Shown here: positions 1 through 64,000 of the stretch, piece by piece
Position numbering within the stretch: the first letter of the stretch is position 1
Layout: each line of letters begins with the position of its first letter
Source: Dimorphilus gyrociliatus
Lineage: Eukaryota; Animalia; Annelida
Length of the DNA: 64,000 bases
Reading direction: 5' to 3'
Assembly: GCA_904063045.1 (NCBI GenBank)
Contig: CAJFCJ010000009.1
Location: 414,942 to 478,941 of the forward strand
Notes under the pieces: model-generated
Told to the model about the DNA's origin: nothing
Databases searched by the model: none
What the model saw: only the letters and a program-made list of their open reading frames with translations
Made by a program: the position numbers and the translations under genes

Positions 1-213
1 GAGAGAGAATGCTCTTTCATTGCTGAACCATGTCACGTTGTAGGAACTAAAAGTGTTATCGATCGTTTTATAATTCACCTTTATGGTAATTGTGGTCATT
101 CTTGTCAAATGAACACAACTTGCCAAAAGATGGGTTGGTACGCCAATGAAATGCCCGGAAGGGGCTCATTCTATCTCAGGACAAAAAGAATTTACCCTTA
201 TTGTATAAATTAA
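1..213 (+). CDS. 3' end of a pancreatic-lipase-family gene (tandem paralogue of the lipase at 659-1943), truncated by the window edge
   Basis: Frame 1 reads ERECSFIAEPC...GNCGHSCQMNTTCQKMGWYANEMPGRGSFYLRTKRIYPYCIN* (TAA 211-213). This aligns with the C-terminus of the downstream lipase (CQYTAYPC...CQRMGYYADTMPGRGTFFLRTTPNHPHCEN*). Confidence 0.85.
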   Translation, partial: ERECSFIAEPCHVVGTKSVIDRFIIHLYGNCGHSCQMNTTCQKMGWYANEMPGRGSFYLRTKRIYPYCIN

Positions 214-282
214 TAATGCATCACGTCAACTTCACTTTTACTCTCGCACAAAACCTACTAATGTAAAGGAAAAGAAGGTTCA

Positions 283-302
283 TCTCTCTCTCTCTCTCTC
301 TC
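283..302. repeat. (CT)n microsatellite
   Basis: Direct reading of a tctctctc run. Confidence 0.85.
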
Positions 303-658
303 CCTATCTCACCTTACACATATTTTTATTGTTAATACGTTGTTTTAATTAGTTAATACTTTTGTATTCTTATGATTCTAAAGTATGAAAAATGTATTTT
401 ACTTTTAGAAATAATCTTTGATAAAGAATTTAAAAGTTTGTTCAAATTTAAATATATTTAGAAAATGAAAGTTTATGATAATCTCCTCATTTTAACCTGC
501 GTACTTTTGGAATGTAGTTATGAAACAAATATTTTTATTCCTACATACTTTTCATAGTTATTTACAATGGGTTTGAACAGATGGATGATAAAGAAAAAAA
601 ATTACGTTTAGGTATAAATAAGCTTAAATATATTACTTTAAAAATTATTTCAGTCATC

Positions 659-1943
659 ATGAAATACTTTGCGGCTTTGCTTCTATTGCCTTTTGCCTTG
701 TAATTTTAATACATATTTAACGATGAGAGTACAGTTACGTATATTATCTCGTTTTTCTTTTTTATTTTCAGTTGTGCTGAGGTTTGTTATCCACCATGCG
801 GATGCTTTAATGATGATCCTCCATTCGAGGGAGATTGGTTACCGGAACCCATTGAAGAACAGGATATTACATACGAACTCTTTACAAGAAATAATCGCGA
901 TGATCCTATTGACTGTACCTTAGACCAATTACCGTAAATAGATCATTTAATATCATATTAAAACTGAACTAATTAACAGTTTTTTAAATTTAGAAACGAA
1001 TTTGATCAGAATAAGCCAACTAAATTCGTTTGGCACGGATGGAATGGTCGATCGGCTTCCCATTACGCAACTAAAGATGCTATTTTGGACCATGTCGATG
1101 CCAATGTTTTTGTTGTTGATTGGCCAGGCGCTACCGATTTAGTATATTTTCAGGTAACAAAAATTAACACAGCTTTCTTATATTCTTTCATATAATATGA
1201 TTTTTCTATAGGCTGTTGCCAATGCCCGTTTGGCCGGTAGCTGTACTGGAGTATTTACTAAAAGATTACTTGATAGATTCGGTGGAGATATCGATACCTA
1301 CCATTGTGTTGGCCATAGCTTGGGCGCTCATGTTTGTGGATATTATGGAGATATGATGAATTACACTTACAGTTTGGTTTTAGGAAGAGCCACTGGTCTT
1401 GATCCCGCCGGTAAGAATTTTGCTTAGAATTGTTTTTAAAAGAGCAACGCAATGTAATTCATTATAAAGGTCCTGGTTTCGATGGTGGAGATCCAAGATT
1501 CCGTCTTGACAAAGAAGATGCTAGATTCCAAGATAATATCCATACCAATACTAAGGGTTTCATCTATCTCGGTCTTGGAAAACCAGTTGGTGACGTAGAC
1601 TTCTTCCCAAATAAGGGAGATTTCCAACCTCCTTGCGAAGATGGTAGCTGCTCTGATCACAGTGTTTGTGTACGATACTTTAGGATTTCAATGGATAAAG
1701 ATCAATGCCAATACACTGCATATCCCTGCAACAGCGATGACGATGCCGACGATGTAAACACAAATATACTTAAAATGATTTTCTTTTATCTAAACATTCT
1801 GTATTTTCCAAAAATAGGGTAAATGTGAAACATGTACAGCAGGCGTTGATTGTCAAAGAATGGGATACTATGCCGACACTATGCCAGGTAGAGGAACCTT
1901 TTTCTTGAGAACTACACCTAACCATCCTCACTGTGAAAATTAA
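659..1943 (+). CDS. Secreted pancreatic-lipase-family enzyme (catalytic domain only, no PLAT domain), multi-exon
   Basis: Signal peptide MKYFAALLLLPFA, then EVCYPPCGCFNDDPPF, HGW, VDW, GHSLGAH (catalytic Ser), GLDPAG (Asp), DFFPN and CSDH (His). GT-AG introns join in frame (e.g. 700-771, ending 1817). Stop at 1941-1943. Confidence 0.92.
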
Positions 1944-2311
1944 ATAAAACATAAGCGGACTCTTATTAACCTTCAAAGAAATGCGATGTGTTATACAATA
2001 AAAACTGATTGAAAGTACTTGAAAAGTCTGCGATAAAAAGATTTAATAAAATATTTTATGTATGTTTGAGGGATTTTGTTTTCAAAGTTTCTATGCTTTT
2101 CAATTTCTGTACAAAAATAAACATACAAGATTTAATTACAACTTGAATTCTACTCTTCTTCCATTATTTAAACATTATGGACACTTCAATTATAATTGTT
2201 TGTTTTTCGATAATACAATAGAACTTGCAGCGACATCTGTATTTCATAATTTATATGATCAGGTATTTTCGGCGGTTTTTCAAAATCGTTAAGTTCTTTT
2301 AAATCGTCGCT

Positions 2312-4842
2312 ATGTCGGTAGATAATAGCTCTCAGTTTATAGTTTTTATGCGAAATTTAGGATATGAAGGGCCCTTAAATATAGAAGACGTTAATATTGC
2401 ACTGGAAAATGATGAATTTCAATTATATGATCTGGTTAAAAATCTCTCTGAAGATAACATTGTAACTAACGAAGAACTATTACAGCAAGTATTCTTCATG
2501 AGTCTTTCATCTTGAAGATTAGCATTTATTTTTCAGCTCGAAGGCTGATCAACAGATAACGCCTGTACAAGTGGAGGAAAATATCGATTCTATCACTCTG
2601 AAAATAGAGGAAAATGCATTCGAGTTAGAGAAAGAAAGGTATAATAGAAAATCTCTTTAATCAATCTAGAATAACAGAGGATTTTCAATTAGAATCGAAA
2701 ACGAATATTTACAACATGCTGTAAACCTTCAAGAAGAAATATATTGCAACTTAATGGAAGAAAGAAATTACCTTCGGTATTGAGATCACTTAATTAAAGA
2801 TAGTATGATAAAGTATTACAAACTACTTTCCAATGACAGGGTAGCTAGAAGGAAAAAATCAGAAAGTGAAGAAGAAGCTCAAACTTGTCCAAATAAATGT
2901 GAAGCTGAATATGAAAGAGCTCTGAAGTCGTCAACAGAAGCATGCAAAAAAGTATTCCTTTTCCTATAATATCTATTTATTTCCAATTAATATTAATATT
3001 TCCCTTAAAGGTAGATAATGCATTGTCAAACGTTCAAATTGGTGTTCGTCAGTTAGCATCCATTGGAGAAAATATGTTTTTTAGTAATATGCCTTTCGAT
3101 CAACATAAGGAAGCAGAGAAGATCTTCACTCAGCAATTAACGCAATTTACAAAACGCCAGTTTATTCAAGTAATACATACAAGATTAAAGATTTAAAGTT
3201 ATTACATAAAGCTCAATTTTACCTTTTTCGAATATAGGGAATTGAAGAGTTGGCTGTGAAAAAGAACGATACTCAGTTCGAATTTTTAGACGTCACTAAA
3301 CCTGAGATATTATTATTAAAAGGATATTGCGAAGAAGTGAATATAGCTCAATGTAGACAGCTAGCAAGATTAAAAAAGCTGTAAGTAAAAGAGGTGTTTT
3401 CTTGGATTTTTAAATATAAATATTTCATGTGTATTTATATAGATTTTTTGAAAAGGAGAAGAAGTACTTTAATGCTTTGTTATTAGAAGCATCTCTTTCA
3501 GCTGCAAATCAATTCCTTGATACTGTTGAAATCAGTAAATTTTCCAAAAACATTAGTGCATTAGAGTAAGTTTTTCTTCCTTAATTAAGCAGTCTATAAA
3601 TAATAATTTTCTCTTTTCTTTCTTTATTGACTTGGTTTATTTTTAGAAAGCAGATAAATGAGAACAAATCAAAGTCTAGAAGAATAGAGAATGATATCTT
3701 GAATCTAACAACAAACTCTTTACCAATGCTGTTACAACACGCTCAAGAGGCTCAGGAAACAAGAATATTAAGAGGAGATTACGACTTGAAAATAATGAGA
3801 CAAAACTATTTTTTAGATAAACAGGACCAAGTATAATCTCATTTTTAATATGTTTATTATAAGAGATTTAATAAAATTTCAATTCAACAGGTTATTGAAG
3901 AATTGGCTAAGCAGAGAGCTCGTTGGGACATTTTATTAGTAGCATCTGATATAGAAGTGCAAAGACATCGAGAGACGAAACATCTCTTGACAGCGATTTC
4001 TTCGTTTCTTTCTGATTTTCAAACCTGCATAGAGAGTAGATCGGTAAGATAAGATGAAAACAATCATCAAGAGCACTTGGCACCTTATCTAATTCTTTTA
4101 TAATTTAGAAAGTTTTAGAGGCAATTTGCGCTATTGAGAATTATGATACCAGAACAACTGTTCACTCAAAAGATGCTACGTCATTGATGCTAGGTCAAAT
4201 TCTCACAGAAGTTCAAGGTAAATAATAAATAGAACAAATGTTTTTTAGAGCATAACATATAAAAATTGATCTATTTTTAGTTTTGAGCACTGAGAAGAGC
4301 CATAGTAAGAAATTATTCTATCCATTTTCATTCATAAATGAACGGGCGCAAGTTTTAACTGAAAAGTATAAGAATAATCAAATATCTAATTTTAAAAGAA
4401 ATGAAGATGTTATTAATAAAATAAAGGAACTGTTAGTATTGTAATTTGTTTTTTCATTATACTTATCACATCCCCTTTTGTTTTTATATTATTCTAGTGA
4501 AAACTTATGTAAGGAACTCAACGATAACTCAGTACTGAATATGTTCGAGAATCTCTATTCACAATACTTTCACAATCTTTCAACGTCACTACAAAGTTGT
4601 GAAGTGAAAGCAAAGACACTCTTAAAGGACATTGAAACAAAGAAAAAGGTAATACAAAACTCCATTTTTTATGATAATATTCAAATTTTCGTATGGTTTC
4701 CATGTTTTTATTGTATTTTGATGGTAAACAGGAATTAGGATCGAATCAATACAAGGCCTTAGAAAATGATTTATGCATCTTATTCTATACGGATCGAATG
4801 AATTTCTTAAATCGTACTCAATTGTTCTGCGAAAGTGAATAA
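2312..4842 (+). CDS. HAUS3: HAUS augmin-like complex subunit 3, multi-exon
   Basis: N-terminus SQFIVFMRNLGYEGPLNIED...NLSEDNIVTNEEL, internal ILRGDYDLKIMRQNYFLDKQD and C-terminal LENDLCILFYTD match HAUS3. Stop at 4840-4842. Confidence 0.85.
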
Positions 4843-5365
4843 TGTACAATTTCTTTAATTATATTCTAAATTTTCTTGTATTAAAACTGACTTTAGAAAA
4901 AATTCTGTTGTGTTTCTTGAATAATATACATATATACAATATATACAATGCAACAAAAAGAAGTATAACATAAAGATTATCAACTGTTATCCATTATTGA
5001 GTTCAGCGTATGCTTAATACCCGAAGGCAAAGAATTATTTCACTAGTTTTGATACTATTAATAAACACCTACAAAGCTTATGTACTGTATATTATATAGT
5101 CAATATTACTTCAAGATTATTGCATAGAAAAAGCATTTTTTAAAAAAAAGGCGCCATCTGGTGTACACAAAGGATTAGGTTGAATTTTGCCCTTGTTAAT
5201 CGTTTGAATACCAGTCGCAGAATTTGGGAGCAGTCGTTACGGAAATAGCTCCTATTTTTGATACTATTAGTCCTCAAAAACAGCAAGTCACGGTGATCGT
5301 TTTTGCTATCAATCGCGCCACACTACCTAAAACAAAAAAAATAAACGCTTCATTTTAACGCAATC

Positions 5366-7557
5366 ATGGGCCTGCTGAGCGAGGGTTCTCCACTATCTTG
5401 GCAAGAAACAAGAAAATACGCAGAGCACGTCAGGAAATTAGGAATTGAGCAATTTATAAAACTCTACCATAAACTGAAGAATAGAAGAGGCGATGAATTG
5501 AAATGGGGCGACGAGGTTTGTTCGTAACTCTGACACGTCATAAATATTAAATATAAACATATACTGTGTAGGTTGAATATATGTTGGTTCAATTCGATGA
5601 TCAAGCCAAACGAGCTAGAGTTGTACTCAAAGCGGAGGAAATCTTGGATATTCTTCAGGAAAAGGAAAGAAATTTCCCAAAGTTAGTTGAACTTTTTTCT
5701 TCCTTCTAGGGTATTACGAATAATCATTTCGCCTTAAATACTCAGTGATCATCCAACAACTTGGAGACCGGAATATGCATGCTACATGATTGAAGGAACT
5801 CCCGGAAAGCCTTACGGACATTTAATGGCTCATTTTAACGTAGTGGAAGCTAATATGGAATTGAGAAGAAATGAAGTTAAAAAATTGCTGAAAGATAATG
5901 AATATCCATTGAGTTTAGCAGTTTTTCCGAGAGTGGGTTGTCCTGACTTTACTTTCCCAAAACTCGAACCAACACCTAACTCAGGAGCTTCTCATTCGTT
6001 GTATTTTCCGGACGAAGCTATCTTCGGAATGCATCCCAGATTTAAGTATATTTATTGTATATTGTTTAATAACTCTAAAATTACCTTTAGATTATGTATT
6101 TTCTAGAACACTTACAAGAAACGTGAGAGAACGCAGAGGTGAAAAACCTCATATTAACGTTCCAAGTAAGGCTTTACTATACAATCACATAATGATCTTT
6201 AAGTAATCTTACAATAATCTACAGTTTATAAAGATAAAAATACGCCTGAACAAACATCAGATGATCCTGGAGCCAAACCTGGACACATTTATATGGATTG
6301 TATGGGTTTCGGTATGGGATGCAGTTGTTTGCAAATGACATTCCAAGTTAGTATAATTTTGTAAAAATTAAGTAAAAAATTATTGGCAAAAATTTTAAAT
6401 AGGCCTGCTGTGTTGATGAAGCTCGTCTTTTGTATGATGAATTGTCTCCGCTGTGCCCAATCATTCTCGCTTTATCGGCGGCTACACCGTATTTCAGAGG
6501 ATATTTGGCTGATGTTGACTGTAGGTGGGACATTATATCAGCCTCAGTAGATGACAGAACAAGAGAAGAGAGAGGGTTGGATCCGTTGAAAGAGGACAGG
6601 TTTGTTATACAGAAATCGAGGTACGGAACCGCTGACTCCTACCTTCACGATAAACACGCAAAATATAATGATGTTGAGTTATTATACGACAAAAAGATCT
6701 ATGACAAACTGAGAGAGAATGACATTGATGACCTACTGGCACAGCACATAGCTCATTTATTTATAAGAGATACATTATCATTGTTTTCTGAGAAAATAGA
6801 TCCAAGTGGTGATGACGATACTGATCATTTTGAGAACATTCAAAGTACCAATTGGCAAAGTATGAGATTTAAACCTCCTCCTCCCCAATCTTCAATTGGA
6901 TGGAGAGTAGAATTTAGACCAACTGAGGTTCAATTAACAGATTTTGAAAATGCGGCATTTGCCACTTTCATTGTTATGTTAACAAGAGCAATAATGTCCT
7001 ACAAGTTGCACTTTGTCTTGCCAATCTCAAAGTTACATGAAAATATGCAAAAGGCTCAAAAGAGGGACGCTGTTTTGAATGAGAAGTTTTGGTTTAGAAG
7101 ATATGTAACAGAGTGTGAAGGATACAATTGCTGTGAAACAGTTCAATTGTCCGTCAATGAAATTATTAATGGTTGTAGTAATTTTCCAGGTCTTGTACCA
7201 TTGGTAAAGCACTATATTACATCCATTGATGACTGCGATGTTGATACCCAATGCACAGTTCTACAGTACTTAAAGCTCATTGAAAGAAGAGCAAGCGGAG
7301 AATTATGGACAGCAGCTAAATGGTTAAGACATTTGGTTACCAGTCATCCTAGTTATCAAAACGATTCAATCATAAGTGAAGAAATTTCCCATCATGTGAT
7401 GCGTCAGGCTGAATTAGTGACAAATGGGAAGCTGCTTCCGGAGAATTTGTTAATAAATTTCAACACTAAATCCAAAGGAGATATCAATGCAGCTACTGAG
7501 AAACATCATAGCTTGTTAGCGTCTAAACGTAAACAAGCAACTCCGTCACAAAACTGA
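5366..7557 (+). CDS. GCLC: Glutamate-cysteine ligase catalytic subunit, multi-exon
   Basis: [19 protein letters not shown]...[47 protein letters not shown] and [18 protein letters not shown]...GWRVEFRP are hallmark GCLC motifs. Confidence 0.97.
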
Positions 7558-7903
7558 GGTCCGCTTTTTCACTTTATTCTACGTAATTGAGCTAAATTTC
7601 ACATTATATTTATGCTTTTCTTACCAAGTGCTCACTACTATTATTACACACCAAGTAATACTATAACGTTTAGTGTTTCCGAATTCTTCTACAACTGCCT
7701 TGATTAATAATTAACGTTTTATTGCTTTTTCTATATGTTTGTAATGTGAGACTTAACGCTTATAGACTTATGATTATCCTTTAATTAAAATACAGATAAG
7801 GAAACATAAAAGTTGTATATACAATAGTTTTACAAAAGAAGACTCTATTGAATTGTTTGGGAGCTTGTTTAAATTCCAGTTAAAAAGTATCCAAAATGTT
7901 ATC

Positions 7904-8297
7904 TTATTGATAATACAATTCCAAATTCATTCCGTCGTGAATTTCGTCTGAAAAGAAGGTTCATTAAAAGCTGATAATGATGCTACTCTAAGATTATTCT
8001 TACAATCTTGTAAAGTTACGTGATCCTTATAAATCGTATACCTAATTGAAAAACATTTATTATGTATTTAAAATTAATAGTTTTAAAATAGTTATATACC
8101 ATTTCTTTAGAACAATGCGATCCCATTTGGTGCCGGTTTGGGCTGCAATAAGCTTCTTTAAGTCTCCTATTGTGTCATCAGCGCTAGAGTAATGACAATA
8201 ATGAATATCCGCCTACTATTGATATATAAGTTAATACTTACTTGCACTTAATTCTTACTTTTTTACCTAAACGGTCATTGCACGTAATTTCAATCAT
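7904..8297 (-). CDS. UBL5: Ubiquitin-like protein 5 (Hub1), 4 coding exons; absent from the ORF track
   Basis: Spliced translation [73 protein letters not shown] (73 aa) is near-identical to UBL5. Confidence 0.96.
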
Positions 8298-8652
8298 CTA
8301 AAATTAAAATATTTGTATTATCGCTCTATAATATTTTTCGTTTTCGTGCATTATTAACAATATCATATGATTACAATTTTGTTTGCAAAGTATTTAATGA
8401 TATTTAAAATATTCTATATTATTAGTCTAATAAATGCAAATTAACCTTAAAATTACTTTAACAATTTGAAAGTGAATCGATTTCAGTCGAGTTTTATTTA
8501 TGCTACTAATTCCCGAAATATCGTAAGTCGATATTTTTCCGAAATATTTTACGGATAATTCGGTACATAATCGAACTTTGTTCCAATGTTAAAATCATCT
8601 TTCACCGTGTTATTTCCTTAATTTAAAATATATCCACCTTTTTTAAGTGGAA

Positions 8653-9886
8653 ATGACCTCTGGAACAACAGTGTTGTCAAAATCTAGATCAGTAATTCAA
8701 TACCTTCACGATCCAAGCCTTGTTGCGTATTTTCAAGAATTATGTGGTATCCGCCGGTATTCAGCGAATGGTATGTCAAAAAATGGAACTAATGGTAAAT
8801 CATATGAAAATGGCAAGAATAAAAAACAGAAAGAGAAAGATTTTGTTATAACGAATAAATCGCTAGATGTTCTTTTTCAAATTGGATCAGCTTTGGGAAA
8901 TGAACTTTTTTTGACTTTTTTTTTCTCATGGTTCTTTTGGAGTGTTGACTCTTTTGTAGGAAGAAGAGTTTGTATGTTTTGGGCTGTATACATGTACATT
9001 GGACAAGCAACTAAAGATTTCCTCAAATATCCAAGACCCGCAAGCCCTCCTGTAATTAGGTTGGAAAAAAGGTACGAACTAGAATACGGGTTTCCATCAA
9101 CACATGCCATGACAGGTGTTGGCCTTCCAGTTGCAGCATTCATATTTACTTATACACGATATGACTACTACGCTTATATTGGCATTATAATTTGCTCTCT
9201 TTGGGGATTATTGGTTGGCCTAAGTCGATTGTACTTAGGCATGCACTCCATTCTTGTAAGTTAGCCATATAGTAACACAAGTAAATATTATGGAAATTTG
9301 TTTTCAGGATATCCTTGCCGGCTATGTTTACATTTTCCTCATTACACCAATTTTTCTACCAATACTCGACATACTCGACCCCTATATACTCGACTATCCA
9401 TATACACCCATTGTTATACCATCTATTTTAATTCTCATTATGGCTTTTTATCCAAAATGTAAGGAATGGAATAGCGCTAGAGGCGATACTGCACTCGTTC
9501 TCGGAATAGCTGGAGGAATTATGATTGGCCATTGGTTTGCAAGAGAATGGAACCTTATGACAAGAACTGGTTATGAGCATCAAAGTTTGAAACATGAAAT
9601 TACAATGCCGTCATTAAAAGTATGCTCTATAGTTTTTATACGGCAAGTTGTTGGTTTGATTATACTTGTCATAACGAGATTCACTTTCAAGTATGGTTCC
9701 ATTTATGGTCTATGTAAAATATTTGGGTTTGACTGGAGAAACGTTGAACATAGGAAATTTGGATTGATCGAAATACCTTATAAATTAATAACTTATAATG
9801 CTATGGCTATAAATGCGGTAATTTTGGCGCCCAGTGTTTTCGAATTGCTGAATATAGACAGAAGTGACTTTAGAGGAGAATTATAG
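8653..9886 (+). CDS. SGPP1: Sphingosine-1-phosphate phosphatase (PAP2 family), 2 exons
   Basis: PAP2 motifs KDFLKYPRP, PSTH and SRLYLGMHS, plus LGNELFLTFFFSWFFWSVD...RRV. One intron at about 9256-9308. Assignment to SGPP1 versus SGPP2 is not resolvable. Confidence 0.9.
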
Positions 9887-9971
9887 GGATTTTGTTTTAT
9901 ATTTTTTATTAAAAGTTACGCTAGTCACTCGGTTTTTGCACTTTTATTTTTAAATGACAATATTGGATAAT

Positions 9972-12911
9972 TTAACAGTTATATTTATCCAGTCGCTTAC
10001 TTTTTCCCCAAATCAAAGTACAAAATTCAATTAAACAATAAACTATTATAGCAAATAAACCTATTGCAACTAATAAAAGGACTGTCAACGATACCCAGAA
10101 ACCAATATTGTCCATATTTGTTGTTGATTCATCTGAAGTACTTGTGTCCTTCCACTTGTCATTTTCTTCAACTTCACACCACCTGCCTGCGTAACCGGTT
10201 TTACAAATGCATTCGTAAGAAGACCCAGTGGGTTTACAGACTCCATGAATACATTCTGATGATTTACAAGGATTTAATGTGTCTTGCTGACAATATAGGC
10301 CTCTAAACCCTTCGGGGCATGAACATCTAGTGTTTGATTGAAATTACAATTTTATCTTCTGAGTGTTTTAAATGGCTTTAAAATTTTAAATAAATGAATG
10401 AATACTCACTGAAATTTCAATATTCTTCCCACTTCGAAAACCGTACAGGTTCCACCATTTTGACAGGGGTCTTTTAAACATCCGGCCTTTTCCCACTTGC
10501 AATTAGTACCTGTCCAGTTATCTTCACACAGACACTCATATTGACCACTTGAGAGTGTTTTCGAATCAAAGTCATTTTTCCTACAAACACCTCTTTCACC
10601 ACAGAATAGCAGTGGGCAAACGCCATCTTCAATTCTTTCTTGGCAGTATTTCCCGGTCCAACCAGGCAAGCAGGCACATTGTTTACCTACATTTCGACAT
10701 ATAGCTTTTTCACCACATTTTTTAGAACATGAAGATTCAAAATGCTGACACCAACTGCCATAATAGTTGGGTGGGCAAAAACATTCTTTTCTTTGCTTTT
10801 CAGCATCATATAAACATGCCCCGCCATTTTGACAAGGATTAAGTTCGCATCCCAAAATTTTCTAATCAAAATACGAAATTGTTGAGTTTTACATTATTTC
10901 AAAACATGGTATAGTATACAAACCCAATTGGTTAGCGACGCATATCTTTTTGATCTTTTATTTTTACTATCATCTTCAATAGCTGATGCAATACCAATTG
11001 TAACACTTCTTAGAAAAGGAAATTGACTGTAGCTTAGAGCAGTTGATAAGATTTTCCTTACAGACTCAATTGAATTTTCTCTAATAGGGTAAAGTGTCAC
11101 AGAGAAATATATGTAACCCTGGCCACTCTTTTTATCCGTAAAATGAAAGTCAAAATTGGAAAATTCTCCTTCCTATTATATTTAAGGGATAAGATTTTCA
11201 ACTTAATAAAATCTTACCTTATGTAAGAAAGTGTTTAAATAGGTATTACTATAGAAATTTTAAAATTATCTTATCCCTTTATCCCTTCAGACCTACCTAA
11301 AGAATCTTCAATTATATCTCGCAATTCCTTTGATAAATCATTTGAAGCTTCATTAAATTCGATTGAAGCCGGATTTTCTAACGCTGGATTTAAATTGCTT
11401 ATTACTGTAAAAGTAATTGGAAATGTAACATTTAAATTTCTTGAGGATGTCGAGACTAAAGATCTCGGTTGATTGTGTAAACATAAAAAAGATCCCACTA
11501 AATTTTGACAATACGATCCGTTATTTCGACAGGGATTTGATAAACACTCGTTAATATCTATATATGACCATTTATGGACAGTTCGATTCTCTCTAAAAGA
11601 TGGAGTATAGTCATCTATGAGGAAGCTGCCAATTCAACAAGGTTTAACATATTCAAGCTTAGATTGAGGAGATGTTTTTTTTAAAAACTTACCAGTTCTT
11701 GCCTTTTGCGAAATGATCAAATTCGAAGGCTAAACAATTGTTGGCTATACAATTATTCCTACATTCCAGAAGAGATTGAGTTGACATGGACATGGGCCGA
11801 AAACCATCAATAGCCCAAGATTTTTCTAGCATATAGAATCCGGATACTTGACGACAGTCTGAACCAAAATATCCAGTCATACATTTGCATTCTCCCCTAA
11901 TACACATTCCATAGCCGTGACAGGAATAAATGGGATGGCACCTTTTATTTCGCCTCTTCAATCTAATATCACTGTTCTTTTTCGTTAACTTGTTACTTAT
12001 CAATAAAGTAGAGGTTTTATTACAATACTTGGTAATGAAACCGTTATCACAACCGTTTTTACAGACTCCTGTAATGCTATTGCAATTAAGGTGATTTTTA
12101 CAAGCGCCGCAAGTATTTGAACAATTTTTTCCCCAAGTTCCTTTTGGGCAAATTTTAAGGTTAGACTTTTTTAGCTTCTCTGCCTTTATTGCCCTTTGCT
12201 TTGTAACACATTCAAAACTTCCAATAGTGTTGAAACAATATTCTCCAATCGGACACGACTCGTTTTTCAATATGCTACATTCATCTACATCGGAGCAAAT
12301 AGCTTCCGATATTAGTTCAAAACCATGACGACAAGAACAAGAAAAAGAGCCAAATGTATTTAAACATATGCCGTTGTTAAAATGACATTTTTTGCCCAAT
12401 TCTGATTCACATTCATTAATATCTTGATAATAAGTTTTTCCAATCAATTCTAGAGCTTTCATGTCTTCCGTTGTATTATTCGGCAAAAGGAAACAATTAA
12501 CCTCACTTGTGAAATGTCTAGGCAAGAAACGATAGATGGCGTAAAATTCCTACTGATTAATCAGGAGGAGGAGATACTTTGTTAATATATTTTTTTATAA
12601 GTGATACTTTTGAAGATCGTTACTAGCCTAGTCCAATCGTAGACGAAAGCTGAACATGATCTCTCAGAGCATAAATTTGAACAATCAATAGCTGATTGCG
12701 CGTTTATTCGTTCAAAAAACACCGAATCGTCTAATGAGTAATTTGGCAATGATACTAAACCAATAATCTCTGAACAATCATTCCCACCATAATTTGGACT
12801 ACATATGCAAATTTCATTCTGGCATAGTCCTACAGAATTACACTCCCTTGGACAATTGGTCATTAATGATCCAATATTCATTAGCATAGCTATTAAGCTG
12901 AATAACTTCAT
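9972..12911 (-). CDS. Type I membrane protein with signal peptide, EGF, PAN/Apple-like, cbEGF, SEA-like and further EGF modules, TM and short tail
   Basis: MKLFSLIAML signal peptide, repeated EGF cysteine spacing, DINEC/DVDEC cbEGF starts, CSAFVY/CLAFEF PAN-like motifs and SEA-like TFPITFTVISNLNPALENPASIEFNEAS. TM is FWVSLTVLLLVAIGLFAIIVYCLI; stop at 9972-9974. Most junctions join in frame; those around 11100-11290 are less certain. Confidence 0.72.
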
Positions 12912-13296
12912 TTATTCAATGGTTTACTAATTTTATAAACAAACAAAAAACGATAAAAGAGCAACGTCACTGTTGTTTTGTTTAATATTCGAAATACGGA
13001 GTACGGTGTAATTTGTTTTTTTTCTTAGGCCTAAACACGCTTTTTTATCACTTTTTCGTTAGTAATTAATTATAAGTTGATTTAAGATGATTACAAAAAC
13101 TAAACTTGATAAAACTATTATTTTATCAAGAAAATTCGTATAGCTTTTTTATAAATATTTACGAAGAAAAAAGAGTCTGACATAGTTGTCCTATAACAGC
13201 GCCCTCTATCTGCTCACCTGTATGTCTTCATTTGCAGTTTAATATTAGAAGATATATACAAATTCTAATATAATTTGTTAAAAAAAAGCAACAATA

Positions 13297-13875
13297 ATGG
13301 CAAAAGAAACTAGTTTGGGAAACAAACAATTAATTATATTGAGGCAAGGCATGGTATCTGGCATCTTTTGCGCCTGTATTGTTTTGTTTAGCGTTTATTA
13401 TGTAAACCCACCGAAATTTGAAGCAGAAATTGTAACAACTGGAATGCGTCTTGCATACGCTCTTCGATGGCAAGTCTTTTCTCATTTGTTTCTGTTCGGT
13501 ACTATTCAATTTGTTGCGTCTTCGAGGTTTACCAACGCAACGCTCATTAACCCGATTAAGACTACGGGATCCAGCGAAAAATTTGAAATTTTTAGAAGAG
13601 TATTAAGCAATACTGTCGAACAAATACTACTCAGCTCCTTACCTCAACTAGCTTTGTCAACTTGGTTGGATGAGACAAAATTGCAGTTGATACCGACACT
13701 TTCAATTCTATTCGTCCTAGGAAGAATATTATTTTTGATTGGTTATTTCGTAGGTGGGCCAGATAGAATATACAGAGGAATGGGCTATTCTGTGACAATT
13801 TCGCCAACGTTATTCTGTATTATTACACTTGTATATTACAATATTGTGTATGGACCAACTTATAATTTAAAGTAA
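13297..13875 (+). CDS. TMEM79-like / MAPEG-fold membrane protein, intronless CDS
   Basis: RRVLSNTVEQ...LSTWLDETKLQLIPTLSILFVLGRILFLIGY...RGMGYSVTISP resembles TMEM79 ([28 protein letters not shown]...RGFGYGLTFLP). Confidence 0.75.
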   Translation: MAKETSLGNKQLIILRQGMVSGIFCACIVLFSVYYVNPPKFEAEIVTTGMRLAYALRWQVFSHLFLFGTIQFVASSRFTNATLINPIKTTGSSEKFEIFRRVLSNTVEQILLSSLPQLALSTWLDETKLQLIPTLSILFVLGRILFLIGYFVGGPDRIYRGMGYSVTISPTLFCIITLVYYNIVYGPTYNLK

Positions 13876-14052
13876 TTAAAAATAATTTAAACACTTGGGC
13901 TTAATTTGTCGTTTAATTAATTCTCAAATTCAACTTTTTATTAAGCAAAAATAGATACCATCATTCGAGTTATTACTATATGTAAAAACAACTCAGACGT
14001 GATATAAAAAGAAACAACGAATTAAATTAATTTAACAAGGAAATTCAATAGC

Positions 14053-15346
14053 CTAAGCAATTTTCAACGATTCAAATAAGTAGTCTGTAGCGTCGATCAA
14101 ATTATCGTTTACTGGCAAAGGAGTAGACTTTACTTTCTTCCTAATTTGATCCGATGCCCAAGACATAGTTTTCAACATTTTCGTATGTTCCTTCTTTTCT
14201 TTTGGTTTTGTACTTGTAGCTAAAGTGTTTGTTGTCTATTAAAGAAAAAAAGAGACATAAAGTTATGCTTGATTAAAAATTATTACTTTTCTTTTAAATT
14301 CTTACCAAATAGAGTCCATAAAGGGCTCTCATATTGTTCGGGTTGATTTTTATCGCTTGCGCAAAGTATGATCTGGCTATATGTAAGTTATCCGCGGTTC
14401 CTTGTGTATATTTAATCTGGATAATATATTTAGTTTGTATTATTAAGCTAGGTCTAATACGAAACATGATTATTAGTCTTTTATTTTTACTTACTTCGGC
14501 GTATTTTTGATAGTATAGGTGATTATGAGGATTAGAAAGCAATAGTTCTTCCATGCAGAATGCTGCTTTTGCATAGTCTTGTTCACTTAAATATAAATCG
14601 CAAAGTTCCATCCAAGAGTCGTAATCGCTTTGAAAGCTGGAACATCCATTATTAGATAATCGCTAAAAGAATATATAAAACAAATACTAACTGTAGCAAG
14701 TGTTTGTTAAGCTCCTTGATGGCTTCCGATGATTGGTGCTGCGCTTTCAGTATTGCTATTTTTCGTTTTCTTGTCATCTAAAATAAATTAAAATATATTA
14801 ATTAACCATTTCAGATTCTAGAAGGTTTCTGTACCAAATCGGTTTCATCAGCTTTAAGAATTTTGTCGTAAATCTCTCGGGCTTCTTCAAACTTTCTTTT
14901 ACTTTCGTAGTACATTCCTTCCAGTCTCCTTACTCGTTGACTTGATGAAAATCTATGTCTTAGTTTTCTGATGCATTGCTATGTCAAGAGAATGGATTGA
15001 ATTAAGTGAGTTGTTTTAGGAGATAGGAAAAAATACTACTTCTGCTATGTCATCTCTACCGCAGTCCAACGCCGCAATTGCTACTTGTTCGTATATGACC
15101 CATGCTAAAAGATTAGCTGTTTAGATTATATTATCACATTGATTTTGGACAAAGTACCGTCATCTCCTAATTTATGCGTGAAATGAGATAAACAGTCGAT
15201 CCAAATTGCTATGACTTCGTGACTCTTACGATAACCATCCTCTCTAATTTTCTTCAGTGTTTCTACTGATTCTGTGTATATAACTGTTAGTCAAAACATT
15301 GAATTTGCTATTTAATCATCAAACCTTCCCAATTCATAGTCTTCAT
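14053..15346 (-). CDS. EMC2: ER membrane protein complex subunit 2 (TTC35), multi-exon
   Basis: [63 protein letters not shown] and [12 protein letters not shown] at 15346, stop at 14053-14055. Confidence 0.93.
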
Positions 15347-15528
15347 TGAACGATCATCAGTTTTCAAAATGGCCAACCGGATACACCTGAAACATGCATT
15401 TTCGTATTAAAACAATCGTTATAGAAAACTAGACATGTGTACTTTTATTTTAATTACTCTCTGATTTGTACATTTTATTGAATATTAATACTTTTGAAAA
15501 GTACGAAAATATTTATCTATTTTTGAGT

Positions 15529-15537
15529 TGAAGGTCA
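15529..15537 (+). promoter_or_regulatory. TNAAGGTCA (ERR/NR5A-type) extended half-site just upstream of the NDUFS4 ATG
   Basis: TGAAGGTCA followed by AGGCGA; motif match only. Confidence 0.3.
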
Positions 15538-15550
15538 AGGCGACTGAAAA

Positions 15551-16309
15551 ATGGCGAGCTTGAAGGTTGTCAACTTTTTGCAAGTTCTATCCCAAAGATC
15601 TTTGATCAGGTAAATACAATTAATAACATTGACACCCCTTTAATAGTGTAACTATTTTAAATAAATTGTTTGAAAAAATAGATCGTTTCATGCTTCAAAT
15701 CAACACTTTGTTGACATTATACATCGGCCCGTAACACTTTCGGGAGATAAAAATAAAATAACAATAAATAACACGGTAAGAAAACATATATAAACGGCTG
15801 TAGATAAGGTTTTCTAAAAGAGTTGTAATGTTGATAATTGCAGGAAGATATCAGTGTTATATCTGGAGTACCGGAGGAACATATAAAAGAGCGTAGAGTG
15901 AGAATATTCGTTCCACCTAAGAATGCTATGCAGAGCGGGACCCATGGTTCTAAAACTTGGAGACTAGAGTTTGATACTAGAGAGAGATGGGAAAATCCTC
16001 TTATGGGTTGGAGCTCAACGGGCGATCCTTTGTCAAACACTCACGTAGAATTTTCATCTAAAGAGGATGCAGCTGCCTTTTGCGAAAAGAATGGTAAAGT
16101 GTTTTCTTCTGTACACTTTAGACATTTTAAAACATTATAAAGTATTAGCCTAAGAGAATATGATGTAAATTTATTTTGCCATTGCTTATCTTCCAAAATT
16201 CTCAGGTTGGAAGTACCAAATTGACGAGAGAAACTGGCTTCAAACAAGACCCAAATCATACGGGGCAAACTTCTCTTGGAATAAACGTACAAGGATAGGC
16301 TCTAAGTAA
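15551..16309 (+). CDS. NDUFS4: NADH dehydrogenase (ubiquinone) Fe-S protein 4, multi-exon
   Basis: [23 protein letters not shown]...[23 protein letters not shown] and terminal [18 protein letters not shown]. Confidence 0.96.
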
Positions 16310-17458
16310 ATGGAACGGACTGTTTATATACAACTATTTGAAGTTGTTTGAAAATGTATTATAATAAAGAAAAATAGAATTTTTATTAAAATATTCTGGA
16401 ATCATAAATATTTAAAAACTTAACACACAAGAAGATTTATTGGCTCAGAATGTACAATGCAAAACCCTGAAATTTTTCCCATTTAGTTGATTTATTAACG
16501 TTCTTTTAAAAAGAGCAGTTAATTTAGTTGTTTGATAGAAACTAATGAAAAGTAAGTAGAAAATGATTTATTATACTGCATTTATTTTTCAACGTGCAGC
16601 CTTCTCTTCCCTTCAAAATTCTTTCAAATGCTAATACTAATAATCAAGATGAGAATTATTTACTTTCTCATTTATTTGAGTACTTTTAAACGTAAAGTTA
16701 CAATTATCAAATATTAATGTCCAAAGGGAGAGATTCTTGCTCAAAAGGGTAATAAAGGTCCAATTTTTTTTCCGATATATTACCAAGCTTCATTGATAAT
16801 AGCAAACATTCAAATTGAGACGGATGAAGTCTTTTGAAGACTTTTATAATTCATGCTTTCGCATGTTTAAGGTTGAAAAATTACGAAATTAAAGCATAAT
16901 AAATAACAGGATAAGCCTTAGCCAGAGCAATGTAATCCAATCTTTAACCTCGTTCCCTTTCCATTCCGTTGCAAACATTCTCAGATTGTAACATTTTGTT
17001 CTTGTTGATCCATATTAATGAATATGTATACATACTGTATATATAGTATAAAAAGGAAAGAGATACTCCAAATTCCTAAAGAGTGAAATTTTTAAATCAA
17101 TTGTACTTAAATTACTAAAGTGGCTGAGACAAAAGGGTTGCTAAATGGTATTTATTGAATTTAACCTCTTTATTCCTATTTGGCCATCAAATTTTGTCAG
17201 CCAAAAGTTCTAGGTTTAGCCATTATACATTACGTTCATATTGAGCAAATTGTACTTCTTTTGAAACGTTCTCCTTTCGTTATCCAGAAAACGTTAAAAA
17301 TATTATAATATATTGAGACTCTTTTAATTTTTTTGGCTCTTTAAACTTCAAAAGTAATTGTATTTTTGCATTATACTTTCTATCTTGTCTTATACTTTGA
17401 AAAGCTATATATCTGATGCGTCTTAAAAAAAAAAACGTCATAATTATTTTTGTGCAAA

Positions 17459-19645
17459 ATGAGGACGGTATCCTTTAAAGAAAATCTAACTTTTCTTTAT
17501 GATGGAATGGTTTCTTCTAATGCATTGTCTTTTGGGGATGTAGATAATGATGGAGTATGTAAAATAGTCTAATTTTCGTGTTGTTCTTTATTATCGTTTA
17601 TAATAATAGAAAAATGAAATGTTTCTTGGCACAACATCAGGTGATATATTCATTTATAAGTTCGACAGTAAATATCCATGGAAGACAGCTGGCAACTTGC
17701 ACATGGTTTGCTAACTAAATTTGATTATGTCCTTGATACATTTTATTACCGCCGATTCTAACAGATAACGTCAGTCGGATGTGGACCGGTCTGTAATACT
17801 GGAAAAGTAATTATATATAAGTACAGTTAACACTATTTTAACCTTTAACTAATCGTTTCTTCAGAATCTGCTAGTATGTTTAACTGTTGAAGGATGGTGC
17901 TATTTTTTCGATATTTCACCAACTAATGACGAATCGGATAATTTTATTCCATCAACTCCATTTGATTCCGTAAGTAACGAATTGTTTCTATAAGCAATGC
18001 ATGTTTTTGCATATTATGTGACATAACGTAAATTACGGAACGCAGTCAAGTCGTTTCGTGGGGGAGGAAGCGAAACCGGAACTTGAGAACGATGAAGGGG
18101 ATGCTATTTCGGCTAACCATTCAGAAGATGATCAATTTTCCGATTTTGATAATTTAGGAGAGTCGCAAAATGATTTCAATTTTGATGCCAATAACGAATC
18201 TATGAACATTTATAGTAACGCTTATACTATAACGCCCAGTTTTCAACAGAAACTATTGCCGAACAATAAGTGCTTCTGCATTACTGATATAAGTCTGTAC
18301 TTGTATCTTTAAAATTCTTTCATATCGTCTAACTGATAAGGAATTTCTCGATTTCCACAAAATTAGATAAAGATGGTGAAGTAGAGTTAGTTATTGGCTA
18401 TAGCGATAGGAAAGTACGAGCTTTTAAATGGTCTGAAAATGAATTTAAATTGGTCGAGGAGTGGACACTAGCCGGTTTATTAGGATCAGTGTCATGGTGT
18501 AATAATCCCGATTTGCAATCGGTTGATTTAATCGTCTCACAGCCGGGTGGGACTTATTGTACCTTGAAATTTCCCGACTCGTTTGTATATAATAATTTAA
18601 TTTTGTAAATAGCAAACAAAAGTGTTTTTGTTAAAATGAGCTTTTCGACTTCAGAGATAAAGTTAACTCGGAATTTCCAGGACCCTATTTGTTCTACCAT
18701 CCTCTGGGGTCGAGACGAGCGAGAAATCCCGATATAAGTACAGAGGTTATTGGCAACATAAAGAGGTGTAAAGATGGAGAGACTGTTTACTATTCGGCTA
18801 TTTGCACACTTGATGGTTTATATTCGTTTTTTTAGAGTAATATTTTTAACTAAATATTTCTTTTTCAGGTACAATAACAGTAGTTGATTATGATAGGATA
18901 ATTTGGTCTCTCATAGTCGATCGAAAATTATTTAGTTTACATAAAATTGATATAATGGTAATATAACTCTTAGATAGATTGTCGTTTATAATTACAGTCA
19001 ATGAACAGGGGGACGGCTCCGAGGAAATAGTAGCATGCTCTTGGGACGGGCATACTTATATAATAAGTCTAGACCAGGATGTAGTTCGATTCGATTTTCC
19101 ACAGCACGTTGCTTCCTTTTCAACCGGTTGTAATGTTTTCTTTTAATTTACCACAAAGATTGCAGAGTTTATAATTATTATTCATTATTCAGGTAGTTAT
19201 TGTTCGACAGAGAAAGATTATAATAAGCCATGTTTGGCATATGCTTCGTTCGATGGATGTATTAGAGTTTACAATAATTTACCTTTGTCATCAATTTCCA
19301 TAAAATCACTGGAATCTGATTTAAAGCAAAATGCAGCCGTCAAATCTATTATAGATCAGTACTTTGCAAGTTCACCTGGTATATTATGCTACTTTGCTTA
19401 ATTAAATAAAAGCATATTGTTTTCTTTTCTGGTTATTATTTATAATTTCAAAAACTTCATTTTCAAAAATAGATCCTACGAAAGCAACGGCGAGTGCAGA
19501 ATCTATCCTTTGTCAACTATCCAATTATGCTTTATATGGCCTTAGTCTAAATTTGCAAAGACGCTTATCCAATCCGATACACCTCGTTCAAAAGAAGAGA
19601 AAAGCCAGATCAAGGTCACCAAAAACTACGAAACCACAAAGTTAA
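17459..19645 (+). CDS. ITFG2: KICSTOR subunit ITFG2 (integrin-alpha FG-GAP repeat-containing 2), multi-exon
   Basis: MRTVSF...GDVDNDG, PWKTA, KDGEVELVIGYSDRKVRAFKW, DLIVSQPGGTY, SAICTLDG and EEIVACSWDGHTYII match ITFG2. Stop at 19643-19645. Confidence 0.88.
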
Positions 19646-22600
19646 CTGAAACACGCGAACAATAAATTAATTAGTTATTCCCACGGCACTCTTGTCGCCG
19701 TTAAGTAGCAGCTGCTTGTAATAAAAAAAAAAAGATAAAATATGAAGAAACTTAAGGGAGAATTTGAATAGGCAGGTAATAGGGGGATGAATGCAAGGAT
19801 AGAAGGTAGGGGCGAAAGGAAATTTTCCTGGGTAAGGTAAGTAATTTATTCTTTGCCATCATTTCTTCCTTTTTGATAACAAATGAGCTGTAATAAGCTC
19901 AATTATTTCCTCAACGTTTCTTTCTGAGAAATATTTTCTAGTAACGAGCGATTAGAATAAAAAATTTCTCTTGCTATTAAATGTCGATATTAATCTGAAC
20001 TATTTTCTACTGGGAATCGAGCGAAAGTCAATTGATTAGTATCGGTTTTCTTTATCGCATAATTCTGGCATTCAATTACTTATATCGATTCGTTATTAAT
20101 ACTTTCATAGGAAATTTTTCTTTCACCTAAAACAAGGAGCCTTGTAATTATATAGTATGGTGTGCCAAACTTCATACTATTTTTTTCCAGGAGTTGTATA
20201 GAGCTGTTTGTCTTGTAATTATCCCCGAGCTGTCTGTTCCATTGGTAAGGTAAGCAAACTATGAATCGACCTAAGTTTGCCTTCCTAGACTTTTCATGCT
20301 TTCTTTTTTTTGCATAAGTATACGGAATAATTGATTGTTATCGAATAAACTATTCATGGAAGGCTTCAATTTCTGCAATTTGCTGGTTTTTTTTTACGAC
20401 CCACACGGTTCAATAACAATCGATGACGTCATTAAAGCACATTGCGGGAAAAGAATATGTCATGCGTACTTTAACTCTGATGTCCGATTTCAGCTGTAGA
20501 GATATATCACGTAATTTATACGTATGGTATATATACAGAACGATTCCTTTAAAGTGTAACATCTATGTATTTGTTTCTTATATCGCATCACAGTTGACGA
20601 TAGAAACTTTCTTTTCCTTCCCATATTCTTTATTTAGGATATTATTTATTTATTTATTTATTTATTCAAGACAGAAACGTTGTATGAATTATAAAACTAA
20701 ATTGAGGTGTTGGTGACAAACTGGGATGTTGAGTAATTAATCAGGTTTACACTTTATGATACCAGTAATTTATGAAAGTTCCTTTTTATTATTAATTCAT
20801 TCCAGCTAATTTTTAAGCTAGTTTGTCTGAAGTAGGATAAAAGAGGATTAAAAAAAAAAGTGATTCCTTTTCATGGAATTAGTTCAAATTCAAGTCAGAA
20901 TTAGTCTCTTGACGAGTTTGGACAGGCCAAAAGCGCTAAAAAAAGCACAATAAATCCTCTTTATTTTTCGCCTTGTTCGTCATAATCAATAGCACGCCTC
21001 GTTTAAGTCTGTTTAGGCAAACTATGTGATGATAGAAAGAAATTTATGTCTAACAAATTGTATAAACGATCGTGATGAAAAGTATCATATAAACCAAGTA
21101 CTGTAAATATAGAATAGGTAAAAATTGCTCTAAATATTTTAATATATACTATGCATATAGCGTATATATTTATTTATATTCTTTTAATAGTTTCATATGA
21201 TACCTAACTATAGTCTAATTCTGTCTACTGTTTATAGAGTTTATTGATATTCTCGTAGTTTATTTATAAATATAATAGACGTCTAAATATATACTTATAT
21301 ATATATATATAATTTTTTTTTATTCATTTAGCTTGCATGTATACTTTCATATATTTACAATATCATATTTTTGGCTTAGAGGTGAAACACTCCCAAGAGC
21401 AATTTACTATTTCCTAGCTTTTCTCTCTGGCATGAACTTCCGGTAATTTTAAGTTATTAATTCATCTTTCCATGATGTAACTACTCTAAAAGTCTAAAAG
21501 AAAAGTTGCATAAACATAAAAGGAAAAAGATAAAAGAGCAGAAAATTGAATATTAACTCAAGAGATTACCATATTAAACTATGAAAATTATTGTTTTATT
21601 GTTGTTTGGAAACTCTATTTTCATTAGTACCACAAACGCCAAAAGACATAATTAAAAAAGAAAATGAAATAATAAAAGGCGATGGGAAGTAGTAGTTGAT
21701 CATAATAAAGAGCTAGCTAAGAATATAATTAATCAAAAGTCTATTTCCTATTTGGCGTCATTATAGGACGATAACTGGTAGGCTCCAGCCCTAAGTAAAT
21801 TGATAATATACCTAGCAATGGTTTAATGTCAAAATATTTGATGGATGGACTTGGTGCTTAGCTTTAAAAGAGCTGATCAGTAGCTTTTTCCTCAATATGC
21901 GAAAGAAAATTATGATTAACTAAGCCGTAGACGAGAAAAGCTTGTCAGACTTATCCTGGGACAATAGGAATAGAGCTCATTCATCAATTGCACTATTGAT
22001 ACGGACATTGTACGGAATGGTGGTGACCTATATTGATTTCGATCGTAAATTAATGACGCTCGATAACAGACCCTGGTCTCCTTTCTACTCCCAATTCGCA
22101 CTAAATTTCCTCTGCCGTCCACTTCACACTTATTCCCACATCGGAGGGAATAAAGGCGATTTGCCATTTTTCCGCGAAAAAAGTATTGATGTAAATAAAT
22201 AGAAAGGAAAAGAATAAGTTTTAGACCGCATCGAATGTGTTCAGAGTTTATAGGTACACTTCAGCTCAATACCCATGACAGTATCGCGTAAAAGGGCGCA
22301 AATTAAATCTGCACTCGGAGTTTTTCGAAGGTTTCTCGCGACAAACGCCGAGTTTCTTGGACGACCGTCTGTCAGCTTGAGTTTGCTTCACATCGCCGAG
22401 TATTCATTGACAAAGTTACAATCGCATTCACGAGGCGGCATTGCTGTAGCGGCTCGAAAGTAGAACTCAAATACGATCAAGTCGAGAAAAAGTGAGAGGA
22501 AAAGAGAAAGAAACAGTAAGAGGAGAGCTGTCCTTTAATGAATTCTTGAGCAAATTTTGTATTGTTCACACGGTTGATACCGTAAAGTGGATTTACTCTG

Positions 22601-22683
22601 TTGCGTATTTCTAGTTGTTTGTACAGGTGGCGCTCGCTTAGAGGATTCGTCAGTGATCAACCGAGTTTTCATACCTTAACACT

Positions 22684-23277
22684 ATGCTGTATCGGATCGA
22701 CATGACCTGCTCTAAGACGTCGGTGACTCTTTTCTTAGGTCTTATTTTATCTACAGCCGGTTTTGTTCTTACTCTGGCCGGTTGGTTTGCCCCTCCAATA
22801 AATTCATACGTTGAACGAATCCGGTTAACCGGTCCCATAATTCTTCTAATCGGTATGGGATTACTAATAATCTCGTGTCTGTTATGCGTCTACGTGCAGG
22901 GAAAATGTTGCTCATTCTGCTATTCGGACGCCTCTGCATTGAAGGAGTCGTTCGATTCCTCTCCAACTTCTCAAGCCTTCCAATCTCCATCGGCCACCTC
23001 AGCCGGTCTAGGGGAAGAATACAATTGCGTTCACCTCAATGAGGAGAAAACGAAAAAACGGAAAACGAGGACTAATAATTTGGATACAGTTACCTACTTG
23101 CCACCAGACAATCCTACAGCGTCACTTGTAGGACTAGATGAGGAGCCATCAACATCAGCAGCAGATCACCCTTTAAGGGTTGGCCCTCCGCCTTCGTACG
23201 GCGATTTGCAGTTGCGTCGTAGCGAACGGCGAAAAGTCAAATGCAGTTCCATTGAAGAGGACACGTTCATTTTGTGA
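22684..23277 (+). CDS. Small two-TM hairpin membrane protein (TMEM171/174/PIRT-like layout) with a Cys cluster and a PPxY motif
   Basis: Two hydrophobic segments (..LGLILSTAGFVLTLAGWF.. and ..GPIILLIGMGLLIISCLLC), then KCCSFC and PPPSY in the tail. A splice acceptor at about 22627 suggests a 5'UTR intron. Confidence 0.7.
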   Translation: MLYRIDMTCSKTSVTLFLGLILSTAGFVLTLAGWFAPPINSYVERIRLTGPIILLIGMGLLIISCLLCVYVQGKCCSFCYSDASALKESFDSSPTSQAFQSPSATSAGLGEEYNCVHLNEEKTKKRKTRTNNLDTVTYLPPDNPTASLVGLDEEPSTSAADHPLRVGPPPSYGDLQLRRSERRKVKCSSIEEDTFIL

Positions 23278-24163
23278 TATTGGATGAATAGAGCATTGAT
23301 TGGCCTACGTGTATTCGTATTTTTTTTACTATGAAAAAACAGTTGTATATATACTGTTTATATACATAAATATTCATACAGTTTTCTCTAGTCGACGACA
23401 ATTACATTATATAATGCGTAAGTATGAAATAAATGTTATAAGTATATTCAGTATTATTATAAAAGTTGTATATTTGTGCATCGTGTATACTTTTATATAA
23501 ATATTCTGAATATACAATGCATACTTATATACATATATTTTGTAAATATACACACATATATATATATATATTTGTGTGTATACTAATAATGTATCGATAT
23601 ATCTATGTTTGTATACGGGTGCTCAATTATATTGAAAACGTCAAAAATTACCAGGTTGTTTATACTGTTATACTGTGTACATTGCAGTATATGAACGGTT
23701 AAGTAAATAGAAACTAACTTTATTTGTTTATTTTTACAAAGTAATTCTCAGTTTTTTCTGCGATTTTAATCCATTAAAACTTGATTAAAAGAGAATTGGA
23801 AGAATTTTCCTTCTCTCTTTTTTAGAAAGAAAGCATAAAATAAAAGTAAGTATGGAAAGAGGAGAGAGACAAACAACAGTGGGAATAATTCGTACTAAGT
23901 TCATTTTTCTTATTTTTTTTATTGATTATCTAATGAAAGCTAAAAGGAAACAAAAATTTTATTTTCTACGTATCTATATCATATTTTTCCTATCGTTAGC
24001 GATCTTCCTTGATAGATTCCTACTATTGCTAGTTCTGTTTTTTTTAATAGATACTAATATATTATATTAAGTTGTTTTCTTTGATATTATTAATTATAAA
24101 ATAAGATATGTATTCGTTTCAATTTTGTTCCTACCCTTTATACCCCTTCCTTTCTTATCTATT

Positions 24164-24345
24164 CCTCTCTCTCTCTCTCTCTCTCTCTGTATCTCTCCCT
24201 CTCTCGCTCTCTCGCGCTCTTTGTCTCTCTCTCTCTTTCTCTCTCTCTCACTTTCTCACTCTCTCTTTCTCTCTTTCCCTCTCACCCTCTCACTCTCTCG
24301 CTTTATCAGCTTATCTATCTCTATATCTCTCTTTCATTCTGTATC
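24164..24345. repeat. Degenerate (CT)n low-complexity tract
   Basis: About 180 nt of interrupted CT repeats; source of spurious LS-rich ORFs. Confidence 0.9.
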
Positions 24346-27300
24346 TTCAATACTCTTTGTTTTCTGATATATTTTATTATTTTTACTCCCTATTCTATTT
24401 TAATCCATATTTTCCCATCAAAAGGCTTCAATATTATGTATTTAATGAGTTTATTAATAACAGCTGTTACTTTAAAAAAAGTTAAAATATTATTCACGAA
24501 TCCGTCAATCCAAAATGACCTAATTTAGCCTTTGGATGTTACTAGTTGTGCTTCCTTAAGCTTGTTCAATGAAATTTTTACTACTACAAGAGATAAGCTT
24601 TTAGTATTATTCGTTTTCCCGCTTCATTGATATTTTAAAAAAATTACAAAAGGAAGAAAAAATCAAAGAAAGCTGTTGATTTGTAAAGAACTCAGCAGAC
24701 GAGTTATACGTACCTTGGAGGATAGCCGGGTCTGTAAAGTCTATATTTATAATACATGGTAAATTCTTGTTCTTTTGGATGTCTTGAATTTCAGTTTGCA
24801 CCAATATGATTTATTGTAAAATACTGCATATATACTTATAGTTTAATGCATAGGTGTAGTCTGTAGATACTAGTGGCATTCACACAAGATTAAGGTATAT
24901 TACAACTGGAAAAGTGTAAGCACCGTGTTGAAAAACTATACATATATTTTTCGTATTATATACTATATATCATATGGGAGACCAACGACGGAAAATGCAT
25001 TAGGCATTTGCGGAAACGATTCGTAAAAGCGTTAGCCGTAAAAGAGATTGCTGTATAGTGTGCTCGACTGCAAAACGCGGAAATTTCGCTGTTTTGCTTG
25101 CTCGTCGAATAATAATACTTACTTTAGCATCTGCTAAAACATTCCAAAACCTTACTTGTTCTTCGATCTGGTTTATATACAAGCAAATTTGATACGCATT
25201 ATTCCTAGTTGGAATAGACAAACAATGAACAAAACTATACAGTACTTAAACGAGAAGAATAAATGATCGTTTAATATTTTTTTCTAGTTGAGCGAATCTT
25301 TACAGGTTATTTTATTTGTGATCTTCTTATTCGGACGAATTGTGTCAGATCAAATGGATAAAGAACAAGTTACGTCTTCTTTAAAATCAAGTTTTATTTT
25401 ATACAGCATCCGCGGAAAAATCCTTGCAATCGTTAATTAGATAAAAAAGAAAAAATCGATAACTTTTTTTTACCATCTCTCCTATTTTCTATCTTCTCCA
25501 TCCTCCTCCCCCTTCCACCTCCATCGCATTTACCATAACCTTCATGTATTCACATATCCCCTTCCTCAATTTGTTCCTAATTCTTTTTCAACAGATTTGT
25601 GGAGCGTTAAAAACCTAAAGAAACCATCTTAATAGGAAATCGGTGAGCGTCTAAGTCAGTGAGAGTCTACGTGACACTAAACTAAATATATTGTATATAA
25701 GAGTACAATAGGAAAAGCGAATCGGAAATAGTACGGCATCTTCCTTCAAATGAAGTGCGAATTAGCCGGACTAAGGGATATATATGATTCTTACATAATT
25801 TATATAAACCTATATAGGCGTCCCGGGAGCGATAAAAGACGTTTGTACAGAAAAAATGGAAAAAGGGGTCGCGATTAGAAGGTCGTACTCTTGACGCCTC
25901 TTAAATTATTTCATCACGTGACTAACTACCTTATTGTAAAAAGTTATTTGAAAAGGAAGAGCAGGTCTATAATCTGTATATGATCGCGTGACGTCGAGGG
26001 AATCAAATCTGGCCTGAAATTAGCATTTTCATTCAGAGACGATTAGAGTTTAGATGCGTACTTAAAAAAGATTCGAGAAAGATGCCAATTGATAAATAAC
26101 TTAAAAATTCTGTCCTCTTCATATATTGTTTATTCTATATAAATAGTATATGACATACAATCGATCTTGAATGAAAGAGACTTTCGATACTTGAATAATG
26201 AAGACTGAAGTAGGATCTTTTTCGAACTGTAAGTAACCCCCAACTAGTTCTGCTGGCTTTGGTGTTGCAAAGCATAAAAGACGGCTTCAGGGCATATCTT
26301 TATTTAGTAAAGAGACCACCAGCATTTACTTAAGCCGGGTTTTCTCTTTTCTCAGCTCCTCTTATTTGTTGGTTTCACTTTCATAAGAAATAGGTTGATA
26401 CTAGGAAGAAAGAAGACTATCTTTTCATCCAATTTTCCTAAAAACATCTAATATATCTAATTCAATATAATATATTTAAGTAGTAAAAAATTTAGCCTTT
26501 TACTTTACCTTTTTCCACTTATGTTTCGTATAATTGTTTTTCATTATTCCATCCTTTTTTCCTATTCCTTTTTTCTCTATCCTTTTTTGCCTATAGCCCG
26601 ACTTAATTACGTCCGCTGACTCCGTCCCCCGTCTCGGATATTGCCTTATCCACAGTTTCGAATTGAGATTCGCTAAAAAGTAATTAAGTTTTTGTTTTTA
26701 TTCATTGATTTTTTCCCTTTTGTCTTTCTGGTAGTGAAGAGCTTTTGAAGAACTTCTTTTCTATTATTGTTTTTATTTTCTTTATATTGTTGTAACTAAG
26801 CTGTTTACAGTTTATCACAACTTCTGACAACACACCTTACGGCTTAATCTATCATGTTATAATTCCAAAATATCAATCTTTTCCTGTGTTAGGAACCCCT
26901 TTCGAGAGGAATGTACGGAAGGAAACAGGTCCTTCTTGACTGATTAAAACGATTACTCTGATAGTATGTTATTTTTCATCAAGTCGTTGGTTTTCTAGAC
27001 ACTAGGCTTATGCTTGTCTGGGCACATGGAAATAAGTATTCGACAATGAATATTAACATGTAGTTTATTAAAGAGATTCAGTTCAAATGTCAATAAATAG
27101 AGGTGGCAGAGAGTAATTACCTAAAAACCTTCTCTAAAGGCGAAATATACTTATTACTCAGTGCATGTACTGCAAATAGACGTTTTGTTTTGACTATAAC
27201 CTATTCTAAGCAATCAGCATGAGTAATCCCTGGCAAGGACGAATGATTTATAGAGCGAGGGGACGTCCAAATTGGTAAGTGCTGTCCGAGATAGCGTCTA

Positions 27301-27462
27301 AAATACCACTTCGAATCGTGTACTATCAAGTAAAAGGAGGAACCTAAGGAGAGAAATGCCAAACTGATTTGAAAATGATTATCTGAAAGGCTACTCTTTA
27401 TATATTATCCGCATTCAAAGATGTAAACTTCAGGCATCGTGCATATAAGATTTACTACTGCA

Positions 27463-27495
27463 TATATATATATATATATATATACTGTATATATA
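27463..27495. repeat. (AT)n microsatellite interrupted by CTG
   Basis: atatatatatatatatatatactgtatatata. Confidence 0.85.
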
Positions 27496-29112
27496 GCGTT
27501 TGTATGTACCATAAAATGCAGTATATATGATCTGAACAGTTTTATTACTAATACATTATCATTTATCTATATTAGATTATATGCAATATATTAACTTATT
27601 ATATAATTTATACTATATACAATGTATAGAGCATGTTCTATATCCGTATACTAATTTTGATACGTTGATTGTGGGAAATTAGCTAAAAATTTAATATTCT
27701 CCAACTTAAATTACGTCGCTCATTTATTATTCTATAAAAATTATTTGATGAAAGGCGTCTAATCGGAGTAAGCGTTCAATTGCTAATCGACAATTTATTG
27801 ATTATCTATTATTTTAAAACAAGTTCTCAGCTAGACCAAACTAAAACTTTGATCGAAGCTTAATAAAATTAGAGATTATAAATAAATTATTTAGAGGCCA
27901 ACTTACATAATTTTTTAATACCTGCTCTTTTCAAAATGAAAGATAGGTTATAAAGTGGAATACTAAAATTGAAATATATCTATATTAATAATAAGAAAAC
28001 TCTTATTTACATAAAAAGTATCATAGATACTTAATGTTCAATAAAACAATATTAACTTTATTAAGGGAAATGAAATGAAATATCCATTCAATGCAAACAA
28101 TAAAAAGGAGAAAGAAAGAGTGAGTTAGAGAGGAGAAATAGATTAATAAATTTATAAATAGCAAGTTACAGAATGAATAAGACTATAACAAAGAAGTATG
28201 AGACAGAGAAAAAGATAGAAATGTATAGGAGTGGGGAGATGTGCACCCAGACACACAAACACAGTACAACAGAGAGAGAAAGAGAGAGAAAGAGAGCGAA
28301 AGAGGGAAGGAGATCGTAAAAAACCTTGTAACTGTATCTTAACATTAATGTAATTAATAACCTTTTTAAAATAAAGAGCCTGCGAGGATATAGCAACATT
28401 TTTTTAGTTATTTGTAGATCTATACATAGAATAGAGAATATATCTATAATATTCTTGTTTTCTTGTTTTTACCATCCAACCAAGGACATGTCGACCCAAT
28501 TCAAGGCAGGACACAAACAGCCTAACAACTTTTAAAGTAGTTACGTAACAACGTACTAAGAGATAATCTCGATTCTATACTTTTAGGAGAAATAATAATA
28601 AAATACTAAATAACAGCCTTGTCTGATAAAACAAACTATATGATTAGCATTTAGCTTCTATAAATATTATATAAGAAACCCCAGATGTCTTTCCCCTATT
28701 GTTTTAATTTTATAAAAGAGGGCTTATCTCTTCTTTATTATATTTTTTTACGTAAGAAAATTGATTATGCGATAAGTTTAATCACGAATATAAAAAATTC
28801 GCTTTAAGCCTATGAACTACCTTCTTTTAAAGATAAGAAGAAACTTCGGGAAATTTCCAATTAATCAAGGGTTATTTGCATGCTTATGAAAAATGCTTGC
28901 ATCTTCTTGTAATGTTTTAGGGGAGATTAAATTGACTATGTTACACTTACATTCACTCTAGAATTGCAAAGAAAAGCTATATTTTAAATGTTCAATGCTT
29001 GTTATTCAAGGTTATTGAACATTGAACTTGTAGATTACTTACGTAACAATTTTTTTTGTGTGAAAACCAATATTTGCATATGCATAAGAACTGATTTTAG
29101 AACATCAAATCG

Positions 29113-29120
29113 TATAAAAG
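29113..29120 (+). promoter_or_regulatory. TATA box of the vitellogenin gene
   Basis: TATAAAAG 64 nt upstream of the ATG at 29177. Confidence 0.6.
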
Positions 29121-29176
29121 CCGAAGCTTCGTTTAGATCTGTACGAAGCAGTCAAGTCGAGGCATAAACAATAAAC

Positions 29177-32100
29177 ATGCAGTCGGCAATTTTGCTTTTG
29201 ATCTCCCTCGCATTCGCTAGTAAGTATATTTCATAAAATTGAATTTTATAACGTTGAATAAACTTTTCTCCTATTTTTATAGGCGCATTCAACATTCAAC
29301 CAAACCCTTTCCAACCTAAACAAGTTGGCACTGATGATGCACTTGTTTTTGATTATGAAAGTGATATTTTACATGGAATTGAAGGTGCTTCACAAACTTA
29401 CTCCGGACTTAAGATTAAGGGACAACTTGTTTGTACTTATGAATTGGCAAGAAGACCTCTATCTGGATCCACTACTCTCAAATTGAGAAATGTTGAAATT
29501 TTGCAAGCTAAACGTTTGGAACTTCCAACTCCTCTCAACCAAATCCCAGTTGGTGATATGGCCAGATTGAGCGATGTTGAAGATCTCGTCGAAATGATCC
29601 AAAAGCCTTTCGGTTTCAAATTTCTTGAATCAGAAATCGATGATGGAAAGATCTATGTCGAAAGAGATGATGAAGATTGGTCTGTCAACATCAAGAGAGC
29701 CATCGTTAGCGGTCTTCAACCATTTTTACCAAAGGAATTTGAAAAAACTCCCCAAGTATTCAATGTACAAGAACGTGATATCAGCGGAACTTGTGATACC
29801 AAAATCACTTACAACAAACTTTCCGGTTCTGATGAGGTCTACGTTTTGAACAAGGTCCGCAACTTCACCAACTGTGAAGAAACCGCTTCTCCAATCTACA
29901 AATTCTCCACCTCTGGTCTTTCTAGATGTTTGGAAAGAACCGAAGATGAATTGACCTGCAAATACGAATTGGTTCCATCAATGAAAACTCAATACGAAAT
30001 TTTGGTATTGGAAGGTTCCGAAACCATCCCAGCTGTTTTACTTCAAGCCAGACAAAACTCTATGTACTTCATCCCAATCACAGGAGTTAAGACCAATACC
30101 GTCGCCGTTCACGGACTCACCTCTATGGTCCTCAAGAAGGTCATCAGAGACAATGGTGAAGTTAGACCAATCACTGGTGGAAGATACGTTTCCAAAAACA
30201 TCGAATTTGAAGTCAACAAGAAACAATTGTTGCCAGAAAGAATCTTGGAAACTATTGAAATGTCTGAACAAGGAAGATTTGAGGAAGAAATTGTTAGAGA
30301 AATCGAAACTTTGCACGGACAAATCAAATTGGGAGCCGAAGAAGTTAAAGTTCAATTGGAAAAGGTTGTTGGTTTGTTGAGAAAATGCACTCCCACCATG
30401 TTGAAGAGAATCATGAAACAAATCAGAGATGAAGAACAACAAACCATTTTGATGGATCTTCTCCCAACTTGCGGTACCCCTGAGTGTGCTACCGTTGTTT
30501 TGGAACTCATCGAAGAAGAATCCGTTTCTCTTGTTAAATCCATTACTTACGTCAAGAGTCTCTCATTGAAAGCTCAACCATGCAAAAAAATCATTGAACA
30601 ATTGTTGAAACTCTCCGAAAGACTCCAAAAAGTCAGCTTGAAGAGAACCGTTGTCCTCGCCGTTGGAACCATGACCGACCGTCTCCAAACTATGTACAAG
30701 GATGCCAGAAGATACGAACAAGTTGAATCTTTCGTTAACAGAATCGTCTCCAAATTGATCGATATTGCCGAAAACAACATCAGAACCAACATGGATAGAT
30801 GCAAGTGCGTCTTGAAAGCCCTCGGAAACATCCAATTGACCAGAGAACAAGTTTCCAAAACTCTTGACTTGGCAAAATCTCAGAAATATGAAACCGAAAT
30901 AAGAATCGAAGCTATCGATACCGTCAGAAAGGTTGAATCTTTTGAATATTTGGAAAAGGTTCTTCTCGAAATCTTCCTTGATCAATCCGAAAATGTTGAA
31001 TTGAGAATGCACTGCGTTAAGTTGCTTGTTGAAAAAGAATGCAGTCTCCCAACTCTCCAAATTATTGTTCAACACATCCAATATGAGCGCAATGTTAACC
31101 TTCAATCTTTCGTTTGCTCAATGTTGAAATCTTACTCTGAAATGGTCTACCCAACCACTGTTGCCGCTCTTTTCAGAGAAAACTTGAAACACTTGCTCAT
31201 CACCAACAAACTCCCAGTTTTCCCAATCCAATACTCTCACACCTTGAAAATGTTCGGTTTGGACATTCCTTCTCTTTCTGGAGCTTACTCTGTCCTTCAA
31301 TACACCACCCCTGTCTCCACCCAAATGGTTCCAGCTTGGATCAACTATAAAACTTACTTGACTGGTATGGGACACGTTACCAAGCCCATTGAAGTTAGCT
31401 TAAAGACCAAAGGATTGCCCCAATACCTCCAACAAGTTTTGGGAAGCAAAGTTTCCATCATTGCCAAGATGCTTGAAGGTGAACTTTCTTTGGAAAAGAT
31501 CAAGGAAATTTTCCAAGAAGAAAGCATGAAATTGCCAAGAGAACTCTACGAATTGTTCAATAACAATGAATACAGAACCTTGTACATGTCCAGAGACTTC
31601 GATATCGAAAAGAACTTGGAATTGAGCATCCGTCTTTTCAACTACGAAACCATCTATTTGGATGTTCCAGCTCTTAGAGAAATCGTTGAAGATGTTTTGA
31701 AAACCCTCATCGTCAAATCTTCCAGCCCAAGAGATATCTACTCCCAAGTTACTGATCTCCTTGAACAATTGCAAACTGGACTTGACATCAGCATGACCAA
31801 TATTTTGGGCTCTGTCAATGCCATGACTCTTATCCCAAGCCCAACTGGACTCAATACTGCATGGAACTCCACCTATGCTAACATCTTCCACATGAGAGGA
31901 CAACTTAAAATCGTTACCGAACCAAGAATCGAAAAATGCATCAAATATCTTCAATTCCCAAGAAAAATCCATATCGAAACCCAAAATAAGGACTTCCAAA
32001 TCAGACACATCTTGATCAAGAGAAACAAATTGGTCAGTGCTATCCCCAAGATCCAAACCGGTGTTATGTATGAAGCTTTCGTTAGCACTATCTTGCCCAT

Positions 32101-34192
32101 CAACGGTGAATTGGAATTGGTTAGAGAACATCCACGAATGACTCTTAGAACCATCTACAAACTTGCCCAAAGACAAAAGCCTTCCGTAACTGCTTACATG
32201 AGACCAGCTACCATCGTTGTTTTGGAAGAAAAGAAAGAAATTAAAGTTTACGAACAAGTCACTCCAATCCTTGCCAAGGAAACCGTTGAACCATTCACCA
32301 TCCAAAAGACCATCCAATTGCCATACCTCTTCCCAGAAATCACCATGGAAGTTGAATCTTGCATCAGAAAGACACCATTCTCTGCTGTTCCCCTTATGGC
32401 ATGCCCCAACAAACTCCGTCTTGTCGTTGAACAAGAATTGGACACCCCAGTTGAACTTTTGGTTGAACTTAGACCATACGAAAGAATCGAAAGACCAATC
32501 ATCAAAGAAACTATGGATGTCGAAAGTGCTTACCAAAAATTGTGGTCTGGCTTGTATGGTGAAGATATCGTTGATATGGTCAATGATACCGATTCTAGAA
32601 TCCCATTCGATTTCGGACATGTTGAAAAACACTTTTACAGATCAGCATTGAAAGTTAAAATCCAACAAAGATCATCCAGCAGATGGCTCTCAACTGTCAG
32701 ACCAGAAGTAGAACTTAACTTGAAATGGATCTTTACCAGAAACTTCCTTCACCACCAATTCGCTGTGTTGATGACCCAAAAGTCTCTTCCCCAAACCTAT
32801 GTCAAGGGACACTTTGTCGCCCCAACTCTTTGCATGAACGGATTCTGCAACCAAAGACAATTCGCTGGTCTTTCCGTCTTCGTTGACCATCGCCGAATCA
32901 GCATGATCAACCTCTTTGTTGAAGATTTGAAGGAAATCAACAAATACTTGGGAATCCATCACGAACAATGCTTCAACCAACAAACTCAACTCTTGAAATA
33001 CGTTCTTCCACAAACCGTCAGGGTTGAAATGAGAAGCTCCCCAATGACCGTTCAACTTCTTCCCAAGAGCGCTATCGAAACCCTTGTTATCCTTCAAGGC
33101 TGGATTCACCAAATCATGGAACAATACGCTGATGTCTCTATGAGATACAACCCAAGAATTGGAGTCCTCAACTACGAATTGCTTGTCAAGATGTGCCCAG
33201 CTTTGGGTAAGGTTGATCTCGTTGCCAACACTATGTTGACCACCATCCGTGCCACCAACCTCCCAGTCTTTACCTTCCTCGTCCCTGATGTTCTTCCAAT
33301 CCGTCCAACAACCGTCAACAGACAATCTCTCTACAAACCAGTCTGCACCAAGACTGCCAAGATTGTCAAAACTTTCGAAGGCAAAGTTTACCACACCTCT
33401 GAAAAGAGCGAATGTGAAACCGTTCTTGCCAAGGATTGCCGTCCAAGACCCCAATGGATGATCACTTCCACAACTGAGGAAACCTCTCAACAAAAAATCG
33501 AAATCTACTACGGACAAGAAAGCCTCATCCAAATCGTTCCAAGATCTTTCGGAGTTCTCCCCAAGTTGATCGTCAACGGCAAACATTTCAACCTCGAAAG
33601 AGAATTGACCTCCCTCAGAATCCCATCTGAATACACCACAGACCACATCGTCTGCCAAAGACAAGGATTTGAAGGACAAACCCAAAAAGTTATTTGCCAA
33701 TCCGAAATCCAAGGATGGACTGTCGTAAGTGACGGTTATGAAACCAAAGTTGTCATTGCCCCAGAAATGAGAGGATACGTTTGCGGTCAATGCGAATACT
33801 TACAAGATAGCAGCAGATCTGAAGAGCTCATCAACCATGTTATCGAATCAGGATCATGCAGAAGAGAAAGAACCCTTTCCCTAAGAACCTGCCAACCTGT
33901 CTTGCAACACAGAATCGTAAAGAGACATCTCAGAAAGGGTGACATGATCTGCATTTCTCAACAAGCTTTCCCAGAATGCCCAAGAACTTGCAGACCAGAA
34001 AACAAATACAGAACCTTGAAGAACGTTAACTTCGTCTGTATGGAGAAAGAAGAAGCCATCTCCAGAGGATACATCCCAGCCCAATACAATGAATACACCG
34101 AAAAAATCGAAAGCATCGATAGAGTCTATGATTTGCCATTCACTGGAAATGAAATCACTGAAGAGCTTTTGGACATTCACGAGAGATGTTAA
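29177..34192 (+). CDS. Vtg: Vitellogenin (large lipid transfer protein), about 1650 aa; exon 1 29177-29219, exon 2 29283-34192
   Basis: Signal peptide MQSAILLLISLAFAS and LPD_N start (FDYESDIL.GI.G...SGLKI) are followed by DISGTCDTK, an alpha-helical domain (LKALGN, IRIEAID) and a vWD domain (KTFEGKVY...CETVLAKDC). The C-terminus is the Cys-rich Vtg type (CISQQAFPECPRTCRP...VNFVC). Confidence 0.9.
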
Positions 34193-34814
34193 TAAACGGA
34201 CTGGCTTTAATAATCCCCCCTATTTAATTTTCGGACTAACGATTTAATTTAAAACTATATAATTTCGTTTTGTTTGGACCGTCTAAGGTTACAAATGTAC
34301 TAGAGTATTAAAACTTTAAATTAATAAATGCATTAAAATCTTTAAAAAAAGACAATAATTTAACAAAACTGGCAAATTATTCTTTATTATTATTTCGTGT
34401 TTATAAGATAAAGACGCTTTTCTTTGTTTTTTTTTTAAAAAAAAACACAAAAAAAACAAAAAAAGTCAAACGCCTATAAACAAAATTGTCTATGATACAA
34501 TATATCAATGAAAATGTAGATAAATAGCGACCTTTCTCCTGTATTATAAAAGAAATAGTGAATGCAGATTCTTTTCCATAACAATTAGAGGCACAAAAAT
34601 GTAATCATCAAGTGAAAGAAAATGTTCCATAAGACATGCAAAAATGAAAGAATCTTTCTTTTTATATCATAAACAAGCCTTTTCTTTGATATAATGAAGC
34701 AGGAACAATGAATGATAATCTTATTCCACTGTAGCAAAAAAAACCGAACATTGTTATAAATAAAACCGATTGAGAGAGGGTACAAAAAAAAACAAGGATC
34801 AAGATAGAGAGAGT

Positions 34815-34839
34815 GTATATATATATATATATATATACA

Positions 34840-34871
<32 letters not shown>
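34815..34871. repeat. Compound (TA)n-CAG-(TA)-(GT)n microsatellite
   Basis: Direct reading. Confidence 0.9.
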
Positions 34872-34978
34872 ATTTTTTACTTCTTCATTATTTTAGGCCT
34901 ATTTAACACTCTAAGCCTAACTGCTTCCTAATCGTTCTTCTTGGGGCCGATCTCCACAGGCTGCTCAGAATAAGGTAT

Positions 34979-36675
34979 CTAAATATTTGATAAACCTATA
35001 TCTAGGGTATTTTTGTTATCTTTAACAGAAATTAGCGAAGTCTTCTTCATATTATTTCCAGTGTAAGCAATACACTTCAGCTGCCATTCGCCTAAAGCAT
35101 CGTCCCAGTCCATCTGTTGTTCAATTATTTCCTGATATTCCAAAGGTATAAAATTGTCAATAATTAGCATTTGTAAACGTAGTTCCTTGTTTAGATTTCG
35201 TAGATTATCTAATAGTCTTTCCATTTCTTTTTGATGTTCTAATTGAATTTCGGCATGTTCTGTTTTAGCTTGAATTAACATGGCCCATATTTTGTTTAAT
35301 TTAGCTGTCTTTCCTGAAGCTTCTTCCTGAAGATTTGAATATTTTTCTTCAATATCCAACTTTTCTTGCTGGAAAACAACATTTATTTCAGTATATGTCT
35401 ATATATATATATATATATAAATATTAATATATATAATATGTCTATATAAAGTATATATTTTTTAGGAATTAGGATTACCTCTTTCTTTTCAAGCTGCTTA
35501 CGAAGTTCTATTTGCTTGAAGGTACCTCTATCCAATTCCTTTGTGCTTTCTTCTAATAATCTTTCTTGTTCTTCGGCCTTTTGTAAAAGATTTTCACCCT
35601 CCACAATTATCTTCTTTTCAATTTGCAGTAGCTTATTCTTAATCATAGCTTTCTCTTTCCTATATGGAGAGAATAATGATGAGAATAATCTATTTTCTAT
35701 TTAAAGTCAGAGGAACCTACTCTGCTTGCCTTAATTCCATTTGTTTTTCAACAAGAACATTCTCAATTCTTAACTTACTTCTAGGACCTTTCTCCCTACT
35801 TTTATTTATCATCCTAATTGTTTCAATTCGATGTTCTAGTGGGAGCTCGTTATCGTGATGAGGTGATAACAAATTGTTTGTCTCCTCTTCGGATTCTTTC
35901 TCGCAACAGAAACCCGATTCATCCCCTGACTCTTCGCTATCTATAAATTTAGAGGAAACAATTTCAACAAGAAAGTAATAGTCAGAAAAACAGATGAAAA
36001 TAACTTTTCCCTATTTTATTTGTTTACTTGTTCTACTACTTTTGAGTAATACTTTTCTAGCGAAAAAAGCACAATTAGTAGGTCAGTCACTCACCTTCTT
36101 GTAATTTCTTTCGTAAATCTTCTATTTCCCTCTGGAATTTAAGAAGTAGAACATCTTTCGGATCGTCTTTAGAATATTCTTTTCTTCTCAGGTTTCTTAC
36201 CCCTCTCGGATATTTGAGAGCGGGAGACGGCTCTTGGTGGATATAATCGGCTGGACCAAGAACAATCTTATGGAAATAAAGAAAGAATATACATGTAAAA
36301 CAGTTCTGGTTTCTATTAAAAAGAATTATCGGGCTTGTTTATAGGGACAATTTTATAAATAAACGTGAATTTTGCATATCTCTATTAAGTATAAACACAG
36401 AATGACACCTGTTTTGAATAAGTTTGCCGTAGTTTGGCCGCATTATTCATCCTCACTATACATCCTGTTTCGCAAGACAAATTATCCAAGTTAGGAAAGC
36501 AGGTCGATTGATTATCACTCCCCGACAATTGATACTTCCTGGATCGTTTCCGTCTAAACAACGTCTTTAAACGTTTGGCTACAGATTTTGGTGAAGGTCT
36601 TTTATTGGTTGACAAAGAAGGCGTTACTTGATCGTTATGTATATTCAATGGGAATTTAGAATAGAACTCATCCAT
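34979..36675 (-). CDS. Motor-less KIF3A (kinesin-II) paralogue, about 409 aa; exons 36675-36409, 36266-36095, 35940-35721, 35659-35479, 35368-34979
   Basis: The stalk/tail closely matches KIF3A ([17 protein letters not shown]...[12 protein letters not shown]...[17 protein letters not shown]; [22 protein letters not shown]). All five exons join in frame via GT-AG. No P-loop or switch motifs are present and there is no room for them before PKD2. Confidence 0.8.
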
Positions 36676-37030
36676 TTCACATATCCTCTCCTCCTGCAAT
36701 ATGTACGTCCAGCAGCTGCAAACTGCAGAGTGATGAGCGAATTGTTTAGCCCACTCTGCAGTATGGCCGTGCAAACACCCACACACGTTTTTGGAAATTT
36801 GCCAATGTATAGTGTGTTAGATCAATTTCACCCTTTACGAAAAATCCTTATGAAAATCGTTAACTCAGCATCATTCCCATAATAGAATCTTAATCGTTTC
36901 TTAAGCTTTACTCTAACTTATAGGCCTATAAAGTATAAGTTAAATCCCAAAGCGATAAACTTATTTTATTAGAGAGAATAACTGAGAGGAAGAAAAGGGG
37001 AATTTTTAAATACTTTAGTTGCTTTTTATT

Positions 37031-37071
37031 TCTCTCTCTCTCTCTCTCCCGCTCTCCCCACGTCTCTCTCT
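37031..37071. repeat. (CT)n microsatellite, interrupted
   Basis: Direct reading. Confidence 0.8.
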
Positions 37072-37517
37072 TCTGTTTTAATAAAATGTTGCCTAAGTGT
37101 TAAAAAATACTAAAGTAAAAATAGAGAAGTAAAAACAAGCTACTTATTTAAATATTTTGCAAGTGAAAATCATTTGTATTGTTTTCTCATACTGAAAAAG
37201 GAAAAGTTAGTTTGCCCGGCTTTTCCCATTCTATTATTTTTTTACTTTTGGACTAATACAAAGAGAATATGAAATCAACTAAAAAAATGATTATTTCAAC
37301 ATCAATTAAGCGTTATTCAACCACTTAATTATAGCCAATAATATAATTTCACATTTAATTAGAGGTTAATGCTTTAGTAGGTGGCGCCAATTGAAGAAAA
37401 TAACCAATTATTACAGGCATTTGCACTTCGTTAGAAGATTGTTTACAGAGAGAAACTGTGAAAATAGAATTTGAAGAAAAAAGTTCTTTGTAACTTTTTC
37501 TGCTTTCCTCAATTTCT

Positions 37518-40500
37518 TTACTGTTTGGGGAGAAAATAATCAATATTAGCGTAAGAGTCGTAAACAAATATAAGGATATGCTTAGATAAGCTAATGCATT
37601 TTGTGTACGAACATTTGGGGCTCCTCCCATATTTGATCCTGGTCTGGATGGGGGACGTTGACGTAGACTAGCTGAAGAACCCATACCGTCAGAGTCCCAC
37701 TTTTCAAGTTCATCCCTGACTAGCTTCTCCATTTGCTCTCGTTTATCATCATCTCCGCCAGACTATTTAAAAACATTATTATGTTAGTTAGTGATTACCC
37801 GATTAATTAGCTAATATATATATACTGTATATATATATAAGTATATGTCTATATTTACCTCACTAATACTATCTAGCAGCTTACTCATCGTCTCTCTTCT
37901 TTTTGTCTTTGCTCTCTCCATTGCTTCAAGTTTTAGTAGAACGGCATCGATTTTCGATACTATCGATCCTATAGAATGCTCCATCCTATCAACTCTTCTC
38001 GCAAGTATGACAAACTCTTCATAAGATACACCTGAAGTGGATCTTGCACCGTGATCCTCCTCGTCGCTGTCAGAACCAAGACCACTCTTAGGTCTATCGC
38101 CTGCTTCAACATCCATTAAGTCCTTGCTTAATTTCTGTTTCTGTCCTTCGAGATCAGCTTGCATTCTCTTTTGCTCATTTTCGTCAAGAATTCTATCTCC
38201 GTCCAGATCGTATTTAGCGAAAACTGCTTCGATTTCAGCTTCGGCATAACCTCTTGTCTTTAGATCTTGTCTCCATTCCTCGAAATCTAGCTGTTTATCG
38301 TGATTAATATCAGCTGATTTCAATGCTTTTTGGATATCGATAATCTTATCTCTCTTTATGTTCAATTTATCCAACATCTTGTCGTAACTCTTCTTAAAGT
38401 AATCGCCAACTTCAAATTCGTTCTGCTGACTTGAAACATCTGCTTTGACCTCCGAGTAAGTGTCGTTGATGATGGCCAAAAACATGTTAAGGAGGACAAA
38501 GAATACGAAGAATACGTAGAGAATAAAGTACATGGGACCCAAAACTCTATTTGCAGCTTCTAATTCGTGGAAGTTAAAATCACCCAAGATGATACGGAAA
38601 AGGGTAAAGATTGCACTAGGGAATGACGAAAAGTCTTTAACCTGGGTACCGAAGATTAAATATCCCAATTGTGCAAAAGCCAAGAACACAATAAAGAACA
38701 TAACAGCAAAACCAGCTAAATCTTTAGCACATCTAGCCAGAGTGGAACTAAGTTGGGTCATTGTTTTGTTGAAAGAGATGTACTTGAAAATTTTAATCCA
38801 TGCAAGGAAAACCAGTATAGCGATTGCGCTGTTAAATTGAACTTGCCAATAGCTGAGAAATTCAAAATCAGGATATTCCTCAGGCTGTTTCAAGAGATCA
38901 GTTAGCATTTTATCGACTTTAATCGTTCTATAAACGTTGAATATCACGCAGACAAAGGAAATTACTATTACGAGAATGTCCAAAATGTTCCAGAAACTCT
39001 TAAAGTAGCTGAATTTTAGTCTTTTGATCTCAAGAACTTCCTCTACAATATAATAGCAGATGAATAAGCAGAAAATAGCCTCGCAAGCCAAAACGAAATA
39101 ATCTCCAGCAGTTACATAACGAATAAGCTTTACGGTTCTAAAATTCCAAGATGGTATAGCTCCTCCCGTTGCTGGGAATTCAATTAGCAAACGAACCACA
39201 CAGAATAAATTAATATTGGCATTGTAGACAGTGAAATCAACGAAAATGGCTCTCGTTCCCCTATCCAACCAGAGATTTTGCTTTAAATCGGCAATAATTA
39301 TCTTGGATTTTTCCATAGTTGTTGCCAAATTTTGAACATAACCTCCACCACCGTAAGTACTTATCAATCCCCAGTGAGAACTTCCTTTCAATTGCGATTC
39401 CGAGCTGTACGTCCATCTGATAAAGGAAAGAAAAGATAGAAAATGTTGAAATTCATCTAAATTAAACTTACGCGGATCCATTCATCTTTCCAAAAGGATT
39501 TTTATCTTCAATACTCTTAGCATAAACATCATAACACTGTTTAATATCATTTTGAAAATCGCTGTGAACCGTGCAAGAGTCGTTCCGAACTTTCAATTGT
39601 CTTAGTCGGGGAACTCCTAAAACTTTGTTCTCGTAGAAGATATAACCAAGTTCATTCTGGCTAACATTTCTTCCATTGTACCATTTTTCCCAGTACAAAC
39701 CGTCCATAAGAGGAGTTTCAGAGAACTGTATAATAAAATAAAAAAAAGCGTCTAAAAAGAGTCAACTATAGGAAAAATATATGTTTGTACCCTCCAAAAA
39801 TCGGCCATACTAGTCATTCCACGGAAAGTATTCTTAGTATCAGGAAATTGGGAGTCCAAGAACAATTCACTCATAACTTTCGTGTAATAATATAAAGTTG
39901 GACTGGTCATAGCGAAGGTCACTGAAAATGGAAATATAGAAATAAATCAATCGATAATATCTGAAATAAGAAATAAACAAAAGCGTTGGGAGAAGATAAT
40001 CAAAAATTCAGAATATAACTCTTTTCTAATAAATAATTCAATGTTTTATTATTTTTTATTAAAAAAAAAAAAAGATTCAGCCTATCCTAATGTGGAATAT
40101 AAATAAAAAAGACTTGAATAATTTGCACGGAATATATTGTTTCATTAGAATTCCTTTAAGGTTAAAAAAGAAATCTATATATTGATTTTTGAAGTTAGAA
40201 ATAATTGAATAGATAAGATTTTTGTGTAGGTTTTCAATTGAGAAAGTCGTTTGAATAATTAAGTTCTAATCTAACAATAGGATATTTTTAATATTAATTG
40301 AATAAGTTAATTTTATGGCTTTTGTCTTATTAAGTCTTAAAAGCTATTACTTTTAAAATATACTATTTTTCTTACCAATACACAAGATGATAAGGAAAAT
40401 TACGTAGACCAGTAATTCTCTTAAAGTTGTCTTAATGTGCATTTCCTTATCGGAAGTTGTGTCTTCCGTTTGTCTAGTTGCCCACAGAGCTAAAAAGTTG

Positions 40501-40807
40501 AAAGGAAAAACAGCAGTTTTTTAATTGAAATTTCTTGGAAAAGCAAACTTTTTCCCATCTTACCTCTAACGATTCTTGAAAATCTTTGTGCACAACCTGT
40601 GTTTGGATCTTCAACTTGGAGCTCAACTTCTTCTCTCGGGTCCTTCGAATTAGGATCATACAACTCGCTTTGCATGGGTGCTGGTGCATCGTCATTTCCA
40701 AAGCTAGGATTGTCTTTACCAGAATCAGTAGACCAGGCTTGGCGACTCTGAGCCGAAGCTGGACGGTTAAGTTTTGCTTGAGATCTCGAGCTAGACGGAC
40801 GCGACAT
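37518..40807 (-). CDS. PKD2: Polycystin-2 cation channel, multi-exon (last exon boundary uncertain)
   Basis: [78 protein letters not shown]-hands and [20 protein letters not shown]. The [10 protein letters not shown] tail matches PKD2 rather than PKD2L1. Confidence 0.94.
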
Positions 40808-41990
40808 GCTTGAATGCTAGTTGGCGTTCGAATGGCGTTCAACTTAAAAACACCGCATTAATTAAGTTTGCGTCACAATCTCCACGGGTGAAGCTTGAAT
40901 AAAACATGCTTTTGCTCTTCGTTATTGATTATCAGGGTTACGGTTCAATCGCCAAATTAAATATTACTGAGCATTGCAGTCTTAAATGCGTAGTTTATAA
41001 ACTTTTGTACGAGATATATGGATGATTTAATAAAAAACTGATAGGATCCTCGAAATATAAAGATTATTAGGATAGGAATACAAAAATTCTAGATTAGATT
41101 CTAGTGCATGAGAATGAAAAGATAGATGGAATAAAGGAAAAATAAGAATATATCTTTTATGCAATCTAATAAATTTTCCAGTTTATTCAATAAATGAATG
41201 AATTAAGTGACCCTTAACATTTCAAATGTAATAGGTTCTTTCCAATGGTTTTAAAGTATTCATAAATGTTAAATATAAATTGATCATAATCTCTTCTTCT
41301 TCTTCTTTTTCTTCTACTTCTCCTTTTTTTGGTGAATGAAGAAAGAGAAAATAAAACATAGAGTTGTTAGTATTATTTAGAAAAGTGAAAAATAATTCTA
41401 TCTTTTTAAAATATAGCTCGTCATGTAAACGAGGTAAGCGGGAGTGAGAGGATCGCGAAAAGTGGTGCGGAAGTTCTCTCTACCATTATACTATGTTGGC
41501 TTAAATGTGGGACAATAGGAAGCAAAAAACTGTTATTTCGGCACGTTCCTACCTTTATTTTGTACAAGAGCAATGAGCCTTCAGAATTTCTATTTAGGGA
41601 TCATCAGGAAATTGTCTAGAAAGCTAATAATTTATTCCCCACTTTTAACCGCAAATTACTTATACAGTATATAAATTTTTGTTGTGCAGTTTTAGACTAC
41701 GCTGAAAGGATTTTCATAATTTGTCACCTTAAGCTTGAGACTTTGTCTTACTAAGAGGAAGACTGATTAGAAAAGTACTCTTTAATCCAACAAACTAATA
41801 TTTACTTAGTCATCTAAGATATAATTACGAAAAACATACAGTAGCGACATCTATATGAGTGCAATAACTGTATACACCAGATGTCATAGGAAATTTAAGG
41901 CGTCTGCTCTCTTCGTCTTACATGCGACGGATGTAGCACAGAGCTGGAGTTGGAGGAAAAAAGACCACATTTTTTACATTTAGTGCCATA

Positions 41991-42993
41991 ATGCACACTA
42001 CTTTCTTCATGTCGAAGACTCTGGGTGGTATAGTGTCGAAGATTTCTGGTCATTTGCGAAATGGGCGGAGTAAGCTTCCATTTACCCACAAGAGAAACGC
42101 CAGTGACGTGAATTTGGAGATAAGCGTTTATATCGGTCGGAAGAGACTAATCGCCTGCATCTGCTTATTTTTACTAGCCATAACAATATGCCTTTTCACC
42201 GGCCGTCATTACTTTAAGTTGCTACTAATTAACATCGAAAAGGGTGATATAGTTATAACCTTTTTGGTTTTTTTGGTACTTTTCGCATTGGTATCATTAC
42301 CGATAGCTTGGGGATATGTTCTTCTCAACGTCGCTTCCGGTTATCTCTATGGTTTATTATTCGGAGCATTGTTTGTTAGTGTCTGCGCCTTATTTGGAAT
42401 AGTTTTCGCGCATTTTGCCTTGAAAACCTTTTGTACAAATCTTTTTATAGAGCGTATACTAAAGAACAATACTATTCAATCATTTATTAAGCTTGTTGAA
42501 AATAATCCGAGAAAGATTGTTGTCATTTCAAGACTAACGCCAATACCATTCGGTTTGCAAAACGCATTATTTGCAGTAAGTTATTTATTATTAGCTCTAT
42601 TTCTTTAATAACTAAATTGGTTTACAGCTGTCGAATATATCCAGTGGCAGGTATTTAATAGCTTCAGTCATTGGACTGCTACCTACCCAAATACTCAATG
42701 CTTACATTGGTTCAACATTACGATCTATGGAGGATGTTATCCTTCACAATGTGAACAGTACAACTTCATTTTTAGGATATCTAGCATTCGCCGTTCAAGT
42801 GAGTTATTAAACATAAAATCATCGTCATATAGATAACCAGATTTATATTCCTTTATCTCACCTTACAATATAGATGATGACAACTATTCTGCTTTTAGTA
42901 TACGTAGCTAAGAAAGCTAAACATGAATTTAATAAAACAATGCAAAAGGAAAGTATTTTGGCAAATCCAAAATTGAGATTAATAACTGCTTAA
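41991..42993 (+). CDS. TMEM64: Transmembrane protein 64 (VTT/DedA family), 3 exons; start Met uncertain
   Basis: VSLPIAWGYVLLNVASGYLYG, RLTPIPFGLQNALFA and GLLPTQILNAYIGSTLRSMEDV. Stop at 42991-42993. Confidence 0.9.
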
Positions 42994-43395
42994 AATATCT
43001 TTTGTAATAAAATGGATAATTTCTTTTTTTGTTTAATTTTACTTTATTATGTTTCTTTTTATATAAGTTTTAACAAACGATCTGAAAAATACAAGAAAAA
43101 GAATAAAAAATTCAATTATTAAATATCTTCTAGAATTTTTTTCTGTATTGAATTCAAACAGAATATTTATAAACATTTTTTATTTCATTAGAAATCATTA
43201 ATTATATTTAAATTTTCAGTTATATTTTGTACAGTTTATATTTTTTTATCAACTTTTTTCTTTCTGTTTTATTATCACCAAAAATTTCAAGAATGATGTT
43301 CTCAGTAAAGCTTTTTTGAAATGGAATGTAAAAGTAAGCCGTCTGGAATTTCTTTTTTTTTTTTCTATTTCGTTATATACCCAGAAAAGAGAGTG

Positions 43396-43418
43396 AAAGA
43401 GAGAGAGAGAGAGAAGAG
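43396..43418. repeat. (GA)n microsatellite
   Basis: Direct reading. Confidence 0.8.
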
Positions 43419-43546
43419 AGAAGCTAGGGAAATGAGAGGAGGGTGGGAGTGGAGTCTCTAAACACTTCTTTTTTAAAAATTGACTAGAAAGACAGATTGA
43501 AATATTATTCATATTATAATCTTCTTGTTAAAATTAAATCACTTGT

Positions 43547-45956
43547 TCAATTATTAAATGCTTCTTCTTCGCTATCGTAGAATTGCTTTCTAGTCAAAGC
43601 CTGTTGTTCAGATTCAGCCCTAAAATAATATTAATTGTTTAAATAGACAGAAGAATGAAGAATTATGCAAATTTATTCAAATTACCCATAAATTACTTCT
43701 TCATCTGAGTCATTTAACATAGTTAAACTTGGGTCGTCTTTAAAATGTGATTCTGTCAGGCAAAATTCTCGTTAATTTTTATTAATTGAGATTTAATCAT
43801 GATCGTAAAAAATGAGCTGCGCTAAATTGACGCAATTTACCAACCTAAGACAGCATTTTTTGCTGGGGAGTAGACAAAAGCCATAGTATATAGATAAAAG
43901 TTCAAAAGACCGTAAAATGCTAAAAATTCGGCACTGTTCTCGTAATGTGTTGATAGCTCAGCCACAAAATTCTCTTCCAAAACGGAAGATCCATAACGTA
44001 AGGATGTAATTGTTATTGTAACAACAACGACAATCAGCATCAACACTGTGAGGAACTTGAGACGAACATCAAAGTATGGCATATTTCGTAATTCAGCATA
44101 GGCCCTAACAACTAAATATAGGAGATAAACCAAATAAAGGCTACCCACAATGAAGAAGAATATCTTAAATCCAAAAAAATTCCCAGTATCCGATTTATAA
44201 TTGTATGTCGGATCCGAAATTTCTTTATAATGCTGCCAACATGTTATCATTATAGCAACTATCCACAAAAGGCCTACTATGAGTAGCTTAGGGGCGTAGA
44301 AGATTAAGAATCTACGTTTCGTCTGTCTTACACCGTGATACAGACATAACCAAAATAATAGTAGGACGGATAAGAACGTTACTTGAAATATTCCATCCAA
44401 AATACTTGGCAATGCCGAATTAACAAGGAACAGAAGTGGAAAAAATGGATTATTATATAATAATAATAATGGTAAAAGAAGAGACATCCAGCGTTGTTCA
44501 ATGGACCAATCTCTCATTGAGAAACGTCGTAAAGAATGAGCAAATAGGCACTATATTAACAGGTTAACAATAGTTTTTAGTATTCTTTATACATGTTTGT
44601 TTTTAGTTTAATCTTACCGTTACGATAAATGTAAGTACAAGAAAAACAAATCTAAACCATATTTGAAATTGGGTAAAAGATGAATTATAAGTTTTATACT
44701 ATATCGGAAGAAAAAGAAGAGAAATATTAATCATTTTTAATAAGAAAGAGAATATATTAAAACTTACTTTGAATTGAACGTCTTTAAAATGAACATTCTG
44801 ATCCAACGCATAAATATTCACTCCTATCTTATACTCTGAATAAGCAAGATATTCAAGATGCAGAATAATAATTTCATCACATCCCTGCAATTATTTTTCA
44901 TTAAGAATATTTTATTCTATTAAATTATTAACTGTTTACAAACATCTTGGGAACATTTAAGGCTCCTTGATCTATTGTGAGCAGTATTTTTATAGACTGG
45001 TGTCATTCTTGACTGATCATTTCGATCATAGATTCCTAAAACTTTAACCTCTATTTTTAGTGGAATTTCTAGTTTGGTTTCTATATTAGATTAATAAATG
45101 AATGTTTAATTAATTGCAATTAATATATATATATATATATTCGTTTAATACAAACTTCCACTCCTCTGTAAGGAAATTTTAGAAAGAAACCATAGTTGTT
45201 GATTAAAGGTAGACACAAAAGGAGAGCTAAAAGTATATGGGCCAGATTGCTATTTATAGAGAAATAATGTATTATATATAAAAATTCTCTCTTAGTTTTT
45301 AGTAAATAGCAAAAGAATACAAACTGATAATCTAGGGGATGTTAAATTCACTCGATCAGACTTTAAAATCGGTGGCCCTTTTATAGGAGAAAAGTAATTT
45401 AATTGATAAAGAAGGTCTGCAAAATAAATCGTAGTTGAGAAAGAACACTTACCTGCTAAACCGATAAAAACAGTTAATAGAAAGGAAAAGGCAAATCCGA
45501 CGAAAACCAGAAAGAAATGCCGTTTGTTTAGTGTATATAAACGCATCTGAACCGACCTGTTTACAAAAACATATATTGATATCCGGAAATGGAATAAATA
45601 AATTATTGTTTTAGCTGGACATAAACTATCACGTACGGTTCTATTTCCGTGATTGTCATATTTCTGACTACTTAGCTAAATCAACTATGAAGAATAGAGA
45701 CAAAACTATACTAAAATGTTGTAGAAAAATCTATAAAGGAAGTACAGATGTCATTCCGCCACGAGTTTTCGGCGCCAATTATAAAAATTGATCGAAAGAT
45801 AATCTGAACACATTTTTACCTTTCACATCTGTCATGATGATATGTTGGTGCTATGTGTAGCGAAAATTCTGAAAACAATTCACAAACGCTGGCAAAACAA
45901 GATCTTATTTGGAACGTCCAACGAGGCGTCTCGAAAGAATAACCTAATGATTCCAT
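43547..45956 (-). CDS. TMEM181: Transmembrane protein 181 (Wntless-like), multi-exon
   Basis: Exon 1 MESLGYSFETPRW...IAPTYHHDRCER joins SVQMRLYTLNKRHF. Also MRDWSIEQRWMS.LL.LLLLYNNPFFP, SAEFLAFYGLLNFYLYTMAFVYSP and ESHFKDDPSLTMLNDSDEEVIYG. Stop at 43547-43549. Confidence 0.92.
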
Positions 45957-46666
45957 TAATTCACTGATTTATCTCTTTTGTTCTTAATATTTTTTGTCAA
46001 TTTTTATCAATCTTCTCTCTACTTCCGCTTTTGACGGCGCATGACCGAGGCGTCGAAAAAGACGACGATAACAGCAGCTGCTAAATCAAGGGCGATACTA
46101 GTCGGTGTAAGACAAGTGACTTTTAACATAAAGATCATTAAGTATTTAAAAGGAAATCAATAATCGCAATATTTGATCAATTGCTAACATGTTTCACAAA
46201 CTTAATAGCTGTAGTCTGTATCTTCTTGCTAAGATAAGAAAAACTCCAATTTATAACGTATCATTATTTATTATAAAATTTGATAAACAAGTGGATTTTT
46301 AGCAAATTATCAAAAACTAAAGTTTTATCTGATGTTATTAGTGTTTTTCCATATCTCCATAGCACAATATAATATATCTAATGCTCTTTTGTAGTTTTGA
46401 CTGATGGAATTATCGATATTTATAAAAAGCGAATTCACTTCGAATAATTAAAAATTCATTTATTTCATCGAAAAAGATGTTAATTTAAATTTTTTCAAAA
46501 CATAGTCAAAGGAAGAATATTCTACAAAGCATAACATTAAAGTCTATGTTTTATCGTAGTTTGGATTTAATTGTTACCAGACAGTTTTTAGTAAGATCTA
46601 CGTGAAAACTGGTAAAAATGTTTAATAAGTTGTGTATTGAGCGATAACAGATTTAAAAATACAACT

Positions 46667-47468
46667 ATGGGAGAAAACATTGAATTTTTGGACATGATAG
46701 CTATGGCAGAGGATAAGTAATAAAAAGTCTTCTCTATCATTCTTAAAGAATAATCTGTGTTAAAATTAGGTTTCAAAAAGAAGGTTTTAGTGAAGGATTT
46801 TCAACAGGAGAACATCGAGGCTTTGGAGATGCTTTTCTTTTAGGCGTTAAACAAGCTAGTTCTTGCGCTGCAGAGGTTAGCATATAAAACATATTTTTCA
46901 AAATACTTTATCCATCAAAGCAGGCAACTTTTATTTTTGCTATAACTTTATATAACACTTTTTACTATGAAGGGCTTTGAAGCTTTCAGTTATCGCATAT
47001 ATTCCATCTGTTGAAAGTAATCTTAGAGATCTTTTAACAATTCGCATATTCTTCACTAAACAATATTTGTATAATAGATTGGATTTTATCGAGGATTTTG
47101 CCTTGAATGCCGCAAGCGATTATCAAATCATAATATGTCGGATACGTAAGCCTCGGGGTTAAAATCTTTTGAATTATTTACAAATTTTTGTTATCTTCCT
47201 AGAAAATTAAAAATATGCCAAGATATTCTTGATACATTGGAACCAATCGATTTATCTAATTGCGATTTTGATAATATGTTAGAGAGTTTACAAACTTGCC
47301 AAGCAAAATTCAAGCGAGTACGTTTTTTGAACACGATTTTCATAGTTCATTGAACTATATTCTGATGTACGAAATAACTTATTTCTATGAAAATTTCAGC
47401 TTTGCGCATTAATGAAGATCTCAACACAAAGCAGTCGAAATAGTATGAATGCTGATATGTCTTTCTAA
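46667..47468 (+). CDS. LTO1: LTO1/ORAOV1 (ABCE1 maturation factor), 5 exons; absent from the ORF track
   Basis: Spliced translation MGENIEFLDMIAMAEDK-FQKEGFSEGFSTGEHRGF...AAE-IGFYRGF...-...AKFKR-LCALMKI...DMSF* matches LTO1 (DAIVMADERF..EGYREGY..IGCYQGF..GKFKQFCSLL..GLSF). Confidence 0.88.
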
Positions 47469-47720
47469 ATTGAAAATTTGAAAAATTTTATAGAAGTGCG
47501 ACTAGACGGTTATGTATATATTTTTAGTGATATACAAATTGTTAAGAAACTGACATATATCGTGCCCTGAAAGCGCATTTTCAAGTACTCTGTTATTTGT
47601 AAACACTACAGAAATATAGTCATTTTTTTAATGCTTCTCGCAATATGAATTGTAGCTAATTTTCGTTTGAGAGATCATTTCTCATTCGGATGAAATTGAA
47701 CATTTCTAAATGTAGATATC

Positions 47721-55663
<7,943 letters not shown>

Positions 55664-55991
55664 TCGTGACCAGATCGTATTCAAGTGGCCACTTTAACTG
55701 GTTAACTCTTCTTTAAGGCTGCATTACACTTGGGAGTCGGGTCTTTAGTTGCTCATCACTCTACAGTCATGCGAGGACTGCAGCACCGGAAATGTTCACC
55801 CTTCGTAAATACAGACAAAAATGTAAAAGACGCTGCATTATTTTTTCTTTATTAAAATTAAGTTTTTACAATACTTTTAATTTTTTCTGTTGCCATTTTG
55901 CAATATTTTATGATCAAAATTACGATTATTTGTACCTAGATATTCAACTCCAGTCCGAACTTACTGTTTCCGGCTATAATAACCTTGAGAA

Positions 55992-57116
55992 ATGGCTCTA
56001 CGAATTCTTGTTGGTTGCAAACGGGTTATTGATTATGCCGTTAAGGTAATTCTAAAATTGTTTAAAATTGTTACCTCTAAAATAAATAAGTAAATAACTC
56101 TCTTTATGAGATTTACGAGGAAAATAGTATCGGTTTGTGGCTAATTCTTGTAATATCGCTCTTTAGGTTAGGGTAAAGCCGGATAAGAGCGGTGTTGTTA
56201 CCGAAGGTGTTAAGCATTCTATGAACCCTTTCGATGAAATCGGAATTGAAGAAGCTGTACGCATGAAAGAAAAAAAGTTGGCATCAGAAATTATTGTTGT
56301 CTCATGTGGACCACAACAATGTCAAGTAAAGTACCCCCTTTTTCCAGAATTATTATATTATTATATATCTGTGTAAACAATAGGAAACGATCCGAACCGC
56401 CCTTGCCATGGGAGCTGACAAAGGAATCCATATTGATATCCCGGCTGCTGATTTGAGCAAAGTTGAACCTTATCACATTTCGAAAATATTTGCCAAGCTT
56501 GCAACTGAAAATAAAGCTGATGTAGTTATTGTTGGTAAACAAGCTATCGACGGTGACAACAACCAAACTGGACAAATGATTGCCGCTAACTTGGATTGGC
56601 CACAGGCAACTTTCGCTAGCAAAGTAAATATAAAATTTAATATCTAATGCCTAAATCAAGTATGACTTTTTTTCAAAGATTGAAAAAGACGGCGATGGCC
56701 TTAAAGTAACTAGAGAAATTGACGGAGGCTTAGAAACAATTAATTTAAAACTGCCAACCGTTATAACAACTGACTTGAGGTTGAACGAACCCAGATATGC
56801 TACACTTCCTAATATTATGGTAAACTTTGAATTATATTAAGTACTTTCGGCACTTTGATTTTAACTTTCTGTTTCTGTTGATAGAAAGCCAAGAAGAAAC
56901 CTATTGAAAAGAAAACAGCAGCAGACTTAGGAGTGGACCTTACACCAAAGCAACAAGTGATTAGCGTAGAGGATCCGCCGGTTAGGGAAGCTGGTCAAAA
57001 GGTACGATAAAGAAATATTAATACTAAGAATCTTATACATTAATTTTCGCTTATATTTTCAGGTGGAAGACGTTTCACAATTAATCGAAAAATTAAAAGG
57101 AGCTGGAGTTGTATAG
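55992..57116 (+). CDS. ETFB: Electron transfer flavoprotein beta subunit, multi-exon
   Basis: [24 protein letters not shown]...[25 protein letters not shown] and [16 protein letters not shown]. Stop at 57114-57116. Confidence 0.96.
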
Positions 57117-57444
57117 ACAGTTGATTTAGTATGAAATTATGATCAATAAATGAAAAATTCTACATTTTAAACTTAGTAGCAAAGTTCAATGACAGTCTCA
57201 TATCGCGCATTAATATCGAAATGTATTCCTTAATTCAAAATTATAATGCTATTTCTCTTGAATACAATGTCCGAATTTTGTTCGAGTAAATAATCTTTTA
57301 TTAATTGATAAAATGATTATATTGTTGGATATTTAACTTATTTTTATCGGTTATTATATAAATGTTTCTATGAACTTGGACAAAAAAGTATGTTTTTGGG
57401 AATAATAATGTATTGAAATATGTTCATTCAAATTTTTTAAAAAA

Positions 57445-58075
57445 TTACAATTTTGCTTTAGCTTGAGCTTGGAATTCCTTCATTTTCATTGCTAGTCCCA
57501 TATTTCCAGTGATTTTTAACTTTCCTTGGAAGAAAGCTTGTTGAGGGTTTAATTGTCCAAGCATCATCTTTATCATGTCCTCATCTCCCATAGCGATAGT
57601 TACATCTCCTTTGCCTATAAATATAAACATTACTCAAATTAAAAATTGATAAAAGAAGTTCCAATTACTATGGAAATGAACAAGGAACTTTTATATGGTT
57701 GCCTTTCGGTAGAGGGCGTTTGACAATCTTTATCAAAGATTAAAGTTTATAATGATAAAACTTACCTTCGTTAACAAATTTGACAGAACCATTTCCATTC
57801 TTGGCATCAACAATCCATACACCCTGTTCGCCTTTAGCATTTTTGACTTTAAAGCAAAAGATACCTTTGATTTTTTTAACATAGTCGGCTCCATTCTATA
57901 AAAAAAGGCCAAAAACTAGTAACATGTATTGAAGAGATATATTAAGAGAACTAACTTTGCCCATTTCTTCTCCAATTTTTTCAAAGATGGCATTTGATTT
58001 GAAATCACCAGCTGATGCGGTCATTACAGATTCTACGAATCTTGGGGTATTTTTTGCGAGAATGTTGCTTGCCAT
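57445..58075 (-). CDS. SCP2: Stand-alone sterol carrier protein 2 domain protein with a C-terminal PTS1 (AKL), 3 exons
   Basis: [22 protein letters not shown]...[12 protein letters not shown] and [23 protein letters not shown]...AKL*. Confidence 0.88.
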
Positions 58076-58258
58076 CGTTATTGGAATCTATGAAGTTTGA
58101 TGCTCCACTATGTGTAACCTTTTAACAACGGTCTTATATAAAATTTTCTTATCAGTTAATTTTATCTTTTAAAAAGCCTAACTCAGAAAAAAACGTAAAC
58201 GAATACCTACCGAAATATTTAAGAGAGCAAATAGAATTCTTCAGATTGATATTGCGGC

Positions 58259-58270
58259 AGGTCAAGGTCA
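58259..58270 (+). promoter_or_regulatory. Perfect AGGTCA-AGGTCA (DR0, containing TCAAGGTCA) nuclear receptor element in the SCP2/SLC35B2 divergent promoter
   Basis: Sequence aggtcaaggtca; motif match only. Confidence 0.4.
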
Positions 58271-58391
58271 CTAACTAGAGCACTGTGTAAATATCGAAAA
58301 GTATTCGATTTTTGGACACTTTAATTATGTTTCCAAATGAGGGCGTGACAAAAATGTAAAAATATAGGCAAAGAACGCTACTAAAGCAAAT

Positions 58392-60387
58392 ATGAATGGA
58401 GGTGCACTGAAGAAAAGGTATATCTTGATTAGATGGAATGAGAAAATTTACAGATTAATACTTAATCGCATATTTATGATACAGAGCTATAGTCTTTGTA
58501 CAATTTTGATTATAACTCTGTTAATTTAAAACAGAAGTACGATAAATTTAGTGAGTTACCAATTGAACATAGCAAAGCGGAATAATATATCTTCTCAATT
58601 ACCCTTGAATTACTGTGTGTATATTTTTCCCATTTAAAAATTATTGATTTCCGATTTGTCAAATTTCTGTTTAAGCCTGAGCATCACAGTAGGCATTGAT
58701 GGCCGACTTTATAATAATTTATTAGCAGATGCCAAGCTAATAGGAACTTACTTTAGTATGCTTGAAGGAGAAATTTAATATTTAAATATCAGTCATTGAA
58801 CGAATAACTGCAGTAGTGCCAGCATATCCGCAACATATGTTTCCAAAATTGATCCAAGTCATAACTGTTGTTTCATTTAGGTGGAGGCAGTATTTATTCA
58901 TATATTGTTTTCAAAGTGGCGGTTTGCAACGACACAGCGAGAGCATTTTTAATATTAAAATCAAACAGCCTATAAGTACTAATCATATTGAGTTTCATTA
59001 TAATTCCTTGAACAGGCTGATGGTTTATTTGACAATAACCTTTCTCTTATTTGGAGTTCCTGCAATAATTTACGCAGCGCAAGATAAAACCAAGAACAGT
59101 CATGATATGCTCGGAGAGTGGCACGACTTTTGGGTGCTGAAATTAATTATGAATTTAGTTGGATATTCAAGCATTGTTCTTCCAGGATGTATTCTTATAT
59201 ACTATTTAAAAAAGACTAATTATATTGAGAGAGGAAGTAAGCTTTTATTAATAAAATTATATATATATTTAAATAATAAAAGCGAACATGTTTTTACTGT
59301 AGATAATAAATTTCTCATTCATTTTGTTCGCTCGTTCATTTATGGACAAGAGCAATCAATAGAGGAAAGTACCAGAGCTCAAGAACAACTTAAAAAAACC
59401 TCCTTTGGCAGAAAGGCTTTTTGGATTATTATTTGTGCAACGGGGTTGCAATTGTCTTATTTATCTTGGGGTCTTTTACAAGAAAGAATTATGGCCTATA
59501 AATATGGAGAAACAGTAGATTTTAAAGGGGAAAACTTTAAAAATTCTCAATTTTTGGTGTTTATGAATAGAATATTTGCATTTGTAACTGCTTGCTTAGT
59601 TTGTATTGTAAGAAAACAGCCAAGACATTTAGCACCAATCTATAAATACTCCTATGCATCTTTTTCTAACATAATGAGTTCATGGTTTCAATACGAAGCT
59701 TTAAAATATGTAAGTTTTCCAATGCAAGTTATGACTAAAGCTTCAAAAATAATACCAGTTATGGCTATGAGCAAGATCGTTTCCAACAAAACTTACAAGC
59801 TACATGAATATATATTAGCTCTTTTTATATCCATTGGATTATTTCTCTTTATATTTGCAACTAAAGATGCCGTAAAGGGATATTCGTCCACAACCACTTT
59901 TGCAGGGGTTGTACTCTTGCTGGGTTATGTTATTTTTGACTCATTTACATCAAATTGGCAGTCGAAACTGTTCAAAACCCACAAAATGTCTTCTGTACAA
60001 ATGATGGCTTGCGTTAATCTATTTAGTGTCATATTTACATCTGTAACGTTGCTGGAACAAGGAGGATTTACAGAAGCAGCATCTTTTATGTTTCGTTACG
60101 AAGTTTTTGCATTTCACGTTCTTTTATTAGGTGTTTGTGGAGCTGTTGGACAATTATTTATATTTAAAACGATTGATGAATTTGGACCAGTTGTATTTAC
60201 TTTAATAATGACCATACGTCTAGCCTTATCCATTTTATTATCAAGCCTATTTTACGGCCATCCAATTACTCCTATTGGATCATTGGGAATTGTTATAGTT
60301 TTCTTTTCAATATTTGTAAATGTTTATATCAACCAAAAAAAGAAAATAGAGAACAAAGCCGAATCTGAGAACATAACTAAGACTTAG
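58392..60387 (+). CDS. SLC35B2: PAPS transporter 1 (slalom); probable exons 58392-58417, 59016-59236, 59303-60387 (first exon tentative)
   Basis: GLQLSYLSWGLLQERIM, FKNSQFLVFMNRI, SNIMSSWFQYEALKYVSFP, KASKIIPVMAM, FDSFTSNWQ and FGPVVFTLIMTIR. Confidence 0.92.
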
Positions 60388-61462
60388 AATATAGCCAAAA
60401 TTAAATTCTTAATGTTTTAAATTAAGTTTTGTTGAATTGATAAGAAAAATCTCTGATTATTTATTTAAATAACTTTATGTTGTTTTTGTTGTTTTTTTTT
60501 GTTTTTTCTTTTTTTTTCTTTTTTTTTGAATCTCCTACAGCAAAAAAATTTATTTTGGAGGAAAAAGAGAAGATAAAGATCTAGGATATGAAATTATTTT
60601 TGAAAAAAATGAAATATTCACCTATATATTTGTATAACACAATTTTTAGATACTATAAAGAATAAAGCCTGAATTAAAGAGATATGTTCTTATGTTGAGT
60701 TTTAAATTGAAAAGGAAATCATGTAAACTTTAAATATTTCAATGAAAAAATAATGGGGCATTATAACTGCAGCAGTGATTGTGGTGGTGGCGGTTAGTTG
60801 GTTGGTTGGTTTTAATTGTGGTTAAGCGTAGAAGTGATATAGATTGTAAAAAGAAAAAAAAATTACAACTACTCAATATAGCTGCTTAGACAAAAAGAAA
60901 ACAATATATCAAACAGTCAAGTTGACGACCTTTTTATGTCTTGACTTCTTTTTTTAAGTACAGCTTAGCTAAAGCAAATGACTAAAATGTTTTTTCTTTT
61001 TTTGTTTAATGAACTGAGTTATGTAAATATATTCGTTTATGCAAACTCAAAAAATCAGTTTGTCTCTATATACTTAAACAAATCAAAAATAAAACTATTT
61101 AAAACTTTTCAAATGGTTTCTTTACAATTAATACCTAACTTATTTAATATGGTTTACGTTAGGAGAATTTTTGCTTAAGTATAAAAGGAAAAATTTATAT
61201 ATACAGTATTTATTTAGCCTACTTAATGTACAAGATGTAAAAATGTAGGTGGCGTTACGTACAATAATAATAATTTTTATCCTAATTTTTTTGTTCGACC
61301 GATATCAAAAATTATTAGGTTCAAGTGATTAAATAGTTGTTGCTCTAGTGTGCGAGCGAATAATCAATGTTTTGTGAGTATTAAAAGAAGAGAACGTGTT
61401 CGAGCAAGTTCCAAGTATTGACGTTTTTCATACTAAATCCACTATTTGTTAACATTCTAAAT

Positions 61463-63771
61463 ATGACACCGGGAAAGAAAATTGCCGGCTCTAAAAATGT
61501 TAAGCAAAAATCAAAATTATCAAAACCAATTAATCGTAAGAGTTCATTACCGTTGGATAGAGTTGCTATGTTGGTTGAAGAAGCTAATGAGATAAGTCAA
61601 TTATTGAATAAAGACTATGTGAGAAATTTTTCCCTTGTACAAGATATTTGTTTTACTAGTTTAAGATGATAAGCAATGTACTCATTGCTAAACTATTTAC
61701 TTTGTTAAAAGGTATTTGTTAAGGCTGCTGAAGAAAGTGATGACGAAAAAGAGAGAATTATAAAAGTGATTAACATTCAGATGTCTCTCAGCACGAGATG
61801 GTCGATAATTAAATTAAAAGAACGTCTTGTTCAAATGAGAAAGTTATTATATGAGGTAAGCAATAATTTATATTTTCACTATTCTGCTAGCATATTTGTG
61901 TGCTGGAGGTATTTAAATTGCTTTTATCTTTCAATTGTGATATTATATCATGATATTAAGTGTTATTTAAGACTAAATAGGTGGAAAACACAAGGTAATT
62001 TTTTTTTGGAATTGAAATATTCGCCCCTCGTGGGATTATATACAAAACAGTCGACAAATAGACTAAAGGATTAACATTTTATTTCATGCTGCTTTTTTTT
62101 TATCAGCAAGATTCTATCCTGATAAGCAATGAAGACGAAGTGTTTTTTGATCCGAACGATACCTGGACGAAAGAGGATTTAACTAAATACTCCGATATCC
62201 TTGCTAAAAGGAAATTGCCCAAAGATTCGCTGATGTGAGGAAAAAAATTCCAATTTACATACAAAACGCAGAATAATATATTATTCATCGAACAGAAGCT
62301 TAGACGTATCTGTTGCTGATTTACTCCTGACTATGGAAACCGAAGAAAGAGCATCTCCCAAATCAGACGAACTTATACCAGTAAAGGACGTACCTAATTC
62401 AACTGATAATCATATTCCACTAACTCCTCAACTCTCAAATAATAGTGATTCATTAAATATATTCAAACAGTGCGAAGACGTTTTATACTCAATTAAGAAA
62501 AGCCAAAACGAAGGTAACAATTATTCTTTTATAAGATATTTATATTTTTTAGGGAAAAAAACACCGCCAGCTAATCAAGAGTTTTCAAAATAGGACATTA
62601 TACCTTATTCTTCATTTCGGAAATAAAAAAAAAGTAGTAATATAGAGAGAGAAAATGCTAAAGTGCTTTTCACTTTGCTTGGTCTTTATAACACTTGAAA
62701 ACCTACCGGTTTTAATTTGCAATAACTATCTTTCTGTTAGTCCTATTAAGATTGTTTTTGGGATATACAGTATATATATAAATTTATATATGCTATATAC
62801 GCTATACTTATATTTATATGTCTAGAGTATAAAGTATAAACAGATTGCTATTTATATTTTCAGAACAACCAAGTTTTATTGATAGTATTATATCAAATTG
62901 CCAGAGGCTAATCAACACCTTTCAAGTGTTCGCTGTGAACGAGGAAAAGTCTATGTTTCATTGTATTCCTGCTTTGGAGAAATTAGACACTGTCTCCAAT
63001 CTATGGCGTCGTACAGTTCGTAGTACAGTCCTAAGTAGAACGACTGGAGATTCGCTTAGGGATTCGATTCGGGAATTAACCAATAATCTGCTATTATTCG
63101 TCCAAACTCGCCGAGGCTTGTCGGACTGTGAAAAAAGCGTTTTAAAAACGGTTTTTGCTGCTTCCTCTTTGGCATTAATTGCTGGAGATACGCCCTCTTG
63201 TCTTCGCAAAAAAAGTAGACGCACTTCAGTGTCCACTCAGACTATAAACGCCGATTTAATAACATTCGATGGAGATGAAGAGGATATTACGCAACCGCTT
63301 ATTCAATTAAATGTTAGAAAATCGATATTAGAGGGGGCAAAGGCTGCTTCAGATTGCGTTTTTGAGGTTGTTAAACAATCATTAAAGGCTAACGAGGAAG
63401 AGATATTAGAAAAGAATCTCAAAGATGTTATAAGAACCTCTATAGACATTGTTTCGGCACTGGCTACCAGAATCATGGATGTGGAAGAAGATCATAAAAT
63501 CTGGAAGAATTTTCGTCGGGACATTACCCAGATCAATTCTCTGGCCGATAGCGTCACGCTAATGGTTACAGCAAGCCGTACAACTCCCCAAGCAAATGGA
63601 AGATGTGCTCAAATGGTCCTTAAATCTCTGGTGACATTGACACAGCATTATCCACTTTTTGAATCTGCTCTTATAGCTGTTCGTCATTCTATAAAAAACA
63701 TTAAACTATCCCCGGGTGATAACAGCGTTCGACTCTTGCCACCAGTACCGTCTGTTGAATTATCTACATAA
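61463..63771 (+). CDS. KIF14-like C-terminal tail protein lacking motor and FHA domains, about 517 aa; exons 61463-61618, 61712-61855, 62107-62234, 62296-62513, 62864-63771
   Basis: EEANEISQLLNKDYVF...IKVINIQMSLSTRWSIIKLKERLVQMRKLLYE...EDEVFFDPNDTW parallels KIF14 (QEANAISSKLKTYYVF...IRVRNL...STFWSLEKFESKLAAMKELYE...EDAFCDPEDEW). The exons join in frame. Confidence 0.68.
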
Positions 63772-64000
63772 TACAATCAAAGAATCAATTTGCAATCAAT
63801 TTCAATGAGAATCGATCTCTTTCCGTATTTCAAGGAATTGCCGAAATAAAGATTATTGCGTAAATTCTTTCATCTTTTGTTCAATTTTCTGTTTCTAGGG
63901 CACGGCATTTCTTTTATTCCTATGCGACGTTTGCGTGTAACGTAAATAGACGTCTACCATATAAAGGATAAACGCCGCTCATTTAATTATGAATCACGGA

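Follow-up and report, generated by a model that had tools for sequence, protein, structure and literature searches.

A probable motor-less KIF3A duplicate with a new first exon, preserved by selection in Dimorphilus gyrociliatus and a second species

The window analysed here, 64,000 nucleotides of contig CAJFCJ010000009.1 of Dimorphilus gyrociliatus, carries on its minus strand five exons in which a new N-terminus is joined to the neck, stalk and tail of KIF3A, while the motor domain is missing. This headless KIF3A locus is very probably a real protein-coding gene that originated as a partial duplicate of KIF3A at the DNA level. The complete explanation, in which the new gene also provides a partner or regulator of kinesin-II, is the one that we modestly favour on the basis of sequence comparisons.

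The first exon (36675-36409, 89 codons) encodes the new N-terminus and runs from an ATG at 36675 to a donor site CAG/GT at 36409/36408. It is followed by a new intron (36408-36267), which has GT..AG borders in D. gyrociliatus and in the second species and is only 55% identical between them, that is, unalignable. Exon 2 (36266-36095) contains a remnant of the motor end and the neck coil, as recognised by matches to these parts of KIF3A. Exon 3 (35940-35721) encodes, according to its translation, an acidic patch and the first stalk segment, and is the exon with the loosest constraint; exon 4 (35659-35479) encodes stalk with the kinesin-2 hinge and is 71-76% identical to the paralogues. Exon 5 (35368-34979) matches the human KIF3A tail and comprises the C-terminal coiled coil, the beta-hairpin and the flanking helices of the KAP3-binding/HAC region; its coding part covers 35368-34982 and is closed by a TAG at 34981-34979. 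Spliced in frame, the exons give 1227 nt of uninterrupted reading frame (409 codons). A previous sequence-only reading of this DNA had described five exons joined in frame into a protein of about 409 amino acids, and their borders, phases and splice sites all proved correct. The start that it placed at 36786 must be revised, since the open frame merely has its first GTG there and the first ATG is found at 36675, with A at -3 and G at +4 in both species. Furthermore, the segment 36786-36676 behaves as non-coding DNA, with 99% identity between species and no third-position pattern. All database searches were run exon by exon, and the exons were concatenated to follow the codon phase (dN/dS) and to align sequences for the tree.

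The same gene was found in the syntenic locus of the second species (L044), where it lies downstream of PKD2 on the same strand and is followed by vitellogenin in the opposite orientation. The sequence of this species comes from an independent assembly of unspliced DNA (four separate runs, whose contigs match one another at 100% in the overlaps). There, the exon lengths are identical, all eight splice sites are retained and exons 1 to 5 contain no stops. Between species the exons are 72-85% identical without indels, whereas identity falls to 40-55% in introns and intergenic DNA, which are unalignable. Over 408 codons, pS is 0.62, pN is 0.124 and dN/dS is 0.10, with saturated synonymous divergence. 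In exons 1 to 4 the differences at codon positions 1, 2 and 3 amount to 41, 33 and 115 (Fisher p 6e-37), and the other two frames show 30-45 stops and a pN/pS of about 1.1-1.2. These comparisons indicate that strong purifying selection preserves the headless gene in the two species. In the tail, the omega of 0.10 obtained for exon 5 rules out neutral evolution.

The loss of the motor, a central claim of the sequence-only reading, was borne out by the searches. The Pfam motor profile PF00225 had 0 matches in the window and 98 elsewhere in the genome, and a tblastn of the motor exons of the paralogues against the window recovered only the remnant in exon 2, which corresponds to the last ~25 motor residues. 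Motor exons were also absent at the headless locus of the second species, and neither exon 1 nor exon 2 matched any Pfam family, even at E 10. It had also been argued that there was no space for motor exons, and indeed the last exon of PKD2 ends about 0.6 kb upstream. Consequently, none of the motor features that define the kinesin superfamily (P-loop, switch I/II, microtubule-binding face) is found in this protein and, with the motor domain gone, it could neither hydrolyse ATP nor walk. By descent, as the comparisons below indicate, the gene belongs to the KIF3A subfamily of kinesin-2.

Exon 2 matches a KIF3A neck chimera (5jx1, E 7.9e-5) and the motor ends of KIF3B, OSM-3 and KIF3C (E 1e-3 to 5e-3). 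It is 46-48% identical to the full-length paralogues; of the 33 columns without variation in full-length KIF3A, it retains 16. Constraint is uneven along this exon: the first 15 codons, which correspond to the loop before alpha6, are invariant between species in spite of 7 synonymous changes; the 17 codons of alpha6 show 29% identity and an omega of 0.42, so that alpha6 and the neck linker are eroded; and the neck is 81% identical. The description of an eroded motor end leading into the neck was thus accurate. In both full-length paralogues the site of intron 1 lies in uninterrupted exon, and the last motor exon of paralogue A runs through it. Because the copy begins within that last motor exon, the entire catalytic head is absent.

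The full-length KIF3A that was expected elsewhere in the genome is represented by two genes, and a KIF3B-like gene and KAP3 are also present. A tree was built from the concatenated per-exon alignments, for which the KIF3B-like gene served as the outgroup. It unites the two headless copies as a clade (100/100) and places them, alongside the full-length genes of contig C5 (L040, L041), within a dinophilid KIF3A group (100/99). The stem of the headless clade measures 0.83 changes per site in the same tree. Introns 2, 3 and 4 are homologous in position and phase (1, 2 and 0) with those of paralogue A, and intron 1 is new; sharing introns 2 to 4 with paralogue A points to a DNA-based duplication. 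For the same pair of species, the headless tail has evolved at about four times the rate seen in the tail of full-length KIF3A-A (path 0.41 vs 0.09), with an omega for the headless gene of 0.10 compared with 0.04 for KIF3A-A.

Another KIF3A derivative should be mentioned here. Beside KIF3A-B there are open reading frame pieces of a stand-alone KIF3A head (reverse complement of L041, 2120-3318). Like the headless gene, this dead head is a lineage-specific duplicate of KIF3A in which only half of the protein is left, but it is the other half, namely a head lacking the stalk, and is located on another contig. We considered that both could derive from the fission of one gene at a single break, and rejected this idea because the two pieces overlap by ~45 residues (alpha6, neck linker) and lie on different contigs. 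No shared derived residues were seen between them.

The conservation of the KIF3A neck, stalk and tail, which had been proposed from the sequence alone, was confirmed in the neck by the identity given above and in the more distal exons by the following results. Exon 4 is 85% identical between species (pN/pS 0.11) and keeps 19 of 20 pan-KIF3A invariant columns; exon 5 keeps 48 of 60. Exon 5 matches the human KIF3A tail (PDB 9w9h_A) with an E of 2.9e-48, compared with 1.2e-14 for KIF3B, and aligns end to end with residues 57-184 of that structure. It is 61-66% identical to the full-length paralogues, and the KIF3A-type C-terminal coiled coil, beta-hairpin and flanking helices that make up HAC/KAP3 interface 1 are all recognisable in it. 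It retains W610, G615, W617 and Q618, as well as the acidic positions E559, D562 (as E) and E566. An exhaustive search of representative proteins with exon 5 returned just KIF3A fragments and orthologues at no more than 74% identity, and a search with a profile headed by a 475-amino-acid KIF3A fragment from a crab yielded only ordinary KIF3A.

Several positions have nonetheless changed. Exon 3 shows 62.5% amino acid identity between species and an omega of 0.24, and lacks the basic cluster that is present in full-length KIF3A. The paralogues and the second species share the hinge motif VGGEN, which in exon 4 of the D. gyrociliatus headless gene reads VEGEN. At the positions of Y626, M631 and Q634, tyrosine and methionine are retained in D. 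gyrociliatus and phenylalanine and methionine are found in the second species; the APC-contact residue Q634 is lost in both headless copies. In addition, one acidic residue of the hairpin apex is lost in the second species.

The 3' end of the gene has been shortened in D. gyrociliatus. Beyond the TAG at 34981-34979 the frame still aligns with full-length KIF3A for 33 codons, up to the ancestral TAA at 34879-34877, without indels and with a second in-frame TAG at 34930-34928. This relic of the final tail codons (34978-34877) matches the tail ends of the paralogues (..NRPKxxKK-stop). The second species has a Tyr codon at each of the two TAG positions and its frame continues without interruption to the ancestral stop, so that the predicted product has 442 amino acids there and 409 in D. 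gyrociliatus. The DNA of the relic is 67.6% identical between species, which is between the coding and the non-coding levels. As judged from this alignment, two Tyr-to-TAG changes in D. gyrociliatus removed the final 33 tail codons. Since both stops replace Tyr codons, recoding was considered; it is unlikely that both TAGs are read through as Tyr, and we know of no TAG-to-Tyr recoding in annelids. The sequence-only reading did not mention this 33-codon continuation past the stop.

The new N-terminus is the most constrained portion of the headless protein. Exon 1 is 88.8% identical at the amino acid level between species (pS 0.50 vs pN 0.06), and its last 63 codons encode a 100% identical protein sequence with 19 synonymous differences. 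Across the junction between exons 1 and 2 there are 78 consecutive residues that are invariant in the two species in spite of 26 synonymous differences. A basic cluster, RRKRSRK, lies within a predicted amphipathic helix; in the AF2 model of this exon, which has low confidence (pLDDT 53), the sole helix covers residues 29-41. Pfam gave no relatives of exon 1, the genome has no second copy of it, and the ESM atlas contained no look-alikes (best score 0.79). The similarity of exon 1 to the KIF3A motor was no greater than that of shuffled sequences and this result, together with the splice sites, agrees with the earlier claim that a basic first exon unrelated to the motor is joined to the KIF3A part at 36409-36266.

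Taking these results together, we propose that KIF3A was partially duplicated at the DNA level in the dinophilid annelid lineage, with a break inside the last motor exon, and that the headless copy then acquired a new first exon along with intron 1. The product would comprise a basic module of ~78 invariant residues at its N-terminus, a spacer left by the decayed alpha6 and neck linker, and the KIF3A parts, namely neck coil, acidic patch, stalk, hinge, C-terminal coiled coil and KAP3-type beta-hairpin with its helices. Judging by conservation, the stalk would pair with the KIF3B-like subunit encoded in the genome and the tail would bind KAP3. The outcome could be a one-headed kinesin-II, or a non-motile complex with KIF3B and KAP3, in competition with both full-length KIF3A subunits. 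The N-terminal module may serve as a replacement interaction, for example by electrostatic binding to microtubules or membranes, or by phospho-regulated targeting through RRKRS. What lends plausibility to the idea of a headless regulator or dominant negative is the conservation of the parts involved in KIF3B and KAP3 binding, namely the stalk, hinge, beta-hairpin and flanking helices. It has been reported that KAP3 is held by the beta-hairpin and helices independently of the last 38-59 residues of KIF3A (PMC12527917, PMC12551710). We give this role as partner or regulator of kinesin-II about an even chance of being correct.

A different possibility, which we hold to be less probable and rather doubtful, is that the headless protein has left kinesin-II and that the KIF3A coiled coil now acts as a dimerising scaffold for the N-terminal module, for example in a nuclear or membrane role. 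The RRKRSRK cluster would suit nuclear or membrane association, and the module with its 78 invariant residues is the best conserved part of the protein. The stalk and tail, on the other hand, sit on a long stem and evolve about four times faster than in full-length KIF3A; this fast tail, the loose exon 3, the lost basic cluster, the EG of the hinge and the changes at the hairpin apex and APC-contact residues suggest that specificity may have shifted away from kinesin-II. However, the best-kept columns of exons 4 and 5 are those invariant across KIF3A, including the hairpin tryptophans and the KAP3-binding helices, and a generic coiled coil would need none of them. The final 33 codons are dispensable in D. 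gyrociliatus, which could also speak for a scaffold, but the loss of the last 38-59 residues of human KIF3A leaves heterodimerisation and autoinhibition unchanged (PMC12527917).

Considering the DNA upstream of the gene, it should be noted that the block 36870-36676, which adjoins the ATG, is 95.9% identical between species over 195 columns, compared with 50% for the intergenic DNA immediately upstream and 40-55% for introns. It is present in a single copy in the genome and its changes follow no third-position pattern. An RNA gene was considered here and dropped, since the block had no Rfam match and its fold was not more stable than those of shuffled sequences (z -0.5). We presume that the block serves the headless gene as core promoter and 5'UTR. 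When a third species was sought in the JGI metagenomes with an exact 35-nt piece of the block, no match was obtained. A second conserved non-coding segment occupies the 5' part of intron 2 (36094-36005), with 89% identity between species compared with 53% for the rest of that intron; retention of intron 2 would stop the frame after two codons (GGT GAG TGA).

The proximity of PKD2 raises the question of whether the headless exons could be alternative 3' exons of that gene, joined by read-through or alternative splicing into a chimera of PKD2 and the KIF3A stalk. Both are on the same strand, only ~0.6 kb apart, 37 codons upstream of the ATG are open in both species, and several ..GCAG motifs in the conserved block are possible acceptors. 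Nevertheless, PKD2 has a terminal exon of its own: the coding part extends to ~37617 and is completed by a junctional TAA (37520-37518), with the stop at a conserved junction, and its conserved last exon and 3'UTR reach ~37290, about 0.6 kb before the headless ATG. Furthermore, the 96-99% nucleotide identity of the block without a codon pattern fits a promoter and 5'UTR, 37 open codons in a GC-richer block have an estimated chance of about 0.17, and the ATG context is kept in both species. In view of these data we consider such a chimera quite improbable.

Even less credible is a decaying partial-duplicate pseudogene that only appears spliceable. The missing motor, the eroded alpha6, the pair of in-frame TAGs close to the 3' end and the fast protein evolution relative to the paralogues could all be read as decay. 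Against this, dN/dS is 0.10 over 408 codons, exons 1 to 5 are free of lesions in two species, and the eight splice sites and the exon lengths are kept while the other frames carry 30-45 stops; both TAGs fall within the last 33 of ~442 codons, downstream of all the conserved parts. Finally, that an assembly collapse or break removed the motor exons is extremely unlikely, given that the independent assembly of the second species has an identical motor-less layout with matching flanking genes and that the sequence between PKD2 and exon 1 is continuous and free of Ns.

With respect to known systems, the headless gene has in common with full-length KIF3A the neck coil, acidic patch, hinge, coiled coil, beta-hairpin/HAC tail and three intron positions; it differs in the absent motor, the new N-terminal exon, the eroded alpha6 and neck linker, the fourfold faster evolution and, in D. 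gyrociliatus, the cut tail end. Kinesin-14 Kar3 of budding yeast pairs through a coiled coil with a non-catalytic partner, Vik1 or Cik1. The likeness to this system is one of concept, i.e. one catalytic head with a non-motor partner: Vik1 retains a motor-like fold without a nucleotide site, whereas headless KIF3A has no motor fold and belongs to an unrelated family of separate origin. By analogy, the N-terminal module might stand in for the lost head as the non-catalytic foot of a one-headed kinesin-II formed by a KIF3B head, the headless stalk and KAP3, and tether it to microtubules or membranes. Another option is that the module docks the dead KIF3A head as a split, non-covalent pseudo-motor. 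We regard both readings as unlikely. KIF7/Costal2 and KIF26 are immotile or ATPase-dead kinesins that have been re-purposed as scaffolds or regulators; they keep a recognisable motor domain, which in headless KIF3A has been deleted.

Headless kinesin-II subunits are a classic laboratory means of poisoning the motor. In Xenopus melanophores, a headless Xklp3 made up of stalk and tail assembles with the endogenous partner and blocks kinesin-II transport, and such engineered subunits are dominant negatives (PMC2132968). Headless Xklp3 is a laboratory truncation, whereas headless KIF3A is a natural gene, conserved in two species and extended by a strongly constrained N-terminal module, which suggests that its product probably does more than compete passively. 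Our literature search did not turn up any description of a headless KIF3A gene that occurs naturally and is under selection.

The headless KIF3A gene offers a clean, datable case of a new gene arising from a broken duplicate, in which a copy broken within an exon later gained an intron, a highly constrained first exon and a deeply conserved upstream element. Dimorphilus moves by means of cilia and has an otherwise compact and conservative genome. If the pairing with KIF3B and KAP3 is true, this animal would possess a built-in regulator, or a one-headed form, of the motor that builds cilia, and both the number of heads that transport needs and the control of kinesin-II dosage would become directly testable. 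Should the foot or pseudo-motor reading hold, it would add a novel means by which an animal tunes its intraflagellar or cytoplasmic transport.

The motor-less KIF3A paralogue of Dimorphilus gyrociliatus is formed by five open pieces with canonical splice-site borders, on the minus strand of the window within 34979-36786. The first exon (e1) runs from the ATG at 36675 to 36409, where a GT follows; e2 (36266-36095) is preceded by AG and followed by GT; e3 (35940-35721) and e4 (35659-35479) are open frames between splice sites; and e5 extends from 35368, behind an acceptor, to the TAG at 34981-34979. The phases are compatible (0, 1, 2, 0), and the joined exons give 1227 nt, or 409 stop-free codons, as the sequence-only reading had proposed with its five in-frame exons and about 409 aa. 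Its left edge at 36786 has to be corrected, as this is merely where the open frame has its first GTG, and the first ATG is that of e1. Similarity searches and folding were run per exon, and exons were joined solely to keep the codon phase and to build the tree.

On sequence similarity, the assignment to KIF3A can be considered solid. Exon e5 (129 aa) matched the human KIF3A tail structure 9w9h_A, residues 57-184, with an E value of 2.9e-48, and KIF3B more weakly (1.2e-14); e2 matched the KIF3A neck structure 5jx1 (7.9e-5) and also the final motor-domain residues of KIF3B, OSM-3 and KIF3C. The neck and tail recognized earlier are therefore present, and the motor domain is gone, as was also claimed: the Pfam search of e1-e4 returned no family, and a kinesin domain was found nowhere in the gene model. 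A six-frame scan of the entire 77.9-Mb genome with PF00225 gave 98 exon-level hits, none of them inside the window. When the motor exons of the KIF3A genes present in this genome were used in tblastn, the remnant in e2 was the sole match. At 61463-63771, tblastn matches were at chance level only.

The same locus was found in a second species. P0003, an open frame recovered by short-protein search from four sequencing runs assembled in Logan, has derived residues in common with headless e5, and its 17.6-kb contig presents PKD2, the KIF3A-like exons and a convergent vitellogenin in the order of the window, the PKD2 proteins being 90.7% identical. Introns and intergenic DNA, at 40-55% identity, are effectively unalignable; identity in the five exons is 72-85%, with one codon in e5 as the sole indel. 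Exon lengths are equal (267, 172, 220 and 181 for e1 to e4), every GT and AG is retained, a stop codon interrupts the frame in neither species, and no motor exon was found at the second species' locus. In this two-species comparison, where constraint is not assignable to individual branches, the Nei-Gojobori method gave pS 0.62, pN 0.124 and a dN/dS (omega) of 0.10 over 408 codons. Differences at codon positions 1/2/3 were 41/33/115 in e1-e4 (Fisher's test, p 6e-37) and 20/10/38 in e5, and the two alternative frames contain 30-45 stops with pN/pS of about 1.1-1.2. For the same species pair, pN/pS was 0.08 in a PKD2 exon, 0.40 in vitellogenin and 0.10 in the tail exon of the full-length gene KIF3A-A (omega 0.04). 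An assembly gap that removed the motor exons is rejected because the second locus is equally motor-less within the same neighbourhood. A decayed copy is rejected by the low dN/dS, the open frame and the splice sites retained in two species, and neutral evolution is contradicted. These substitutions mark the headless gene as protein-coding and kept by purifying selection.

Regarding its origin, the KIF3A-type tail has three further occurrences in the genome: two full-length genes on contig C5, KIF3A-A and KIF3A-B, the counterpart that the sequence-only reading had advised looking for elsewhere in the genome, and one KIF3B-like gene on C7. A KAP3 gene is on C6. The tail exons of KIF3A-A and KIF3A-B are 61-66% identical to headless e5. 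Introns 2, 3 and 4 match KIF3A-A in position and phase, which shows DNA-level copying and rules out retroposition. The last motor exon of both full-length genes is continuous across the site matching the start of e2; therefore, intron 1 and its acceptor are new. The sequence places the 5' breakpoint within this last motor exon. For e1, no Pfam family, second genomic copy or ESM-atlas look-alike was found, and its similarity to the motor domain was no greater than that of shuffles, which agrees with an unrelated first exon.

The tree was built from per-exon alignments of e2, e4 and e5 (244 columns) with taxa including nine named KIF3A proteins and the KIF3B-like gene as outgroup. The two headless copies grouped together (100/100) inside a KIF3A clade with KIF3A-A and KIF3A-B of D. 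gyrociliatus and KIF3A-A of the second species (100/99), and therefore the duplication is lineage-specific. They sit on a long stem (0.83 changes per site), and the path between them is 0.41 versus 0.09 between the KIF3A-A orthologues, about four times. This pattern indicates a burst of change after duplication, then constrained but faster evolution. Directly upstream of KIF3A-B (L041, G000:C5:3342000-3351999, reverse-complement 2120-3318) there is a divergent kinesin head whose P-loop is degenerate (GVSGSGRS) and which ends past the neck linker; this stalk-less head is a mirror image of the headless gene. The two did not arise from a single break, because they have ~45 residues in common and are located on different contigs.

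Constraint is strongest in the last 63 codons of e1 and the first 15 of e2, with 78 invariant residues and 26 synonymous differences. The following 17 codons, the former alpha6, are nearly free (29% identity, omega 0.42), and the neck coil shows 81% interspecies identity. The loosest exon is e3 (acidic patch and first stalk segment; omega 0.24), which lacks the basic cluster of KIF3A. Among the columns invariant across twelve full-length KIF3As, e4 retains 19 of 20, e5 48 of 60 and e2 only 16 of 33, with losses mostly in alpha6. When residues were mapped onto KIF3A structural work (PMC12527917, PMC12551710), beta-hairpin residues W610, G615, W617 and Q618 and the coiled-coil acidic residues E559, D562 and E566 were found retained. 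At the hairpin apex, two acidic residues remain in D. gyrociliatus and one in the second species; of the three residues that contact APC, the former retains Y and M and the latter has F and M, with Q lost; and the hinge GG is EG and GG, respectively. The AlphaFold model of e1 is of low confidence (pLDDT 53), and its single element is a predicted basic amphipathic helix at residues 29-41, within which begins the RRKRS/RRKRSRK cluster (residues 41-47).

Beyond the TAG of e5, the frame can be followed without indels alongside the final 33 codons of full-length KIF3A, through a second TAG at 34930-34928, up to the ancestral TAA at 34879-34877. The second species has Tyr codons at both TAG positions and is open to the ancestral stop (442 aa); therefore, the disordered C-terminal end was recently lost in D. 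gyrociliatus. Human KIF3A without its last 38-59 residues shows unaltered heterodimerisation and autoinhibition (PMC12527917). A truncation followed by decay of sequence turned 3'UTR would fit, since both stops lie past everything conserved. Right behind the ancestral stop begin (CA)n and (TA)n microsatellites (34800-34876), which are lacking at the matching place in the second species.

Two non-coding blocks are also conserved. One spans the 195 bp that precede the ATG (36870-36676): between species it shows 96% identity, rising to 99% in its core, and it is single copy and without codon pattern; no Rfam family was found in it and it folded no better than shuffles. We take it to be the headless gene's promoter and 5'UTR. 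The other comprises the opening 90 nt of intron 2 (36005-36094, minus strand), with 89% identity versus 53% in the remainder, and may be a splicing-control or other embedded element; with intron 2 retained, the frame would stop two codons on and the protein would end just past the neck coil.

The upstream neighbour, PKD2, is encoded on the minus strand as well. Coding ends there near 37617, with a TAA added at the opening of the last exon, and the conserved last exon/3'UTR extends to ~37290, leaving, as proposed, only ~0.6 kb before the headless ATG, mostly unalignable between the two species. This last exon (37290-37523, minus strand) appears to be nearly all 3'UTR. In both species the TAA (37520-37518) would form exactly at the splice junction; the ~230 nt behind it look like strongly conserved non-coding 3'UTR because they are 87% identical yet carry frame-shifting indels. 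The genome has two PKD2 paralogues with ~85% mutual identity (window 37811-39481 and C14 320558-322782). DgyrCDS9711, an annotated protein of D. gyrociliatus, corresponds to the C14 copy (99% match), which identifies the genome as that of D. gyrociliatus or of a nearly identical strain; the window PKD2 is the second paralogue, 85% identical to it. On the other side, a vitellogenin-type large lipid-transfer protein is encoded convergently in one 1582-codon open frame (29444-34192, plus strand); with 66.6% aa identity between species and pN/pS 0.40, it is fast-evolving.

With the structure, descent, motor absence, synteny and selection of the headless gene established, its function can be considered. 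The chief rival to a role in kinesin-II is that the KIF3A coiled coil has been put to use outside that motor. Engineered headless kinesin-II subunits assemble with their partners and block transport (PMC2132968). As a headless kinesin-II subunit, the product would dimerise with the KIF3B-like chain via the KIF3A stalk and bind KAP3 via the hairpin region, and the invariant N-terminal module may contribute a new interaction. The outcome would be a one-headed or non-motile kinesin-II complex, competing with the two full-length KIF3A chains.
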